A stretch of DNA of 64,000 nucleotides, taken from a virus. A program made the translations under genes and the position numbers. Below the pieces are notes generated by a model. That model worked only from the letters and a program-made list of their open reading frames with translations, ran no database searches and was not told the origin of the DNA. Below, one piece after another: positions 1 through 64,000 of this stretch (position 1 is its first letter; each line of letters starts with the position of its first letter). The stretch spans positions 1 through 64,000 of the IMG/VR virus record IMGVR_UViG_3300042446_001440. The stretch is one strand, 5' to 3'.

Positions 1-124
1 ATATACATACGAGGAAATATTGGTTATATTAGCGACGGAAGAATGGACAATACCGTTGCCTCCACTTTCTTAATATTTATATGAAACCCTCACTCTGTGG
101 ACAGTGAAACAGAGTACAATATAA

Positions 125-2695
125 ATGTCAAATGAATTCTTAGCTAGAAACGGGCTTATCGCCCAGAACAACTCTACAATAACAGGATCGCTTAACGTAA
201 CCGGTGGTATAACTGGCTCATTACTAGGAACTGCATCATTCGCAGCAACAGCATCATATCTTACAGGATATATATCTCCATTTCCTTATACAGGAAGTGC
301 AATCATATCTGGAAGTTTAACTGTAACCGGATCCCTCAATACATTAGGTAATATTACATCTACAGGTACATTAACAGCACAAACGCTGGTAGTACAGACA
401 GTAACATCATCTGTTAGCTTTATAACTGGATCTACGCGTTTTGGATCATTAGCTGCTAACACACACGTGTTTACAGGCAGCATGAGCGTTACAGGTTCTG
501 TAACTGCAACTTCATTTGCCGGTAGCGGAGCTAATTTAACATCTATTCCAAATGCCGCTTTATCTAATAGTACAATCTCAGGAATTGCTTTAGGTAGCAA
601 TTTAGCTACATTAACTATAAGTACTGGATTAAGTGGAACTTCATATAATGGTTCTGGAGCTGTTACTATTGCTAATACCGGTGTAACATCAAATGTTGCT
701 GGTACTGGTATTTCAGTATCAGGAGCAACAGGTGCTGTTACTATCACAAATAGTGGTGTAACTTCAATTGTAGCAGGAACTAATATTTCAATAAGTGGTG
801 CAACAGGAGCAGTAACAATTACAAACGGTGTTACAAATAATAACCAGTTAACGAATGGTGCTGGGTATATTACTTCGGCGGGTAATGCTGCTACAGCAAC
901 AGCAGCACAAAATGCAACTTTTTTAACTCAAGCTAACGCTACATGGGGAGCTAAAGTACAATTAGGCGGGAATGGAGCAGGATCAGGCGTTGCTAATATC
1001 GCTGTTGTTCAAGCTACTGATGGGAACTTACACATGGATAGTGGTCTTGGTAAGTCCATGTATTTAAACTATTATCATAATGGTATAATATATTTAAACG
1101 GTAGTACATATACTATTAGTGCTAATGGTTCACAATATAATGGTAATTCTGCAACTGCTACAACAACAACAGGTAATGCAGGTTCTGTTACTTATTTACC
1201 TAATAGAACTGATGGAGCAGCTTATCAAGTTCTTTGGGGTGCTGCTTATTCAAATACTATAGGAACTATAGCTTATTCTTGTGCCGCAGTTACTATTACT
1301 TCATCTACAGGAACATTAAATGCTACAACATTTAGTGGTGCAGGAACAGGATTGACAGGAACCGCAGCATCGTTAAGTATTGGTGGTACAGCTGCATCAG
1401 AAACTTTAGCAACAGTAACAAATAGAGGTAGTAGTACATCACAAAATATTACTTTTAGTAATGGAAGAAAAGGATTAATAGGTGTATACGATGCTGCACA
1501 AACTCAAGCTATATTTGCTATGGGTGCTGCATATATTTTAACAGATGGGGGTGCATCAAGCACTATAGGCAATTTATATGGACTAGCTTGGTCATATAAC
1601 CCAGGTTATGGTGGAGCAGGAAATAACCCACAATCAATAGCAGGGTTAAACCATCAGCTATTACATATGCAGAATGGTGTTACTACAGCAGCAATTGGTT
1701 CTGGAATATGGACAAGTGGTGGAATAACAGCAGGTGGTACAATAACAGCTCCTACATTTAGCGGTGCATTAAGTGGTAATGCAACAACAGCAACTTCAAT
1801 TTCAGGATATGGTAATCCAACAACAGCGTCTAGTGCAAATACAATAGTATATAGAGATGTTAATGGTTATATTACTAATAACTATTTCTATACATCAGGT
1901 GGTGGTGCTGAAAGAAATGCATCAGGTATGGGTTATTTCGCGGGACATAATACTGGTGATTATTATATTAGAAGTTATACATCAGCCGCAGTTGCTTCTT
2001 TATTAGGATTAGGAACAGCGGCCTATCAGTCCGCTAACCAAGCATTAAATACATCTAGTAGTCCTACATTTAGTTATGTATATCTCTCTGTATTAGCAGG
2101 AACTGATTATGGTGCTTTAATGTATTCAAATAATGGATCAAGTTATACTCAATGGAGAATTGCAGGTAGTAAAAATGGATATGGAGGTATATCAGATGGG
2201 TATAGTAATGCTCATATAGGAATGTATGATTCTAGTGGTAATGGGGGTGTTTATAGAGAAGTTGGTGGGGGGTGGTATTGGTACTATCTAGTAGCTAATG
2301 CTTGTATGGGAATTAATACATCTACAACATCTGCTTCTTATGGATTATATGTATTAGGATCAATATACACAACAGGAACTCTTACACAAGCATCAGATGT
2401 TCGTAAAAAAACAGATATAGTAACTATAGATAATGCTCTTGAAAAGGTGACACAAATGAGAGGGGTGTACTTTACTAAAATTGGTGAAGAAGAAAAAGGT
2501 AGACAAACAGGTGTTATTGCTCAAGAAATAAATGAAATATTACCTGAAGTGGTAATTCATGCTGCTGATGTTGATGAATACAGTGTGGCTTATGGAAATG
2601 TAGTTGGTATATTGATTGAAGGTATGAAAGAACTTAACGCAAAATTAGAGGCAGCAAACACACAAATTGAAAATTTAAAACAATTAATAAAATAA
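125..2695 (+). CDS. Long tail fibre with C-terminal intramolecular chaperone (peptidase S74)
   Basis: G/S/T/A-rich beta repeats (GVTSIVAGTNISISGATGAVTI); C-terminal SDVRKK..IDNALEKV..RGVYF..GVIAQE..PEVV..SVAYGNVVGILIE followed by a coiled coil, the S74 signature. Confidence 0.9.
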   Translation: MSNEFLARNGLIAQNNSTITGSLNVTGGITGSLLGTASFAATASYLTGYISPFPYTGSAIISGSLTVTGSLNTLGNITSTGTLTAQTLVVQTVTSSVSFITGSTRFGSLAANTHVFTGSMSVTGSVTATSFAGSGANLTSIPNAALSNSTISGIALGSNLATLTISTGLSGTSYNGSGAVTIANTGVTSNVAGTGISVSGATGAVTITNSGVTSIVAGTNISISGATGAVTITNGVTNNNQLTNGAGYITSAGNAATATAAQNATFLTQANATWGAKVQLGGNGAGSGVANIAVVQATDGNLHMDSGLGKSMYLNYYHNGIIYLNGSTYTISANGSQYNGNSATATTTTGNAGSVTYLPNRTDGAAYQVLWGAAYSNTIGTIAYSCAAVTITSSTGTLNATTFSGAGTGLTGTAASLSIGGTAASETLATVTNRGSSTSQNITFSNGRKGLIGVYDAAQTQAIFAMGAAYILTDGGASSTIGNLYGLAWSYNPGYGGAGNNPQSIAGLNHQLLHMQNGVTTAAIGSGIWTSGGITAGGTITAPTFSGALSGNATTATSISGYGNPTTASSANTIVYRDVNGYITNNYFYTSGGGAERNASGMGYFAGHNTGDYYIRSYTSAAVASLLGLGTAAYQSANQALNTSSSPTFSYVYLSVLAGTDYGALMYSNNGSSYTQWRIAGSKNGYGGISDGYSNAHIGMYDSSGNGGVYREVGGGWYWYYLVANACMGINTSTTSASYGLYVLGSIYTTGTLTQASDVRKKTDIVTIDNALEKVTQMRGVYFTKIGEEEKGRQTGVIAQEINEILPEVVIHAADVDEYSVAYGNVVGILIEGMKELNAKLEAANTQIENLKQLIK

Positions 2696-2702
2696 ATAAC
2701 AA

Positions 2703-3077
2703 ATGGAAATTAATTACAGTTGGACAATCAACCCACTAGAGGCATACCCAACAGCTTCAAGTGAAACAGACGTAGTATTCTTAGCACATTGGCAGTTTCA
2801 TGCTACTACTAGTTCATATTCCGCATTATTAATCGGTGCACAATCGTTAATCTACTCTTCAGGATCCGCATTTACATCATTTAATGATTTAACGTTAGAG
2901 CAAGTAACAGGATGGGTTACTGAATCTATGGGCAGTGGTAGTGTGGATAGAATGAAAGAAAATTTAGCTGCACAGATTGTAAACCAAATTAAACCCCCAT
3001 CAGTAACATTATTTTCACCGTGGTTAAATACAACTACAACTAGTACGACAACTACAACTACTATTTTAGAAGGGTAA
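2703..3077 (+). CDS. Tail-fibre-associated hypothetical protein with Thr-rich C-terminus
   Basis: Directly follows the fibre; YSWTI..DVVFLAHW..FNDLTLEQVTGWV pattern typical of small fibre-accessory proteins. Confidence 0.6.
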   Translation: MEINYSWTINPLEAYPTASSETDVVFLAHWQFHATTSSYSALLIGAQSLIYSSGSAFTSFNDLTLEQVTGWVTESMGSGSVDRMKENLAAQIVNQIKPPSVTLFSPWLNTTTTSTTTTTTILEG

Positions 3078-3138
3078 GAAAAACTTGGTTGGCTCCTAGA
3101 TCTTGTATATATTTATATCAAACAAAACAATATAAAAT

Positions 3139-3405
3139 ATGTTACTTATTATCTTAGTAGCCGTGATAATTATCGGCGCCATTATCGCTAATTACAAGAA
3201 AATTAAAGCGATTGTATCTTCAGTTGAAGCAAAAGTAGAACAGGTATCAGAAACCGTATCTCCAGTATTGCAAGATGTAGAGAAAATGATTGATCAAGCT
3301 GCCGCAGCTGCTCCTAAAAATGAAGTAATTGCTAAAGCAAAAAAGGCAACAGCTCAAGTAAAGCAAGCAGTTCCTAAAATGAAAGCAAATAAAAAATCAA
3401 AATAA
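3139..3405 (+). CDS. Small membrane-anchored hypothetical protein
   Basis: N-terminal hydrophobic helix, basic tail, own promoter motif at 3084-3116. Confidence 0.65.
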   Translation: MLLIILVAVIIIGAIIANYKKIKAIVSSVEAKVEQVSETVSPVLQDVEKMIDQAAAAAPKNEVIAKAKKATAQVKQAVPKMKANKKSK

Positions 3406-3410
3406 TAAAG

Positions 3411-3869
3411 ATGAAAACAGTTACATTATCATTAGGTAAAGTATTAGACCTAGACGCAGAATTAAATGGCGTTAAAAATCAACAAACAGGTGAACAATTG
3501 GTAGAAGGATTATTATTTCAAGAGCTACCACTTATTATTAAGTATCACCTAGAAAAAGTAGTAAAACAAACAACCGAGCAAAAGACTCTTGTAGATAAAC
3601 TACGTGAAGATCTTATTAAAAAGCACGGAGTACAAGACGGCGAAAACTTCAGTATTCCCTTATACACTAATGAAGTGAAGGATGCAGATGGCAAACTTAT
3701 ATCAGCCGATATGAATCCAGCATATATTACATTTAATGATGAATTTATTAAGCTATTAGAACAATCAGTAGATATTAAAATTAAAGAATTCACAATTGAA
3801 GACTTTAAAGATATTAAATCTAAAGATTATCCAAAAGTATTACTTTCATTATTGGACGACGAAGCATAA
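3411..3869 (+). CDS. Hypothetical helical protein
   Basis: 152 aa ORF tightly packed in the operon. Confidence 0.7.
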   Translation: MKTVTLSLGKVLDLDAELNGVKNQQTGEQLVEGLLFQELPLIIKYHLEKVVKQTTEQKTLVDKLREDLIKKHGVQDGENFSIPLYTNEVKDADGKLISADMNPAYITFNDEFIKLLEQSVDIKIKEFTIEDFKDIKSKDYPKVLLSLLDDEA

Positions 3870-4112
3870 ATGTTAAAAATAGTAGAAATAGCTAAAGCAT
3901 GGATTGCGGCTGCAAATCCAACACCCGAACAAAAAGCACTAGCTGAAGAGCGTGCTGCTATATGTGGGGAATGTCCCCATAGAAACAATAGTTGGTATGT
4001 TAAAGATAATAAAGACATATGGACTTGCGGATTATGTGGATGCCCACTTAGCAAGAAATTGTTTACCCCTGCTGGTCCCGATGCATGTCCCGATAAAAGA
4101 TGGAAGAAATAA
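3870..4112 (+). CDS. Small Cys-rich zinc-finger protein
   Basis: R..IC.ECP ... C.LCGCPL ... CPDKRW. Confidence 0.7.
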   Translation: MLKIVEIAKAWIAAANPTPEQKALAEERAAICGECPHRNNSWYVKDNKDIWTCGLCGCPLSKKLFTPAGPDACPDKRWKK

Positions 4113-4681
4113 CTAAAATATATTTAATTGAAAATATAGAACCTGGTACTAATAAAGTGTACATTGGTAAAACTATAAATTCTAGAAAAGGTTCTCATAA
4201 AATAACATACGGATCTCAAATTACTTATAGTTATATAGATGAAATTAATTCATTATCTCATAAAGATTGGGAACCACTTGAATCTTACTGGATACAGCAA
4301 TTTACAGCTTGGGGATTTGATGTAGTAAATAAACGCAAAGTTGGTGGAAGTGGCCCTGAATTTCATAAGGAAGAAACTAAAATTAATATGCGTAAACCTA
4401 AATCTACTACTGAAAAAATGCGCAAACCCAAATCAGAAGAACATAAAGCTAATATGCGCAAACCTAAATCAGAAGAACATATAGCTGCTATGATTGCTGG
4501 ACGGACTGGAGTGAAACATAAATCACATAAACCCATGCCAGAATGGTATGGTAAGTTCATTAGCAATATAAATAAAGGTAGAGTATCACCTAATAAAGGT
4601 AAAACAAAATCAGAAGAAGCCAAACGAGCTATATCTGAAAAATTAAAAGGTCGCGTATCTCCAAATAAAAAAATAAAATAA
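4100..4681 (+). CDS. GIY-YIG homing endonuclease with NUMOD3-type repeats
   Basis: KIYLI..KVYIGKT; MRKPKS three times; GRVSPNK twice; KSEEAKRAISEKLKG. Confidence 0.8.
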   Translation: MEEITKIYLIENIEPGTNKVYIGKTINSRKGSHKITYGSQITYSYIDEINSLSHKDWEPLESYWIQQFTAWGFDVVNKRKVGGSGPEFHKEETKINMRKPKSTTEKMRKPKSEEHKANMRKPKSEEHIAAMIAGRTGVKHKSHKPMPEWYGKFISNINKGRVSPNKGKTKSEEAKRAISEKLKGRVSPNKKIK

Positions 4682-4686
4682 AGACT

Positions 4687-4962
4687 ATGTCAGAATCAAT
4701 AAAACAGCTAACAGCTGAAGAACTACAAAGCATTAAAGATCTACAACAACAATACAATAAATTTGTATTTGAATTGGGTAGCATTGAAGCACAACTACAA
4801 GCGTTACTAGCTCAAAAGACACGTATCGAAACCGAAAAAGACAATATCGTTAGCGATATTACTAAATTAGGTGATAGAGAAAGAGAAGTAGTAACAGCAC
4901 TACAAGAAAAATATGGCGTAGGGAACATTAATCCCGAGAGTGGTGAAATTACAGCATTTTAA
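4687..4962 (+). CDS. Coiled-coil hypothetical protein
   Basis: Heptad-rich 91 aa ORF ending KYGVGNINPESGEI. Confidence 0.7.
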   Translation: MSESIKQLTAEELQSIKDLQQQYNKFVFELGSIEAQLQALLAQKTRIETEKDNIVSDITKLGDREREVVTALQEKYGVGNINPESGEITAF

Positions 4963-5047
4963 TTAAAGGATCTCTGCGTTTTGTATGGTTTTATGGATAT
5001 TTATTGCTAGGTAATCCTAATAATAAAAATTTAAACAATTATACACA

Positions 5048-6748
5048 ATGTCAGAGATCATTCTTTCTCCTGGAGTATTCCAGATCGAATCAGACCAAAG
5101 TCTATACACACAAGCACCACAAGTACTTGGAGCTGCTATAGTAGGTCCAACTGTAAGTGGTCGTCCATACGTACCGACTTACGTTACTACATACAGTCAA
5201 TACTTATCACTATTTGGTGATGTATTTAAAAGTGGTAGTTACTATTACGAATATTTCACATCACAAGCAGCAAGAGAATACTTTGCTAATGGTGGTCAAA
5301 CATTATTAGTTACTAGAATCGTTAGTGGTTCAGCTAATATTGGTACTTATGCGTCTTCTCCTGTATCAGCTAGTGTAAATACTTCATTTGAACTTGAAAC
5401 ATTAGCTTGGGGTAACCAAATGAATAGTGTAAGTGCAGAAGTTAGTGGAGCTTTAGCAAGTGGTTCAGCATATAACGTACGTTGGGAAGTAACTAACGTA
5501 AATACTGGCAGCAATGGTGGTACATTTACAATCGTAGTACGTCGTGGTGATGATAATCAATCACAAAAGAATATTTTAGAAACATGGGCAAACGTAAGTT
5601 TAGATCCAATGTTACCTAACTATATCTCTCGCGTTATTGGTGATTTGAAACCAGTATATGATGTTACTAATCAATTTGTAAATTTCTCAGGAAGTTTCTC
5701 AAACGCATCACAATACGTTCGTGTAAAATCAGTTACTACGCCAAACGCAGATTCAATTGATAATAATGGTAATTTCAAATCAGCTTCATATGCTCTTACT
5801 TTACCGTTAGTAGCAAGTGGTTCATTTAGTGGAGGAGTAGCTGACACATCAGCAACTAAATTAATGAATGAAGATATTACAATTACAAATATTCAAGGTT
5901 TCCATCCAGATGACTATAATTTAGCATTTAATTTATTAACAAATAAAGATGAATACCAATACAATGTATTAATGGCACCAGGTGTTGGTTTAGATACAGC
6001 AGCGGCCGATAATATGGTTTCAGTATGTGAAGGTAGAGGAGATGCAATTGCAATTACAGATGCTGGTAAATACAGTACTTCAATTGCAGGCGCAACGACA
6101 AACGCATCCGGTTTATCAAGCAACTACGCTGCAACTTACTACCCTTGGATTCAATTATTTTCTAATAATTTAGGTAGAGTAATATGGTGTCCTCCATCAA
6201 CAGTAATCGGTGGTGTATTAGCATTCAACGACCAAGTAGGTGCTGAATGGTTTGCCCCAGCAGGTTTAAACAGAGGTGGTGTTCCATCAGTAATACGTGC
6301 AGAACGTAGATTACAACAAACAGACAGAGATACATTATACACAGGAAACGTTAACCCATTAGCTACATTCCCCGGAACTGGAGTTTGTGTTTGGGGTCAG
6401 AAAACATTACAACGTAAACCAACAGCATTAGATCGCGTAAACGTTCGTCGTTTATTGATTGCGTTGAAAGAATACATTGGTGGTGTTTCACGTAACTTGG
6501 TATTTGAACAAAATACAACTGTAACAAGAAATAGTTTCTTAGCTAGAGTTAATCCATACTTAGAATCAGTAGTACAACGTCAAGGTTTGTATGCTTACAA
6601 AGTAGTAATGGATGATACAAATAACACAGCTGATGTAGTAGATCGTAACCAATTGGTAGGTCAAATCTATATTCAACCAACAAAAACTGCTGAGTTTATT
6701 ATCTTGAATTTCAACATATTACCAACCGGCGCTACATTCCCTGCATAG
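5048..6748 (+). CDS. Contractile tail sheath protein (T4 gp18-like)
   Basis: LSPGVF..E.D start; WFAPAGLNRG; NPLATFPG.G.CVWGQKTL; LDRVNVRRLL; IQPTKTAEFI. Confidence 0.97.
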   Translation: MSEIILSPGVFQIESDQSLYTQAPQVLGAAIVGPTVSGRPYVPTYVTTYSQYLSLFGDVFKSGSYYYEYFTSQAAREYFANGGQTLLVTRIVSGSANIGTYASSPVSASVNTSFELETLAWGNQMNSVSAEVSGALASGSAYNVRWEVTNVNTGSNGGTFTIVVRRGDDNQSQKNILETWANVSLDPMLPNYISRVIGDLKPVYDVTNQFVNFSGSFSNASQYVRVKSVTTPNADSIDNNGNFKSASYALTLPLVASGSFSGGVADTSATKLMNEDITITNIQGFHPDDYNLAFNLLTNKDEYQYNVLMAPGVGLDTAAADNMVSVCEGRGDAIAITDAGKYSTSIAGATTNASGLSSNYAATYYPWIQLFSNNLGRVIWCPPSTVIGGVLAFNDQVGAEWFAPAGLNRGGVPSVIRAERRLQQTDRDTLYTGNVNPLATFPGTGVCVWGQKTLQRKPTALDRVNVRRLLIALKEYIGGVSRNLVFEQNTTVTRNSFLARVNPYLESVVQRQGLYAYKVVMDDTNNTADVVDRNQLVGQIYIQPTKTAEFIILNFNILPTGATFPA

Positions 6749-6763
6749 GGGATGTAGTTCTTT
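6731..6763 (+). terminator. Hairpin spanning the sheath stop codon, putative intrinsic terminator
   Basis: GCTACATTCCCT-gcat-AGGGGATGTAGT followed by TCTTT. Confidence 0.55.
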
Positions 6764-6797
6764 AATATTTATTAATAGATAAAAAACACAACATAAA

Positions 6798-7286
6798 ATG
6801 GCAGTATTAAATCCAAATGAAATCATGTTTACAGCGTTTGAACCTAAGGTTGCAAATCGCTTTATCATGTATATAGACGGTATTCCCGCATACTTAATTA
6901 AGAAAGCTAATGCTCCTGGATTTGATGCCGGTGAGATCACATTAGATCACATCAACGTTTACCGTAAAATTAAGGGTAAAGTTAAATGGAACGACATAAC
7001 AATGGAATTATATGATCCAATCACTCCAAGTGGTGCACAATCTGTAATGGAATGGGCTCGTTTGGCACATGAATCAGTAACAGGTCGTGATGGTTATTCT
7101 GATTTCTACAAGAAAGATCTTACATTAAACGTTTTAGGACCAGTAGGCGATATCGTTGGAGAGTGGATTATCAAAGGAGCTTATGTTAAAACAGCTACAT
7201 TTGGTGATTATGATTGGGCTTCTGGTGATGCAGCTATTTCACTTAGTGTAACAGTTGCTATGGATTATTGCGTATTGAATTTCTAG
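6798..7286 (+). CDS. Tail tube protein (T4 gp19-like)
   Basis: Follows sheath; FEPK..NRF, WNDITMELYDPI, MEW.R, YKKD..L..LGP.G..V.EW..KGA. Confidence 0.93.
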   Translation: MAVLNPNEIMFTAFEPKVANRFIMYIDGIPAYLIKKANAPGFDAGEITLDHINVYRKIKGKVKWNDITMELYDPITPSGAQSVMEWARLAHESVTGRDGYSDFYKKDLTLNVLGPVGDIVGEWIIKGAYVKTATFGDYDWASGDAAISLSVTVAMDYCVLNF

Positions 7287-7302
7287 AATCTTATACAATT
7301 TT

Positions 7303-7340
7303 AAGAAAAGCGTTTACCTATTTGGTAAGCGCTTTCTTTC
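7303..7340 (+). terminator. Intrinsic terminator (possibly bidirectional) overlapping the next promoter
   Basis: AAGAAAAGCGTTTACC paired with GGTAAGCGCTTTCTT. Confidence 0.7.
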
Positions 7341-7353
7341 TGCATATATTTAT
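7321..7353 (+). promoter_or_regulatory. Bacteroidota-type promoter (-33 TTTG, 20 nt spacer, -7 TATATTTA)
   Basis: TTTG at 7321-7324, TATATTTA at 7345-7352. Confidence 0.65.
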
Positions 7354-7378
7354 ATACGAACAAAAATAAAATAAGTTT

Positions 7379-8137
7379 ATGGCTGAATTGAATTTACCAA
7401 CAGAAATCGTTACATTACCATCAAAAGGTTTATTGTATCCTAAAGAATCACCACTTTCCAAAGGCGAAATTGAAATGAAATATATGACGGCTAAGGAAGA
7501 AGATATCCTTACCAACAGCAATTTCATTCGTCAAGGTACAGTAGTAGATAAATTATTACAAGCACTAATCGTTACAAAAATCAACTACGATGAATTATTA
7601 ATCGGCGATAAAAATGCTATACTTATCGCAGCTCGCATACTTGGATATGGTGCTGATTATTCGTTTAAATACACTAACGAACGCGGACAAGAAACCGAAG
7701 TAAGTGTTGACTTATCAACATTAGATGAAAAACCAATAGACGAATCTTTATTTACAGCTGGTGTAAATGATTTTACTTTTAGTTTACCTAAATCAAGTAA
7801 TACTATTACGTTTAAGTTATTAACACATGGTGATGAAAAGAAAATTGAAGCTGAAATTAAAGGATTACAAAAAATTAATCCAAACAGTTCATCCGATGTA
7901 ACAACTCGTATGAAATATATGATTACATCTATTAATGGTGATAGAGAAGCAAAAGCAGTACGCGATTTTGTAGATAATTACCTATTAGCACCAGACGCTA
8001 GAGCATTACGCGAATATTATAGCAAAGTACAACCAGATATTAACCTTAAGTTTATGCCTGACGATGAAAATTATACAGGGGAGGGTATAGCGATTCCAAT
8101 TTCGCTTAACTTTTTTTGGCCTGACTCCGGAGTATAG
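7379..8137 (+). CDS. Tail assembly chaperone / baseplate hub assembly protein (T4 gp26-like)
   Basis: LPSKG..Y, MTAKEEDIL, LLIGDKNAILIAARI..YG; lies between tube and tape measure; ends NFFWP. Confidence 0.8.
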   Translation: MAELNLPTEIVTLPSKGLLYPKESPLSKGEIEMKYMTAKEEDILTNSNFIRQGTVVDKLLQALIVTKINYDELLIGDKNAILIAARILGYGADYSFKYTNERGQETEVSVDLSTLDEKPIDESLFTAGVNDFTFSLPKSSNTITFKLLTHGDEKKIEAEIKGLQKINPNSSSDVTTRMKYMITSINGDREAKAVRDFVDNYLLAPDARALREYYSKVQPDINLKFMPDDENYTGEGIAIPISLNFFWPDSGV

Positions 8138-8387
8138 ACCACATCTATTCAAACAAATACATGAAATTGTATTTCATGGTGGTGGAGGTTATGATTGGGA
8201 AACCGTTTATAATATGCCACTATGGTTGCGTCGTACTACATTTAATCTGTTAAATGAACATTTCACTAAACAGAATGAAGATGCTGAAAAGCAACAAAAT
8301 ATGCTAAAAAATAATAAATCTAGCAAAGATATAGCACGTCCCAACATTGCTAATCCAACATATACCGCGAAGGTCCCACGAAAGTAG
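8112..8387 (+). CDS. Start-less +1-frame extension of the chaperone (T4 gp51-like segment), probable frameshift product
   Basis: Frame open 8091-8387: FFGLTPEYRPHLFKQIHEIVFHGGGGYDWETVYNMPLWLRR...; overlaps the T7 run at 8111-8117; no ATG before the MPLW motif. Confidence 0.65.
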   Translation, partial: FFGLTPEYRPHLFKQIHEIVFHGGGGYDWETVYNMPLWLRRTTFNLLNEHFTKQNEDAEKQQNMLKNNKSSKDIARPNIANPTYTAKVPRK

Positions 8388-8398
8388 GGCCTTCCCTT
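8370..8398 (+). terminator. GAAA-tetraloop hairpin at the end of the frameshift ORF
   Basis: AAGGTCCCAC-gaaa-GTAGGGCCTT. Confidence 0.45.
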
Positions 8399-8424
8399 AT
8401 ATTTATACTATATACTAATACAAT

Positions 8425-10692
8425 ATGCCCGATCAATTAACACCCGAAGAAGAACAGAAACGACTTGATATCATCCAAAAACAGGGTGTTGCTGTTAAAG
8501 ACTTAGCTAGTACATACGAAAAATTAGAAAAAACTTTAGGAAGATTAACAGCAGAAGAAAAGGAGTCGTTAGATGTTGCAAAAGAATTACAAAGAGCATC
8601 AGTTAATCTTGAAAAAAGTGTACAAAATAGACTAGACAGATCAGGTTCAATTAAAAGTTTAGAAACATCTTTAAATCAATTAATAAAAGATCAAACACAA
8701 ACATTAGCTACTCAAGCAAGTGTTACTGCTAAATTAGATAGTGATAGAGCTAAAGCAAATGCTTTATCTGCACAAGCCGCTGAAGCTGAAATTCGACAAA
8801 AAACCTCATTAAATACATTATTAGGAAAAACAGATGCAGCAATAAGACGAAGAAATAAAGCCGAAGATGAGGGTAATTCTAATCTTGTTGAACAACTAGA
8901 AACAGAAATTAGAGAAAATCAAAATATAATAGATCAAAACCAAAAAGATTTAAAATTAATAATTCAAAAAAAAGATGCACAAGAGGCCTTAGTTAAGCAA
9001 ATTGATCTAGCTAAGCAAGCTCATGAAAATTTAATAGAACAACAAAAAGAAGAAATAGCTTTAGCAAAACAGGAATTAAAAATAAGAAATGGTATTGCTA
9101 TGTTGGATTATGTAAATGAAAAATTCAGCACAAAGAAGATAGCTGAAATGTTTACTTTAGTAGGTCTATTTAAATTAATACTAGATTCAGCTTTACGTTT
9201 CAATGAAGTATCAGTAAAAACAAGTAAAAGTTTAGGGTATGGAGCCGATAATGCTGATAGAGTAACATCTAATTTAGTAGAAATAGCTCAAAACTCAAAT
9301 AATATAAATGTTACCCTAAAAAGTGCAGGAGAGGCAATGAGCCAACTGAATGAGGCAACAGGAGGAGTAGCAGAATATTCAGCAGATGTCTTAAAGACAC
9401 AAATAATGTTAACTAAGCAGTTAGGATTATCTGGAGAGGAAGCAGCCGGTATTTATAAATTCTCAGTATTAACGGGTAAATCATCGGAAAAAGTTAATGA
9501 CGAGATGGTAGCTGCTTTTGTTAATACTAGAAATGCAGTTAAAGGGTCAGCAGATTTTAAAACAACAATGGCCGCCGCTTCTAAAGTGTCAGGTCAATTA
9601 TCAGCAAACTTACAAAATAATCCCGGATTAATAACTAAAGCAGTTGTACAAGCACAAGCATTAGGTACTTCATTAGAACAAACAGCTGCTCAAGGTGCTT
9701 CTCTTTTAAATTTTGAATCATCTATTAGTAAAGAATTAGATGCTGAATTATTAACTGGTAAGCAGTTAAATCTTGAAAAAGCAAGAGCAGCTGCATTATC
9801 GGGTGACCAAATAACATTAGCAGAAGAATTAAATAAGAATGTAGGTACGTTATCTGACTACCAAAAAATGAATGTACTACAGCAAAATGCATTGGCAGAT
9901 GCTGTAGGTTTAACTGCAGATCAATTATCAGATCAATTAAGAAAACAAAAAATAGCAACAGAACAAGGTAAATCATTAGCACAAATTACTAAAGAAGAAG
10001 CACTTGAAGCTGAAAATAGGCAAGCAATACAAGATAAATTTAATGCCGCTATAGAAAAATTACAAGACTTTATTGGGAATTTAGTAGCAGGTCCTCTTGG
10101 AAAAATGTTAGAAATAATAAGTAATATATTACCTCTTGTAACAAGTATAGGAGCAGTATTCTTAGCAATTACAGCGGCTCAAAAGTTAGGAGCAATGTAT
10201 GAATCTCTTAAATTAGGATTTTTAGTAGCGGGAGAAGCAGCACTTGCTGGACAATTAACAACACAAGGAGCTCTTAACATAGCAAAAGGAAAAGATTTAG
10301 CAACATCAATAGGTATAGCAGCCGCATGGGTAGTTGCTAATCCTTTTAAAGCAATATTAGGATTAGCTTTAGCCGCTGGAGTAGGAGCATTAATATATAG
10401 CCAAATGGATGATGGTATGATAGGTCCAGGTGGAGAAACAATAGTATCTGGTCCAAAAGGTTCTATTCAATTAAATAAAGAGGATTCAATAGTAGCAGGT
10501 ACTGATTTATTTGGTGGAAATAAAGGCGGCGAATCAATGCAAGGCCCATCAATAGATCTAACACCAATGATAGTAGCAATAAACGCAGTTAAAACATCAA
10601 TAGATCGCCTATACGGTAAAGATTCATCAGTTCACATGGATGGTAAAAAAGTAGGTACCACATTAGCTCAAGGTTCACATAAAGTAGCATAA
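8425..10692 (+). CDS. Tape measure protein
   Basis: 755 aa, helical, A/L/Q-rich; LLNFESSI..EL.AELLTGKQLNLEKARAAAL; hydrophobic stretches; ends MDGKKVG; follows the chaperone genes. Confidence 0.8.
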   Translation: MPDQLTPEEEQKRLDIIQKQGVAVKDLASTYEKLEKTLGRLTAEEKESLDVAKELQRASVNLEKSVQNRLDRSGSIKSLETSLNQLIKDQTQTLATQASVTAKLDSDRAKANALSAQAAEAEIRQKTSLNTLLGKTDAAIRRRNKAEDEGNSNLVEQLETEIRENQNIIDQNQKDLKLIIQKKDAQEALVKQIDLAKQAHENLIEQQKEEIALAKQELKIRNGIAMLDYVNEKFSTKKIAEMFTLVGLFKLILDSALRFNEVSVKTSKSLGYGADNADRVTSNLVEIAQNSNNINVTLKSAGEAMSQLNEATGGVAEYSADVLKTQIMLTKQLGLSGEEAAGIYKFSVLTGKSSEKVNDEMVAAFVNTRNAVKGSADFKTTMAAASKVSGQLSANLQNNPGLITKAVVQAQALGTSLEQTAAQGASLLNFESSISKELDAELLTGKQLNLEKARAAALSGDQITLAEELNKNVGTLSDYQKMNVLQQNALADAVGLTADQLSDQLRKQKIATEQGKSLAQITKEEALEAENRQAIQDKFNAAIEKLQDFIGNLVAGPLGKMLEIISNILPLVTSIGAVFLAITAAQKLGAMYESLKLGFLVAGEAALAGQLTTQGALNIAKGKDLATSIGIAAAWVVANPFKAILGLALAAGVGALIYSQMDDGMIGPGGETIVSGPKGSIQLNKEDSIVAGTDLFGGNKGGESMQGPSIDLTPMIVAINAVKTSIDRLYGKDSSVHMDGKKVGTTLAQGSHKVA

Positions 10693-10731
10693 TACTTTAA
10701 TATTTATATCAAACAATAAAACAATATAATC

Positions 10732-11073
10732 ATGCCAATAATTGACCAATTATCAAAAAGCACTTTAAGCTTAGTAGGTAACGGATTTAACGCACAACCA
10801 AATAGTGCTGCTTGGGGATACATAGATGCCTCATCAAATTTAGACCCAGCTGCTAGTAACTTACAAAATACATACTCTGTAAACAGTACACCTAACGTTA
10901 AATTAAAAGACTTTAACAAAAACGGCGTATCTACAGTTAAAGCTGAATCTAGATTAGACGAATTAGATCCAAACGCTCCAAAATTACAACCAAGAGGAGT
11001 AGTATCTCAAGCATACAAATCAAAAACAGGTCTTACATATAAAGACTTAGGACCAGCAGGCGGACGTTACTAA
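10732..11073 (+). CDS. Hypothetical virion/baseplate protein
   Basis: Within tail module, ATATTTAT motif upstream. Confidence 0.6.
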   Translation: MPIIDQLSKSTLSLVGNGFNAQPNSAAWGYIDASSNLDPAASNLQNTYSVNSTPNVKLKDFNKNGVSTVKAESRLDELDPNAPKLQPRGVVSQAYKSKTGLTYKDLGPAGGRY

Positions 11074-11083
11074 TACTATATAA

Positions 11084-13465
11084 ATGGGTTCGTTATTAAA
11101 ACTAAAAACAGATCTTAAATCCATTAAGTACGGTCACGATCGTGCTGATGGAGGAAGTAGTGGGCAACCATATATTAAAACTGATATCAACACTGTTGAT
11201 AAAGGTATTAATAGGCTAAGATTTGGCAACTTCGACGAGGGATTAGTTAGAGGTGGAGTTATAGGCATGTTAAATTCATCAATTACTGATACGCTTCGTA
11301 TTGGTAAATTTTTAACTGATACTCCAAAAGGTCCCTTATTCATTATAAAGCAAGTTGGCTTACAATTATCTAATCCACGTTTAGAATCAAAAGAAGTAAA
11401 AACAAATCGTTCTACTACTGGTGGAGGATTCATTACTAATGCTATTAACTTTGTAGCTAACGTAGCAGGTAAAATAGAAAATGCAGTAGGACCTACTCGC
11501 ATTTATAATCTCGGTATTAATACACTAGCACAAGTACCTATTAATGGTATTGGTGGTCATATTGTAAGACATGGTTTCTTACCTACGTCTGATCCAAATA
11601 AATACTACTCAGCCGTAGTTACACACAACAATGAAAATGGTACTAACAGATTAGAATTATTAGCTACTAAATTTCAACTTGGAGATAAAAAGACTAACCT
11701 TACTATAAGTAAAGATAAGATTAAATTACTTAATACTATTACAGATATTATAGGTAAATTTACTGGAATTACTATTCCTGCTTTAAAACCTACTCAACTT
11801 ACTATATCTAACTATATAGGAGGTCCTGGTTCGGTTTATGGTATTGGTAATACTCTTATTAGTAGAACTACTTTTACTGAAGATAAGTTTAAAGTTGACT
11901 TAGCCTTAAAACAAAGTAAGGCATTTTCCGGAAAAACAAGGGATAATAAAGGAGATCCTCAAGAAATAAAACAAATAGATAGATTCTTTGGAGTATCTAA
12001 TATAGTTTCCTCCTCTTTATCAACATATTCCTTTGATCCATCAACTAAAAAAGGACCTATATCTAATAATGATAATAATATCCCAACAACGTTAAATGAT
12101 AATCTAGCTAAGGAAAAGGATAAATTTATATTCCATCAACGCCCAGCGGATTTACCTACAGTATCCAATGTTAGAGATATATCACTAAATGGTCCTTCAA
12201 CATTTCCTGGAACTTATACTAGAGAGGGTGATAAAACAAGTAATGTTCAAGTTTCATCTCCTACATTAGTTTATGGTAGAGATTATAATAATATTAATAC
12301 AAAGGTAGAAAATTTATCTTCTTCTTCACCTAATTTAGGAATATACACAAAAATAATTCATAAAACAGAAGATAATATAGGCAACCAACTTTTATATCCA
12401 ACATCCCTTAAATCTCCAAAATACAAGAATAGCTACGGCCAGACTATTACTTTAAAAGGTAAATGGACGACACTAACGCGTGAAACTAGAGTTGGTGCTG
12501 GAAGAAAAGATGAAGCTACTTTAACACCTATATTTGAAGATGAAATGGGAAGTCTTGAGGATGATACTCCAATTCTAGTTACCGATTCTTCATATCCATA
12601 TCAAAAGAAACTAGCAACTATAAGAGATTTAGTTAAATTTAGAATACAAGCTATAGATACTCACAATCCTATGGGTAAAGCCATGTGGATGATATTTAGA
12701 GCATACTTAACTGCCTTTTCAGATGGTGTAGATGCAACATGGAGTCCAATTAAATATGCTGGTAGAGGAGATCAATTCTATATATATGATGGATTTACTA
12801 GAAAAATGAGTGTTAGCTTTAAAGTAGCAGCATTATCGGCTGAAGAAATGGAGCCAATGTATCAAAAATTAAATTATTTAATGAGTAACTTAATGCCTGA
12901 TTACTCAGACCAAGGAGGTACATTGGGGGTATTAATGAAAGGACCACTTGTTAGAATGACCATAGGTAACTATATTGATGGCCAATTATGTAAATTAGAT
13001 TCAGTATCATATACAATACCACAAGATTCACCTTGGGAAATATCATTAGCAAGTCAAGATGGAAAACCTCTTGAATTAAATTTACCACATATTATAGAAG
13101 TACAATTAAGCTTTACTCCTATTGGTTCTCAAACTAGAGATAAAAATAGATTGTCAAGAAAAACAGATGGTACATCTCATATAGCTCAAAACTGGAATTC
13201 TACTGGGCCAAATAAAAATATTGGAGGGGCTGAAAGAGAATATATCTACAAAGAAGAAATTCCTTCTCCTGTACCTCCTTCTCCTGTGCCACCAACACCA
13301 GAACCAGCACCAGATCCTGACCCAGTAATAGTTCCACCACCACTTCCTATAGTAACATCAGATTTTACTGGAAGAGGAGCTACATTTGAACGTTCTCAAA
13401 ACAAAGAATCTCGACTTAAATCAGCAGATGATATATCATTAGAACTCCAAAATAGATATAAATAA
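11084..13465 (+). CDS. Baseplate / tube-initiator-like protein
   Basis: C-terminal FRAYL..FSD..ATW..KYAGR..FY.Y.GFTR..SFKV..KLNYL..P.VRMTIG..SPWE tube-like domain; Pro-rich tail. Confidence 0.65.
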   Translation: MGSLLKLKTDLKSIKYGHDRADGGSSGQPYIKTDINTVDKGINRLRFGNFDEGLVRGGVIGMLNSSITDTLRIGKFLTDTPKGPLFIIKQVGLQLSNPRLESKEVKTNRSTTGGGFITNAINFVANVAGKIENAVGPTRIYNLGINTLAQVPINGIGGHIVRHGFLPTSDPNKYYSAVVTHNNENGTNRLELLATKFQLGDKKTNLTISKDKIKLLNTITDIIGKFTGITIPALKPTQLTISNYIGGPGSVYGIGNTLISRTTFTEDKFKVDLALKQSKAFSGKTRDNKGDPQEIKQIDRFFGVSNIVSSSLSTYSFDPSTKKGPISNNDNNIPTTLNDNLAKEKDKFIFHQRPADLPTVSNVRDISLNGPSTFPGTYTREGDKTSNVQVSSPTLVYGRDYNNINTKVENLSSSSPNLGIYTKIIHKTEDNIGNQLLYPTSLKSPKYKNSYGQTITLKGKWTTLTRETRVGAGRKDEATLTPIFEDEMGSLEDDTPILVTDSSYPYQKKLATIRDLVKFRIQAIDTHNPMGKAMWMIFRAYLTAFSDGVDATWSPIKYAGRGDQFYIYDGFTRKMSVSFKVAALSAEEMEPMYQKLNYLMSNLMPDYSDQGGTLGVLMKGPLVRMTIGNYIDGQLCKLDSVSYTIPQDSPWEISLASQDGKPLELNLPHIIEVQLSFTPIGSQTRDKNRLSRKTDGTSHIAQNWNSTGPNKNIGGAEREYIYKEEIPSPVPPSPVPPTPEPAPDPDPVIVPPPLPIVTSDFTGRGATFERSQNKESRLKSADDISLELQNRYK

Positions 13466-13771
13466 ATGACACGCTACGACAATACTACAATATTAAAAAC
13501 ATCGGATAATAAACCGTATTACAAGAGTAAAATTTACCCTACAATACCTTTATCTGAAAGCGATGTGTATGTTATTACAACAATAGGAGACAGACTTGAT
13601 TATATGGCTTATACTTATTATCGTGACTCGGAATTATATTGGATTATATCAATAGCAAACAATAATGTAACTAAAGGTTCATTATTCCCAATACCAGGAA
13701 CACAAATGAGGATACCATCTAATGTATCAAGTGTATTAAGTTTATTTAATAAATTCAATAAGGTGAAATAA
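13466..13771 (+). CDS. LysM-like baseplate wedge protein (gp53/tail X-like)
   Basis: GDRLDYMAY.YYRDSELYWII..AN...G.QMRIP. Confidence 0.8.
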   Translation: MTRYDNTTILKTSDNKPYYKSKIYPTIPLSESDVYVITTIGDRLDYMAYTYYRDSELYWIISIANNNVTKGSLFPIPGTQMRIPSNVSSVLSLFNKFNKVK

Positions 13772-13775
13772 TGTT

Positions 13776-16700
13776 ATGTCTATATTCAAAGGAACATTCA
13801 ATAAAAGTATTAAAGATCAGTTAGATGTACGCCAAAAAGCAATAAACGACCGTACACCTCAGAATCTATCATATATGAATTCACGCAATGCGTGGATTAG
13901 GTTATCATCCTCTGTAAATACATTCACTGGAGGTATTACTGATAAAACAACATTAGAAGAATTAAATGATGATGGAAAATATGATAACAAATTAGCTAAA
14001 CAATACGTTTTACAAGGTGGAATCTTAAATGATAATAAATTACGAGCAGGATTAGGTGATTTTTCAAATGCCTACAGCAATAAAGCATCAGATGGAACAG
14101 CGTATCGCTTAGGTATTCGCCCTATGCCTGGTATTACTAACATAGATGTTAAGTCTAAAGGTGCATATGGCTCACTACGAGAAGCAACAATAAACTTTCA
14201 ATGTTGGGATATTAAACAATTAGAAGAATTAGAATTACTCTATATGCGCCCTGGATATAGTGTACTATTAGAATGGGGATGGACTCCATTTTTAGATAAT
14301 AGTAATAAGTATAATACTCGTGTAGAATATACAGATATTATAGATACAGCTCATAATAAAGAAGAATTATTTAGATTACAATATGCTAAGTCAGCAGATG
14401 GTAATTATGTGAATGAAAAGGGTGAAAAACAAACAACAAAAGGATACCAAGGCAACTACGATGCTATGTATGGTACTATTAAAAACTATGGTTGGACTGC
14501 TAGAATGGATGGTGGGTATGATTGTCATACCTCAATCATATCTATGGGAGAAATCATGGAATCCCTAAAAATAAATTATTCTCCTCTAGATAATAAAACT
14601 CAAATTTCAACTAAAGGATTAATAACCAAAAATGTAGTTTCAGATCCCCCAGCTGCTATATCTACTACTCTTATGCCTTACCTATCTGAAGCATATAACC
14701 AGAATATATTAGCAGGATTATTTTATGAATTATGGGAAATAGGACAACAACTTGGAGGAACTACAGGGTTTACTCAATTCTCAGATAAAACAGGTAACTC
14801 ATATAGTTTAACAGATACTTCTAAAACTACAGGAAATAAATATGAACTTTTTCGTTTATCTCTTAATATAAAAGGAGGTGCAAGTGAAGCTGATAATAGA
14901 GGAAATATAGGAAAAACAGATGAACAAATATACATTACTTTAGAATCCTTAGTTAATGTACTTAACAATTATGTTCTATTACAAGACACTGATAAAAAAA
15001 CACCAATATCATCATTATCAGTATTGGAATCAGATATTACTAATGTTGGGGTAACACCTGATAACGTCACAGGAGAAGGATATTTACTAGCATTAGCTCA
15101 CCCATTACAGATATCAGTTGACCCAACAGTATGTCTTATTAAAAACCAACTATGGGCAGATGGAATTGATATTAAATTATTGACTCCGGGAGCTGTAGAT
15201 CCTAATATAGGAGATGTAGTGATAAAATACGGTAAACAACTAAATAATGATTATGATGCAGCTTGGTGGAAAGAATTAGCTAAAAGAATAAATGCTGCTG
15301 ATACAAATGCAAACTCCGATAGTATACAAAAATTAATAGATTATGTTCAAGAATCAGTAGGAACCGGACCCTCTAGTACAGAAGAATTAAAAGAAATACA
15401 AAGAAGATTTATAGAGATTAAAGCTAATCCTAAAATTGAACCGGGTAACTATGTAGTGAGTACTTTAGCTGCTGGAATTATACCATTTACAATAACATTA
15501 GCAGAATATGATAGTTTTTATGACTTATTAGATGAAGGATTAAACTCAGCAGTAGATATAGGAAGAGCTATAGGAAGTAGAGATAAACAAGGAAAAAAGG
15601 TAGTAGGATCTGATTTTGCTATTGAAGCTGCATCAAAAGATCCTAAAGTAGTTACTGATAATCAATTAGCCGCTAAATCAAAACAACTACAAAATCAAAA
15701 AGATAAAGGATCAGCAGGTACTAAAATTTTACAACATCTTAAATTACCATATTTTACAAATAATAAATGGCAGGATGAATTAGGTATAATAGGAAATATA
15801 TATGTTAATCTAAATATGTTATATAATCTTATTGTAAGTAAAGATTTAGCAGCTCAAGATCCTAAAGAAAAAAACGATGTTGCCTTATATGATTTTATAA
15901 AAAATATTTTAAAGAAAATTTCTTCTGCAACGGGTGATGTAAATAATTTAGAACTATTTATAGATCCTGTAGATGGTATAGCTAGAATAATTGATATAAA
16001 TTATGCTGATAGAAAAGATAATCCAAATTCAAAGTATGAAAATATAGTTGAAATTCAAGTTCAAAATTTAAATTCAGTAGTAAGATCATACAAAATAGAA
16101 TCACAAATATTTCCAGACCAAACTGCAACAATAGCTATTGGTTCACAAGTAAAAGGAGGAGCATTAGGACAAGATAATAATACATTAGTAGATTTTAATA
16201 GAGGAATAATAGATAGAATTGTACCTAGAAAAGATACTCCTACTTCACCTCCAACTACTGACACCCCTCAATCTAATCTTACAACGTTATTAGAATCTTT
16301 AGGAGTAATATTTACTTTCTTTACAGATCTAGATCCGGAAGCTCATAAAACTGGTTTATTAAATGATGGAGATTATGATGTAGATGAAGCAGGTAAATAC
16401 CAAAACTCATTAAAAGATTTAATAAATTTCTTTAAAGCAATAAGTACATCCCGTACAAAAAATAAAGCAATTATACCTACTAAAGTATCATTAGTAATGG
16501 ATGGTATAGGAGGAATAGTAATAGGAAATCTATTTAGACTCCCTTCAGATGTATTACCTAAAGGGTATAGAGGAAGAGAAAATGAAGGAGGAAATAAAAT
16601 AGGATATGCCGTTACTGGTTTAGGACATTCAATACAAAATAACGATTGGATAACTAATGTAGATGCTCAATTTATGATACTAGATGATCCAAAAAAAGGA

Positions 16701-17261
16701 ATTGATGGTATTGATATTGATTTTGGTAATATAACAATAGTTACTACTGGTCAAGAAGCTAGTTTATCTCCCTCCAATCCAGGTATATCTACTCCAACAG
16801 GGGGAACAACAAAGATAATTAATGGCGTAGCAAGAAAAAATGGAGACATAGAGGATTTACTAGTACCAATGAGATCAGATCTATATATCAGACATTGGAG
16901 CTCAGTATGTCAAAGTGATAAAAAACGTATAAGACTTCAAGCAGCAGCAATGCAAAATTTAGAAAAAATGCTAACAGACGCTTATACAGCGGGAATATAT
17001 ATTAAAGTAAATTCATCATACAGAACATATGAGGACCAAGTAAGAATAAAAAATCTGGCTGCTGGAATACCAGCTGCTGAACCTGGTAATTCAAATCATG
17101 GATTTGGATTAGCTGTAGATTTAGCAAATTCGGATGGTGGTAGAATTAATCCAATATCTACTCCAAAAGAATGGAAATGGATTCAAGATAATAAAGCAAA
17201 ATATGGCTTTGAAAATATCAATACCACCACAGAATCACATCATTATAATTATATAAAATAA
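13776..17261 (+). CDS. Baseplate hub protein fused to a C-terminal M15 (VanY-like) Zn peptidase
   Basis: N-terminal RPMPGIT..A.INF.CW..QLEELE.LY.RPGYSVLLEWGW; C-terminal SSYRTYEDQ..PGNSNHGFGLAVD..WI.DN..KYGF..ESHH. Confidence 0.8.
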   Translation: MSIFKGTFNKSIKDQLDVRQKAINDRTPQNLSYMNSRNAWIRLSSSVNTFTGGITDKTTLEELNDDGKYDNKLAKQYVLQGGILNDNKLRAGLGDFSNAYSNKASDGTAYRLGIRPMPGITNIDVKSKGAYGSLREATINFQCWDIKQLEELELLYMRPGYSVLLEWGWTPFLDNSNKYNTRVEYTDIIDTAHNKEELFRLQYAKSADGNYVNEKGEKQTTKGYQGNYDAMYGTIKNYGWTARMDGGYDCHTSIISMGEIMESLKINYSPLDNKTQISTKGLITKNVVSDPPAAISTTLMPYLSEAYNQNILAGLFYELWEIGQQLGGTTGFTQFSDKTGNSYSLTDTSKTTGNKYELFRLSLNIKGGASEADNRGNIGKTDEQIYITLESLVNVLNNYVLLQDTDKKTPISSLSVLESDITNVGVTPDNVTGEGYLLALAHPLQISVDPTVCLIKNQLWADGIDIKLLTPGAVDPNIGDVVIKYGKQLNNDYDAAWWKELAKRINAADTNANSDSIQKLIDYVQESVGTGPSSTEELKEIQRRFIEIKANPKIEPGNYVVSTLAAGIIPFTITLAEYDSFYDLLDEGLNSAVDIGRAIGSRDKQGKKVVGSDFAIEAASKDPKVVTDNQLAAKSKQLQNQKDKGSAGTKILQHLKLPYFTNNKWQDELGIIGNIYVNLNMLYNLIVSKDLAAQDPKEKNDVALYDFIKNILKKISSATGDVNNLELFIDPVDGIARIIDINYADRKDNPNSKYENIVEIQVQNLNSVVRSYKIESQIFPDQTATIAIGSQVKGGALGQDNNTLVDFNRGIIDRIVPRKDTPTSPPTTDTPQSNLTTLLESLGVIFTFFTDLDPEAHKTGLLNDGDYDVDEAGKYQNSLKDLINFFKAISTSRTKNKAIIPTKVSLVMDGIGGIVIGNLFRLPSDVLPKGYRGRENEGGNKIGYAVTGLGHSIQNNDWITNVDAQFMILDDPKKGIDGIDIDFGNITIVTTGQEASLSPSNPGISTPTGGTTKIINGVARKNGDIEDLLVPMRSDLYIRHWSSVCQSDKKRIRLQAAAMQNLEKMLTDAYTAGIYIKVNSSYRTYEDQVRIKNLAAGIPAAEPGNSNHGFGLAVDLANSDGGRINPISTPKEWKWIQDNKAKYGFENINTTTESHHYNYIK

Positions 17262-17782
17262 TGTCACTAAGAATACCAGCTAACCAAATTGTAAAAAGTA
17301 AATATACTATCGGAAAAGAGTATATGTTTGAAAATACTTATAGAGAATATCAAGGATATTATTATGAAACAAAGGGTAAATTATTTGCAGGTAAAGAATT
17401 TAATATTAATGCTCCCGTATTAGTAAAAATAAATTTTCTTAATACCACTCCTTTACGAACAAATCCCGCTACATTTGTGTATGGAATAATATCTGGAATA
17501 AAATTAAATAGTGCTGTTCCACCTTCTTTTATATTTCAATATAATTCTAATACTAGATATTTTTCATATCAACTTACTAAAAAATTAATTAAAGAAATAG
17601 ATAAAGATACTTTTACTAATTTTCAATCTAATCCTTTATATGTTATAGTATCGTTAAGTTATGCTGGAAAATTTAAAGATAGTGAATTAAAAGAAGCAGA
17701 GAAGAAAATTCCAGGTATAACTACTTATGTAAATACTTCTTATATAAATCCTTCTATAGAAGAAAGTGGTTTGATAGGCTAA
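17261..17782 (+). CDS. Hypothetical tail-module protein
   Basis: Coupled to hub gene; YT.GKEY..EY.GYYY motif. Confidence 0.6.
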   Translation: MSLRIPANQIVKSKYTIGKEYMFENTYREYQGYYYETKGKLFAGKEFNINAPVLVKINFLNTTPLRTNPATFVYGIISGIKLNSAVPPSFIFQYNSNTRYFSYQLTKKLIKEIDKDTFTNFQSNPLYVIVSLSYAGKFKDSELKEAEKKIPGITTYVNTSYINPSIEESGLIG

Positions 17783-17801
17783 ATTTCCTTTCATATCTTA
17801 A
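17770..17801 (+). promoter_or_regulatory. Bacteroidota-type promoter opening the replication module
   Basis: TTTG, 20 nt, TATCTTAA. Confidence 0.5.
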
Positions 17802-17823
17802 AGCAAACAAAAGGTTATGAAAT

Positions 17824-19119
17824 ATGTTCTACATTATTGAAAGAAAAGACCAACTAGACCAATTAGGTCCGTTCAAAGATTGCTTTGTAAAGTTTATTCA
17901 AGGGAATGACAACTACCACCCTAAATTAAGTCCATTAAGCTTAATTTATGTCAGAGATACATCTGAACATAAAGGATACATTCTATGCTTAAACCACAAT
18001 GAATCATTTTCATTAGAGATTAAAGACGTATTTGATTGGTTATTGAATAAAACCGAACGCTTATTCGTATTGAATAAGAAAGAAGCATTATATTCGTTTC
18101 CACACGAACACAAATTATTCGACATTGAATTCCTTAAACTTCCGGACCTAACCGCGTCACACCGCGTGCCAGCAATTACGTACTATTATCAACACCATAC
18201 TAACTTACCGAATGTTAACTGCTTAATTCCTATTAGTAAACATTACGAAGAAAACGAAAATATATTTAGTGTAATACTACCTATAATCCGTAGCTATCGA
18301 GCAGATAACGCCGTTTATGCGTTTAATAATGGCCCTTTAACGCGCGTATTTCATGAAATAGAATCACAAGGTATTCAAGTAGATAAAAAATGCTTCGTGG
18401 ATTGCTATGGTGAGGAATTAAAATACCCTCAATTTAACCTTAGCAAAAGTAAAATATACAGCCAATACAATTTACAAACACTAACAGGCAGACCTTCAAA
18501 CACATACAACAGTATTAACTTCGCAGCATTAAATAAAACAAGTGGCGAGCGTTTATGCTATAAACCCGCAAATGGTACGTTTGTAGAATTCGATATGCAA
18601 GGATATCATCCACGCTTAATAGCTGAATTGATTGGATTTGAATTTAATGATAAAAACACATACGAGACATTAGGAGAATTATTAGGTGTCAGTACTCAAG
18701 AAGCTAAGGAACTAACATTCAAACAATTGTATGGAGGTGTATGGGATGAATATAGAAACAAACCATTCTTCAAAGATATCGTAGCGTTAACCGATGGTAT
18801 ATGGGAAGAGTATCAATATGGGGGACGATATTCGACAGAAAATCGAATATTTATATCTGACCGTGAGATGACGCAATCTAAATTGCTGAATTACATCGTT
18901 CAAAGTATGGAAACGTCAACTAATGTTAAGATGTTAGTAGATATATTGGAGTATTTAAAAGATAAACAAACCAAAATAGTACTGTATACTTATGATGCAT
19001 TCTTATTCGATTATGCTGAATCAGACGGAAAACAAACGCTAATAGATATAAAACAGTTAATTAAATACCCAGTGAACATTAAAATGGGTAAATCTTATCA
19101 CGAACTAAACAAAATATAA
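17824..19119 (+). CDS. Short, divergent family A DNA polymerase-like protein
   Basis: TLTGRPSN..NF; motif A FDMQGYHPR; motif B AKELTFKQLYG; NYIVQS.E; motif C YTYDAFLFD. Confidence 0.8.
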   Translation: MFYIIERKDQLDQLGPFKDCFVKFIQGNDNYHPKLSPLSLIYVRDTSEHKGYILCLNHNESFSLEIKDVFDWLLNKTERLFVLNKKEALYSFPHEHKLFDIEFLKLPDLTASHRVPAITYYYQHHTNLPNVNCLIPISKHYEENENIFSVILPIIRSYRADNAVYAFNNGPLTRVFHEIESQGIQVDKKCFVDCYGEELKYPQFNLSKSKIYSQYNLQTLTGRPSNTYNSINFAALNKTSGERLCYKPANGTFVEFDMQGYHPRLIAELIGFEFNDKNTYETLGELLGVSTQEAKELTFKQLYGGVWDEYRNKPFFKDIVALTDGIWEEYQYGGRYSTENRIFISDREMTQSKLLNYIVQSMETSTNVKMLVDILEYLKDKQTKIVLYTYDAFLFDYAESDGKQTLIDIKQLIKYPVNIKMGKSYHELNKI

Positions 19120-19586
19120 TGGACAGTAAGATATCATTAGTAAACAATCCTAACATATTTATGGGTAATGAATGGTCACCCAACACAGACTTAATGAACA
19201 AATTATTTTGTACTTTTACATTACTGATTGATTTAGAGGAAACAGTAACAACAATTAATCGCAGATACTCAATATTATTCGGTAAAATATTTATACTTGA
19301 ATCACCTCAAAGTGATGAATTGATATGCACATACAATATTGATACCAATAATGTATCAGCAGAACCAATGCCTAATACTATCTTATTACATCGTAAGAAA
19401 GAATCTAATACATTATATACTATCAATGCACTTAATACATTGATTATGTCATTGAATGAAGGTAGATTAGATAAAAACTATATGGTGAATTGGCAGGATT
19501 ATAAAAATAGTATATTACTAACTAATGGTCCTGACCTAAGAAAATTAGATACAGCAATACATAAGATAATAGATTTCAATAAATAA
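19119..19586 (+). CDS. Conserved-looking hypothetical protein (true start may be internal, 19161 or 19195)
   Basis: KLFCTF..TYNID..NTILLHRKKESNTLYTINALN; internal ATATTTAT at 19155. Confidence 0.7.
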   Translation: MDSKISLVNNPNIFMGNEWSPNTDLMNKLFCTFTLLIDLEETVTTINRRYSILFGKIFILESPQSDELICTYNIDTNNVSAEPMPNTILLHRKKESNTLYTINALNTLIMSLNEGRLDKNYMVNWQDYKNSILLTNGPDLRKLDTAIHKIIDFNK

Positions 19587-19679
19587 TCTTCGTAAGAAGA
19601 GTTTTGAAAACCAAAATAAGAATCATAGATTCAACCTATATTGTGTTCATAGAACACCTAACAATTAAACCCAATTAAC

Positions 19680-20516
19680 ATGGACTTAAGTCTCATCAAA
19701 CAGAAGTTGACCGCTTCTCAAAACAAAGGTCAAAAGAAAACATACGAAAAGATCGACTACTCAAAGATCTTCTGGAAACCAAAACCAGGTAAACATCAAG
19801 TTCGTATTCTACCTTCAAAATTCAACAAAGCCGATCCATTCCGCGAAGTGTATTTCCACTATGGTTTCTCTAAAGGACCTATCTTGGCATTAACTAACTG
19901 GGATGAAAAAGATCCAATCGCTGAATTCGCAAAATCACTACGCAAATCATCAGACAAAGAAGATTGGCAGTTAGCATCAAAAATCAGTCCTAAATTACGT
20001 TATTTCGTTCCTGTAGTAGTACGTGGCGAAGAAGCAGCAGGTGCTCGTTTATGGGAATTTGGTAAATTGATCTACGATCAATTACTAGGTATTGCTAATG
20101 ACGAAGATTATGGCGATTTTACAGACATTACAGATGGTCGTGACTTTACAGTTGAAGCTGTTGAAGAAGCAGTAATGGGTAGAAAAGGTATTAAATGCAC
20201 ACTTCGCGTTAAACCTAAAACAACTACAATTTCAGATGACGCCGCATTCGTAACTAATGTATTAGAAAATCAACCCGATATTCTTAGCATTAACAAACGT
20301 TACACATTTGATGAATTGAAAGATTTATTAGATAAGTGGTTAAATCCTGAAGACGAAGAAACAACTGAAACTCCAATCGCTTCTAAAACAGAAGATGAAG
20401 AGGAAGAAGATGATTTCTTGAAGGAAATGAACAAGCCGGTAGAACAAACCTACAAACTTGATACCAACGCAGCAAAAACGTCCAACGCTGACAAATTCGA
20501 CGATTTATTTAACTAG
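19680..20516 (+). CDS. Single-stranded DNA-binding protein (T4 gp32-like)
   Basis: FWKPKPG..VRILP; DFTDITDGRDF; acidic C-terminus ending FDDLFN; next to recombinase. Confidence 0.85.
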   Translation: MDLSLIKQKLTASQNKGQKKTYEKIDYSKIFWKPKPGKHQVRILPSKFNKADPFREVYFHYGFSKGPILALTNWDEKDPIAEFAKSLRKSSDKEDWQLASKISPKLRYFVPVVVRGEEAAGARLWEFGKLIYDQLLGIANDEDYGDFTDITDGRDFTVEAVEEAVMGRKGIKCTLRVKPKTTTISDDAAFVTNVLENQPDILSINKRYTFDELKDLLDKWLNPEDEETTETPIASKTEDEEEEDDFLKEMNKPVEQTYKLDTNAAKTSNADKFDDLFN

Positions 20517-20528
20517 TAAAATCAAGTT

Positions 20529-21632
20529 ATGGCCAAAGCAAAAACGGGAGAAACACTTTCGAGTGTAATATCCAAATCAATAAACGCTAAGGAAGGCTTT
20601 AGTTTAGATAATTTTAAAAAATCTAAATTTCTAGACCAATCCGTTAAGTTTAAAAAACAAAGATGGGTTCCATTCTCTCCTGCATTACAGGAAGCATTAG
20701 GAATCCCAGGAATACCATTAGGTGGAGTAACATTACTTCGTGGCCATTCAAACACAGGAAAATCTACAACACTATCTGAAATAGCAGCTAATGCTCAACA
20801 GATGGGAGTACTACCTGTATACATCATCACTGAGATGAAACATGATTGGGACTTTCCAAGAAAGTTAGGATTTCAGATGGAAGAGGTAGTAGATGAAGAA
20901 ACTGGAGAAGTTACCAACTATAAAGGATTCTTCATGTATGTAGATAGAGGTTCCTTAAATAGCATTGAGGATATGGCTGGATTCATTGCTGATCTTCTAA
21001 ACGAACAAGCACAGGGTAAATTACCATACGATTTATTATTCTTAATTGATAGTATCGGTTCAATCCCATGTAAAATGAGTATAGAAGCTAACAACAATAA
21101 TCCTCAATGGAATGCAGGCGCGTATAGTCAACAATTTGGTAATTTCATTAACCAAAGAATTACACTATCACGTAAAGAAACACAACCTTACACCAATTCT
21201 ATAGTAGCAGTAAATAAAGTATGGGTATCACCAGCCGAAACTAGGTTCTCGCAACCTAAAATGAGAAATAAAGGTGGAGATACAATGTTCTATGATGCTT
21301 CATTAGTATTAACATTTGGTAATATTACCAACTCAGGTGTAAGCAAAATTAAAGCTACTAAGAACGGAAAAGAAGTAGAATTCGCAACCCGAACTAAAGT
21401 AAGCTGCGACAAGAATCACGTTACTGGAATCACTACTAAGTCAACTATAGTAATGACACCTCATGGATTTATAGAAGATGAACCTAAAGCTATTGACAAA
21501 TACAAAAAAGAGCATAGCAATGAATGGTCAGCAATTCTAGGAACTACAGGTGAAATTAAAATTGTAGAAGATAACTCAGAATGGGAAGAAGATAACAAAA
21601 ACATTCCCGTAATAGGAGTAGAGGAAAACTAG
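20529..21632 (+). CDS. uvsX: RecA/UvsX-like recombinase
   Basis: GIPLGG..Walker A GHSNTGKST; LIDSIGS; KGG..MFYDAS. Confidence 0.88.
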   Translation: MAKAKTGETLSSVISKSINAKEGFSLDNFKKSKFLDQSVKFKKQRWVPFSPALQEALGIPGIPLGGVTLLRGHSNTGKSTTLSEIAANAQQMGVLPVYIITEMKHDWDFPRKLGFQMEEVVDEETGEVTNYKGFFMYVDRGSLNSIEDMAGFIADLLNEQAQGKLPYDLLFLIDSIGSIPCKMSIEANNNNPQWNAGAYSQQFGNFINQRITLSRKETQPYTNSIVAVNKVWVSPAETRFSQPKMRNKGGDTMFYDASLVLTFGNITNSGVSKIKATKNGKEVEFATRTKVSCDKNHVTGITTKSTIVMTPHGFIEDEPKAIDKYKKEHSNEWSAILGTTGEIKIVEDNSEWEEDNKNIPVIGVEEN

Positions 21633-21633
21633 T

Positions 21634-22659
21634 ATGAAAAACAAATATGCCAATATGTTGGCTAAGGTAAATAATGATCAACGCGGAGTCCAAGACTCCG
21701 TTTTGATTCTGGATGGCTTAAATACATTCTTAAGAGCATTTACTATGATCAATCACATTAACCCTGAAGGCCATCATGTCGGTGGTCTGACGGGTTTCTT
21801 AAAATCTTTAGGCTACGCTATCAAAATGATAGACCCCACAAAGGTGATTATAGTATTTGATGGTGTTGGAGGTTCTAACAGTAGACGAAATTTATTCCCT
21901 AATTATAAAGCTAATAGGAATACAAGCCGAATGACTAATTATGCTATCTTCTCTAGTAAAGAAGACGAGAGAGAAGCAATAAATAATCAAATGGCAAGAT
22001 TAATAAATTATCTTCAATGTCTACCAGTATCTATGATCTGTGTAGATGGAATTGAAGCGGATGACACAATAGGATATCTAGTAGGTAAATTTGAGAAATT
22101 TGAATCTACTAAAGAAGTAGTAATAATGTCTGCTGATAAAGATTTCCTTCAATTAGTAAGTGATAAAGTAAAAGTATATTCACCTACTAAAAAGAAAATG
22201 TATAAACCATCCGATGTATTAGAAGAATATAAAGTCAGCAGCATCAATTTCATCAACTATAAAGTATTAATGGGAGATGTCTCAGATAATATACCAGGTA
22301 TAAATGGATTAGGACCTAAAAAACTATTCAAAATGTTTCCTGAATTAGCAACCGACACTCCATTAACAGTAGAAGGTATAATAAATAAAGCTACTGAGAA
22401 TATAAATGAACATGACTTATACGCTCGCATAGTAGAAAGAAAACGCCAATTAGAAATTAACAATCAATTGATGAATCTAAAGACAATTCCTATATCGCAA
22501 GGTAACGAGGAACAAATTAAAGCTAGCTTCAACTCACAGTATAAATTAAATTCACATGCCTTTATGAGTATGTATATTGCTGATCTCTTAGGAGAAAGCA
22601 TACCGAATACACCTACTTGGTTAAATCAAGTATTTGGTTCTTTAAATTCTTCTAAATAA
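21634..22659 (+). CDS. 5'-3' exonuclease / flap endonuclease (T4 RNase H-like)
   Basis: LDGLN.F.R; VFDG; YKANR; EADD; SADKDFLQL; GDVSDNIPG..G.GPK. Confidence 0.93.
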   Translation: MKNKYANMLAKVNNDQRGVQDSVLILDGLNTFLRAFTMINHINPEGHHVGGLTGFLKSLGYAIKMIDPTKVIIVFDGVGGSNSRRNLFPNYKANRNTSRMTNYAIFSSKEDEREAINNQMARLINYLQCLPVSMICVDGIEADDTIGYLVGKFEKFESTKEVVIMSADKDFLQLVSDKVKVYSPTKKKMYKPSDVLEEYKVSSINFINYKVLMGDVSDNIPGINGLGPKKLFKMFPELATDTPLTVEGIINKATENINEHDLYARIVERKRQLEINNQLMNLKTIPISQGNEEQIKASFNSQYKLNSHAFMSMYIADLLGESIPNTPTWLNQVFGSLNSSK

Positions 22660-22679
22660 ATTTAAATAAAATAGGTTAT

Positions 22680-24056
22680 ATGGCTACATTAAATAAGCTT
22701 AATCAATACGGAAACGCCTTCCAAATTAAAGTATTAGGTGCATTATTAACACAACGAGATTTCCTATTAAATATAGCAGATTCATTAGACAGTGAGTACT
22801 TTGAATCACAAGCACACAAATGGGTGATAGAATATATTATTAAATACTTCAGCCAATACCATACTTATCCTACAATAGAAACATTAGCGATTGAAATTAA
22901 AAAGATCGATAATGAAGTACTAAGAATATCACTTACAGATTCAATACGTGAAGCATATAAAATGTCTGATGTGAGTGATTTAGAATGGGTAGAGAAGGAA
23001 TTTAGTGATTTCTGTAAGAACCAGCAAATGAAAAAAGCGATTATGACATCAGTAGACCTACTAAACTTAGGTGACTATGATGGAATTAGAGGCTTAATTA
23101 ACGATGCTATGAAAGCGGGTGAAGAAAAAAACATAGGTCATATATACGAAACCGATGTTGAATCTAGATATAGAAAAGACGATAGAAACGTCATTCCATT
23201 CCCTTGGAAAACATTTAATGAACTAACACAAGGTGGATACGGTAAAGGAGATCTAGTATTATTATTCGGTAATCCAGGTGGAGGTAAATCATGGGGTGTA
23301 ATTGCAATGGGAGCGTATGCCGCCGCATTAGGATTTAACGTAGTACATTACACATTAGAATTATCTGAAGGATATGTAGGTAAACGTTATGATGCAGTAT
23401 TCTCAGGTGTAGATGTAGATAAATTAGATAATCATCGCAACGATGTAAACGAAGCAATCGCTAAAATAAAAGGTAAAATCGTTATTAAAGAGTATGCTCC
23501 AAAACGAGCATCACTAGATACAATCGAAGCACATCTACAACAATTAGAACATCAAAACGAATTTAAACCAGATATGATCATTATAGATTATTTAGATCTA
23601 TTAAGAACTAAAGGTAGAAAAGAACGTAAAGATGAAATCGATGATGTTTATACTGATGCTAAAGGAATGGCTAAAGAATTAGGAATACCTGTAGTATCAC
23701 CATCACAAGCAAATAGAACAGGCGCAGATAAGGACATACTTCAAGCGGAAAATGCGGCTGGCTCATACGATAAAATTATGATTGGAGATATCATTATATC
23801 GCTTGCACGTGGCAGAAAAGATAAGGTAAACGGTACTGGTAATTGGCATTTCATTAAAAATAGATACGGCGCTGATGGATTAACATTCGGTTCTCACATC
23901 AACACAGCCAACGGCTATATAGACATAAATGAACAACCTAGAGATGATGAAGAACATGATGCTAAACAAACTAAAGCATCTAGCTACTCAGACGTAGGAG
24001 TAGAAGATCGTTACGTTCTTCGAAGTAAGTTCATGAAATTAGAAAAGGAAACATAG
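22680..24056 (+). CDS. dnaB: Replicative DnaB-like helicase (T4 gp41-like)
   Basis: GNPGGGKS; TLELSE; IIIDYLDLL; SQANR; KNRYG. Confidence 0.93.
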   Translation: MATLNKLNQYGNAFQIKVLGALLTQRDFLLNIADSLDSEYFESQAHKWVIEYIIKYFSQYHTYPTIETLAIEIKKIDNEVLRISLTDSIREAYKMSDVSDLEWVEKEFSDFCKNQQMKKAIMTSVDLLNLGDYDGIRGLINDAMKAGEEKNIGHIYETDVESRYRKDDRNVIPFPWKTFNELTQGGYGKGDLVLLFGNPGGGKSWGVIAMGAYAAALGFNVVHYTLELSEGYVGKRYDAVFSGVDVDKLDNHRNDVNEAIAKIKGKIVIKEYAPKRASLDTIEAHLQQLEHQNEFKPDMIIIDYLDLLRTKGRKERKDEIDDVYTDAKGMAKELGIPVVSPSQANRTGADKDILQAENAAGSYDKIMIGDIIISLARGRKDKVNGTGNWHFIKNRYGADGLTFGSHINTANGYIDINEQPRDDEEHDAKQTKASSYSDVGVEDRYVLRSKFMKLEKET

Positions 24057-24097
24057 TATATACTATATTTATAACTACAACTACAACAATTAAATTT

Positions 24098-24355
24098 ATG
24101 ATAACAGTTAAAAGATTTACGGCCGCTTGGTGCGGTCCGTGTAAGCAGCTTGCTCCAATTATGGGACAAGTACAATCCGAGATGTCAAATATCGATTTTC
24201 AAACCATAGACGTAGATGCTAGTCCTGACTTAGCAGTGAAATATAATGTATCTTCTATCCCAGCTTTAATATTTGAGAAGGATGGGCAAGAAGTAAAGCG
24301 TATCTTAGGCGTACAATCAAAATCAACATTAATTTCAATTTTAAACTCACTTTAA
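24098..24355 (+). CDS. trxA: Thioredoxin
   Basis: WCGPC active site; cis-Pro SIP. Confidence 0.95.
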   Translation: MITVKRFTAAWCGPCKQLAPIMGQVQSEMSNIDFQTIDVDASPDLAVKYNVSSIPALIFEKDGQEVKRILGVQSKSTLISILNSL

Positions 24356-25305
24356 TGATCACTGAACCACGTTTATTCTACAAACCATTTGAATATCAAG
24401 AAGCATTTAATTTCTATAAAGACCAACATAGAGTACATTGGTTAGCTGATGAAGTTCCATTAGCATCTGATCTTAATGATTGGAAACAAAAACTAACCGA
24501 ATCTGAAAAGAACTTAATCGGTAATATCTTAAAATCATTCGCTCAAACAGAAGTACACGTAAACGATTACTGGTCTACTAAAGTATCATTATGGTTTCCA
24601 AAACCAGAGATACAAGCAATGGCTCGTGTATTTGCTGACTTTGAAAGTATACATGCTGAAGCATATGCCCGTTTAAATGAAGAATTAGGGTTAGATGATT
24701 TTGAAGCATTTATGGAAGACGAATCATCAAAAGCAAAAATTGACCGTTTACTAGAAGTACCAGGAGATAATATAGCAGAAAAAGCACTATCATTAGCTAT
24801 CTTCTCAGCGTTTACTGAAGGTGTAAATTTATTCTCTTCATTCGCTATATTAATGTCTTTCCAATTAAGAAACTTAATGAAAGGAACAGGACAAATAGTA
24901 GAGTGGAGTGTTAGAGATGAGTCATTACATTCAAGAGCAGGATGTTGGTTATTTAATAAGTTATTAGAAGAACAACCTGAACTTAATACATCTGAAATGA
25001 GAGATAATGTTATTGAAGCATGTAACATATCAGTTAAATTAGAATTTGATTTCATTGATAAAGCATTTGAGATGGGTGCTGTTGAAGGATTAAATGTAGA
25101 TCAATTAAAGAACTTCATCAAAGCTAGAGCAAACGAAAAAATGATTGAATTAGGTTATAATGCAATATATAATGACATTGATCCAAATCTATTAAAACAA
25201 ATGGATTGGTTCGGTCACTTAACAAGTGGTAAAACACATCAAGACTTCTTCGCGGGTCGCGTAACAAATTATTCTAAATCAGCCGCTGATTGGTCTGACC
25301 TTTAA
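24355..25305 (+). CDS. nrdB: Class Ia ribonucleotide reductase beta subunit
   Basis: ESIHAEAY; EGVNLFSSF; RDESLH; DFF near C-terminus. Confidence 0.96.
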   Translation: MITEPRLFYKPFEYQEAFNFYKDQHRVHWLADEVPLASDLNDWKQKLTESEKNLIGNILKSFAQTEVHVNDYWSTKVSLWFPKPEIQAMARVFADFESIHAEAYARLNEELGLDDFEAFMEDESSKAKIDRLLEVPGDNIAEKALSLAIFSAFTEGVNLFSSFAILMSFQLRNLMKGTGQIVEWSVRDESLHSRAGCWLFNKLLEEQPELNTSEMRDNVIEACNISVKLEFDFIDKAFEMGAVEGLNVDQLKNFIKARANEKMIELGYNAIYNDIDPNLLKQMDWFGHLTSGKTHQDFFAGRVTNYSKSAADWSDL

Positions 25306-25356
25306 AAAGTATCCAATGGGGACAATATTCTTATATATTTATTGCAAATAACATAT

Positions 25357-25920
25357 ATGAAAAAATGCAATAAATGTTTAAAGGAATATCCATTAGATGG
25401 TTTTAGTAAATTTAAAAGAAATAAAGATGGATATATGTCATACTGCAAAGTATGCCACCGTGTTCAAGTTAAAGCTAATAGGAGTAAATATAAAGAATAC
25501 GATAAAGAATACGCTAAACTTCAATGGCCTAAAAATAAAGATAGAATTAGAGAAGAATACAGGGAGTATTTTAAAATATATAAACGTGAACGTAGAAAAG
25601 ATCCTATATTTAGATTAAAAGAAAATATGCGTAATTACTTCTATCAATCTTTCATAAAGAATAGAAATGCTAAGCGTGATTCCATTTTAAGCTATATAGG
25701 ATGTTCATTCGATGATTTAAAAATATACTTAGAAAATAGTTTCGATGAAAATATGTCTTGGGAAAACTATGGTTCATATTGGGAAATAGACCATAAAGAT
25801 CCTATATTTAACTTCTCCACATCGGAAGAAGATTTATATAAATGTTGGAATTATAGTAATTTACAACCCCTAACAATATCAGAAAATAGAATAAAACATA
25901 ATAAAATACAAACAAAATGA
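25357..25920 (+). CDS. Free-standing HNH homing endonuclease between nrdB and nrdA
   Basis: N-terminal CxxC..CxxC; MSWENYG.YWEIDH..P..CWNYSNLQPL...EN..K; ATG at 25357 follows ATATTTAT. Confidence 0.8.
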   Translation: MKKCNKCLKEYPLDGFSKFKRNKDGYMSYCKVCHRVQVKANRSKYKEYDKEYAKLQWPKNKDRIREEYREYFKIYKRERRKDPIFRLKENMRNYFYQSFIKNRNAKRDSILSYIGCSFDDLKIYLENSFDENMSWENYGSYWEIDHKDPIFNFSTSEEDLYKCWNYSNLQPLTISENRIKHNKIQTK

Positions 25921-27641
25921 GTATAAATACGGATATTAGTAAGTGGGTTAAAGGAAAAGATTATCCTGAGTTTATGGATGAAATAGCAATAAGTATGATT
26001 TCAAAAGGATATTTACTTCCAGACGAAAACGTATTTGACGCCTATAAGAGAGTAAGTAAAGCAGCATCACGCAGATTAAGACGTAAAGATCTACAAGCAT
26101 ACTTTAACGAAGCAATAATAAAAAATTGGCTATGCTTAGCATCACCAGTACTATCAAATCTAGGTACTGAACGTGGAATGCCAATTTCATGTTTTGGAAT
26201 TGACGTTGGTGATTCTATTGAAGGAATTGCTGATGCAAATTCAGAATTAATGAGATTATCATCTCAAGGTGGTGGAGTGGGAATTGGAGTATCTCGCATT
26301 AGAGGTAGAGGTAAACATATTAGAGATAATGGCACCTCGGAAGGTGTAGTTCCATGGTGTAAAATATATGACTCAACTATCCTAGCAACTAATCAAGGTT
26401 CAGTTAGAAGAGGAGCGGCATCAGTTAATTTATCTATTAACCATCCTGATATTGAAGAATTCCTAGGAATCCGTAGACCAAAAGGTGATGTTAATCGTCA
26501 ATGTTTAAACTTACACCAATGTGTAGTAATTGATGATACATTCATGGATAAATTAGAAAATAAAGACGAACGCTCAATGCGTTTATGGGGTGAAATACTA
26601 AAAACACGTCTTGAAACAGGTGAACCTTATATCATGTTTGAAGATAACGTTAATAAAGCTAATCCTGAAGGATATAAGAAACTAAATCTACACGTTTCAA
26701 TGACAAACATATGTAGTGAGATTTCACTATACACAGATGAATTACATTCATTCATATGTTGCTTATCATCATTGAATCTAGCACGTTGGGATGAATGGAA
26801 AGATTATAAGTTTGAAAATGGAATGACACTACCAGAACTAACATGCTGGTTTCTAGAAGGTGTATTACAAGAATTTATTGATAGAGCTAAGAACATTAAA
26901 TTTATGGAAAACACAGTTCGCTCAGCATCTAAAGGTAGAGCAATTGGAATTGGCGTTTTAGGATGGCACACATTACTACAATCAAAGAATTTACCATTCG
27001 CAGGAATACAAGCATCATCATTAACAAGAATCATTTCTGAGTTCATTGAGACAGAAGCATTAAAAGCATCTAGAGATCAAGCTGAAATGTATGGTGAACC
27101 AGAATGGTGTAGAGGTACTGGATTGAGACATTCGCATCATTTAGCAATTGCTCCAACAGTATCAAACGCTCATATTTCAGGTGGTGTATCTCCATCAATT
27201 GAACCTATTCCTGCGAACGTATACAATCTTAAAACCGCTAAAGGAGTATTCATCAAACGAAATAAAATACTAGAAACACTATTAGAGAGTAAGGGATATA
27301 ACATTGATAGCGTTTGGGATCAAATCTTAAAAGATCAAGGATCAGTAATCAACGTTCCTAGCTATATTCTAACAGACGAAGAAAAATCAGTATTCTTAAC
27401 GTTTAAGGAAATTAATCAATTAGAAATAGTAAAACAAAATGCTATTAGACAAAAATACGTTGATCAAGCTATATCATTAAATCTATGCTTTGATCCTAAT
27501 GATACACCAAAGTGGATATCTCAGGTACACAAAGAAGCACATAAAGCAGGAATTAAAACATTATACTATCTACGTACTGAATCAGTATTGAGAGGAGATA
27601 ACTTACAAAGACTATCAGAATGCATATCTTGTGAAGGGTAG
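25917..27641 (+). CDS. nrdA: Class Ia ribonucleotide reductase alpha subunit (short, no ATP cone evident)
   Basis: PISCF; GGGVG; RRGA; TNICSEI; CCLSSLN; APTVS; KTLYY; C-terminal CISCEG. Confidence 0.96.
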   Translation: MSINTDISKWVKGKDYPEFMDEIAISMISKGYLLPDENVFDAYKRVSKAASRRLRRKDLQAYFNEAIIKNWLCLASPVLSNLGTERGMPISCFGIDVGDSIEGIADANSELMRLSSQGGGVGIGVSRIRGRGKHIRDNGTSEGVVPWCKIYDSTILATNQGSVRRGAASVNLSINHPDIEEFLGIRRPKGDVNRQCLNLHQCVVIDDTFMDKLENKDERSMRLWGEILKTRLETGEPYIMFEDNVNKANPEGYKKLNLHVSMTNICSEISLYTDELHSFICCLSSLNLARWDEWKDYKFENGMTLPELTCWFLEGVLQEFIDRAKNIKFMENTVRSASKGRAIGIGVLGWHTLLQSKNLPFAGIQASSLTRIISEFIETEALKASRDQAEMYGEPEWCRGTGLRHSHHLAIAPTVSNAHISGGVSPSIEPIPANVYNLKTAKGVFIKRNKILETLLESKGYNIDSVWDQILKDQGSVINVPSYILTDEEKSVFLTFKEINQLEIVKQNAIRQKYVDQAISLNLCFDPNDTPKWISQVHKEAHKAGIKTLYYLRTESVLRGDNLQRLSECISCEG

Positions 27642-27683
27642 CGGGCCTTTAGTATCTTCATATATTTATTGGAAACAATAATT

Positions 27684-28319
27684 ATGATAGGAATATACAA
27701 AATTACAAATCCAAGAGGTGAAGTTTATGTGGGATTGTCAAAGAATATAGAATTGCGATGGCAATCCCATAAAAATTTCCAATTCCATAAAAACAATAAA
27801 TTAAAAGAATCTTTACTACGAGATAATATTGAACTTCATATATTTGAAGTAATTGAAGAAGTAGATATATCGGATTTAAGACAATATGAAGCTAATGCTT
27901 TACTTCGAAAACGAGAAAGGTATTGGATTAATAAATTAAATTCATTCAATATAGGACTAAATGAAAACGGTGGTGGTAGTGGATGCGGTTCCCATACAGA
28001 CGAATCTAAACAAAAGATTTCTCAATCTTTAAAGGGTAAACCAAAACCATTAGACTTCGGAGCTAAAAGAAAAAAATGGCAACATACGGACGAGTGGAAG
28101 GAAAAAGTAAAATCAGCTCCTAGATGCCCTGTACTAATGCTTAAAGATAATATAATAGTTCAAGAATTTCCAAATCAACAATCCGCAGCTGATCATTTAG
28201 GAGTAAGAAAACAAGCAATATGGAATATGTTAAACGGATTTAAAAATAGAAATGGTGTTCCTATCATCCAAGTAAGAGGATACACATTTAAATATAAAGA
28301 AAAAAATAGTATAAAATGA
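27684..28319 (+). CDS. GIY-YIG homing endonuclease (NUMOD3/NUMOD1-like tail)
   Basis: GIYKITN..YVGLS..R..H; ERYWI; HTDESKQKISQSLKG; EFPNQ.SAA..LG. Confidence 0.85.
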   Translation: MIGIYKITNPRGEVYVGLSKNIELRWQSHKNFQFHKNNKLKESLLRDNIELHIFEVIEEVDISDLRQYEANALLRKRERYWINKLNSFNIGLNENGGGSGCGSHTDESKQKISQSLKGKPKPLDFGAKRKKWQHTDEWKEKVKSAPRCPVLMLKDNIIVQEFPNQQSAADHLGVRKQAIWNMLNGFKNRNGVPIIQVRGYTFKYKEKNSIK

Positions 28320-28433
28320 AAAAACAATTTAAAAAACAACTAACAGAAGTTGAATCAACTGAATTAGACAAAAAAATCCAAGATAGATGGATTAGTATTA
28401 ATAAAATGAAACAACTTTTAAAATTAAAAGGAT

Positions 28434-28691
28434 ATGATAAGTCTAGTAGAACTTCTAAATGAAATAAAAGCTTCTAAATATATTGATATTATAGAAAATT
28501 TATTACTTAAAATTAACTGGAATCAATTTCAAGAATTCCAGTCTATTCATGATACTGCTCTGAGTATAGTAGATGATATTAATAATATCCATAATTATGA
28601 AGGTGAAAGTGCTATTAAACATTTAGAAGAAATAAAAAAACAAGCTAATGATGTAATATATATTTTAAATAATCTGTTAGAAAATCAATAG
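28434..28691 (+). CDS. Hypothetical protein starting MISLVELLNE
   Basis: 85 aa ORF. Confidence 0.55.
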   Translation: MISLVELLNEIKASKYIDIIENLLLKINWNQFQEFQSIHDTALSIVDDINNIHNYEGESAIKHLEEIKKQANDVIYILNNLLENQ

Positions 28692-28736
28692 TATAAAATA
28701 ATAGGAATGGCAAAATAAAAATCTTAAATTTACACT

Positions 28737-28898
28737 ATGGATTTAGAGCAAATAAAAAAAGAAGCAGAGCAAATAAAGGAGCTAGATTTTAATAAAATAC
28801 CTCCTGAAAAAGTAGATGAACTAATAGAAAAACTACTTGGGATGCTAGACACTACAGAACAACACCTATCACAAATCAAAATAGATGATCATGAATAA
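28737..28898 (+). CDS. Small acidic helical protein (53 aa, not in ORF track)
   Basis: MDLEQIKKEAEQIKELDFNKIPPEKVDELIEKLLGML...; fills the gap and overlaps the next start. Confidence 0.55.
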   Translation: MDLEQIKKEAEQIKELDFNKIPPEKVDELIEKLLGMLDTTEQHLSQIKIDDHE

Positions 28899-29097
28899 TA
28901 CAATAGAAAATATAATACATATTTTAGGTCTATTAATGTTAATAGTTGTATTATTAGGATTTCCATTAATGATTCTATGGAATTGGCTGATGCCAGCAAT
29001 ATTTGGACTCCCAGAAATTGGATTCTGGCAAGCAATTGGACTTAATTTATTATCAGCAATATTAATTAAACCATCAATTAAAATAAATAAAGACTAA
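28885..29097 (+). CDS. Small membrane protein
   Basis: LWNWLMP.IFGLPEIGFWQA.GL; two hydrophobic segments. Confidence 0.7.
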   Translation: MIMNNTIENIIHILGLLMLIVVLLGFPLMILWNWLMPAIFGLPEIGFWQAIGLNLLSAILIKPSIKINKD

Positions 29098-29101
29098 GAT
29101 T

Positions 29102-29770
29102 ATGAAAAAAGGTTATGCAGTATTAGTTATCTTATTACTAACACTACTTAGTTGTAGAAAAAGTAATGATCCCTATCCATTTGCAAATAGCAAACGAACT
29201 AAATTAGTAATGAATTACCCAAAAGATAATAATGGATATTACAGAGTACCAATTGATTCTTCAACTAATACAAATAGATTCGTTATATATGCTGAAGCTG
29301 CTAAACTAATTCCATTCTACTGGTATAATAAAGTATCAGTGATGTCTGTTAGATTTGATTGTAATACTTACTATATATTAGGATCACTAAGTGATACTCT
29401 AGTAGTTCATATTCCATTATATAGTCCCTTTAGCAGTTTATACAGTAGTCCATACTTTAATGTACCAATACCCGTTAAAAATAAAACCGTAGTACTAAGT
29501 CAATATGCAAATAGCATTGTTGAAATGGTACAGGAAACAAGTATATATCTTAAAGAATATGATCCAGGTAATTCATATAAACCAGCTGATGAATACAAAC
29601 CAGAAGAGGGAATGTATTGGAGTAAACGTATCGTGGGACCTATACCTGGATATTTTAAAGGAGATACAATAATAGTATATTCTAAGACAGAATGGGATGC
29701 CGGAAATTATACTTACGAGCACCCAGATGAAACTACCAAAATAGATAGCGTAAAAATAATATTTAAATAA
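29102..29770 (+). CDS. Lipoprotein
   Basis: MKK + hydrophobic core + LLSC lipobox. Confidence 0.7.
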   Translation: MKKGYAVLVILLLTLLSCRKSNDPYPFANSKRTKLVMNYPKDNNGYYRVPIDSSTNTNRFVIYAEAAKLIPFYWYNKVSVMSVRFDCNTYYILGSLSDTLVVHIPLYSPFSSLYSSPYFNVPIPVKNKTVVLSQYANSIVEMVQETSIYLKEYDPGNSYKPADEYKPEEGMYWSKRIVGPIPGYFKGDTIIVYSKTEWDAGNYTYEHPDETTKIDSVKIIFK

Positions 29771-29771
29771 T

Positions 29772-30233
29772 ATGAGTAAATTTCAATCAACAAAATTATT
29801 CGACGGATTCAGTTGTGTATTCCGTCAATGGAAAGCAGAAGGTACACATTGTCGTTTCCTTCATGGATATGGAATATCATTTAGAGTATGGTTCGAAGGC
29901 GAATTAGACGAACGCAATTGGGTTTGGGACTTTGGAGGAATGAAACGCGCTAAAGGAACTATAGATGGGATGAATCCTAAAGCGTGGATGGATTATATGT
30001 TCGACCATACAACTATAGTAGCAGAAGATGATCCAGGATTAGCTGGATTTAAAACAATGGATCAAATAGGTATAGTCCAATTAAGAGTAATTCCAGCAGT
30101 TGGAGCAGAACAATTTGCAAAATATATCTTTGAAAAACTAAATACATTCGTTCAAGAAGAAACAGAAGATAGAGTTAAAGTTATAAGAGTAGAATTTATG
30201 GAGCACAGTAAGAATACTGCTATTTATGAATAA
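29772..30233 (+). CDS. queD: 6-carboxy-5,6,7,8-tetrahydropterin synthase
   Basis: HCRFLHGY; WDFG; FDHT; AE..AKYI; E...NTA. Confidence 0.9.
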   Translation: MSKFQSTKLFDGFSCVFRQWKAEGTHCRFLHGYGISFRVWFEGELDERNWVWDFGGMKRAKGTIDGMNPKAWMDYMFDHTTIVAEDDPGLAGFKTMDQIGIVQLRVIPAVGAEQFAKYIFEKLNTFVQEETEDRVKVIRVEFMEHSKNTAIYE

Positions 30234-30504
30234 AAAGTTTGAAAAAAATTACGAAAAGTCACGTCGCAAGATACTTCGTGAAGAATATGAAAAAAATAAT
30301 CCTCGTATTCCAACAGAAGACGAATTATTAGAAAATAATAGTTATTGGGATATTGATTACTTAGAAGAAGCAAACAAAAAAACTAACCAAGGTATTAAAT
30401 ATTGGAAAAATAGATATGATAATGCCTCGGGTAATATGGGAAAATGGTATTGTCAAATACGAATTGATTTATTAAAGAAAAAATTAAAACACTATGAAAA
30501 TTAG
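30226..30504 (+). CDS. Hypothetical protein
   Basis: Overlaps queD and the next gene. Confidence 0.55.
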   Translation: MNKKFEKNYEKSRRKILREEYEKNNPRIPTEDELLENNSYWDIDYLEEANKKTNQGIKYWKNRYDNASGNMGKWYCQIRIDLLKKKLKHYEN

Positions 30505-37541: not shown

Positions 37542-38873
37542 ATGGCAATTGTATATCGCGTAACGAATGCTCCTAATACAGGAAGTTCATTCATTAAAAA
37601 CACTACATTAACATACGCTGAAGGTGATGGTAACTTCGCTGTATTGGAAAATTTATCTTCCTCTTACGTCGCTTTTATCCGCTCGTATAATACGGGTTCA
37701 TTTACTGGATCCTTTACAGGTTCACTTCTTGGAACGGCGTCATATGCTAACCACAGTAATAGCGCATCATATGCCGCTACATCGTCTTATGCAAAATATG
37801 CTGAAACATCATCATATGCCACCTCATTCACTGTAGCTAATACATTAACTGCCCAAACAATAATAGTTCAAACTATTACTTCAAGTGTTGAATTCGTAAC
37901 TGGATCTACAAGATTTGGAAGTCTTATAGGTAATACTCATATATTTACAGGAAGTGTAAGTGTTAGTGGTAGCATAACAGGAACTAACGGAGTGGTTAAT
38001 AATTTAACTGCATCTTGGGCTATATCTAGTTCGTATGCAAGTAATAGCGTTAGCGGTTCATATGCCATTTCCGCATCTTATTCAAATAATAGTACAAGTG
38101 CCTCTTATTCAAATAATAGTACATCAGCATCTTATGCTTTAACTGCTTCATATTCAAACAACAGTACAAGTGCCTCTTATGCATTAACCTCTTCATATTC
38201 TAAATATGCTGAGACATCATCATATGCTACTAGTTTTAGCGTAGCTAATAACTTAGTAGTAGGGGGTACAATAACAAGTGGTGGAACGGCAGTGGTATTA
38301 GGAAGTGGAACTACAAACACCGTACCAAAGTTTACAGCAGCAAGTACAATAGGGGATAGTAATATAAAAGATAATGGAACTGTAGTAAGTATTAACGCCA
38401 CAGCAGGTAGTTTTGGAGCACTTCAAGTTGGTAGCTACAATGGTAATATCTTAATGAATACTAATAATACATCTGCTGGTTTAATATTTCAAAATACTGA
38501 TTCTTCTAATAAATTATGGGATTTTTCTTCTTATAACAATAACCTATCTTTTAATGAATCAAATATTGGTGTTGTAATGTTACTTCAAGCAGGAGGAAAT
38601 GTAGGTATAAGACAACCAAACCCAACAGCTGCACTTCATGTATCAGGAACAGTAAGATTTCCAGATTTAACATCAACATCAGGATTATCAAATATAGTAA
38701 TGACTGATCTTTCAACAGGACAACTTCACTACACAGCATCATCTATGTTTGTAACAAATATAAATGATACCTATGCAGCAACACCAGCAATAACAAACAT
38801 AATCACTTTATCAGCAGCTGAATACAGTAGTATAGGAGCTCCTTCATCAAACACACTTTACGTGATAATATAA
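37542..38873 (+). CDS. Fibre-like virion protein with SASYA repeats
   Basis: N-terminal LTYAEGDGNF; ASY repeats; GNVGI..PNP.AALHVSG; C-terminal SAAEY....SNTLYVI; shares a module with the 125..2695 fibre. Confidence 0.75.
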   Translation: MAIVYRVTNAPNTGSSFIKNTTLTYAEGDGNFAVLENLSSSYVAFIRSYNTGSFTGSFTGSLLGTASYANHSNSASYAATSSYAKYAETSSYATSFTVANTLTAQTIIVQTITSSVEFVTGSTRFGSLIGNTHIFTGSVSVSGSITGTNGVVNNLTASWAISSSYASNSVSGSYAISASYSNNSTSASYSNNSTSASYALTASYSNNSTSASYALTSSYSKYAETSSYATSFSVANNLVVGGTITSGGTAVVLGSGTTNTVPKFTAASTIGDSNIKDNGTVVSINATAGSFGALQVGSYNGNILMNTNNTSAGLIFQNTDSSNKLWDFSSYNNNLSFNESNIGVVMLLQAGGNVGIRQPNPTAALHVSGTVRFPDLTSTSGLSNIVMTDLSTGQLHYTASSMFVTNINDTYAATPAITNIITLSAAEYSSIGAPSSNTLYVII

Positions 38874-38877
38874 ATGT

Positions 38878-39570
38878 ATGGGTAGTTTAAAAGTAGGTAC
38901 AACATTAAGGGATACAATAGGTCAATTAAAATTAGGAAGTAGCAATGTAACAGCTATGTATAACGGTAGCGTACAAGTATTTCCATCAGCGACTACAACA
39001 ACAACTAGCACAACTACTACAACAACAACGGCAGCACCAACTACAACGACAACAACAACTACTACAACTGCAGCACCAACAACTACAACAACAACAACTA
39101 CAACGGCTGCACCAACAACAACTACAACAACAACTGCGGCACCAACTACAACTACAACAACAACGGCTGCACCAACAACAACTAGTACAACTACAAGTAC
39201 AACAACTGTTCCTCCATCAACTGTAGACGTTACTCTACAATATGATGGTTTAGCATGGGAAATTTACGCCTCAATACCATTCTCATCCCCATCAACACTT
39301 GATGATTTAAATTTCTATGGAACAGCAACTGGTTATTCTTCAGCAGGATGTATTAATGTCACAAGCACGCAAGGCTTCTCAATTACTTTATTAGCAGGTA
39401 ATACTTCGACACATACTGAACTTGGAACAAACCCACCATTAGATTGGGAAAGTATGAAAGTTACAACATTGTATGTAGAGGGTGAATTAATAACTACTAC
39501 TCCACAAAGTATAGTAGTAAACGGCCATACTTATATAATAACAGGATACGGAAATTGCTTTAACGCATAA
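38878..39570 (+). CDS. Fibre-partner protein with mucin-like Thr tract
   Basis: N-terminal LKLGSSNVTAMYNGSVQVF; five Tn-AAP units; small C-terminal beta domain with 2 Cys. Confidence 0.7.
   Translation: MGSLKVGTTLRDTIGQLKLGSSNVTAMYNGSVQVFPSATTTTTSTTTTTTTAAPTTTTTTTTTTAAPTTTTTTTTTAAPTTTTTTTAAPTTTTTTTAAPTTTSTTTSTTTVPPSTVDVTLQYDGLAWEIYASIPFSSPSTLDDLNFYGTATGYSSAGCINVTSTQGFSITLLAGNTSTHTELGTNPPLDWESMKVTTLYVEGELITTTPQSIVVNGHTYIITGYGNCFNA
38990..39210 (+). repeat. Coding repeat, poly-Thr units separated by AAP
   Basis: Mixed ACA/ACT/ACG codons, five AAP spacers. Confidence 0.9.
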
Positions 39571-39585
39571 CATATAAAAATTTAA

Positions 39586-39618
39586 GTTGGGAACTGCAAA
39601 GTTCCCTTCTTATATTTA
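39586..39618 (+). promoter_or_regulatory. GCAA-tetraloop hairpin overlapping a promoter upstream of polB
   Basis: GGGAACT-gcaa-AGTTCCC; GTTG, 21 nt, TATATTTA. Confidence 0.55.
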
Positions 39619-39622
39619 ACGT

Positions 39623-42211
39623 ATGTATCAATCAATATATTACGATCGCCCAACATACACTTATTATCTAAGAGATGATGAGAAAGGCTGGCTCGATTTT
39701 AAATACACTCCCGAGCTATATAAGATAACTCCAAATGGACCTTTAGAAACACTAGATGGTAAACGTGCTACACCTGTAGAAAAATACGAATGGAGAGACA
39801 TTTCATTATATGAACAAGACGTTGATAAATGTACTCGCGTACTAATTGACCTATATAAAGACAGTGATGATGCTCCTAAATTTCAAAACATAGTATACTT
39901 TGATATTGAGTGTGAGATTGGAGGGACATTAACATCAGAATACATTAAAACAGCACCTATGAAGATGACTTCAGTTGCTATATATGATTCTACTACTAAA
40001 AAACACTACTGCCTAATACTAGATGAAAAACAACAACTTACATCTATAGAAGAAGAAAATAGACAAATAAAACCTTACCGTACCGAAGCAGATATGCTCT
40101 CAGCATTTCTAGACTTATGGAAATATCTAGACCCAACCATCATTACAGGATGGAATAGTGGATTCTTCGATGTACCCTATCTGTATTATAGACTATGCAA
40201 TGTGCTAGGTAAAGATCAAGCTGCTCGCTTATCTCCAATTCGCAAATTTAACTTCACTGAATGGGATACATCTCAACCTATTGAAATAGGAGGTATTAAC
40301 CATCTAGATTACATGTTATTATTTAAAAAGTACATTGTAAAGCAAGAACCATCATATAAATTAAATGATGTAGGAGAAAAATACGTTAAATTAGGTAAAG
40401 TAGAATACGAAGGATCATTAGATAAGTTATTCGTAGATGATATAAATAAATTTATAGAATACAATATTCGTGACGTTGAAATTATCATTGAATTAGAGAA
40501 GAAATTAAAGTTCATGGATTTAACAGTAGCAATCTGTCATCTATGTCACGTACCCTACGAAAATATCTACCTATCAACAGTATTGAATGATGGAGCTATA
40601 TTGACTTATCTTAAACGTCAAGGTATAGTATCACCAAATAAACCAACTACAATCAATCCAATACTGAAAGAGAGCAACAATGATGAATATGCAGGTGGAT
40701 ACTTAAAAGACCCAGTACCCGGATTATACGAGTGGGTTATTGATTTGGACTTTACCTCCCTATACCCCTGCATCATCCGCTCACTCAATATCGGAATTGA
40801 AACATTAATAGGTAGAATCGTAAATAATGGTAAATATGATAATCATTGGACGTATGCTGAACTAAAGGAAATGGATCCTACTGACTTAGTAGTGATTGAA
40901 CGATTAAATGAAGACTTTACCTTATCTCGCTCACAAGTAGCAGTAAGTAAGATATTGAACATGATAGAAGCAAACGCTTGGATTACAGCAGCATCAGGAG
41001 CAATATTTCAAACTACTAAATCATCAGTAGTATGTGAAGTATTAACTGATTGGTTCAATAAGCGTGTTGAATATAAAAACATGATGAAAGCAGCATATAA
41101 AGCTGGAGATACAGTTAAATATGAATTCTACCATCGATTACAACACGCTTATAAGATTAAATTAAATGACGTTTATGGATGCTATGCTATCAACAGCTGG
41201 AGATACACAGACGGACATAAAATAATATCCTCAGCAATTACATTAACAGGACAAAGACTAATCCAAGAATCAATCATATTCGTAAATAAGTGGTTAAATA
41301 CACAATTACAAACTGAAGGTAAAGATTACGTAGTAACATCCGATACCGATTCACTATTCGTTCAAGTTAAAGACTTAGCATTACGTCGTAATCCTGATCT
41401 AGCTACTGCTAGTAAAGAAGAATGGGTAACTAATATCTTAGAAATCACAACTGAAATACAAAAAGCAGCAAATGATTATATTTCTACCTTCGTTAGGAAA
41501 ACATTTAACATACTAGATAATAGAGAGCATTACTTAGAATTAAAACAAGAAGTAGTCATTGAACGAGGATACTTTGCAGGTAAACGTCGTTATGCGATGG
41601 CAATTGTAAATAAAGAAGGCCTACCTGTAGATGAAATGGTGATGATGGGATTAGATATGATGAAATCAAATATGCCTCCACTATACAAGAAATTTGGACA
41701 CGGACTATTAACAGAAATAATGGCTGGTAAACCCAAATCCGAAATTGATAAATGTATAGTAGATTTCAAAACATCACTAGATCAACTACCCTGGAGCGAG
41801 TTAGCAAGACCAACAGGCGTTAAACAAATAAACTCATACATCGCTAAACGTCCATCACCAGGCGAAATATTCAGTGAATTTAAATTAAAAGCACCTATTA
41901 ACACAAAGGCAGCAGTATATTATAATGATTTGCTAAAATTCAAGAAAGCGGATAAAACATTCACAAGATTTACAGAAGGCGATAAGATGAAATATGTATC
42001 ATTGAAGCCCAATCCCTTTAACATTAACGTAATAGGTTTTACTGGATATAATGATCCTGAATTTATCACATCCTTCATAGATAAGTATGTAGATAGAGAG
42101 GATGCATTTAACTCAGTACTATTAAATAAGTTAACTGGCATATACAGTGATCTAGGTTGGGACTTCCCCGTATTAAACGCTAAAGTCTTAAAATTCTTTA
42201 AATTCAATTAA
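39623..42211 (+). CDS. Family B DNA polymerase (T4 gp43-like)
   Basis: ExoI FDIECE; TGWNS.FFD; YNIRDV; DFTSLYP; K..LN.VYG; SDTDS; KRRY. Confidence 0.96.
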   Translation: MYQSIYYDRPTYTYYLRDDEKGWLDFKYTPELYKITPNGPLETLDGKRATPVEKYEWRDISLYEQDVDKCTRVLIDLYKDSDDAPKFQNIVYFDIECEIGGTLTSEYIKTAPMKMTSVAIYDSTTKKHYCLILDEKQQLTSIEEENRQIKPYRTEADMLSAFLDLWKYLDPTIITGWNSGFFDVPYLYYRLCNVLGKDQAARLSPIRKFNFTEWDTSQPIEIGGINHLDYMLLFKKYIVKQEPSYKLNDVGEKYVKLGKVEYEGSLDKLFVDDINKFIEYNIRDVEIIIELEKKLKFMDLTVAICHLCHVPYENIYLSTVLNDGAILTYLKRQGIVSPNKPTTINPILKESNNDEYAGGYLKDPVPGLYEWVIDLDFTSLYPCIIRSLNIGIETLIGRIVNNGKYDNHWTYAELKEMDPTDLVVIERLNEDFTLSRSQVAVSKILNMIEANAWITAASGAIFQTTKSSVVCEVLTDWFNKRVEYKNMMKAAYKAGDTVKYEFYHRLQHAYKIKLNDVYGCYAINSWRYTDGHKIISSAITLTGQRLIQESIIFVNKWLNTQLQTEGKDYVVTSDTDSLFVQVKDLALRRNPDLATASKEEWVTNILEITTEIQKAANDYISTFVRKTFNILDNREHYLELKQEVVIERGYFAGKRRYAMAIVNKEGLPVDEMVMMGLDMMKSNMPPLYKKFGHGLLTEIMAGKPKSEIDKCIVDFKTSLDQLPWSELARPTGVKQINSYIAKRPSPGEIFSEFKLKAPINTKAAVYYNDLLKFKKADKTFTRFTEGDKMKYVSLKPNPFNINVIGFTGYNDPEFITSFIDKYVDREDAFNSVLLNKLTGIYSDLGWDFPVLNAKVLKFFKFN

Positions 42212-42213
42212 CA

Positions 42214-42444
42214 ATGATCCGTCTAAACGAGAGTACCAAGCAAATAAGAGTAGATACAAGTATTAAAATTATAGAGCAAGACGGTACTGAGGTGACGGCA
42301 TTAGTAACAGTATTGGTAGGGGTAAATAGAGTAAAAGAAGACAAATGGTACAATATATACAAAATTGCAAATACACTATTCAATAAAGATTTCATATTGG
42401 ATAGGCGGTTAACGCCTAAGAAATCATGGTGGAAAATTTGGTAA
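42214..42444 (+). CDS. Hypothetical protein
   Basis: 76 aa, ends KKSWWKIW. Confidence 0.55.
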   Translation: MIRLNESTKQIRVDTSIKIIEQDGTEVTALVTVLVGVNRVKEDKWYNIYKIANTLFNKDFILDRRLTPKKSWWKIW

Positions 42445-42468
42445 GTCACAATAAAAGTTATATATTTA
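42437..42468 (+). promoter_or_regulatory. Bacteroidota-type promoter
   Basis: TTTG at 42437-40, 20 nt, TATATTTA at 42461-68. Confidence 0.6.
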
Positions 42469-42472
42469 AGTT

Positions 42473-43198
42473 ATGAAAAAGTTATATTTAGAAGACGTTA
42501 TCGAAAAATACTATCTAGGTGGACTAGTAGAACGTGTTAAAATCAATATCAAAGATAAAACACTAACGACTAAATTCCTAGCTACTAAGAAAAATCTAGT
42601 AGGGACAATTACAGCTCCCAACATCGAATTAGAAGATTGCGAATTTGGTATATACGATACATCGCAACTACTAAAATTAATCGGTATTACAGATCATTTC
42701 CTAATGCTAAACGTTGAAAAGCATGGTAAAATAGCAAATAAGCTATTAATTGCAGACAACGAATTTAATCTAGAATATGCATTAGCCGATGTAATGTTAA
42801 CTCCATCAGTACCATCTATTGAAGAACCAGAATATGATATGCAAGCAGACGTAGATACTGACTTCGTATCTCGTTTCCTAAAAGCAGCTAAAGCATTAAA
42901 TACAGACGTGTTCATCGTTGAACAATCTACAGACGCAGAAGGCGAAAAAGCAATGAAGTTTACACTAGGTGGAACCGAAGGCTACACTAATAAAATTAAC
43001 TTTACATTACCCACACTAGTACATGGTAGAGTAGGTAAAATTACTAAATTTACATTAGAGGAATTCAATGAAATACTATTAGCAAATAAAGAATTTAAAG
43101 CAGGTAAATTAAGCATTAGTGTAGATGGATTATTAAAACTAGAATTTATCAACGAAGAAGGAGTAATAGCCTCTTATATTCTCGTCGGTAAGGAATAA
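42473..43198 (+). CDS. Sliding clamp (T4 gp45-like)
   Basis: EFGIYD.SQLL motif; size; position between polB and clamp loader. Confidence 0.75.
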   Translation: MKKLYLEDVIEKYYLGGLVERVKINIKDKTLTTKFLATKKNLVGTITAPNIELEDCEFGIYDTSQLLKLIGITDHFLMLNVEKHGKIANKLLIADNEFNLEYALADVMLTPSVPSIEEPEYDMQADVDTDFVSRFLKAAKALNTDVFIVEQSTDAEGEKAMKFTLGGTEGYTNKINFTLPTLVHGRVGKITKFTLEEFNEILLANKEFKAGKLSISVDGLLKLEFINEEGVIASYILVGKE

Positions 43199-43251
43199 TC
43201 TTCATATACGTATATACGCAAACACAAAGTTATAATAAATAAAAGTTACAA

Positions 43252-43542
43252 ATGACAATCAAACCGTTACATAACCACGTCGTGGTTAAACAAGTAGATG
43301 AAACCGAAACAATGTATGGTAATATCATCGTACCAGATGCAGGTAAAGAAAAACCACTAATGGGTGAAATTATCGCTACAGGCCCCGGCATCATCAACAT
43401 GAATGGAATATTAATTCCAAATACACTATTAGTAGGTCAAAAAGTAGTATTCCCATCATTTGGAGGACAACGCGTCTCTATAGGTGGAGAAGATTACCTA
43501 ATCTACAAAGAACAAGACATATTTGCAATTCTAGAAGACTAA
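43252..43542 (+). CDS. groS: Co-chaperonin GroES
   Basis: IKPLHNHVVVK; GNIIVPD..KEKP..G.I.A.GPG. Confidence 0.93.
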   Translation: MTIKPLHNHVVVKQVDETETMYGNIIVPDAGKEKPLMGEIIATGPGIINMNGILIPNTLLVGQKVVFPSFGGQRVSIGGEDYLIYKEQDIFAILED

Positions 43543-43553
43543 AACCAATATAA

Positions 43554-45185
43554 ATGAGTAAAATAATCAGTTTCGACCGCGAAGCAAAACAAAGGCTTCA
43601 AGCAGGTATCGACAAAGTAAACAAAGCAGTATCCGTTACAATGGGTCCCTTCGGACGTAACGTATTAATTGAAAAAGAACATGGCCAAGTAGCATCCACT
43701 AAAGATGGAGTTACCGTTTCAAGAACCATTACATTGGAAGATCCAATTGAAAACATGGCGGCTACAGTAATTAAACAAGCAGCAGAGAAAACAGTAAGTG
43801 CAGCAGGTGATGGAACAACAACATCAACCGTATTAGCTCATTCAATCGCTTCACAAGCTCTAGATGCTACATCATACCCATCAACAAACGCAACTCAAGT
43901 AAAGCGTGGTATCGAACAAGCAGTTAAAGTAGTAGTAGCGGAATTAAAGAAAATGTCTCGCCCTATCGAAAGCGAAGATCAAATTAAACAAATCGCTACA
44001 TTATCAGCTAATGGTGATGCTGAAATAGGTGAATTAGTAGCTACAGCATTAGATAAAGTAGGAAGAGACGGAGTCGTTACAGTAGAGGAATCGCGTACTG
44101 GGGAAACTAGTTTAGAAGTAGTAGAAGGTATGCAGTTTGATAGAGGTTACAAGTCACACTACATGGTAACAGACAACAACACAATGTCTGCTAACCTAGT
44201 AGATGCATTAGTATTACTAGTGGATGGTAGAATTTCAGCAGTGAAAGATCTATTACCGATTTTAGAATCAGTATCTAATGATAATAAATCATTATTGATT
44301 ATAGCTGAAGATATTGATGGTGAAGCACTAGCAACATTGATTGTAAATAAGATGAGAGGTATTTTGAAGGTAGCGGCTGTTAAAGCACCTGACTTTGGAG
44401 AACGTCGCTTATTAATCTTAGAAGACATTGCAACCATCACAGGTGGAACAGTAGTATCACCTCAAAAGGGAATGAAATTAGATAAATTCAATAAAACCTG
44501 GTTTGGATCTGCACGTACAATTACTGTAGGTAAGGATACAACTACAATTATTGATGGTAAAGGAGATACAACAGCAATCGAAACACGTGTATTAGAATTA
44601 AAAGCACAAATCGACAAATCAAGTTCACCATATGAAATTGAGAAACTACAAGAGCGCCTAGCTAAAATGATTGGTGGAGTAGCTATTATCAATGTAGGAG
44701 GAGGAACGGATATTGAGATGAAGGAAAAGAAAGATCGCCTTGATGATGCTCTACAAGCAACACAAGCAGCATTAGATGAAGGTATATTACCTGGAGCTGG
44801 AGTAGCATTATTGAATGCTAGAAAAGCACTTAAAGCAGATCTAGATGGTAAAAATGATATATCTAAAGGAGTAGCAATAGTGTTTGCAGCTTGTGGAAAA
44901 CCATTTAAACAAATTCTAGAAAACGCAGGTGAAGATGCTAGTGAATGGTTAATGTCCTTAAACATACATAGCGAAAACCTAGATCTAGTACCTGATATTG
45001 CAAAAGGAGCAGCAGTAGATGCCTTCGAAGCAGGAATCATTGATCCTACTAAAGTAGTAAGATCAGCATTAGAGAATGCAGCTGCAGCAGCAGTAACATT
45101 ACTGATGACAGAATGTGTAATCCATGATAAACCTGATACTAAGAAAAAGGTAGAAGACTTTGGGATGGCAGAGATGGGAATGTAA
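43554..45185 (+). CDS. groL: Chaperonin GroEL
   Basis: TMGPFGRNV; TKDGVTV; GDGTTT; EGMQFDRGY; AVKAPDFGE; GIIDPTKV. Confidence 0.98.
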
Positions 45186-45211
45186 TTTCACAGTACAATA
45201 AAAATATAGTT

Positions 45212-46150
45212 ATGAAGCAACACACGCTCTGGATAGAGAAATATAGATCACAAACCCTAGAACAATATATCGGAAATGATGCGATCAAAGATCGCATCGC
45301 CGATTGTATTGCTAAAAACGATATACCACACTTTATATTTAGTGGAACAGCAGGTACAGGTAAGACAACATTAGCTAAGCTAATAGTAAATAATATTAAA
45401 TGTGATTACCTCTACTTAAATGCTAGTGATGAAAATGGAATTGACATTATTAGAGATAAAGTAAAAGGCTTCGCATCATCAGCCTCATTTAATCCACTTA
45501 AAGTGATTATATTAGATGAAGCAGATTTCCTCACTCAACCTGCTCAAGCAGCACTTAGAAACATTATTGAAGAATATTCAATCAATACACGTTTTATTTT
45601 AACTTGTAATTATATTGAACGTTTAATTGAACCACTACAGTCCCGCTGTGAAATCAATATCCTAAAACCACCAACTAAAGGCGGTGTAGCTAAACATATC
45701 TGTACTAATGTATTAGATGTTGAAAAGATAACATATGAAATGAAGGATATAGCTCAGGTAGTAAATATGTTCTACCCTGATATTCGTTCCATTATTAAAG
45801 TACTACAACAAAATACTATACTTGATCATCTATCAGGAGAAAATATATTAGTAATAGATAAAATAGATAATAACTGGTGTAAGCAACTCGTTCAAATACT
45901 AAATAAACGCGATAAGGATGCTTGGTTTCAAATACGCCAACTTGTAGCAGATTCGCAAGTAGATGATTTTCAAATCGCTTATAGATATATGTTTGAACAT
46001 ATGCCTGAATTTAGTTATGGAAACGATGCTAATCTATCAGTTATATTAGATGATTTCATTTGGAGGTCATCAGTAGTACCTGATAAAGAAATTAACTTCG
46101 CAGCAGCAATCGCTAAAATATTAGACACAACCAAAAAACAAATATTATAA
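45212..46150 (+). CDS. Clamp loader ATPase subunit (gp44/RFC-like)
   Basis: LWIEKYR; GTAGTGKTT; LNASDE; ILDEAD; QSRC. Confidence 0.95.
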   Translation: MKQHTLWIEKYRSQTLEQYIGNDAIKDRIADCIAKNDIPHFIFSGTAGTGKTTLAKLIVNNIKCDYLYLNASDENGIDIIRDKVKGFASSASFNPLKVIILDEADFLTQPAQAALRNIIEEYSINTRFILTCNYIERLIEPLQSRCEINILKPPTKGGVAKHICTNVLDVEKITYEMKDIAQVVNMFYPDIRSIIKVLQQNTILDHLSGENILVIDKIDNNWCKQLVQILNKRDKDAWFQIRQLVADSQVDDFQIAYRYMFEHMPEFSYGNDANLSVILDDFIWRSSVVPDKEINFAAAIAKILDTTKKQIL

Positions 46151-46398
46151 TGGAACAACAACAGATGAATATTAGTCTAGATAAGACAACAGGAATATCA
46201 TGTAATGAATGTAAAGGTGAAGTATTTCAAGAAGGAGTGATGCTTAGAAAAGCATCTCGATTCTTAACAGGTACAGCACAAGACGCATTAGTACCAATTC
46301 AAGTATTCGTATGCGCTAAGTGTGGAAACGTAAATAATGAATTCCTACCTTTACAGTTAAGAACTGATGAAGTAGAAGTTATAGAAGAAAATAATTAA
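46150..46398 (+). CDS. Zinc-ribbon hypothetical protein
   Basis: CNEC ... CAKCG. Confidence 0.7.
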   Translation: MEQQQMNISLDKTTGISCNECKGEVFQEGVMLRKASRFLTGTAQDALVPIQVFVCAKCGNVNNEFLPLQLRTDEVEVIEENN

Positions 46399-46400
46399 CA

Positions 46401-46655
46401 ATGTTTAATATATTCAAACAAATAAAACAACTTAAAATGAAAAAAGAAGAGTTAGAATTGGAAAGAGAACAAATGTTAGAAGTTATACAGAAATTAAATG
46501 TTGCTACTAAACAACAAGATGCTTATATTTCTCAATTACGAGAAAATTTAGATGAAGCAATTGCTCGAGTAAAATACTTAGCTGGACAGCTTGATATGAA
46601 AGAAGCACAGAAAAAAGCATCAACCCAATTCAATGATAATAATAGAGATTATTAA
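46401..46655 (+). CDS. Coiled-coil hypothetical protein
   Basis: Heptad pattern. Confidence 0.55.
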   Translation: MFNIFKQIKQLKMKKEELELEREQMLEVIQKLNVATKQQDAYISQLRENLDEAIARVKYLAGQLDMKEAQKKASTQFNDNNRDY

Positions 46656-47035
46656 TGTCAACAATATTTGACCATATTAAAAATATTACCACTAATAAGG
46701 GTCCGTACCTGGGAGACGAGGGATGGAACAATTGGATGATCAATCGCTTCCTAAGTATGGACCCCGATTACTGTGAAGTAGTAAATATCGTTCAGAAGAA
46801 TACCTGGCAGATGAAGGGAGAAAATCTATATAACTTATATAAAGATCTTATTCCTAAACAATACAAGTATCTTAAGTATATTAAGGCATCTAAAAAGGTA
46901 GATTATAAACCTGAAGAGGTAGAAGCGGTACAAGTATACTTTGAAGTTAGTAAAAAAGAAGCTAAAGAATATATAAACATGCTTCCTAAAACTGAATTAG
47001 AAACAATCACATCTCAAATACATGGCGAAATGTAA
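46655..47035 (+). CDS. Clamp loader small subunit (gp62-like)
   Basis: WMINRFLSM.PD; IPK...YLKYIK; YFEVSKKEA.EY. Confidence 0.7.
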   Translation: MSTIFDHIKNITTNKGPYLGDEGWNNWMINRFLSMDPDYCEVVNIVQKNTWQMKGENLYNLYKDLIPKQYKYLKYIKASKKVDYKPEEVEAVQVYFEVSKKEAKEYINMLPKTELETITSQIHGEM

Positions 47036-47489
47036 TTTACATTCATGGGAAGGATCACCACAAGTAGACTATTGCTATCTGTGTGAACAAGAACAATATA
47101 AAATAAATGTTATGAACAACAGTACAATAAATGTAAAATCAGCTATATCACAATCGCTGATGGAAGAACTAGTGTATGGTTCTCTCGATAAGAATTTAAT
47201 GGCGGCTCTAGTTGAAGTAGCTACTCAGCTACCTAAAGACTCTATTACATGTGCAGTGATGGAAGATTTAAAACATAGAGCAGATCGTGGATTACAAAAA
47301 TATAATACCACACTAGGTGAAAATGATCATCAAAATATGCTACAACATGCATACGAAGAAGCTCTAGACATGGCTCAATACCTTAAGAAAGAGATCATTA
47401 CTTTAAATACTATTCAAGACTTAGTTAAGAAACATCCCAACGACACTGAATTAGGAATGCTAATACGAAACAAATATGGCAAAGCCTAA
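47022..47489 (+). CDS. Putative all-alpha NTP pyrophosphatase (MazG-like)
   Basis: R..RG..KY.TTL...D...LQHAYEEALD.A.YL, containing EExxD. Confidence 0.45.
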   Translation: MAKCNLHSWEGSPQVDYCYLCEQEQYKINVMNNSTINVKSAISQSLMEELVYGSLDKNLMAALVEVATQLPKDSITCAVMEDLKHRADRGLQKYNTTLGENDHQNMLQHAYEEALDMAQYLKKEIITLNTIQDLVKKHPNDTELGMLIRNKYGKA

Positions 47490-48420
47490 ACTAACAGAGA
47501 TTGAATTAAGTATTAAGAAATATATTCCTCCTGAAGTAAACCCAGCATACCAACGCTCAGTATCTTATTCCCAATATTCTATGTGGGCTACTTGTCCTCA
47601 TAGATGGGCAATGAAATACATTGAGAATAAAGAACCTTATCAGGCTAGTATCCACACCGTATTCGGAACAGCGTTTCATGAAACATTGCAAGAGTATCTC
47701 AAAATAATGTATAATGAAAGTGGATCAGCCTCTGATAAAATGAATCTAGAAGAACTATTCCAAGAACGATTTAGAGAAGTATATTCTAAAGAATATAAAT
47801 CAGCTGGAGCTCACTTTAGTAGCCCTACTGAAATGAGAGATTTCTTCGATGATGCAAGAGCAATGCTAATCTGGATTCAAAAAAGAAGAAATAAAATATT
47901 CACTATCCGTAATGTAAGATTATTAGGAATAGAAATACCTTTACTACTTAAACTATCAAATAACCTATATTATAAAGCATTCGTTGACTTTGCAGTATAT
48001 GATATAGATTTAAAAAAAGTTACTATATATGATATCAAAACATCAACGCGTGGATGGAGTGACGCTGAAAAAAGAGACGATAAAAAAACTGCTCAAATCT
48101 TACTATACAAAGAGTATTTCGCTAGACAGTACGGATTTGACATCGAGCAAATCGAAGTCGAGTTCTTCATCGTTAAGCGAAAAATCTATGAAAAAGCTGA
48201 ATACCCTATTCCCCGGATTCAGTCATTTAGACCAGCTAGTGGAAAATCCAAACGACGAAACGCCGTAGATAGCTTCCAAGACTTCATTAAAGATTGTTTC
48301 GATGAAAGTGGAAAGCCACAAATAAAATCTTACCTTAAAAATGTAGGTGAGAGTAGTTGCAAATGGTGTCCTTACAAAGATGATGCAAGTCTTTGCGATA
48401 AGAATGCGGTTTCCATATAG
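47476..48420 (+). CDS. PD-(D/E)XK exonuclease (RecB/Cas4-like, Fe-S staple)
   Basis: SYSQ...CP; GTAFHE; E..VD..IYDIKT; Q...Y; CKWCPY....C. Confidence 0.88.
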   Translation: MAKPKLTEIELSIKKYIPPEVNPAYQRSVSYSQYSMWATCPHRWAMKYIENKEPYQASIHTVFGTAFHETLQEYLKIMYNESGSASDKMNLEELFQERFREVYSKEYKSAGAHFSSPTEMRDFFDDARAMLIWIQKRRNKIFTIRNVRLLGIEIPLLLKLSNNLYYKAFVDFAVYDIDLKKVTIYDIKTSTRGWSDAEKRDDKKTAQILLYKEYFARQYGFDIEQIEVEFFIVKRKIYEKAEYPIPRIQSFRPASGKSKRRNAVDSFQDFIKDCFDESGKPQIKSYLKNVGESSCKWCPYKDDASLCDKNAVSI

Positions 48421-48449
48421 ACGTATATATTTATATCAAATATAATATT

Positions 48450-48641
48450 ATGGCAAAGATGCAATTAACATCGGTAAAAATACCGGAAGACTTATTCGAA
48501 CAATTTAAAATAGCATGTGTTAGATACAAATTCAGCGTACAAAAATTAACAGAACGCGGTATGTTTCTATATCTAACAGATGAAGAATGGAGAAAAACAA
48601 TTCACAATACCCTAGACACACAATTAACAGGAAGTTTATAA
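48450..48641 (+). CDS. Small ribbon-helix-helix-like regulator
   Basis: LTSVKIPEDLFEQFK; precedes the glycosyltransferase cluster; own promoter motif. Confidence 0.55.
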   Translation: MAKMQLTSVKIPEDLFEQFKIACVRYKFSVQKLTERGMFLYLTDEEWRKTIHNTLDTQLTGSL

Positions 48642-48660
48642 AATTTAAAACACGTTACGA

Positions 48661-50151
48661 ATGAAAGAAGGTTATATTGAGCAATCAAAACGTAAGAAAA
48701 TCTTACTACTATGTGATGATATTAGAATGACATCTGGTATCTCAACAATGGCGCGAGAAATGGTCATTGGAACTGCCCACCATTTTAATTGGGTAAATGT
48801 AGGTGGAGCTATTAATCACCCTGATCAAGGTAAACGCTTTGATATTAATGGTGATACCAATACCCATGCAGGAATATCAGATGCTAGTGTATATTTGTAT
48901 CCTATTAATGGATATGGAGATCCTACATTTCTAAAACAGATGATAGCATTAGAAAAACCAGATGCACTAATGATGTTTACTGATCCAAGATATTGGATTT
49001 GGTTGTTTCAAATGGAGCATGAAATAAGAAAGAAAATGCCTATTATATATTTAAATATATGGGACGATTTACCTTATCCCATGTATAATAAACCATACTA
49101 TGAGTCATGTGATGCCCTATTAGCAATCAGTAAACAAACTGAAAATCTAAATAGAGCAGTATTAGGACCAGAATTATCAGCTGAGAAAGTAATTAAATAT
49201 GTTCCTCATGGTATTAATGAAAGTATATTCTTTCCTATTACTACTGAACATACTGAATATTTATCCTTGCAAGAATTTAAAAAACAATTATATGGAAATA
49301 AATCGTACGACTTTACTGTATTATATAATGCGCGTAACATCCGTCGTAAATCGGTTCCTGATTTAATGTTAGCTTGGAAGATATTCATTGATGAACTTCC
49401 AGAAGATAAAGCTAAAAAATGCGCTTTAGTATTACATACTCAAATCGCAGATGAAAATGGTACTGACCTACAAGCAGTAAAAGATATGCTATTTGGATAT
49501 GAAGAGAAATATAACATCATATTTGATCAGAATAAGTATCCTGCTAACATGATGAATTTACTCTATAATGCTACAGATGTGAATGCATTAGTTAGTAGTA
49601 ATGAAGGTTGGGGATTATCATTAACAGAAGCAATGATGTGTGGTAAACCAATCATAGCAACAGTAACAGGCGGAATGCAAGACCAAATGCGTTTTGAAGA
49701 TGAAAATGGTGAATGGGTTAAATTCACTGAAGAATTCGGTTCTAACCATAGAGGTAAATATAAAAAACATGGTAAATGGGCGTTTCCCGTATTCCCATCT
49801 AACCTATCAATTGTAGGTTCAATTCCAACCCCTTATATTTTTGATGATAGAGCAGAACCATTCGATATTGCTGAACAAATTCAAGAGGTATATGCCTTAA
49901 AAACAAATCAAATCGAAGAGTATGGATCTCATACTAGAGGATTTCAAACATATGAAGAAGTTTGTAAAGCAGCTAGAGATTGGGTTACATCAGATGAATC
50001 AATGCAGTCAGCAAGATGGATGTGTAAGAATATAATTGATGGTATAGATGAAACATTCGCTAACTGGCAACCACGTCATTCATTTGAATTAATTCAAGTA
50101 GAAACTCCAAAACAACCAAAACATTACAATAAATACGTTATAGCAAAATAA
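48661..50151 (+). CDS. Glycosyltransferase, GT4/GT-B
   Basis: VPHGI; RNIRRK; EGWGLSLTEAMMCGKP. Confidence 0.9.
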   Translation: MKEGYIEQSKRKKILLLCDDIRMTSGISTMAREMVIGTAHHFNWVNVGGAINHPDQGKRFDINGDTNTHAGISDASVYLYPINGYGDPTFLKQMIALEKPDALMMFTDPRYWIWLFQMEHEIRKKMPIIYLNIWDDLPYPMYNKPYYESCDALLAISKQTENLNRAVLGPELSAEKVIKYVPHGINESIFFPITTEHTEYLSLQEFKKQLYGNKSYDFTVLYNARNIRRKSVPDLMLAWKIFIDELPEDKAKKCALVLHTQIADENGTDLQAVKDMLFGYEEKYNIIFDQNKYPANMMNLLYNATDVNALVSSNEGWGLSLTEAMMCGKPIIATVTGGMQDQMRFEDENGEWVKFTEEFGSNHRGKYKKHGKWAFPVFPSNLSIVGSIPTPYIFDDRAEPFDIAEQIQEVYALKTNQIEEYGSHTRGFQTYEEVCKAARDWVTSDESMQSARWMCKNIIDGIDETFANWQPRHSFELIQVETPKQPKHYNKYVIAK

Positions 50152-50152
50152 T

Positions 50153-51463
50153 ATGAAACAATTAATCGTTATAAGTTGCCCAATAGACACATATAGTGGA
50201 TATGGTGCTCGCGCAAGAGATATAGTTAAATCGCTTTTAAAGACGGATAAATACGAGGTAAAGATCCTATCACAACGATGGGGTAATACGCCTTTTGGAT
50301 TTTTAAAAGCAGACAATGCTGAAGATAAACAGATATTAGACTGTATATTATCATCAAATGAATTACCAAAACAACCAGACATTTGGATTCAACACACAGT
50401 ACCAAATGAATTCCAAGCAATAGGAAGATATAATATTGGTATTACAGCAGGAATTGAAACAACACTATGTGATATTTCTTGGATTGATGGAGTTAATAAA
50501 ATGGATTTAACATTAGTATCCTCTGAACATGCTAAAAGAGTATTTGAAGTGTCAGCATTCGAGCAAAGAGATAAAAATACTCAGCAATTAGTTAAAACTA
50601 TTAAATTAGAAAAACCAGTTGACGTATTATTTGAAGGAGTAGACACTAGCATATATGAGAAAATAGATGCTATAAATGAAAGTCAAGTATGGGATGTACT
50701 AGATACTATTCAAGAAGATTTTAATTTCCTATATGTTGGACATTGGCTTCAAGGTGAATTAGGACAAGATAGAAAAGACACAGGTATGTTAATTAAAACA
50801 TTCCTTGAAACATTTAAAGGAAAAGGTAAAAAACCTGGACTGATTATGAAAACTTCTACTGCTACCTATTCTGTAATGGACCGAGATGAAATATTAGATA
50901 AAATTCAAAGATTAAGACTATTAGTAGGTGATCAAGATTTACCAAATATATATTTAATGCATGGTGAATTAACAGATGGAGAAGTAAATGAATTATATAA
51001 TCATCCTAAAGTAAAAGCACACGTGTCATTTACTAAAGGTGAAGGATATGGTAGACCATTATTAGAAGCAACTATTAGTCAAAAACCAGTAATTGCTCCT
51101 AACTGGAGTGGACAAATTGATTTCTTAGATAAAGATATGTCTGTATTGTTAGCAGGTGAAATAAAACAAATTCATCACTCAGCAGTAGTAAAAGATATGT
51201 TATTACCTGAAAGTGGATGGTTTACTGTTGATTATGAGAAAGCATCTGCTGTATTAACAGACGTTTATAAAAATTATAAAAAGTACATTGATGGGGCAAA
51301 GAAACAAGCTTATCGTTCACGTACAGAATTTAGTTTAGATAAGATGGCTGAAAAATTAAATTCAATAATTGATACAAAGATACCTAAACAAGTAGCACTT
51401 AAACTACCTCAGCTTAAAAAAATTGAATTACCTAAACTTAAAAAAGTAGATGATGCAGAGTAA
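50153..51463 (+). CDS. Glycosyltransferase, GT4/GT-B
   Basis: SGYG..AR; DRK; GEGYGRPLLEA..KPVIA.NWSG..DF. Confidence 0.88.
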   Translation: MKQLIVISCPIDTYSGYGARARDIVKSLLKTDKYEVKILSQRWGNTPFGFLKADNAEDKQILDCILSSNELPKQPDIWIQHTVPNEFQAIGRYNIGITAGIETTLCDISWIDGVNKMDLTLVSSEHAKRVFEVSAFEQRDKNTQQLVKTIKLEKPVDVLFEGVDTSIYEKIDAINESQVWDVLDTIQEDFNFLYVGHWLQGELGQDRKDTGMLIKTFLETFKGKGKKPGLIMKTSTATYSVMDRDEILDKIQRLRLLVGDQDLPNIYLMHGELTDGEVNELYNHPKVKAHVSFTKGEGYGRPLLEATISQKPVIAPNWSGQIDFLDKDMSVLLAGEIKQIHHSAVVKDMLLPESGWFTVDYEKASAVLTDVYKNYKKYIDGAKKQAYRSRTEFSLDKMAEKLNSIIDTKIPKQVALKLPQLKKIELPKLKKVDDAE

Positions 51464-51507
51464 TACAGGAGCCGTAGTTTATACTTATCAAAATAACAAC
51501 TTAAATT

Positions 51508-51900
51508 ATGAAAGAATTACTTACAATATGTCCTAAATGCAGTTCAAATGCATGTAGTGAAATATCAAATGATAAATTAATTGTATGGAATTGTTTTGGA
51601 TGTGGCTTCACATCCAATTCAACCCTTACAGAAAAAAATATAGAAACAACAGAGGAAGTATTACCTGAATTATATAAAGCACTTAGATTTAAAAGTGTTG
51701 AAGGATTATATTGGTATCCTATGTCTGTAATATTAGAAAATAAAGCAATGGTATTTGCTGAAGGTAAAACCATTGAAGATTGGAAATGGTCTGCCATTCA
51801 ATCTAAAGAAGATAAACCTGATATGTCTACTAAAAAAGAATATATAGAATCCGAGTTTATGGATGCGTTAGAATATATTGGTTACTTTAATCAAAAATAA
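51508..51900 (+). CDS. Zinc-ribbon hypothetical protein
   Basis: CPKC ... CFGCGF. Confidence 0.7.
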   Translation: MKELLTICPKCSSNACSEISNDKLIVWNCFGCGFTSNSTLTEKNIETTEEVLPELYKALRFKSVEGLYWYPMSVILENKAMVFAEGKTIEDWKWSAIQSKEDKPDMSTKKEYIESEFMDALEYIGYFNQK

Positions 51901-51902
51901 AT

Positions 51903-52529
51903 ATGCCTACAATTAGTTATGCAATTACAGCCTGTAATGAACATGTTGAATTAGAACGTCTATTAAATCAATTAAACGAAAGTATTCGTCTTGAAGATGA
52001 GATAGTGGTTCAATTAGATATAACAGCTACTGCTGAAGTTAGGGCGGTAGCTGAACATTATAATGTAGGAGCTCAATATGAATACCATAGAGTATATGCT
52101 ACACTAAATAACGACTTCGCATCATTTAAAAATAATCTTAGCGAACATTGCACACGCGACTATATCTTTCAAATAGATGCAGATGAATATCCACACCCAG
52201 AACTAATTGAAAATTTACCTGCTCTTCTTGAACATAATCCTGAAATTGATGTATTTCTAGTTCCTAGAATTAATACAGTAGAGGGACTAACAGAAGAACA
52301 TATTAGAAAGTGGGGATGGAATGTACAAAATAGTAGAGTTAATTTCCCAGACTACCAATGGAGAATATGGGTAAATAAGAAAAATATTAAATGGATAAAT
52401 AAAGTTCATGAACGATTAGATGGTTTTGGATTATATTGTAATTTACCTCTAATAGATGAACTATGCCTATACCACCCAAAAGATATAATTAGACAAGAAA
52501 AACAAAATAATTTTTACAACACACTATGA
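51903..52529 (+). CDS. Glycosyltransferase, GT2/GT-A
   Basis: ISYAITACNE; IDADE; PDYQ.R; W..KVHE. Confidence 0.88.
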   Translation: MPTISYAITACNEHVELERLLNQLNESIRLEDEIVVQLDITATAEVRAVAEHYNVGAQYEYHRVYATLNNDFASFKNNLSEHCTRDYIFQIDADEYPHPELIENLPALLEHNPEIDVFLVPRINTVEGLTEEHIRKWGWNVQNSRVNFPDYQWRIWVNKKNIKWINKVHERLDGFGLYCNLPLIDELCLYHPKDIIRQEKQNNFYNTL

Positions 52530-53260
52530 ACTCAGAAATATTTAAAAATGAAGACGGCACTTTCATCATTTTCCCGAATGACGCTATTGCCCAACATATT
52601 AAAAGTGGTAGATTATGGGAACCTCATTTTAAGACTGTTATTTCCAATTTAATTGAACTAGGAAATACAGTCGTTGATTGCGGTGCTAATTTTGGATACA
52701 ATGCTGTTTTGATGGGGAAAGAAATAGGATCTAATGGAATGCTTATAGCATTTGAACCACAAAGAATTATCCATCAACAACTGAATGGTAATTTAATATT
52801 AAATAACATATTCAATGCAATTACTTTCCAAGCAGCCTTAGGAGATGGTTCTATATCATCAACTACTATGAGTTCTGTGAATTATGAACTACCTTGGGTA
52901 AACATTGGAGATACATCTGTGGGAAATGGTGGAGAAGAAGTAGCTGTTTACTCATTAGATAGCATCAATATGGTAAGTGTAGATTTTATCAAAATAGATG
53001 TTCAGGGATATGAATTATTTACACTTCAAGGAGCTAAAGATACTTTAAGTAAATTTCAACCTGATCTATTTATTGAAATTGAACCACATCAACTAATTAA
53101 ATTTGGTATAAATGCAGACCAGTTATTAGATTATATTAAGTCATTTGGATATAAGATCTTTAAAATAAATAATGACTATCCTTGTGATCACATCTGTACA
53201 ATAAACAATCTAGATAAAATAGAAAAACTAAAAAATTTATTACCGTTATTAGAAGTATAA
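52526..53260 (+). CDS. FkbM-family methyltransferase
   Basis: DCGANFG; FEPQ; KIDVQGYE. Confidence 0.9.
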   Translation: MNSEIFKNEDGTFIIFPNDAIAQHIKSGRLWEPHFKTVISNLIELGNTVVDCGANFGYNAVLMGKEIGSNGMLIAFEPQRIIHQQLNGNLILNNIFNAITFQAALGDGSISSTTMSSVNYELPWVNIGDTSVGNGGEEVAVYSLDSINMVSVDFIKIDVQGYELFTLQGAKDTLSKFQPDLFIEIEPHQLIKFGINADQLLDYIKSFGYKIFKINNDYPCDHICTINNLDKIEKLKNLLPLLEV

Positions 53261-54183
53261 TGAAAAAAGTTTTATTTTTTGATCCTCATTTAAATGAGAG
53301 GGGAACTAGTATTGCTACATATGACTATGCTTATTACAATGAAACTATTTTAGGAAATAAATCTATCATAGCATCTCTAACATCATCAGAATTAAAAAGT
53401 TATAATAAGTTTAATGATAGGTTTGAAGTCATTATGTGTAAGGACACAGCTGAATTATCTAATATTGAGTGTGATTACATGTATGTATTAAAATTTGGTA
53501 CTAATGATGGGGTATTACATAAAAATGCTAAGAATTTAGTTCATGTTGTGTTTCCATCATACGATCCTCATGGAGATGTATATGCTTACATTTCAAAATG
53601 GTTAGCTGAGGCTCATGGCAAAAACTCTCTATTTGTACCCCATATGGTTAATCTACCAGAGGTTAAAGAAGATTTTAAAGATTTTTTTAAGATTAAAGAT
53701 AAGTTAGTAGTTGGTTGGTATGGAGGTGATAATTTTGACATTTCATTTGCTCAACAAGCTGTTATAGAGGCTGCATCTAAAAGGAGTGATATTGTATTTC
53801 TATTTATGAACCAATCAGCGTTCTGTGATATAGATAACGTCATATTTGTTAAAGGAACTACAGATCAAGAACAAAAAGTAGCATTCATCAACACATGTAA
53901 TGTTATGATACATGCTAGAGAAAGAGGAGAAACATTTGGATTAGCAGTAGCAGAATTTTCCTCCAAAAACAAACCAATCATTACTTACTTTGACTCACCA
54001 GAAAGAAACCATTTAGTTCAATTGAGAGATAAAGGAATTTATTATTCTAATTACTCAGAATTACTAAATATACTACTTAACATCCAATTATCAGATATTC
54101 AACACAGAGAATGGAATCAATATACTGATTTTACTCCTGAAAAAGTTATTAATCAATTTAACAATGTATTTTTATGGAATTAG
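53260..54183 (+). CDS. Glycosyltransferase, GT-B
   Basis: ERGT..A.YDYA; HARERGETFGLAVAEF. Confidence 0.8.
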   Translation: MKKVLFFDPHLNERGTSIATYDYAYYNETILGNKSIIASLTSSELKSYNKFNDRFEVIMCKDTAELSNIECDYMYVLKFGTNDGVLHKNAKNLVHVVFPSYDPHGDVYAYISKWLAEAHGKNSLFVPHMVNLPEVKEDFKDFFKIKDKLVVGWYGGDNFDISFAQQAVIEAASKRSDIVFLFMNQSAFCDIDNVIFVKGTTDQEQKVAFINTCNVMIHARERGETFGLAVAEFSSKNKPIITYFDSPERNHLVQLRDKGIYYSNYSELLNILLNIQLSDIQHREWNQYTDFTPEKVINQFNNVFLWN

Positions 54184-54767
54184 ATCAAATTAAATCTTAT
54201 TTTACCCCCACCAATATCTTAGATATTGGGGCTAATGTTGGTGGATGGTATAATCATTGTAAATCTTACTTCCCAGATAGCTATATACTTTCTATTGAAG
54301 CAAATGAAGGGTGTGAAAGTGCTTTAAAAGCATGCAATCCAAATTATATTATTGCTTTATTAGCAAAGGACGAAGAGATGTATGATTTTTTTACATTAAG
54401 GGATGCCCCTACAGCTACTGGTAATTCAATATATAAAGAATTAACTTATGTCTACACGGATAACTCTACTATCATTAATAAGAAAAAAGGAGTAATGTTA
54501 GATAATTTATTAAGAAATCGAAGTTTTAATTTAATCAAAATGGATGTACAGGGGGCAGAACTAGATGTGATTAAAGGGGGGCTAACAATATGTAAACAAG
54601 CTAAAGGAATAATCTTAGAAGTAGCTTTTGAAGCATACAATCAAAATGCCCCATTATATGATGAAGTAATAGAATATATGTCTTCAATAGGATTCAGTAA
54701 AGAATTAATACTAACAAACCTACCACAACACCATGACATATTCTTTATAAATAAAAATATTTTATAA
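54174..54767 (+). CDS. FkbM-family methyltransferase
   Basis: LDIGANVG; IEAN; KMDVQGAE. Confidence 0.9.
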   Translation: MELDQIKSYFTPTNILDIGANVGGWYNHCKSYFPDSYILSIEANEGCESALKACNPNYIIALLAKDEEMYDFFTLRDAPTATGNSIYKELTYVYTDNSTIINKKKGVMLDNLLRNRSFNLIKMDVQGAELDVIKGGLTICKQAKGIILEVAFEAYNQNAPLYDEVIEYMSSIGFSKELILTNLPQHHDIFFINKNIL

Positions 54768-55637
54768 ATGAAGATATTATACGTAACTAACCATTTAAGT
54801 ATAGCTAGAGCAAGTGGTGGATATATTAATGATTATCAAAATGATCTAATATTCTATGGGTTAAGAGAATTATTTGGAGACGATGTTGTAGATAGTACCC
54901 AAATCGTATCACTTTATAAAGAAAATAAAGATAAAATACCATCCCAACACATATGGGGAGGTATGACTACTTGTTGGTTAATAGATAAAAATAATATTAA
55001 CCGGGATAGTATTGAAGACAAAATTAAATCCCAATATTACGATTTAATAATATATGGTACTATTAAAAGATGTAAAGACTATTACGATTTAGCTTCTAAA
55101 GTATATCCCCCAAATAAAATAATTCTAATTGATGGTAATGACGAAAGTGAATTAGATCCTCTTTATAAAAAACATTTATATTTTAAAAGAGAATTAACTA
55201 TAAACCATCCTAATCTTCTACCTATAACATTCGGAATACCTACTTCTAAAATAGCCACACCTACCCTTGCAAAAACTAAAGATTTTGCTACATGTATACC
55301 TGGCCAACCTGAAACTTATATTTTTAAAGAAGAACAGCCATATTATGAAGATTATCAAAAATCATTTTATGGAGTAACCATAAAGAAAGCTGGGTGGGAT
55401 TGTATGAGACACTATGAAATATTAGCTAATTATTGCATACCCTACTTCATTGGATTGGAAGATTGTCCTAAAGATACACTATCTCATTTTCCTAAAGAAT
55501 TATTATTAGAAGCAAGAGAATTAGCTAATAACTTTGATGAGCAAAAATACTTCAATATATTGGATGAATTATTTAATTACACAAAAAATAATTTAACAAC
55601 AAAAAGCATAGCAAACTATATAATATCTAAAATATAA
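54768..55637 (+). CDS. Putative glycosyltransferase (GT-B-like)
   Basis: IDG.D; YFKREL; KKAGWDCMRHYEILAN.CIPYF. Confidence 0.6.
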   Translation: MKILYVTNHLSIARASGGYINDYQNDLIFYGLRELFGDDVVDSTQIVSLYKENKDKIPSQHIWGGMTTCWLIDKNNINRDSIEDKIKSQYYDLIIYGTIKRCKDYYDLASKVYPPNKIILIDGNDESELDPLYKKHLYFKRELTINHPNLLPITFGIPTSKIATPTLAKTKDFATCIPGQPETYIFKEEQPYYEDYQKSFYGVTIKKAGWDCMRHYEILANYCIPYFIGLEDCPKDTLSHFPKELLLEARELANNFDEQKYFNILDELFNYTKNNLTTKSIANYIISKI

Positions 55638-56290
55638 TGTACACTAGTAATTTACACGAACCCGAAACTATCCGCAATTTAAATTGTGAAATTAAACGTC
55701 ACGATATAATTAATCATTTAATTGGAAAATACAATTTGGTTAATTACTTAGAGATTGGTGTATTTAAAGGAGAAAATATAAGAGAAATTAATGCTCTCCA
55801 TAAAGATGGAGTTGACCCCGGACATGAAGGGGTAATAGTACCTGAAGTAAATTATAGAATGACGTCAGACGATTTCTTTGAATTACTTAAAGGACATGAG
55901 GATATTAAATATGATATTATTTTTATAGATGGTTTACATCATGCTGACCAAGTAACTAAAGATATTAAGAATGCTTTAAATCACTTAGTACCTAAAGGGT
56001 TTGTTGTATTACACGATTGTAATCCAATCAGCTATGAAGCACAACTAATACCTAGACAAACAGTAGCTTGGAATGGTGATACATGGAAGGCATTTGTTGG
56101 ATTTAAAATGGATAATATAGATTTTCAATGTTGTGTTATAGATACTGACTTTGGAGTTGGAGTAATTAAGAATACTGTTTACACACCTAAATTTAATATC
56201 CATTCAACTTTACATTGGAATCAGCTTAACGAAGATAGAAAACAGTTATTAAATCTAATTAGTTATGATGAATTTAAAGCAACTTATTAA
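55637..56290 (+). CDS. Class I SAM methyltransferase (Methyltransf_24-like)
   Basis: YLEIGV; GVDP; DIIFIDGLH; LHDC. Confidence 0.85.
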   Translation: MYTSNLHEPETIRNLNCEIKRHDIINHLIGKYNLVNYLEIGVFKGENIREINALHKDGVDPGHEGVIVPEVNYRMTSDDFFELLKGHEDIKYDIIFIDGLHHADQVTKDIKNALNHLVPKGFVVLHDCNPISYEAQLIPRQTVAWNGDTWKAFVGFKMDNIDFQCCVIDTDFGVGVIKNTVYTPKFNIHSTLHWNQLNEDRKQLLNLISYDEFKATY

Positions 56291-57062
56291 TAAATCTGTT
56301 TACGGAACGATAGGTTATATTTCATCTCAAGAAGATTTAGATGTATTAGAACAATATATTGTATATAATTTACCTGTTTTAAAAGAATTTAAACAAATAT
56401 TAGTAGCAACTAATTATTCTGATTTAGATCTAATAGAAGATAATAAACAACTATGGACTAAATATTTTCCAAATTGTACTTTATTAGACTCCAAAACTAA
56501 TAGGGGCCATAACTTTGGCACAGCGGATTTAGATAATATGATTTTTAATTATTGCAAAACAACAGGTGAAGAATGGCTATGCAAATCAGCAAATGACATT
56601 ATAGTTCAGGAATCAATATTAAATAAAGAAGTAGAAGAAGCTGACTTTTACTATATGAATGGGATTGGCTATACAGGTATGGCGGAATATGACTTTGATT
56701 TTGATAGGATAGTGAAGGAATGTTTTTATCCCCAAACAAATCTATATTTTGTAAATGTTAGTAAAACTGATTATCTAACAGATAAAATATATCTAGACGA
56801 AACATATCAATATTCCCTAACTATTCCCAATTATAATGGAAAAATATGGGAATATATTAGTGGATGGAGTTGTGAAAATTTTCTTAAACAATGTGTTGAA
56901 AGGAATAATCTTTCTAAATATAATTGGGTTTCTCAAGAAAAGTATCGTAATTTACTTCAAATAATAAAAGACTTTAATTTCCATGATTGTAGTCATAAAA
57001 ATATAATGATAGAGGGTGTATGTCATCTTCAAAATCCTCAAAATCAAATAATAGAAATATGA
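56265..57062 (+). CDS. Hypothetical protein, possibly GT-A fold
   Basis: Inside the cluster; NRGH..G; KSAND; PQTN.Y. Confidence 0.5.
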   Translation: MMNLKQLINKSVYGTIGYISSQEDLDVLEQYIVYNLPVLKEFKQILVATNYSDLDLIEDNKQLWTKYFPNCTLLDSKTNRGHNFGTADLDNMIFNYCKTTGEEWLCKSANDIIVQESILNKEVEEADFYYMNGIGYTGMAEYDFDFDRIVKECFYPQTNLYFVNVSKTDYLTDKIYLDETYQYSLTIPNYNGKIWEYISGWSCENFLKQCVERNNLSKYNWVSQEKYRNLLQIIKDFNFHDCSHKNIMIEGVCHLQNPQNQIIEI

Positions 57063-57643
57063 AAAATATCTTTTTAGATTGTGGAACGCATTTATGTGAA
57101 GGATTAATTAATTTCTATAATAAGGGAATTATAGATGATACCTTTGAAATACATACATTTGAAGCAAACCCAGAATGTAATATAGAGGAAAGAATTAAAC
57201 AAATTCCTTTAAATATAATTCCATATAACAAAGCAGTATGGATTGAAGATGGATTTATATACTTTAATCAAGAAAACCATCAAGAGAGTAGAACCGGCTC
57301 TCCAACAGACGGATATTCAAATATTGATGGATGGGGATCATCTGTTGATGGTATAGGATTTAATCATCCTGGATATAATACTAAAGTTAAAGTACCAAGT
57401 ATAAACTTCAGTAAATTTGTCTCTGAATTTCCATCCGAATCAAATATAATTTGTAAAATAGATATTGAAGGAAGTGAGTATGAAGTTCTTAGACATATGA
57501 TTAGAGAAAATACAATTACAAAAATAAAAGAATTATATATAGAATTCCATGAAAGATTTATGCCTGCTGAATCTCCAGAAACAGAACAAAAACTAATTAC
57601 TCAGATCCAGGATTTAGGAATTAAAGTACATACCTGGTTTTAA
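57059..57643 (+). CDS. FkbM-family methyltransferase
   Basis: FLDCGTH; FEAN; KIDIEGSEY; IEFH (ATG of MKNIF taken as start). Confidence 0.88.
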   Translation: MKNIFLDCGTHLCEGLINFYNKGIIDDTFEIHTFEANPECNIEERIKQIPLNIIPYNKAVWIEDGFIYFNQENHQESRTGSPTDGYSNIDGWGSSVDGIGFNHPGYNTKVKVPSINFSKFVSEFPSESNIICKIDIEGSEYEVLRHMIRENTITKIKELYIEFHERFMPAESPETEQKLITQIQDLGIKVHTWF

Positions 57644-57652
57644 TATAATAAC

Positions 57653-58399
57653 ATGGATATATATTTTAAAGAAACCCCAGCAGGTCATTTTTGCCTTATT
57701 GAAAAAGATCTAATTAGTAGCTGTATAGCCAACTCAGGATATTGGGAACCTCATTTATATTATTTTTACTCTCAATTTATTAAACCCAATTACACCATTA
57801 TAGATGGAGGAGCTAATATTGGTTTTCATAGCATACAATTCGCTAAATTAGCAAATGAAGGTAAAGTATATAGCTTTGAACCACAATCACTAATATTTAA
57901 TGTTCTATCAACTAATTCACTTATAAATGGAACAAGTGATATAATCCTACAATATAGATTAGGTTTAAGTGATACTGATGGTAACCTAAAAATGACTCCA
58001 CTCAGTGAACAACAATTCTCAGAAACTTGTATTAACTATGGAGGAAGAGGAATAACAGACTCAGATTTGGGTGAGGAAGTAGTAGAATTAACAACTATAG
58101 ATAACTTACATTTACCTAAATTAGATTTTATTAAACTAGATGTACAAGGATTTGAATTAAAAGCACTTAAGGGTGGTGAAAATACTATTAAGTCTAATTA
58201 CCCAATAATGTTTATTGAAAATTATCTTAATTTAGAAGTAGACCAACATGTAATGCAGTTATTAGAAGATTGGGGGTATGTAATATATAGATTATTATGT
58301 ACTGAGAATAAAGAAGATTGTATAATAGTACATCCAGAAAGACACATTGAAGAAATTAAATTTATTGAAACACAAGATAAAATAAAATGGACAAAATAA
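57653..58399 (+). CDS. FkbM-family methyltransferase
   Basis: DGGANIG; FEPQ; NYGG; KLDVQGFE. Confidence 0.9.
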   Translation: MDIYFKETPAGHFCLIEKDLISSCIANSGYWEPHLYYFYSQFIKPNYTIIDGGANIGFHSIQFAKLANEGKVYSFEPQSLIFNVLSTNSLINGTSDIILQYRLGLSDTDGNLKMTPLSEQQFSETCINYGGRGITDSDLGEEVVELTTIDNLHLPKLDFIKLDVQGFELKALKGGENTIKSNYPIMFIENYLNLEVDQHVMQLLEDWGYVIYRLLCTENKEDCIIVHPERHIEEIKFIETQDKIKWTK

Positions 58400-59583
58400 C
58401 GTTTTGCATACCTAGTAAAAATAATTTAAGATACTTAAAAACATGTATCCCTTCTATTCGTAAAAATTCATTTAGAAAAGACCATGATATTATTGTATTT
58501 GTAGATAGCGATAATGATGGGACTGTAAACTGGTTAGAAGAAAATAAAGAACAATACAATATTACATACTATATTAACCCAGATCTAGGAAAACAATTAT
58601 TTGGAATAGGTAAAGCATATGATTATTGCATTGAACATTCTCAAACAGACATATGTATGATATTTCATGCTGATATGATGTTAGGTAAGGATGCTGATTT
58701 AGAAGCATATAAACATATGCAATCAAAAACAGTAGTATGTTCTACTAGAATTGAACCACCTCTACACCCAAATGCTGGAGAGAAAATACTTCAAGATTTT
58801 GGAGTATGGCCTGAAGATTTTAAAGAAAATGAATTTAATGAATTCGTAGAGCAAACCAAACAACAATACGAGGATAAAATAACCAATGGTATATTTGCAC
58901 CGTGGATGATATATAAACAAGACTTATTAGCTCTAGGAGGACATGACCCTATATTAATGTCAGCTAGAGAAGATTCGGACCTATTTAACAGAATGAAATT
59001 AGCTGGGTATAAGTTTATTCAAAGCTGGAAGTCTTTAGTATACCATTTAACGGGAAGAGGAGGACAATTTCAACACGGAGATATAGAAAAAGCTAAAAGT
59101 GAAGAATGGCAAAAACTAATGAATAATTCAACTAAAGAATTTATTAGAAAATGGGGATCTCCAGTTAAACATACTCCATTAATGGATCCTATAATACTTC
59201 CTAAATATAATATTGCCTTTGTAATTAATAACGGTAATTTACCATTATTAGACGCATTAGAGCCATGGTGTGATAGGATATATGTTAATGAGAAATTTAA
59301 GGTAATAGGTAGAGCTTGGGATTATGTTGAGATGGAACAGAGTAATACCAAATTTGATTTAAGTAAACGCGTATTAACTATAGAAAACAATGATCCAATT
59401 AGTGAAAATGATATAGTAGTTGAATTTGATGGAAATCAGATAACCCAACAATCATTCCTCATATTACAGCAGTTACCCGATATTATACAGAACTCGGGAG
59501 CGATCGGAACATTTGAATTAGATATATTTAAAATAACAATCAATAGTTTAGAAACATACGAACATACTTTAATATATTTATAG
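58387..59583 (+). CDS. Glycosyltransferase, GT2/GT-A
   Basis: ITFCIP; D..NDGT; HADM; GGHD; EDSD; YH. Confidence 0.88.
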   Translation: MDKITFCIPSKNNLRYLKTCIPSIRKNSFRKDHDIIVFVDSDNDGTVNWLEENKEQYNITYYINPDLGKQLFGIGKAYDYCIEHSQTDICMIFHADMMLGKDADLEAYKHMQSKTVVCSTRIEPPLHPNAGEKILQDFGVWPEDFKENEFNEFVEQTKQQYEDKITNGIFAPWMIYKQDLLALGGHDPILMSAREDSDLFNRMKLAGYKFIQSWKSLVYHLTGRGGQFQHGDIEKAKSEEWQKLMNNSTKEFIRKWGSPVKHTPLMDPIILPKYNIAFVINNGNLPLLDALEPWCDRIYVNEKFKVIGRAWDYVEMEQSNTKFDLSKRVLTIENNDPISENDIVVEFDGNQITQQSFLILQQLPDIIQNSGAIGTFELDIFKITINSLETYEHTLIYL

Positions 59584-59599
59584 AAGAAAAATATATATT

Positions 59600-60139
59600 A
59601 TGGCTACTTCTTCAAAACGCAACGCACCAAAGTTAAGCAGAATTGTAACATTAGGAGAAATTGAGTCAGAACTTATCAATAATATCATACAATTAATATA
59701 TGAAATTAATGATGAAGACGCGAAAAAAACGCATGCTGAACCAATTAAGCTCATAATCAACTCACTTGGAGGCGAAGTGTATAGTGGCCTAGCTTTAATT
59801 GATGTCATTGATAGTTCACAGACTCCCGTTTATACAATATGTCATGGTTCATGCATGTCTATGGCGTTACCAATATACGCTGCTGGTCACCATAGATTAG
59901 CAAGTAAAAATGCTACATTCATGTATCATGAAGCATCATATGCCGCTGAAGGAAAAGTATTACACCATAAACAAGAATTGAAAGAAACTGATCGTATTGA
60001 TATATTATGTGATAATTACTTATTATCTAAAACTAAATTCACTCAAAAACAGCTGACAGATATTAAAAATAAGCGTGGAGAGTGGTATTTTGATATAAAA
60101 GTAGCTACTAAATATGGGCTAGTAAACGAAGTAATTTAA
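59600..60139 (+). CDS. clpP: ClpP-family protease subunit
   Basis: INSLGGEV; CMSMA (catalytic Ser); FMYHE (catalytic His); YGLVNEV. Confidence 0.9.
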   Translation: MATSSKRNAPKLSRIVTLGEIESELINNIIQLIYEINDEDAKKTHAEPIKLIINSLGGEVYSGLALIDVIDSSQTPVYTICHGSCMSMALPIYAAGHHRLASKNATFMYHEASYAAEGKVLHHKQELKETDRIDILCDNYLLSKTKFTQKQLTDIKNKRGEWYFDIKVATKYGLVNEVI

Positions 60140-60161
60140 TATTTATATATAAACATAAACA

Positions 60162-60461
60162 ATGGCTGACAATAAACCAAAATTAAAAATCGACGTAAAT
60201 CATAACCCAACTAAGAAGGGTATTAAAGTACAGTTTGTACTACCACAAACCTTAGAAGGTGATGCTAAAGCAGAGATGACTCAGAAATTACAAGCTAGAC
60301 TAAATAGTGGATTACAACAATATAATCTTACAGTTAGTCAAGATACAGACGTTCCATACAGTAACGTTATAGGATTCTTAATTCCAATAGCTGATATTAA
60401 GTTATTAATTAAGAAAGCTATTACAGGTGGAGCTGAAGCGCCTCCAGAAGAAGCAATTTAA
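60162..60461 (+). CDS. Hypothetical protein
   Basis: DVN.NPTKKGIKVQF; preceded by ATATTTAT. Confidence 0.7.
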   Translation: MADNKPKLKIDVNHNPTKKGIKVQFVLPQTLEGDAKAEMTQKLQARLNSGLQQYNLTVSQDTDVPYSNVIGFLIPIADIKLLIKKAITGGAEAPPEEAI

Positions 60462-60476
60462 TTTTAATAATTAGTT

Positions 60477-60794
60477 ATGATTAAAACTCGAAAGATGAGG
60501 AGAAAAATACCTATATTCAAAGTTGTAATGAATGGTAGAGAGGATTACTCCCAACTAACAGAAATACCCGAAATAATAGAGGTAGTAATTGAAGAGACTG
60601 TTGTTGCTATTAAAGATGGAATAGAGAAAAATAAAAAATCTATATCTTTATTTGAAGTGGCAAATTCAGATTGTTATATTGACTTAGAGAAAAACAAATG
60701 GAAACCAACTCTAGAACATACTATTGGTTACTTTGTTGAAAAGGAAGACTATAGTAAATGTGCTGAGATTAGAGATTTAATAAACAAACTGTAG
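60477..60794 (+). CDS. Protein with C-terminal UVR (UvrB/C)-like motif
   Basis: EKEDYSKCAEIRDL. Confidence 0.65.
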   Translation: MIKTRKMRRKIPIFKVVMNGREDYSQLTEIPEIIEVVIEETVVAIKDGIEKNKKSISLFEVANSDCYIDLEKNKWKPTLEHTIGYFVEKEDYSKCAEIRDLINKL

Positions 60795-60796
60795 TT

Positions 60797-61225
60797 ATGG
60801 AAAAAGACCCCCACGCGGAAGGTATTAAAAAGTCTATTGAGGATATTATTGGCGCTGATACGTCTTTAAGACGTAAGAAAAAAACAGACGAGGATTTTCA
60901 AAAAGAAAAATTTACAAAACTTATTCAAACATTAGATGAAATAGAAGTACGTTCTATGATAATGGGTGGTGATTTGGGTTTAGATTTTACTAAATATGAT
61001 GATAAATTCTACTCAGTAATTGATGGGTTATTAGGATTACTATACCCAAAAGAAGCATGTGAATTAATATTCTTCTACTTATATGAACGTATAAATGAAG
61101 ATGGTTCAACTAATGAATTAGTAGATGAAGATGGGAATATAGTTTCCCTCGTTTCCCCAACCGATCTTTGGTATTTAATAAAAATAATCCAAGATAAAAT
61201 TGGGAAGGCAAAAAAGAAAGCATAA
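60797..61225 (+). CDS. Hypothetical protein
   Basis: 142 aa ORF in operon. Confidence 0.7.
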   Translation: MEKDPHAEGIKKSIEDIIGADTSLRRKKKTDEDFQKEKFTKLIQTLDEIEVRSMIMGGDLGLDFTKYDDKFYSVIDGLLGLLYPKEACELIFFYLYERINEDGSTNELVDEDGNIVSLVSPTDLWYLIKIIQDKIGKAKKKA

Positions 61226-61254
61226 ATTAAATCAAACAAAAATAAATAAACAAA

Positions 61255-61398
61255 ATGAAAACAGTTATCGCAATCGCAATGATCGTGGCTTTAGCCTCAT
61301 GTGGTGGTGCTGCAACTAGCACTCCAACCTCAACTGATTCAACTAAAGTTGACAGTACCGTAGTAGTAGACTCAGTAAAAGTAGAGTCTGTAAAATAA
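61255..61398 (+). CDS. 47-aa lipoprotein (not in track)
   Basis: MKTVIAIAMIVALASCGGAATSTPTSTDSTKVDSTVVVDSVKVESVK; LASC lipobox; terminator follows. Confidence 0.75.
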   Translation: MKTVIAIAMIVALASCGGAATSTPTSTDSTKVDSTVVVDSVKVESVK

Positions 61399-61405
61399 TC
61401 CCCCT

Positions 61406-61437
61406 AATAACGGGGCTTAGAGTCCCGTTATTTTTTA
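61406..61437 (+). terminator. Intrinsic terminator
   Basis: AATAACGGG-GCT-tag-AGT-CCCGTTATT followed by a T-run. Confidence 0.8.
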
Positions 61438-61439
61438 TT

Positions 61440-62042
61440 ATGCCTGCTGCAAAACCTTTAACTAAGTTTCAAATAGAAACAGCAATGCGCTACACTAAAT
61501 CAGTGAGAGCAGCCGCTAAGTATTTAGGATGTTCCTATCATCACCTTAAGCCTTTTATGAAGGTACTTAGAGTAGATGATTCAGATCCTAATTCACCAAC
61601 TTTATTTGATGCTCATAAAAATCAAAACGGTAAAGGCATTCCTAAGTTCTTACCTAACAAACGTAAAGAACCAAATGTTAAAAATATTATCTTAACAGGT
61701 ACAGGATGGGAATCATTTACACCTGATAAAATAAAAGTAAGACTAGTAGCTGAGGGTTATTTAAGAGATGAATGTTATGTTTGTGGATTTAGTGAACGTA
61801 GAGTAACAGACTTTAAAATTCCATTACTCCTACATTTTAAAGATAATAATAAATGTAATTATCTACTTGATAATCTAGAGCAAACATGCTATAATTGCTA
61901 TTATTTATACGTTGGAGAGGTATTAACACCAAGCCAAATACGCAGTGTAGAAGATTCATCACCACCATTAGCAAAACCATTTGAATGGGACTTAGATGAT
62001 GAACAAATAGCAAATATGAAGGCATTAGGAATTTTTGAATAA
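61440..62042 (+). CDS. HTH plus degenerate HNH/Zn-finger protein
   Basis: SVRAAAKYLGCSY; CYVCG...LLLHFKDNN..N..LDNL...CYNC. Confidence 0.65.
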   Translation: MPAAKPLTKFQIETAMRYTKSVRAAAKYLGCSYHHLKPFMKVLRVDDSDPNSPTLFDAHKNQNGKGIPKFLPNKRKEPNVKNIILTGTGWESFTPDKIKVRLVAEGYLRDECYVCGFSERRVTDFKIPLLLHFKDNNKCNYLLDNLEQTCYNCYYLYVGEVLTPSQIRSVEDSSPPLAKPFEWDLDDEQIANMKALGIFE

Positions 62043-62062
62043 TTAAAATAAAAACAATAAAT

Positions 62063-62353
62063 ATGAGTTACGAATTAGCACAAAAATATGTTGACTTTCA
62101 AATTCCATCAGAAATTAAACAAGCTGCTAAAGCAGGTGTAAGAATGACTGGTTCACTAAATTTCATCAAGATGATGATGTTTGCAGATGAAGTACAATTA
62201 ACCAATGATAATATTGATTATTATATGGGTCTTCCTCCACAACGATTAGAAGATGAAACGTACGATGAAATGAAAAACAGAGGCAAACTAGCAAAAGCAC
62301 TATTGAAATATAGAGCACAATTATATGATTATTCAGTATACGAAAAACAATAA
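62063..62353 (+). CDS. Hypothetical protein
   Basis: 96 aa; PQRLEDETYDE.K.R. Confidence 0.65.
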   Translation: MSYELAQKYVDFQIPSEIKQAAKAGVRMTGSLNFIKMMMFADEVQLTNDNIDYYMGLPPQRLEDETYDEMKNRGKLAKALLKYRAQLYDYSVYEKQ

Positions 62354-62356
62354 AAC

Positions 62357-62566
62357 ATGGCACAATTTTTCCAAGTAAAAGTTCAATTTAGAACAGAAGA
62401 CGAAAGAGGTAAAGTAAAAAAAGAAAACGTAGCGTATTTAGTAGATGCAATGTCAGTAACAGAAGCAGAAGCTAGAACAGTACAATATTTAACCGAGCAT
62501 GGTGAAGAGGCATTTGAAGTAAAAGCAGCATCTGAATCTAAAATCGCTCAGGTAGTAACAGCTTAA
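62357..62566 (+). CDS. DUF4494-like protein
   Basis: E.GKVKKE..AYLVDAMSVTEAEAR, resembling the Bacteroidota DUF4494 N-terminal repeat. Confidence 0.7.
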   Translation: MAQFFQVKVQFRTEDERGKVKKENVAYLVDAMSVTEAEARTVQYLTEHGEEAFEVKAASESKIAQVVTA

Positions 62567-62576
62567 ACTTAATAAT

Positions 62577-62678
62577 AGTCAGGTGGCGGAATGGTTGTAG
62601 ACGCTAGTTGAATGTATTGATTACTTCTGACGCATTCGATGAACAAATAATTGCTAGGTTCAAATCCTGCCCTGACTA
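62577..62678 (+). ncRNA. tRNA-like RNA without a canonical anticodon arm
   Basis: Acceptor AGTCAGG/CCTGACT; D-arm GCG..GG..CGC; T-loop TTCAAAT; middle is an 8-bp hairpin with a 16-nt loop. Confidence 0.65.
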
Positions 62679-62682
62679 CAAA

Positions 62683-62801
62683 ATCGTTCGAACGTGGAAC
62701 GACGAAGACGGCCGTGGCATACCGTAAGATCTGCTCGCTTAGTGGCTCCGTATCGTAGGACGGCACAGTTAGCAACTCTGGTGGTATTCTAAAAGTTGCA
62801 A
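62683..62801 (+). ncRNA. GC-rich multi-hairpin segment, unassigned
   Basis: TCGTTC/GAACGA, CCGT/ACGG and GCAACT/AGTTGC stems. Confidence 0.4.
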
Positions 62802-62803
62802 AC

Positions 62804-62876
62804 TCCAGAATAGCTCAGTTGGTAGAGCAGCTGATTTGTAATCAGCAGGTCGCAAGTTCGACTCTTGTTTCTGGAT
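62804..62876 (+). tRNA. tRNA-Thr(UGU)
   Basis: TCCAGAA/TTCTGGA; GCTGA-TTTGTAA-TCAGC; TTCGA. Confidence 0.93.
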
Positions 62877-62877
62877 C

Positions 62878-62978
62878 AAGGATGAGAGAATACAAAGTAG
62901 CAGCACCCGTCATCATGTGTAACTCGTGGTGCCAACTACCAGTAACTTTGTTTGGTTGGCCAACCGAACCTCATCTTT
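62878..62978 (+). ncRNA. Closed, branched structured RNA, unassigned
   Basis: AAGGATGAG/CTCATCTTT closing stem; ACAAAGT/ACTTTGT; GTAG/CTAC; GCACC/GGTGC; GGTTG/CAACC. Confidence 0.55.
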
Positions 62979-62981
62979 ATT

Positions 62982-63068
62982 GGAAGAGTAGCCAAGCGGT
63001 TGACGGCACCTGACTTGAAATCAGACATACGGGAAACTGTATCGTGGGTTCGAATCCTACCTCTTCCG
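62982..63068 (+). tRNA. tRNA-Ser(UGA)
   Basis: GGAAGAG/CTCTTCC, G discriminator; loop CTTGAAA; long variable arm. Confidence 0.93.
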
Positions 63069-63073
63069 CAGCT

Positions 63074-63144
63074 TGGGTTATGGTGTAATGGCAACACTAC
63101 AGATTTTGATTCTGTCGTTTTAGGTTCGAGTCCTGGTAACCCAA
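63074..63144 (+). tRNA. tRNA-Gln(UUG)
   Basis: TGGGTTA/TAACCCA; ACAGA-TTTTGAT-TCTGT. Confidence 0.93.
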
Positions 63145-63145
63145 C

Positions 63146-63280
63146 AAAAAGAACTAGCAAACAAATGACACGCACGGCAGCCTGGAATGTGTGCACACTG
63201 AACAGGCAATGCGAACGAAGAGGATGGGATACCTCACTGTGCGTAGGTTAGATTCAACGCCCGTCGCTAGTTCTTTTTTT
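63146..63280 (+). ncRNA. Rod-like RNA with central bubble and branched tip, unassigned (6S-like shape)
   Basis: 13-bp AAAAAGAACTAGC/GCTAGTTCTTTTT; ACGCACGG/CTGTGCGT; GCCTG/CAGGC; GAGG/CCTC. Confidence 0.6.
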
Positions 63281-63284
63281 ACAT

Positions 63285-63444
63285 TGTAGGATGGTGAAAT
63301 GCTCTAGAGCTTGGAATACACAGCGCCCCGTCTAGGCGCCGCGGATCACGAAATAGATAAATGATAATGGGTTGACCACACGCTTGCAAGCACAAATGTC
63401 ATTTATTGAATCGCCGTATGGAGGTTCAAATCCTTCTCCTACAG
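63285..63444 (+). ncRNA. 160-nt tRNA-like RNA with D-loop insertion and very large variable arm
   Basis: TGTAGGA/TCCTACA; GCGCC-CCGTCTA-GGCGC; GGAGG-TTCAAAT-CCTTC; insert of about 80 nt. Confidence 0.7.
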
Positions 63445-63445
63445 C

Positions 63446-63592
63446 TAAAGAGGATAAAATGTGTAGTAACCTCAAGGAAGCTAGCTCCTACTACACTCTT
63501 TAAGTGTTACCCAAAGGGTAAACGCACTGGTATGAGACTTGTTCTCTCAAACTCGATACCTAAAGTTGAGCTGTCAATTGAAAGATTGACTT
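63446..63592 (+). ncRNA. Tandem-hairpin structured segment, unassigned
   Basis: GTGTAGTA/TACTACAC, TTACCC/GGGTAA, GGTAT/ATACC, GTCAATT-gaaa-GATTGAC. Confidence 0.45.
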
Positions 63593-63595
63593 AAT

Positions 63596-63681
63596 GCCCC
63601 GGTGGTGGAACTGGTAGACACGCAGGACTTAAAATCCTGTTCGCTGTAAGGCGAGTGACGGTTCGATTCCGTTCTAGGGCA
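63596..63681 (+). tRNA. tRNA-Leu(UAA)
   Basis: CAGGA-CTTAAAA-TCCTG; long variable arm; one acceptor-stem mismatch. Confidence 0.92.
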
Positions 63682-63694
63682 CATAATTATAATC

Positions 63695-64000
63695 ATGGCA
63701 TGTCATTGTTTACATCTGAAAAACGCAAGCGAATTCTACACGTTACTTAAACAACGTGACCCCGATTTAATCAAGAAAATGGTTAAATGTGTAATGAGCG
63801 CATATAAGCGAAATAAAGCAGATATTGATATATTTGATATCACATTCAAAGACATGAGCGAATTGACATTTAATATTGAAAGATCACAGTACAGCGAATT
63901 ACTCAGCAATTGTCTTAAAGACATGATTGAAATAGAAGAGTACGAATTATGTGCTGAGATTAAGAAAATAATAGATAAAAAATCAAAACACGGGGATGGC
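63695..64000 (+). CDS. Partial ORF, paralogue of 60477..60794 with a UVR-like motif (runs off the window)
   Basis: MACHCLHLKNASEF...NKADIDIFDI...EIEEYELCAEIKKII. Confidence 0.65.
   Translation, partial: MACHCLHLKNASEFYTLLKQRDPDLIKKMVKCVMSAYKRNKADIDIFDITFKDMSELTFNIERSQYSELLSNCLKDMIEIEEYELCAEIKKIIDKKSKHGDG

Follow-up and report, generated by a model that had tools for sequence, protein, structure and literature searches.

The tRNA cluster at the end of the window

The window analysed here is the first 64 kb (64,000 nt) of an 80,169-bp virus record that is about 49% complete by CheckV. Its G+C content is about 32%, its genes lie on the + strand, and 17 DNA runs from lake and freshwater metagenomes contain at least half of the window's sampled words, indicating a lake-water phage. 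A tRNA cluster is located at the right end of the window, where tRNA-Gln and tRNA-Leu are separated by a gap of 450 nt that contains a 160-nt tRNA-like RNA:

62804-62877: tRNA-Thr(tgt)
62982-63069: tRNA-Ser(tga)
63074-63145: tRNA-Gln(ttg)
63285-63444, + strand: tRNA-like RNA, U1 to discriminator G73 (160 nt; 149.5 bits with the family model R1 described below)
63596-63682: tRNA-Leu(taa), after the tRNA-like RNA

A phage tmRNA gene (genome positions 63992-64464; L001 3992-4464), which matches RF00023 with 61.9 bits and starts 9 nt before the window ends, lies 550 nt downstream of the tRNA-like RNA; it received no ARAGORN call in this genome. It overlaps the end of a 105-aa ORF (63695-64012), and the tmRNA tags of related phages include ANEYAVAA, ADYAVAA and DEMSTMTFDDLMAFVGADYAVAA.

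The spacers on either side of the tRNA-like RNA are themselves structured. The element between tRNA-Gln and the tRNA-like RNA (63146-63278; fold z = -3.06) has a 13-bp closing stem, AAAAAGAACTAGC/GCTAGTTCTTTTT, enclosing about 105 nt. It has no match in Rfam, is 98.6% identical in L135, and is 77-79% identical in L090, L094, L172 and L164, where it is placed after the tRNA-like RNA. A second structured spacer (63447-63595; z = -3.23) begins with a hairpin (63447-63500) that has a copy of 78% identity in L031, following a different odd tRNA-like element, and a match of 84% identity in the uncultured phage record LR756500; its segment AAGGGTAAACGCACT is common to a mini tRNA-like element at L043 14269-14331. 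Upstream of the cluster are two DNA methyltransferase-like ORFs and one HNH endonuclease-like ORF (55637-56290, 57653-58399 and 61440-62042), and an ORF resembling ClpP-type head maturation proteases (59600-60139). A promoter and terminator scan around the cluster found nothing above shuffles that bears on the tRNA-like RNA.

Architecture of the tRNA-like RNA

The locus contains a cloverleaf with a 7-bp acceptor stem, a D arm with GG, a 5-bp anticodon stem with a 7-nt loop, and a 5-bp T stem with a TTCRANY loop. The elements named in the original prediction (acceptor stem, T arm, D-loop palindrome, anticodon stem and loop, and 11-bp stem) were all confirmed, at the following positions:

63285-63291/63437-63443, + strand: acceptor stem TGTAGGA/TCCTACA (both sides changed in 5/7 pairs)
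63294-63321, + strand: Leu-type D arm, with a 3-bp stem GTG/CAC and a loop that holds a palindrome and the elbow GG (63313-63314)
63301-63310, + strand: D-loop insertion GCTCTAGAGC, a 10-nt palindrome ahead of the elbow GG, forming a covarying hairpin
63323-63339, + strand: anticodon-like arm GCGCC-CCGTCTA-GGCGC (stem 63323-63327/63335-63339; GTC 63330-63332)
63341-63417, + strand: variable arm of 77 nt, comprising a base stem GCGG/CCGT, a 4-nt bulge, CG/CG pairs, an internal loop, an 11-bp stem and an apex
63356-63366/63397-63407, + strand: 11-bp stem of the variable arm, GATAAATGATA/TGTCATTTATT
63368-63378, + strand: conserved 3-bp hairpin TGG-GTTGA-CCA, containing GGGTTGACCAC
63382-63391, + strand: apical perfect palindrome GCTTGCAAGC
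63420-63436, + strand: T arm GGAGG-TTCAAAT-CCTTC, with a canonical T loop (3/5 pairs changed on both sides)
63444, + strand: discriminator G73

The loop CCGTCTA places C at position 33, GTC at 34-36, T at 37 and A at 38. In the variable arm, pairs have changed on both sides at 3/4 positions of the base stem and 8/11 positions of the 11-bp stem. The internal loop is conserved, with CGAAATAG facing GAATCG, and GGGTTGACCAC is the best-conserved arm motif, being found in the phage copies and in most of the chromosomal copies described below. The internal loop was also inspected by eye as a possible K-turn or sarcin-ricin motif, and both readings were discarded, as the consensus fits neither. The small apical hairpins that had been predicted proved to be of two kinds: the 3-bp hairpin at 63368-63378 is conserved, whereas GCTTGCAAGC at 63382-63391 is unstable as a hairpin (about 0 kcal/mol) and is instead a perfect palindrome. 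Single-sequence folding of the whole RNA is unremarkable (z = -1.05) and the minimum-energy fold mispairs the D region, so the case for an RNA rests on comparison.

Detection by tRNA finders and class assignment

ARAGORN, with or without introns, made no call at the locus, and the Rfam tRNA model RF00005 gave no match there at E values up to 10. When both inserts were removed in silico ARAGORN called a tRNA-Asp(gtc), whereas removal of one insert alone was insufficient. Standard tRNA finders miss the family, which makes it invisible in annotation.

The RNA was compared with known classes. Decoding tRNAs nearly always have U33 and a purine at position 37, both of which are absent from the window RNA (C33, T37), and the RNA is not the only GAY reader of its cluster, as a canonical tRNA-Asp(gtc) is present in the same cluster at 15/57 phage loci. 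A class II tRNA-Leu would have A73 and a leucine anticodon, where this family has G73 (36/37 phage members) and GUC. The third acceptor pair is U3-A70 rather than the G3-U70 of tmRNA, an anticodon arm is present, and RF00023 matches only the neighbouring gene at 63992-64464. The acceptor/T geometry is 7/5, not the 8/5, 9/4, 8/4 or 9/3 of tRNA-Sec and allo-tRNAs. The inserts (10 and 77 nt) lie in the D loop and the variable region rather than at the 37/38 position of tRNA introns and they covary; no intron family was found at the locus in the Rfam scans. With respect to aspartyl-tRNA synthetase (AspRS), the window RNA has the identity marks G34-U35-C36, G73, G2-C71 and G10 but not C38 (A38 here). 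With respect to GatCAB, the U1-A72 pair of a substrate is invariant, while the D loop is large, with a hairpin in phages, where a substrate has a small one. The model of its own family matches the window RNA at 149.5 bits, and the RNA has the family's U1-A72, G2-C71, GUC followed by a pyrimidine at position 37, internal loop and GGGUUGACCAC.

Phage homologues and covariation

When 50,697 phage records were searched with the region by BLASTN, only the flanking tRNAs were matched and not the tRNA-like RNA, and an exact 24-mer of the T arm and acceptor had no match in IMG/VR. Two first homologues were reached through relatives that share the neighbouring 398-aa protein and the 105-aa ORF beside the tmRNA gene, and in these the acceptor stem and the T stem both showed compensatory changes. 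A gapped motif search then gave 9 loci in IMG/VR and about 45 true loci in metagenomes, lakes being the main source. The resulting phage alignment, A4, has 37 members (36 distinct sequences plus the window). Under the hand-drawn structure 95.9% of cells are paired and 25/46 pairs have changed on both sides; when partners were slid by 1-3 columns only 39-49% were paired, and 0/500 shuffles reached any of these measures. Covariation is seen in all helices but the shortest ones, the arm included. The covariance and the conserved motifs within the insert bear out the earlier view that this is not a decayed tRNA-Asp. Model R1, built from A4, scores members at 150-162 bits (149.5 bits for the window) and its best non-family match, ordinary tRNA-Leu, at about 40 bits, giving a clean family boundary.

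The positions that are invariant in all 37 phage members are U1-A72, G2-C71, U8-G9-G10, GTC at 34-36, CGAAATAG, GACCAC and the T loop; G73 is present in 36/37 and C38 in 33/37, the window being one of the exceptions at position 38. The flanks of the anticodon-like loop drift: six loop versions occur, with C, T or A at position 33 and, without exception, T or C at position 37. Across the whole family, chromosomal copies included, position 33 can be any of C, U, A and G and position 37 is always a pyrimidine, in agreement with the non-decoding loop originally proposed.

In phages the tRNA-like RNA always lies within a tRNA cluster and on the tRNA strand, usually preceded by Ser(tga), Gln or Arg(tct) and followed by Leu or the tmRNA. 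A canonical tRNA-Asp adjoins it in the larger clusters, and its presence in the same cluster at 15/57 loci means that the tRNA-like RNA does not replace tRNA-Asp. Model R1 did not find the RNA in the close relatives L031, L084 and L086, so that it is accessory and dispensable. Relative to L135, a phage with about 95% identity across the locus, the RNA differs in 41/161 columns while the flanking elements differ by 1.4% and 0%; 29 of these changes are in paired columns, and the partner has also changed in 22. Such divergence reflects either allele swapping or fast, structure-preserving change. The insert was present in every relative in which the RNA was found. RNA-library contigs from two studies of freshwater span the whole arm of relatives with no joint and thus give no sign of splicing, although they provide neither ends nor strand and may derive from DNA carry-over, so that transcription is not provable from them; their depth values and the uncovered parts of the cluster are not interpretable.

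Two further odd tRNA-like families were observed in related phages. The first, uncalled by tRNA finders, occurs at L083 1438-1552, L085 2519-2603 (identical to L031 14307-14391) and L002 14412-14514; its members are 84-114 nt long, share the acceptor AGTCAGG/CCTGACT and the T arm, have a highly variable middle, and reach only 16-29 bits with R1. The other (98-100 nt; L084 3584-3684, L085 2767-2866, L086 3072-3171 and L087 2644-2742) has TGACCCT as its acceptor and D and T arms of normal form; the stem on the anticodon side is extended and shows compensatory changes, with a conserved AGTAC and an inner hairpin; one member is called as a 95-nt tRNA-Val(cac) by ARAGORN.

Chromosomal copies in Bacteroidota

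Model R1 was applied to 151 genomes (G002-G152) of the phylum of a Chitinophagales genome (Bacteroidota), and matches were found in 13/151, with scores of 64-104 bits, lengths of 109-212 nt and E values of 1e-11 or better. There were no matches in 151 genomes of another phylum, that of a Caulobacter genome. A wide bacterial spread was considered and rejected: the 23 gapped-motif matches in genome contigs, mostly in G+C-rich DNA, are chance matches, none of which closes the tRNA-like frame. In the chromosomal copies 91.9% of cells are paired and 22 pairs show double changes; slid controls over the phage and bacterial alignments gave 39-58%. The pairs U1-A72 and G2-C71 are invariant in the 37 phage and 17 bacterial copies (U1-A72 in 54/54), and GTC is present in 15/17 bacterial copies. 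Position 33 is G in one chromosomal copy and U in most, position 37 is always a pyrimidine, and most copies have A10-U25 instead of G10. The chromosomal copies have arms of 49-141 nt, which share GGGUUGACCAC with the phage arms and have an internal loop related to theirs; they have no D-loop hairpin, and the apical palindrome is mostly absent. One tandem pair (G137:C1:3852069-3852399; L222 1279-1609) has an arm of about 45 nt without GGGUUGACCAC and the loop CTTTCTC, in which UUC replaces GUC.

Hosts that have their own tRNA-Asp carry the tRNA-like RNA as an extra gene. In 8/14 chromosomal loci the divergent neighbour, 130-240 nt upstream, encodes an AsnC-like regulator of 154-167 aa, whose best model is NF008384 (AsnC) at 162 bits, under the cut-off of 227, with Lrp at 52 bits. 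No toxin or defence gene was found as a conserved neighbour of the chromosomal copies, and no Rfam 15 family matches the copies or their flanks at E values up to 0.01. A class II synthetase beside one copy was an ordinary LysRS and was set aside. Together, the phage and chromosomal alignments show that the tRNA-like RNA is a real RNA gene, conserved and structured, which is built on a tRNA frame and occurs in both phages and hosts. Since the family is a chromosomal gene of Bacteroidota, usually located beside an AsnC-like regulator, the copy in phages is a host RNA that has been borrowed and elaborated, and not a phage-invented counter-defence. The same distribution leaves the suggestion of a decoy against anticodon nucleases unsupported; of the partners originally envisaged for a decoy or binder, a synthetase fits best, as the AspRS identity marks are conserved.

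Self-complementary elements of the phage copies

The D-loop insertion is a perfect palindrome of 8-12 nt in 24/37 phage members and is absent from the chromosomal copies. In all 37 phage members the apical element is a perfect palindrome of even length (6-12 nt), in 10 different sequences with the centres CCGG, TGCA, TCGA, GCGC and AGCT; shuffles gave a palindrome of at least 8 nt in 6%. On its own, the apical palindrome has a predicted hairpin energy of 0 to -0.1 kcal/mol and a self-duplex energy of -14 to -17 kcal/mol (-16 for GCTTGCAAGC). Full-length cofolding does not single out this element (a gain of -13.9 kcal/mol, vs -12.0 kcal/mol with the palindrome shuffled) and is no test of dimerisation, as any hairpin RNA gains by domain swapping. 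Self-complementarity is kept while the sequence is free to vary, which points to pairing between two RNA molecules, and from the predicted energies the apical palindrome probably acts in this way. The always-perfect apical palindrome is a new point, and makes the RNA a candidate for dimerisation.

Relationship to known RNAs

No entry for the giant-armed Asp-type family exists in Rfam 15, and a search of the full-text literature found no description of it, which is absence of evidence in that most subscription journals are outside the coverage of the search. The giant-armed Asp-type tRNA-like RNA is an uncatalogued family of Bacteroidota bacteria and their large phages. Its body resembles class II tRNA-Leu (RF00005) in the 3-bp D stem, the UG-GUG...GGCAGA-CAC layout, and a variable-arm stem preceded by one unpaired base and followed by two, but differs from it in G73 (not A73), GUC, the D-loop hairpin and a variable arm of 77 nt (about 15 nt in tRNA-Leu). 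With bacterial tRNA-Asp(GUC) it shares the aspartate identity set (PMC9976931) of GUC, G73, G2-C71, G10 (in the phage clade) and, in most members, C38, and it differs in having U1-A72 rather than G1-C72, in allowing C, A or G at position 33, in the pyrimidine at 37 and in its class II body. The tRNA-Asn of the indirect pathway (non-discriminating AspRS and GatCAB transamidosome) has the same U1-A72, G73 and G34-U35, and by this likeness the RNA would be aspartylated; unlike that tRNA, it has C36, making it cognate for any AspRS, together with a non-decoding loop and a giant arm, and its carriers have AsnRS.

Other tRNA-shaped RNAs are more distant. The non-proteinogenic tRNA-Gly species of Staphylococcus are cell-wall glycine donors of normal size, altered mainly in the T arm. 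They are analogous in being tRNA-shaped, chargeable, off translation and present beside a decoding isoacceptor, but they have no structured insertion and belong to another amino acid and another phylum. As in tmRNA (RF00023), a large insert is held within a tRNA-like acceptor and T-arm frame; here, however, G3-U70, a tag reading frame and pseudoknots are absent, and D and anticodon arms are present. YrlA and other bacterial Y RNAs carry a tRNA-like module (PMC4201824), and so share with this family non-decoding tRNA mimicry in bacteria and phages; the ends of YrlA sit in the Ro-binding stem rather than an acceptor stem, and the RNA described here has no Rfam match.

Discussion

We propose, with moderate confidence and from conservation patterns, that the RNA is charged, or at least bound, by AspRS, does not decode, and acts off the ribosome. 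It would be transcribed with the phage tRNA genes and, since its acceptor stem, elbow and T arm are all intact, would mature as tRNAs do, being cut by RNase P at the 5′ end, trimmed at the 3′ end and given CCA. The comparison of conserved and drifting positions indicates that the nucleotides read by AspRS are held, whereas those that serve the U-turn and codon stacking are not. The major aspartate determinants are G73 and G34-U35-C36 (PMC9976931); with these kept, together with G2-C71, mostly C38 and, in the phage clade, G10, the host AspRS probably binds the RNA and charges it with aspartate. As U33 and the purine at 37 have been given up and a large conserved arm is present, the most likely role is one off the ribosome, either that of an aminoacyl carrier or that of a regulator that binds a synthetase. 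The arm, with its internal loop and GGGUUGACCAC hairpin, may be the handle for a partner, although no partner protein was found, complete relatives of the phage having neither an Asn synthase nor a GatB domain. The phage clade appears to have added two self-complementary elements, of which the apical one, unable to fold on itself, probably joins two RNA molecules. Against charging are the replacement of G10 by A10-U25 in most chromosomal copies, the UUC tandem pair of one genome and A38 in the window, and the huge variable arm and Leu-type D arm could hinder AspRS.

A tentative elaboration, possible but not probable, is that the RNA carries asparagine: AspRS would aspartylate it, GatCAB would amidate the product to Asn via U1-A72, and the loop and arm would keep the Asn-RNA(GUC) off the ribosome. 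Equally tentative is the accompanying idea that the AsnC-like neighbour controls the RNA in cells, and that the phage copy raises the supply of asparagine for an Asn-rich proteome. Amidotransferases rely on U1-A72 (PMC9976931), a pair retained in every copy though tRNA-Asp normally has G1-C72. The neighbouring regulator, closer to AsnC than to Lrp albeit below the cut-off, also favours this route, although it is absent in 6/14 loci. Asn makes up 6.6% of phage ORFs vs 4.9% of the sampled Bacteroidota ORFs. Five RNA-bearing genomes have GatB despite having GlnRS and AsnRS, and all five lack AsnA; few genomes of the sample have asnA (4/151), and GatB is absent in 3 of those 4. However, GatB is present in 126/151 genomes and its presence in all carriers would arise by chance about 1 time in 13, which makes it weak evidence; as a phyletic test the survey is uninformative, GatB being too common and asnA too rare in the phylum. 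AsnB-type synthases in 4/5 carriers and AsnRS in all five leave no evident need for the route, neither an Asn synthase nor a GatB domain is encoded by three related phages with complete genomes, and there is no known release step for free asparagine. A large D loop is the kind of feature by which GatCAB rejects tRNAs, and the D loop here is large and Leu-type, with a hairpin in phages. The asparagine route is compatible with the data and coherent, but is not supported by need. The most complete version, which we regard as unlikely, is a dedicated off-ribosome carrier that receives Asp from AspRS, has it converted to Asn by GatCAB via U1-A72, is barred from translation by its loop and arm, is regulated by AsnC in cells, and has been hijacked by large Bacteroidota phages, whose version also pairs with itself into dimers or larger assemblies by means of palindromes specific to each lineage. 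The genome survey suggests that GatCAB supplies asparagine throughout the phylum, whether or not the tRNA-like RNA is present. Separately, AsnA and GatCAB show a possible complementarity for asparagine supply across the 151 genomes.

[quoted passage not shown] Conservation of GUC while the loop flanks drift is what such a sponge would show, no segment has diverged more than the RNA between two phages that are nearly identical (41/161 columns vs 0-1.4% in the flanks), as in an arms race or allele swapping, and synthetase regulation through anticodon-arm mimics has a precedent (PMC9976931); a decoy for an anticodon reader, however, needs neither invariant U1-A72, G2-C71 and G73 nor a perfect acceptor and T arm, and the chromosomal copies have a regulator of metabolic type as neighbour, and no toxin or defence gene conserved nearby. 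That the RNA is an odd but working tRNA-Asp decoding GAC and GAU is very unlikely: it has a complete cloverleaf with GUC and lies among working tRNA genes, but U is not kept at position 33, only pyrimidines occur at position 37, and a canonical tRNA-Asp accompanies it in the larger phage clusters and in hosts that keep the RNA as an extra. Least credible of all, and highly improbable, is the absence of any RNA function, with the locus a decaying pseudo-tRNA or its palindromes acting in DNA as protein or restriction sites. Both palindromes do resemble type II restriction sites, and some close relatives have no copy, yet compensatory changes run throughout the RNA, arm included, and palindrome sequence varies by lineage with only self-complementarity kept, so that no single DNA-binding protein fits.

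Charged, non-decoding, tRNA-shaped RNAs are rare, and the known cases serve cell-wall synthesis, tmRNA rescue and tRNA-dependent amino-acid synthesis. Each of these opened new biology, and here a whole family is present in a major phylum and its large phages. For phage biology, the family would exemplify the borrowing of a host regulatory or metabolic RNA instead of a protein gene.
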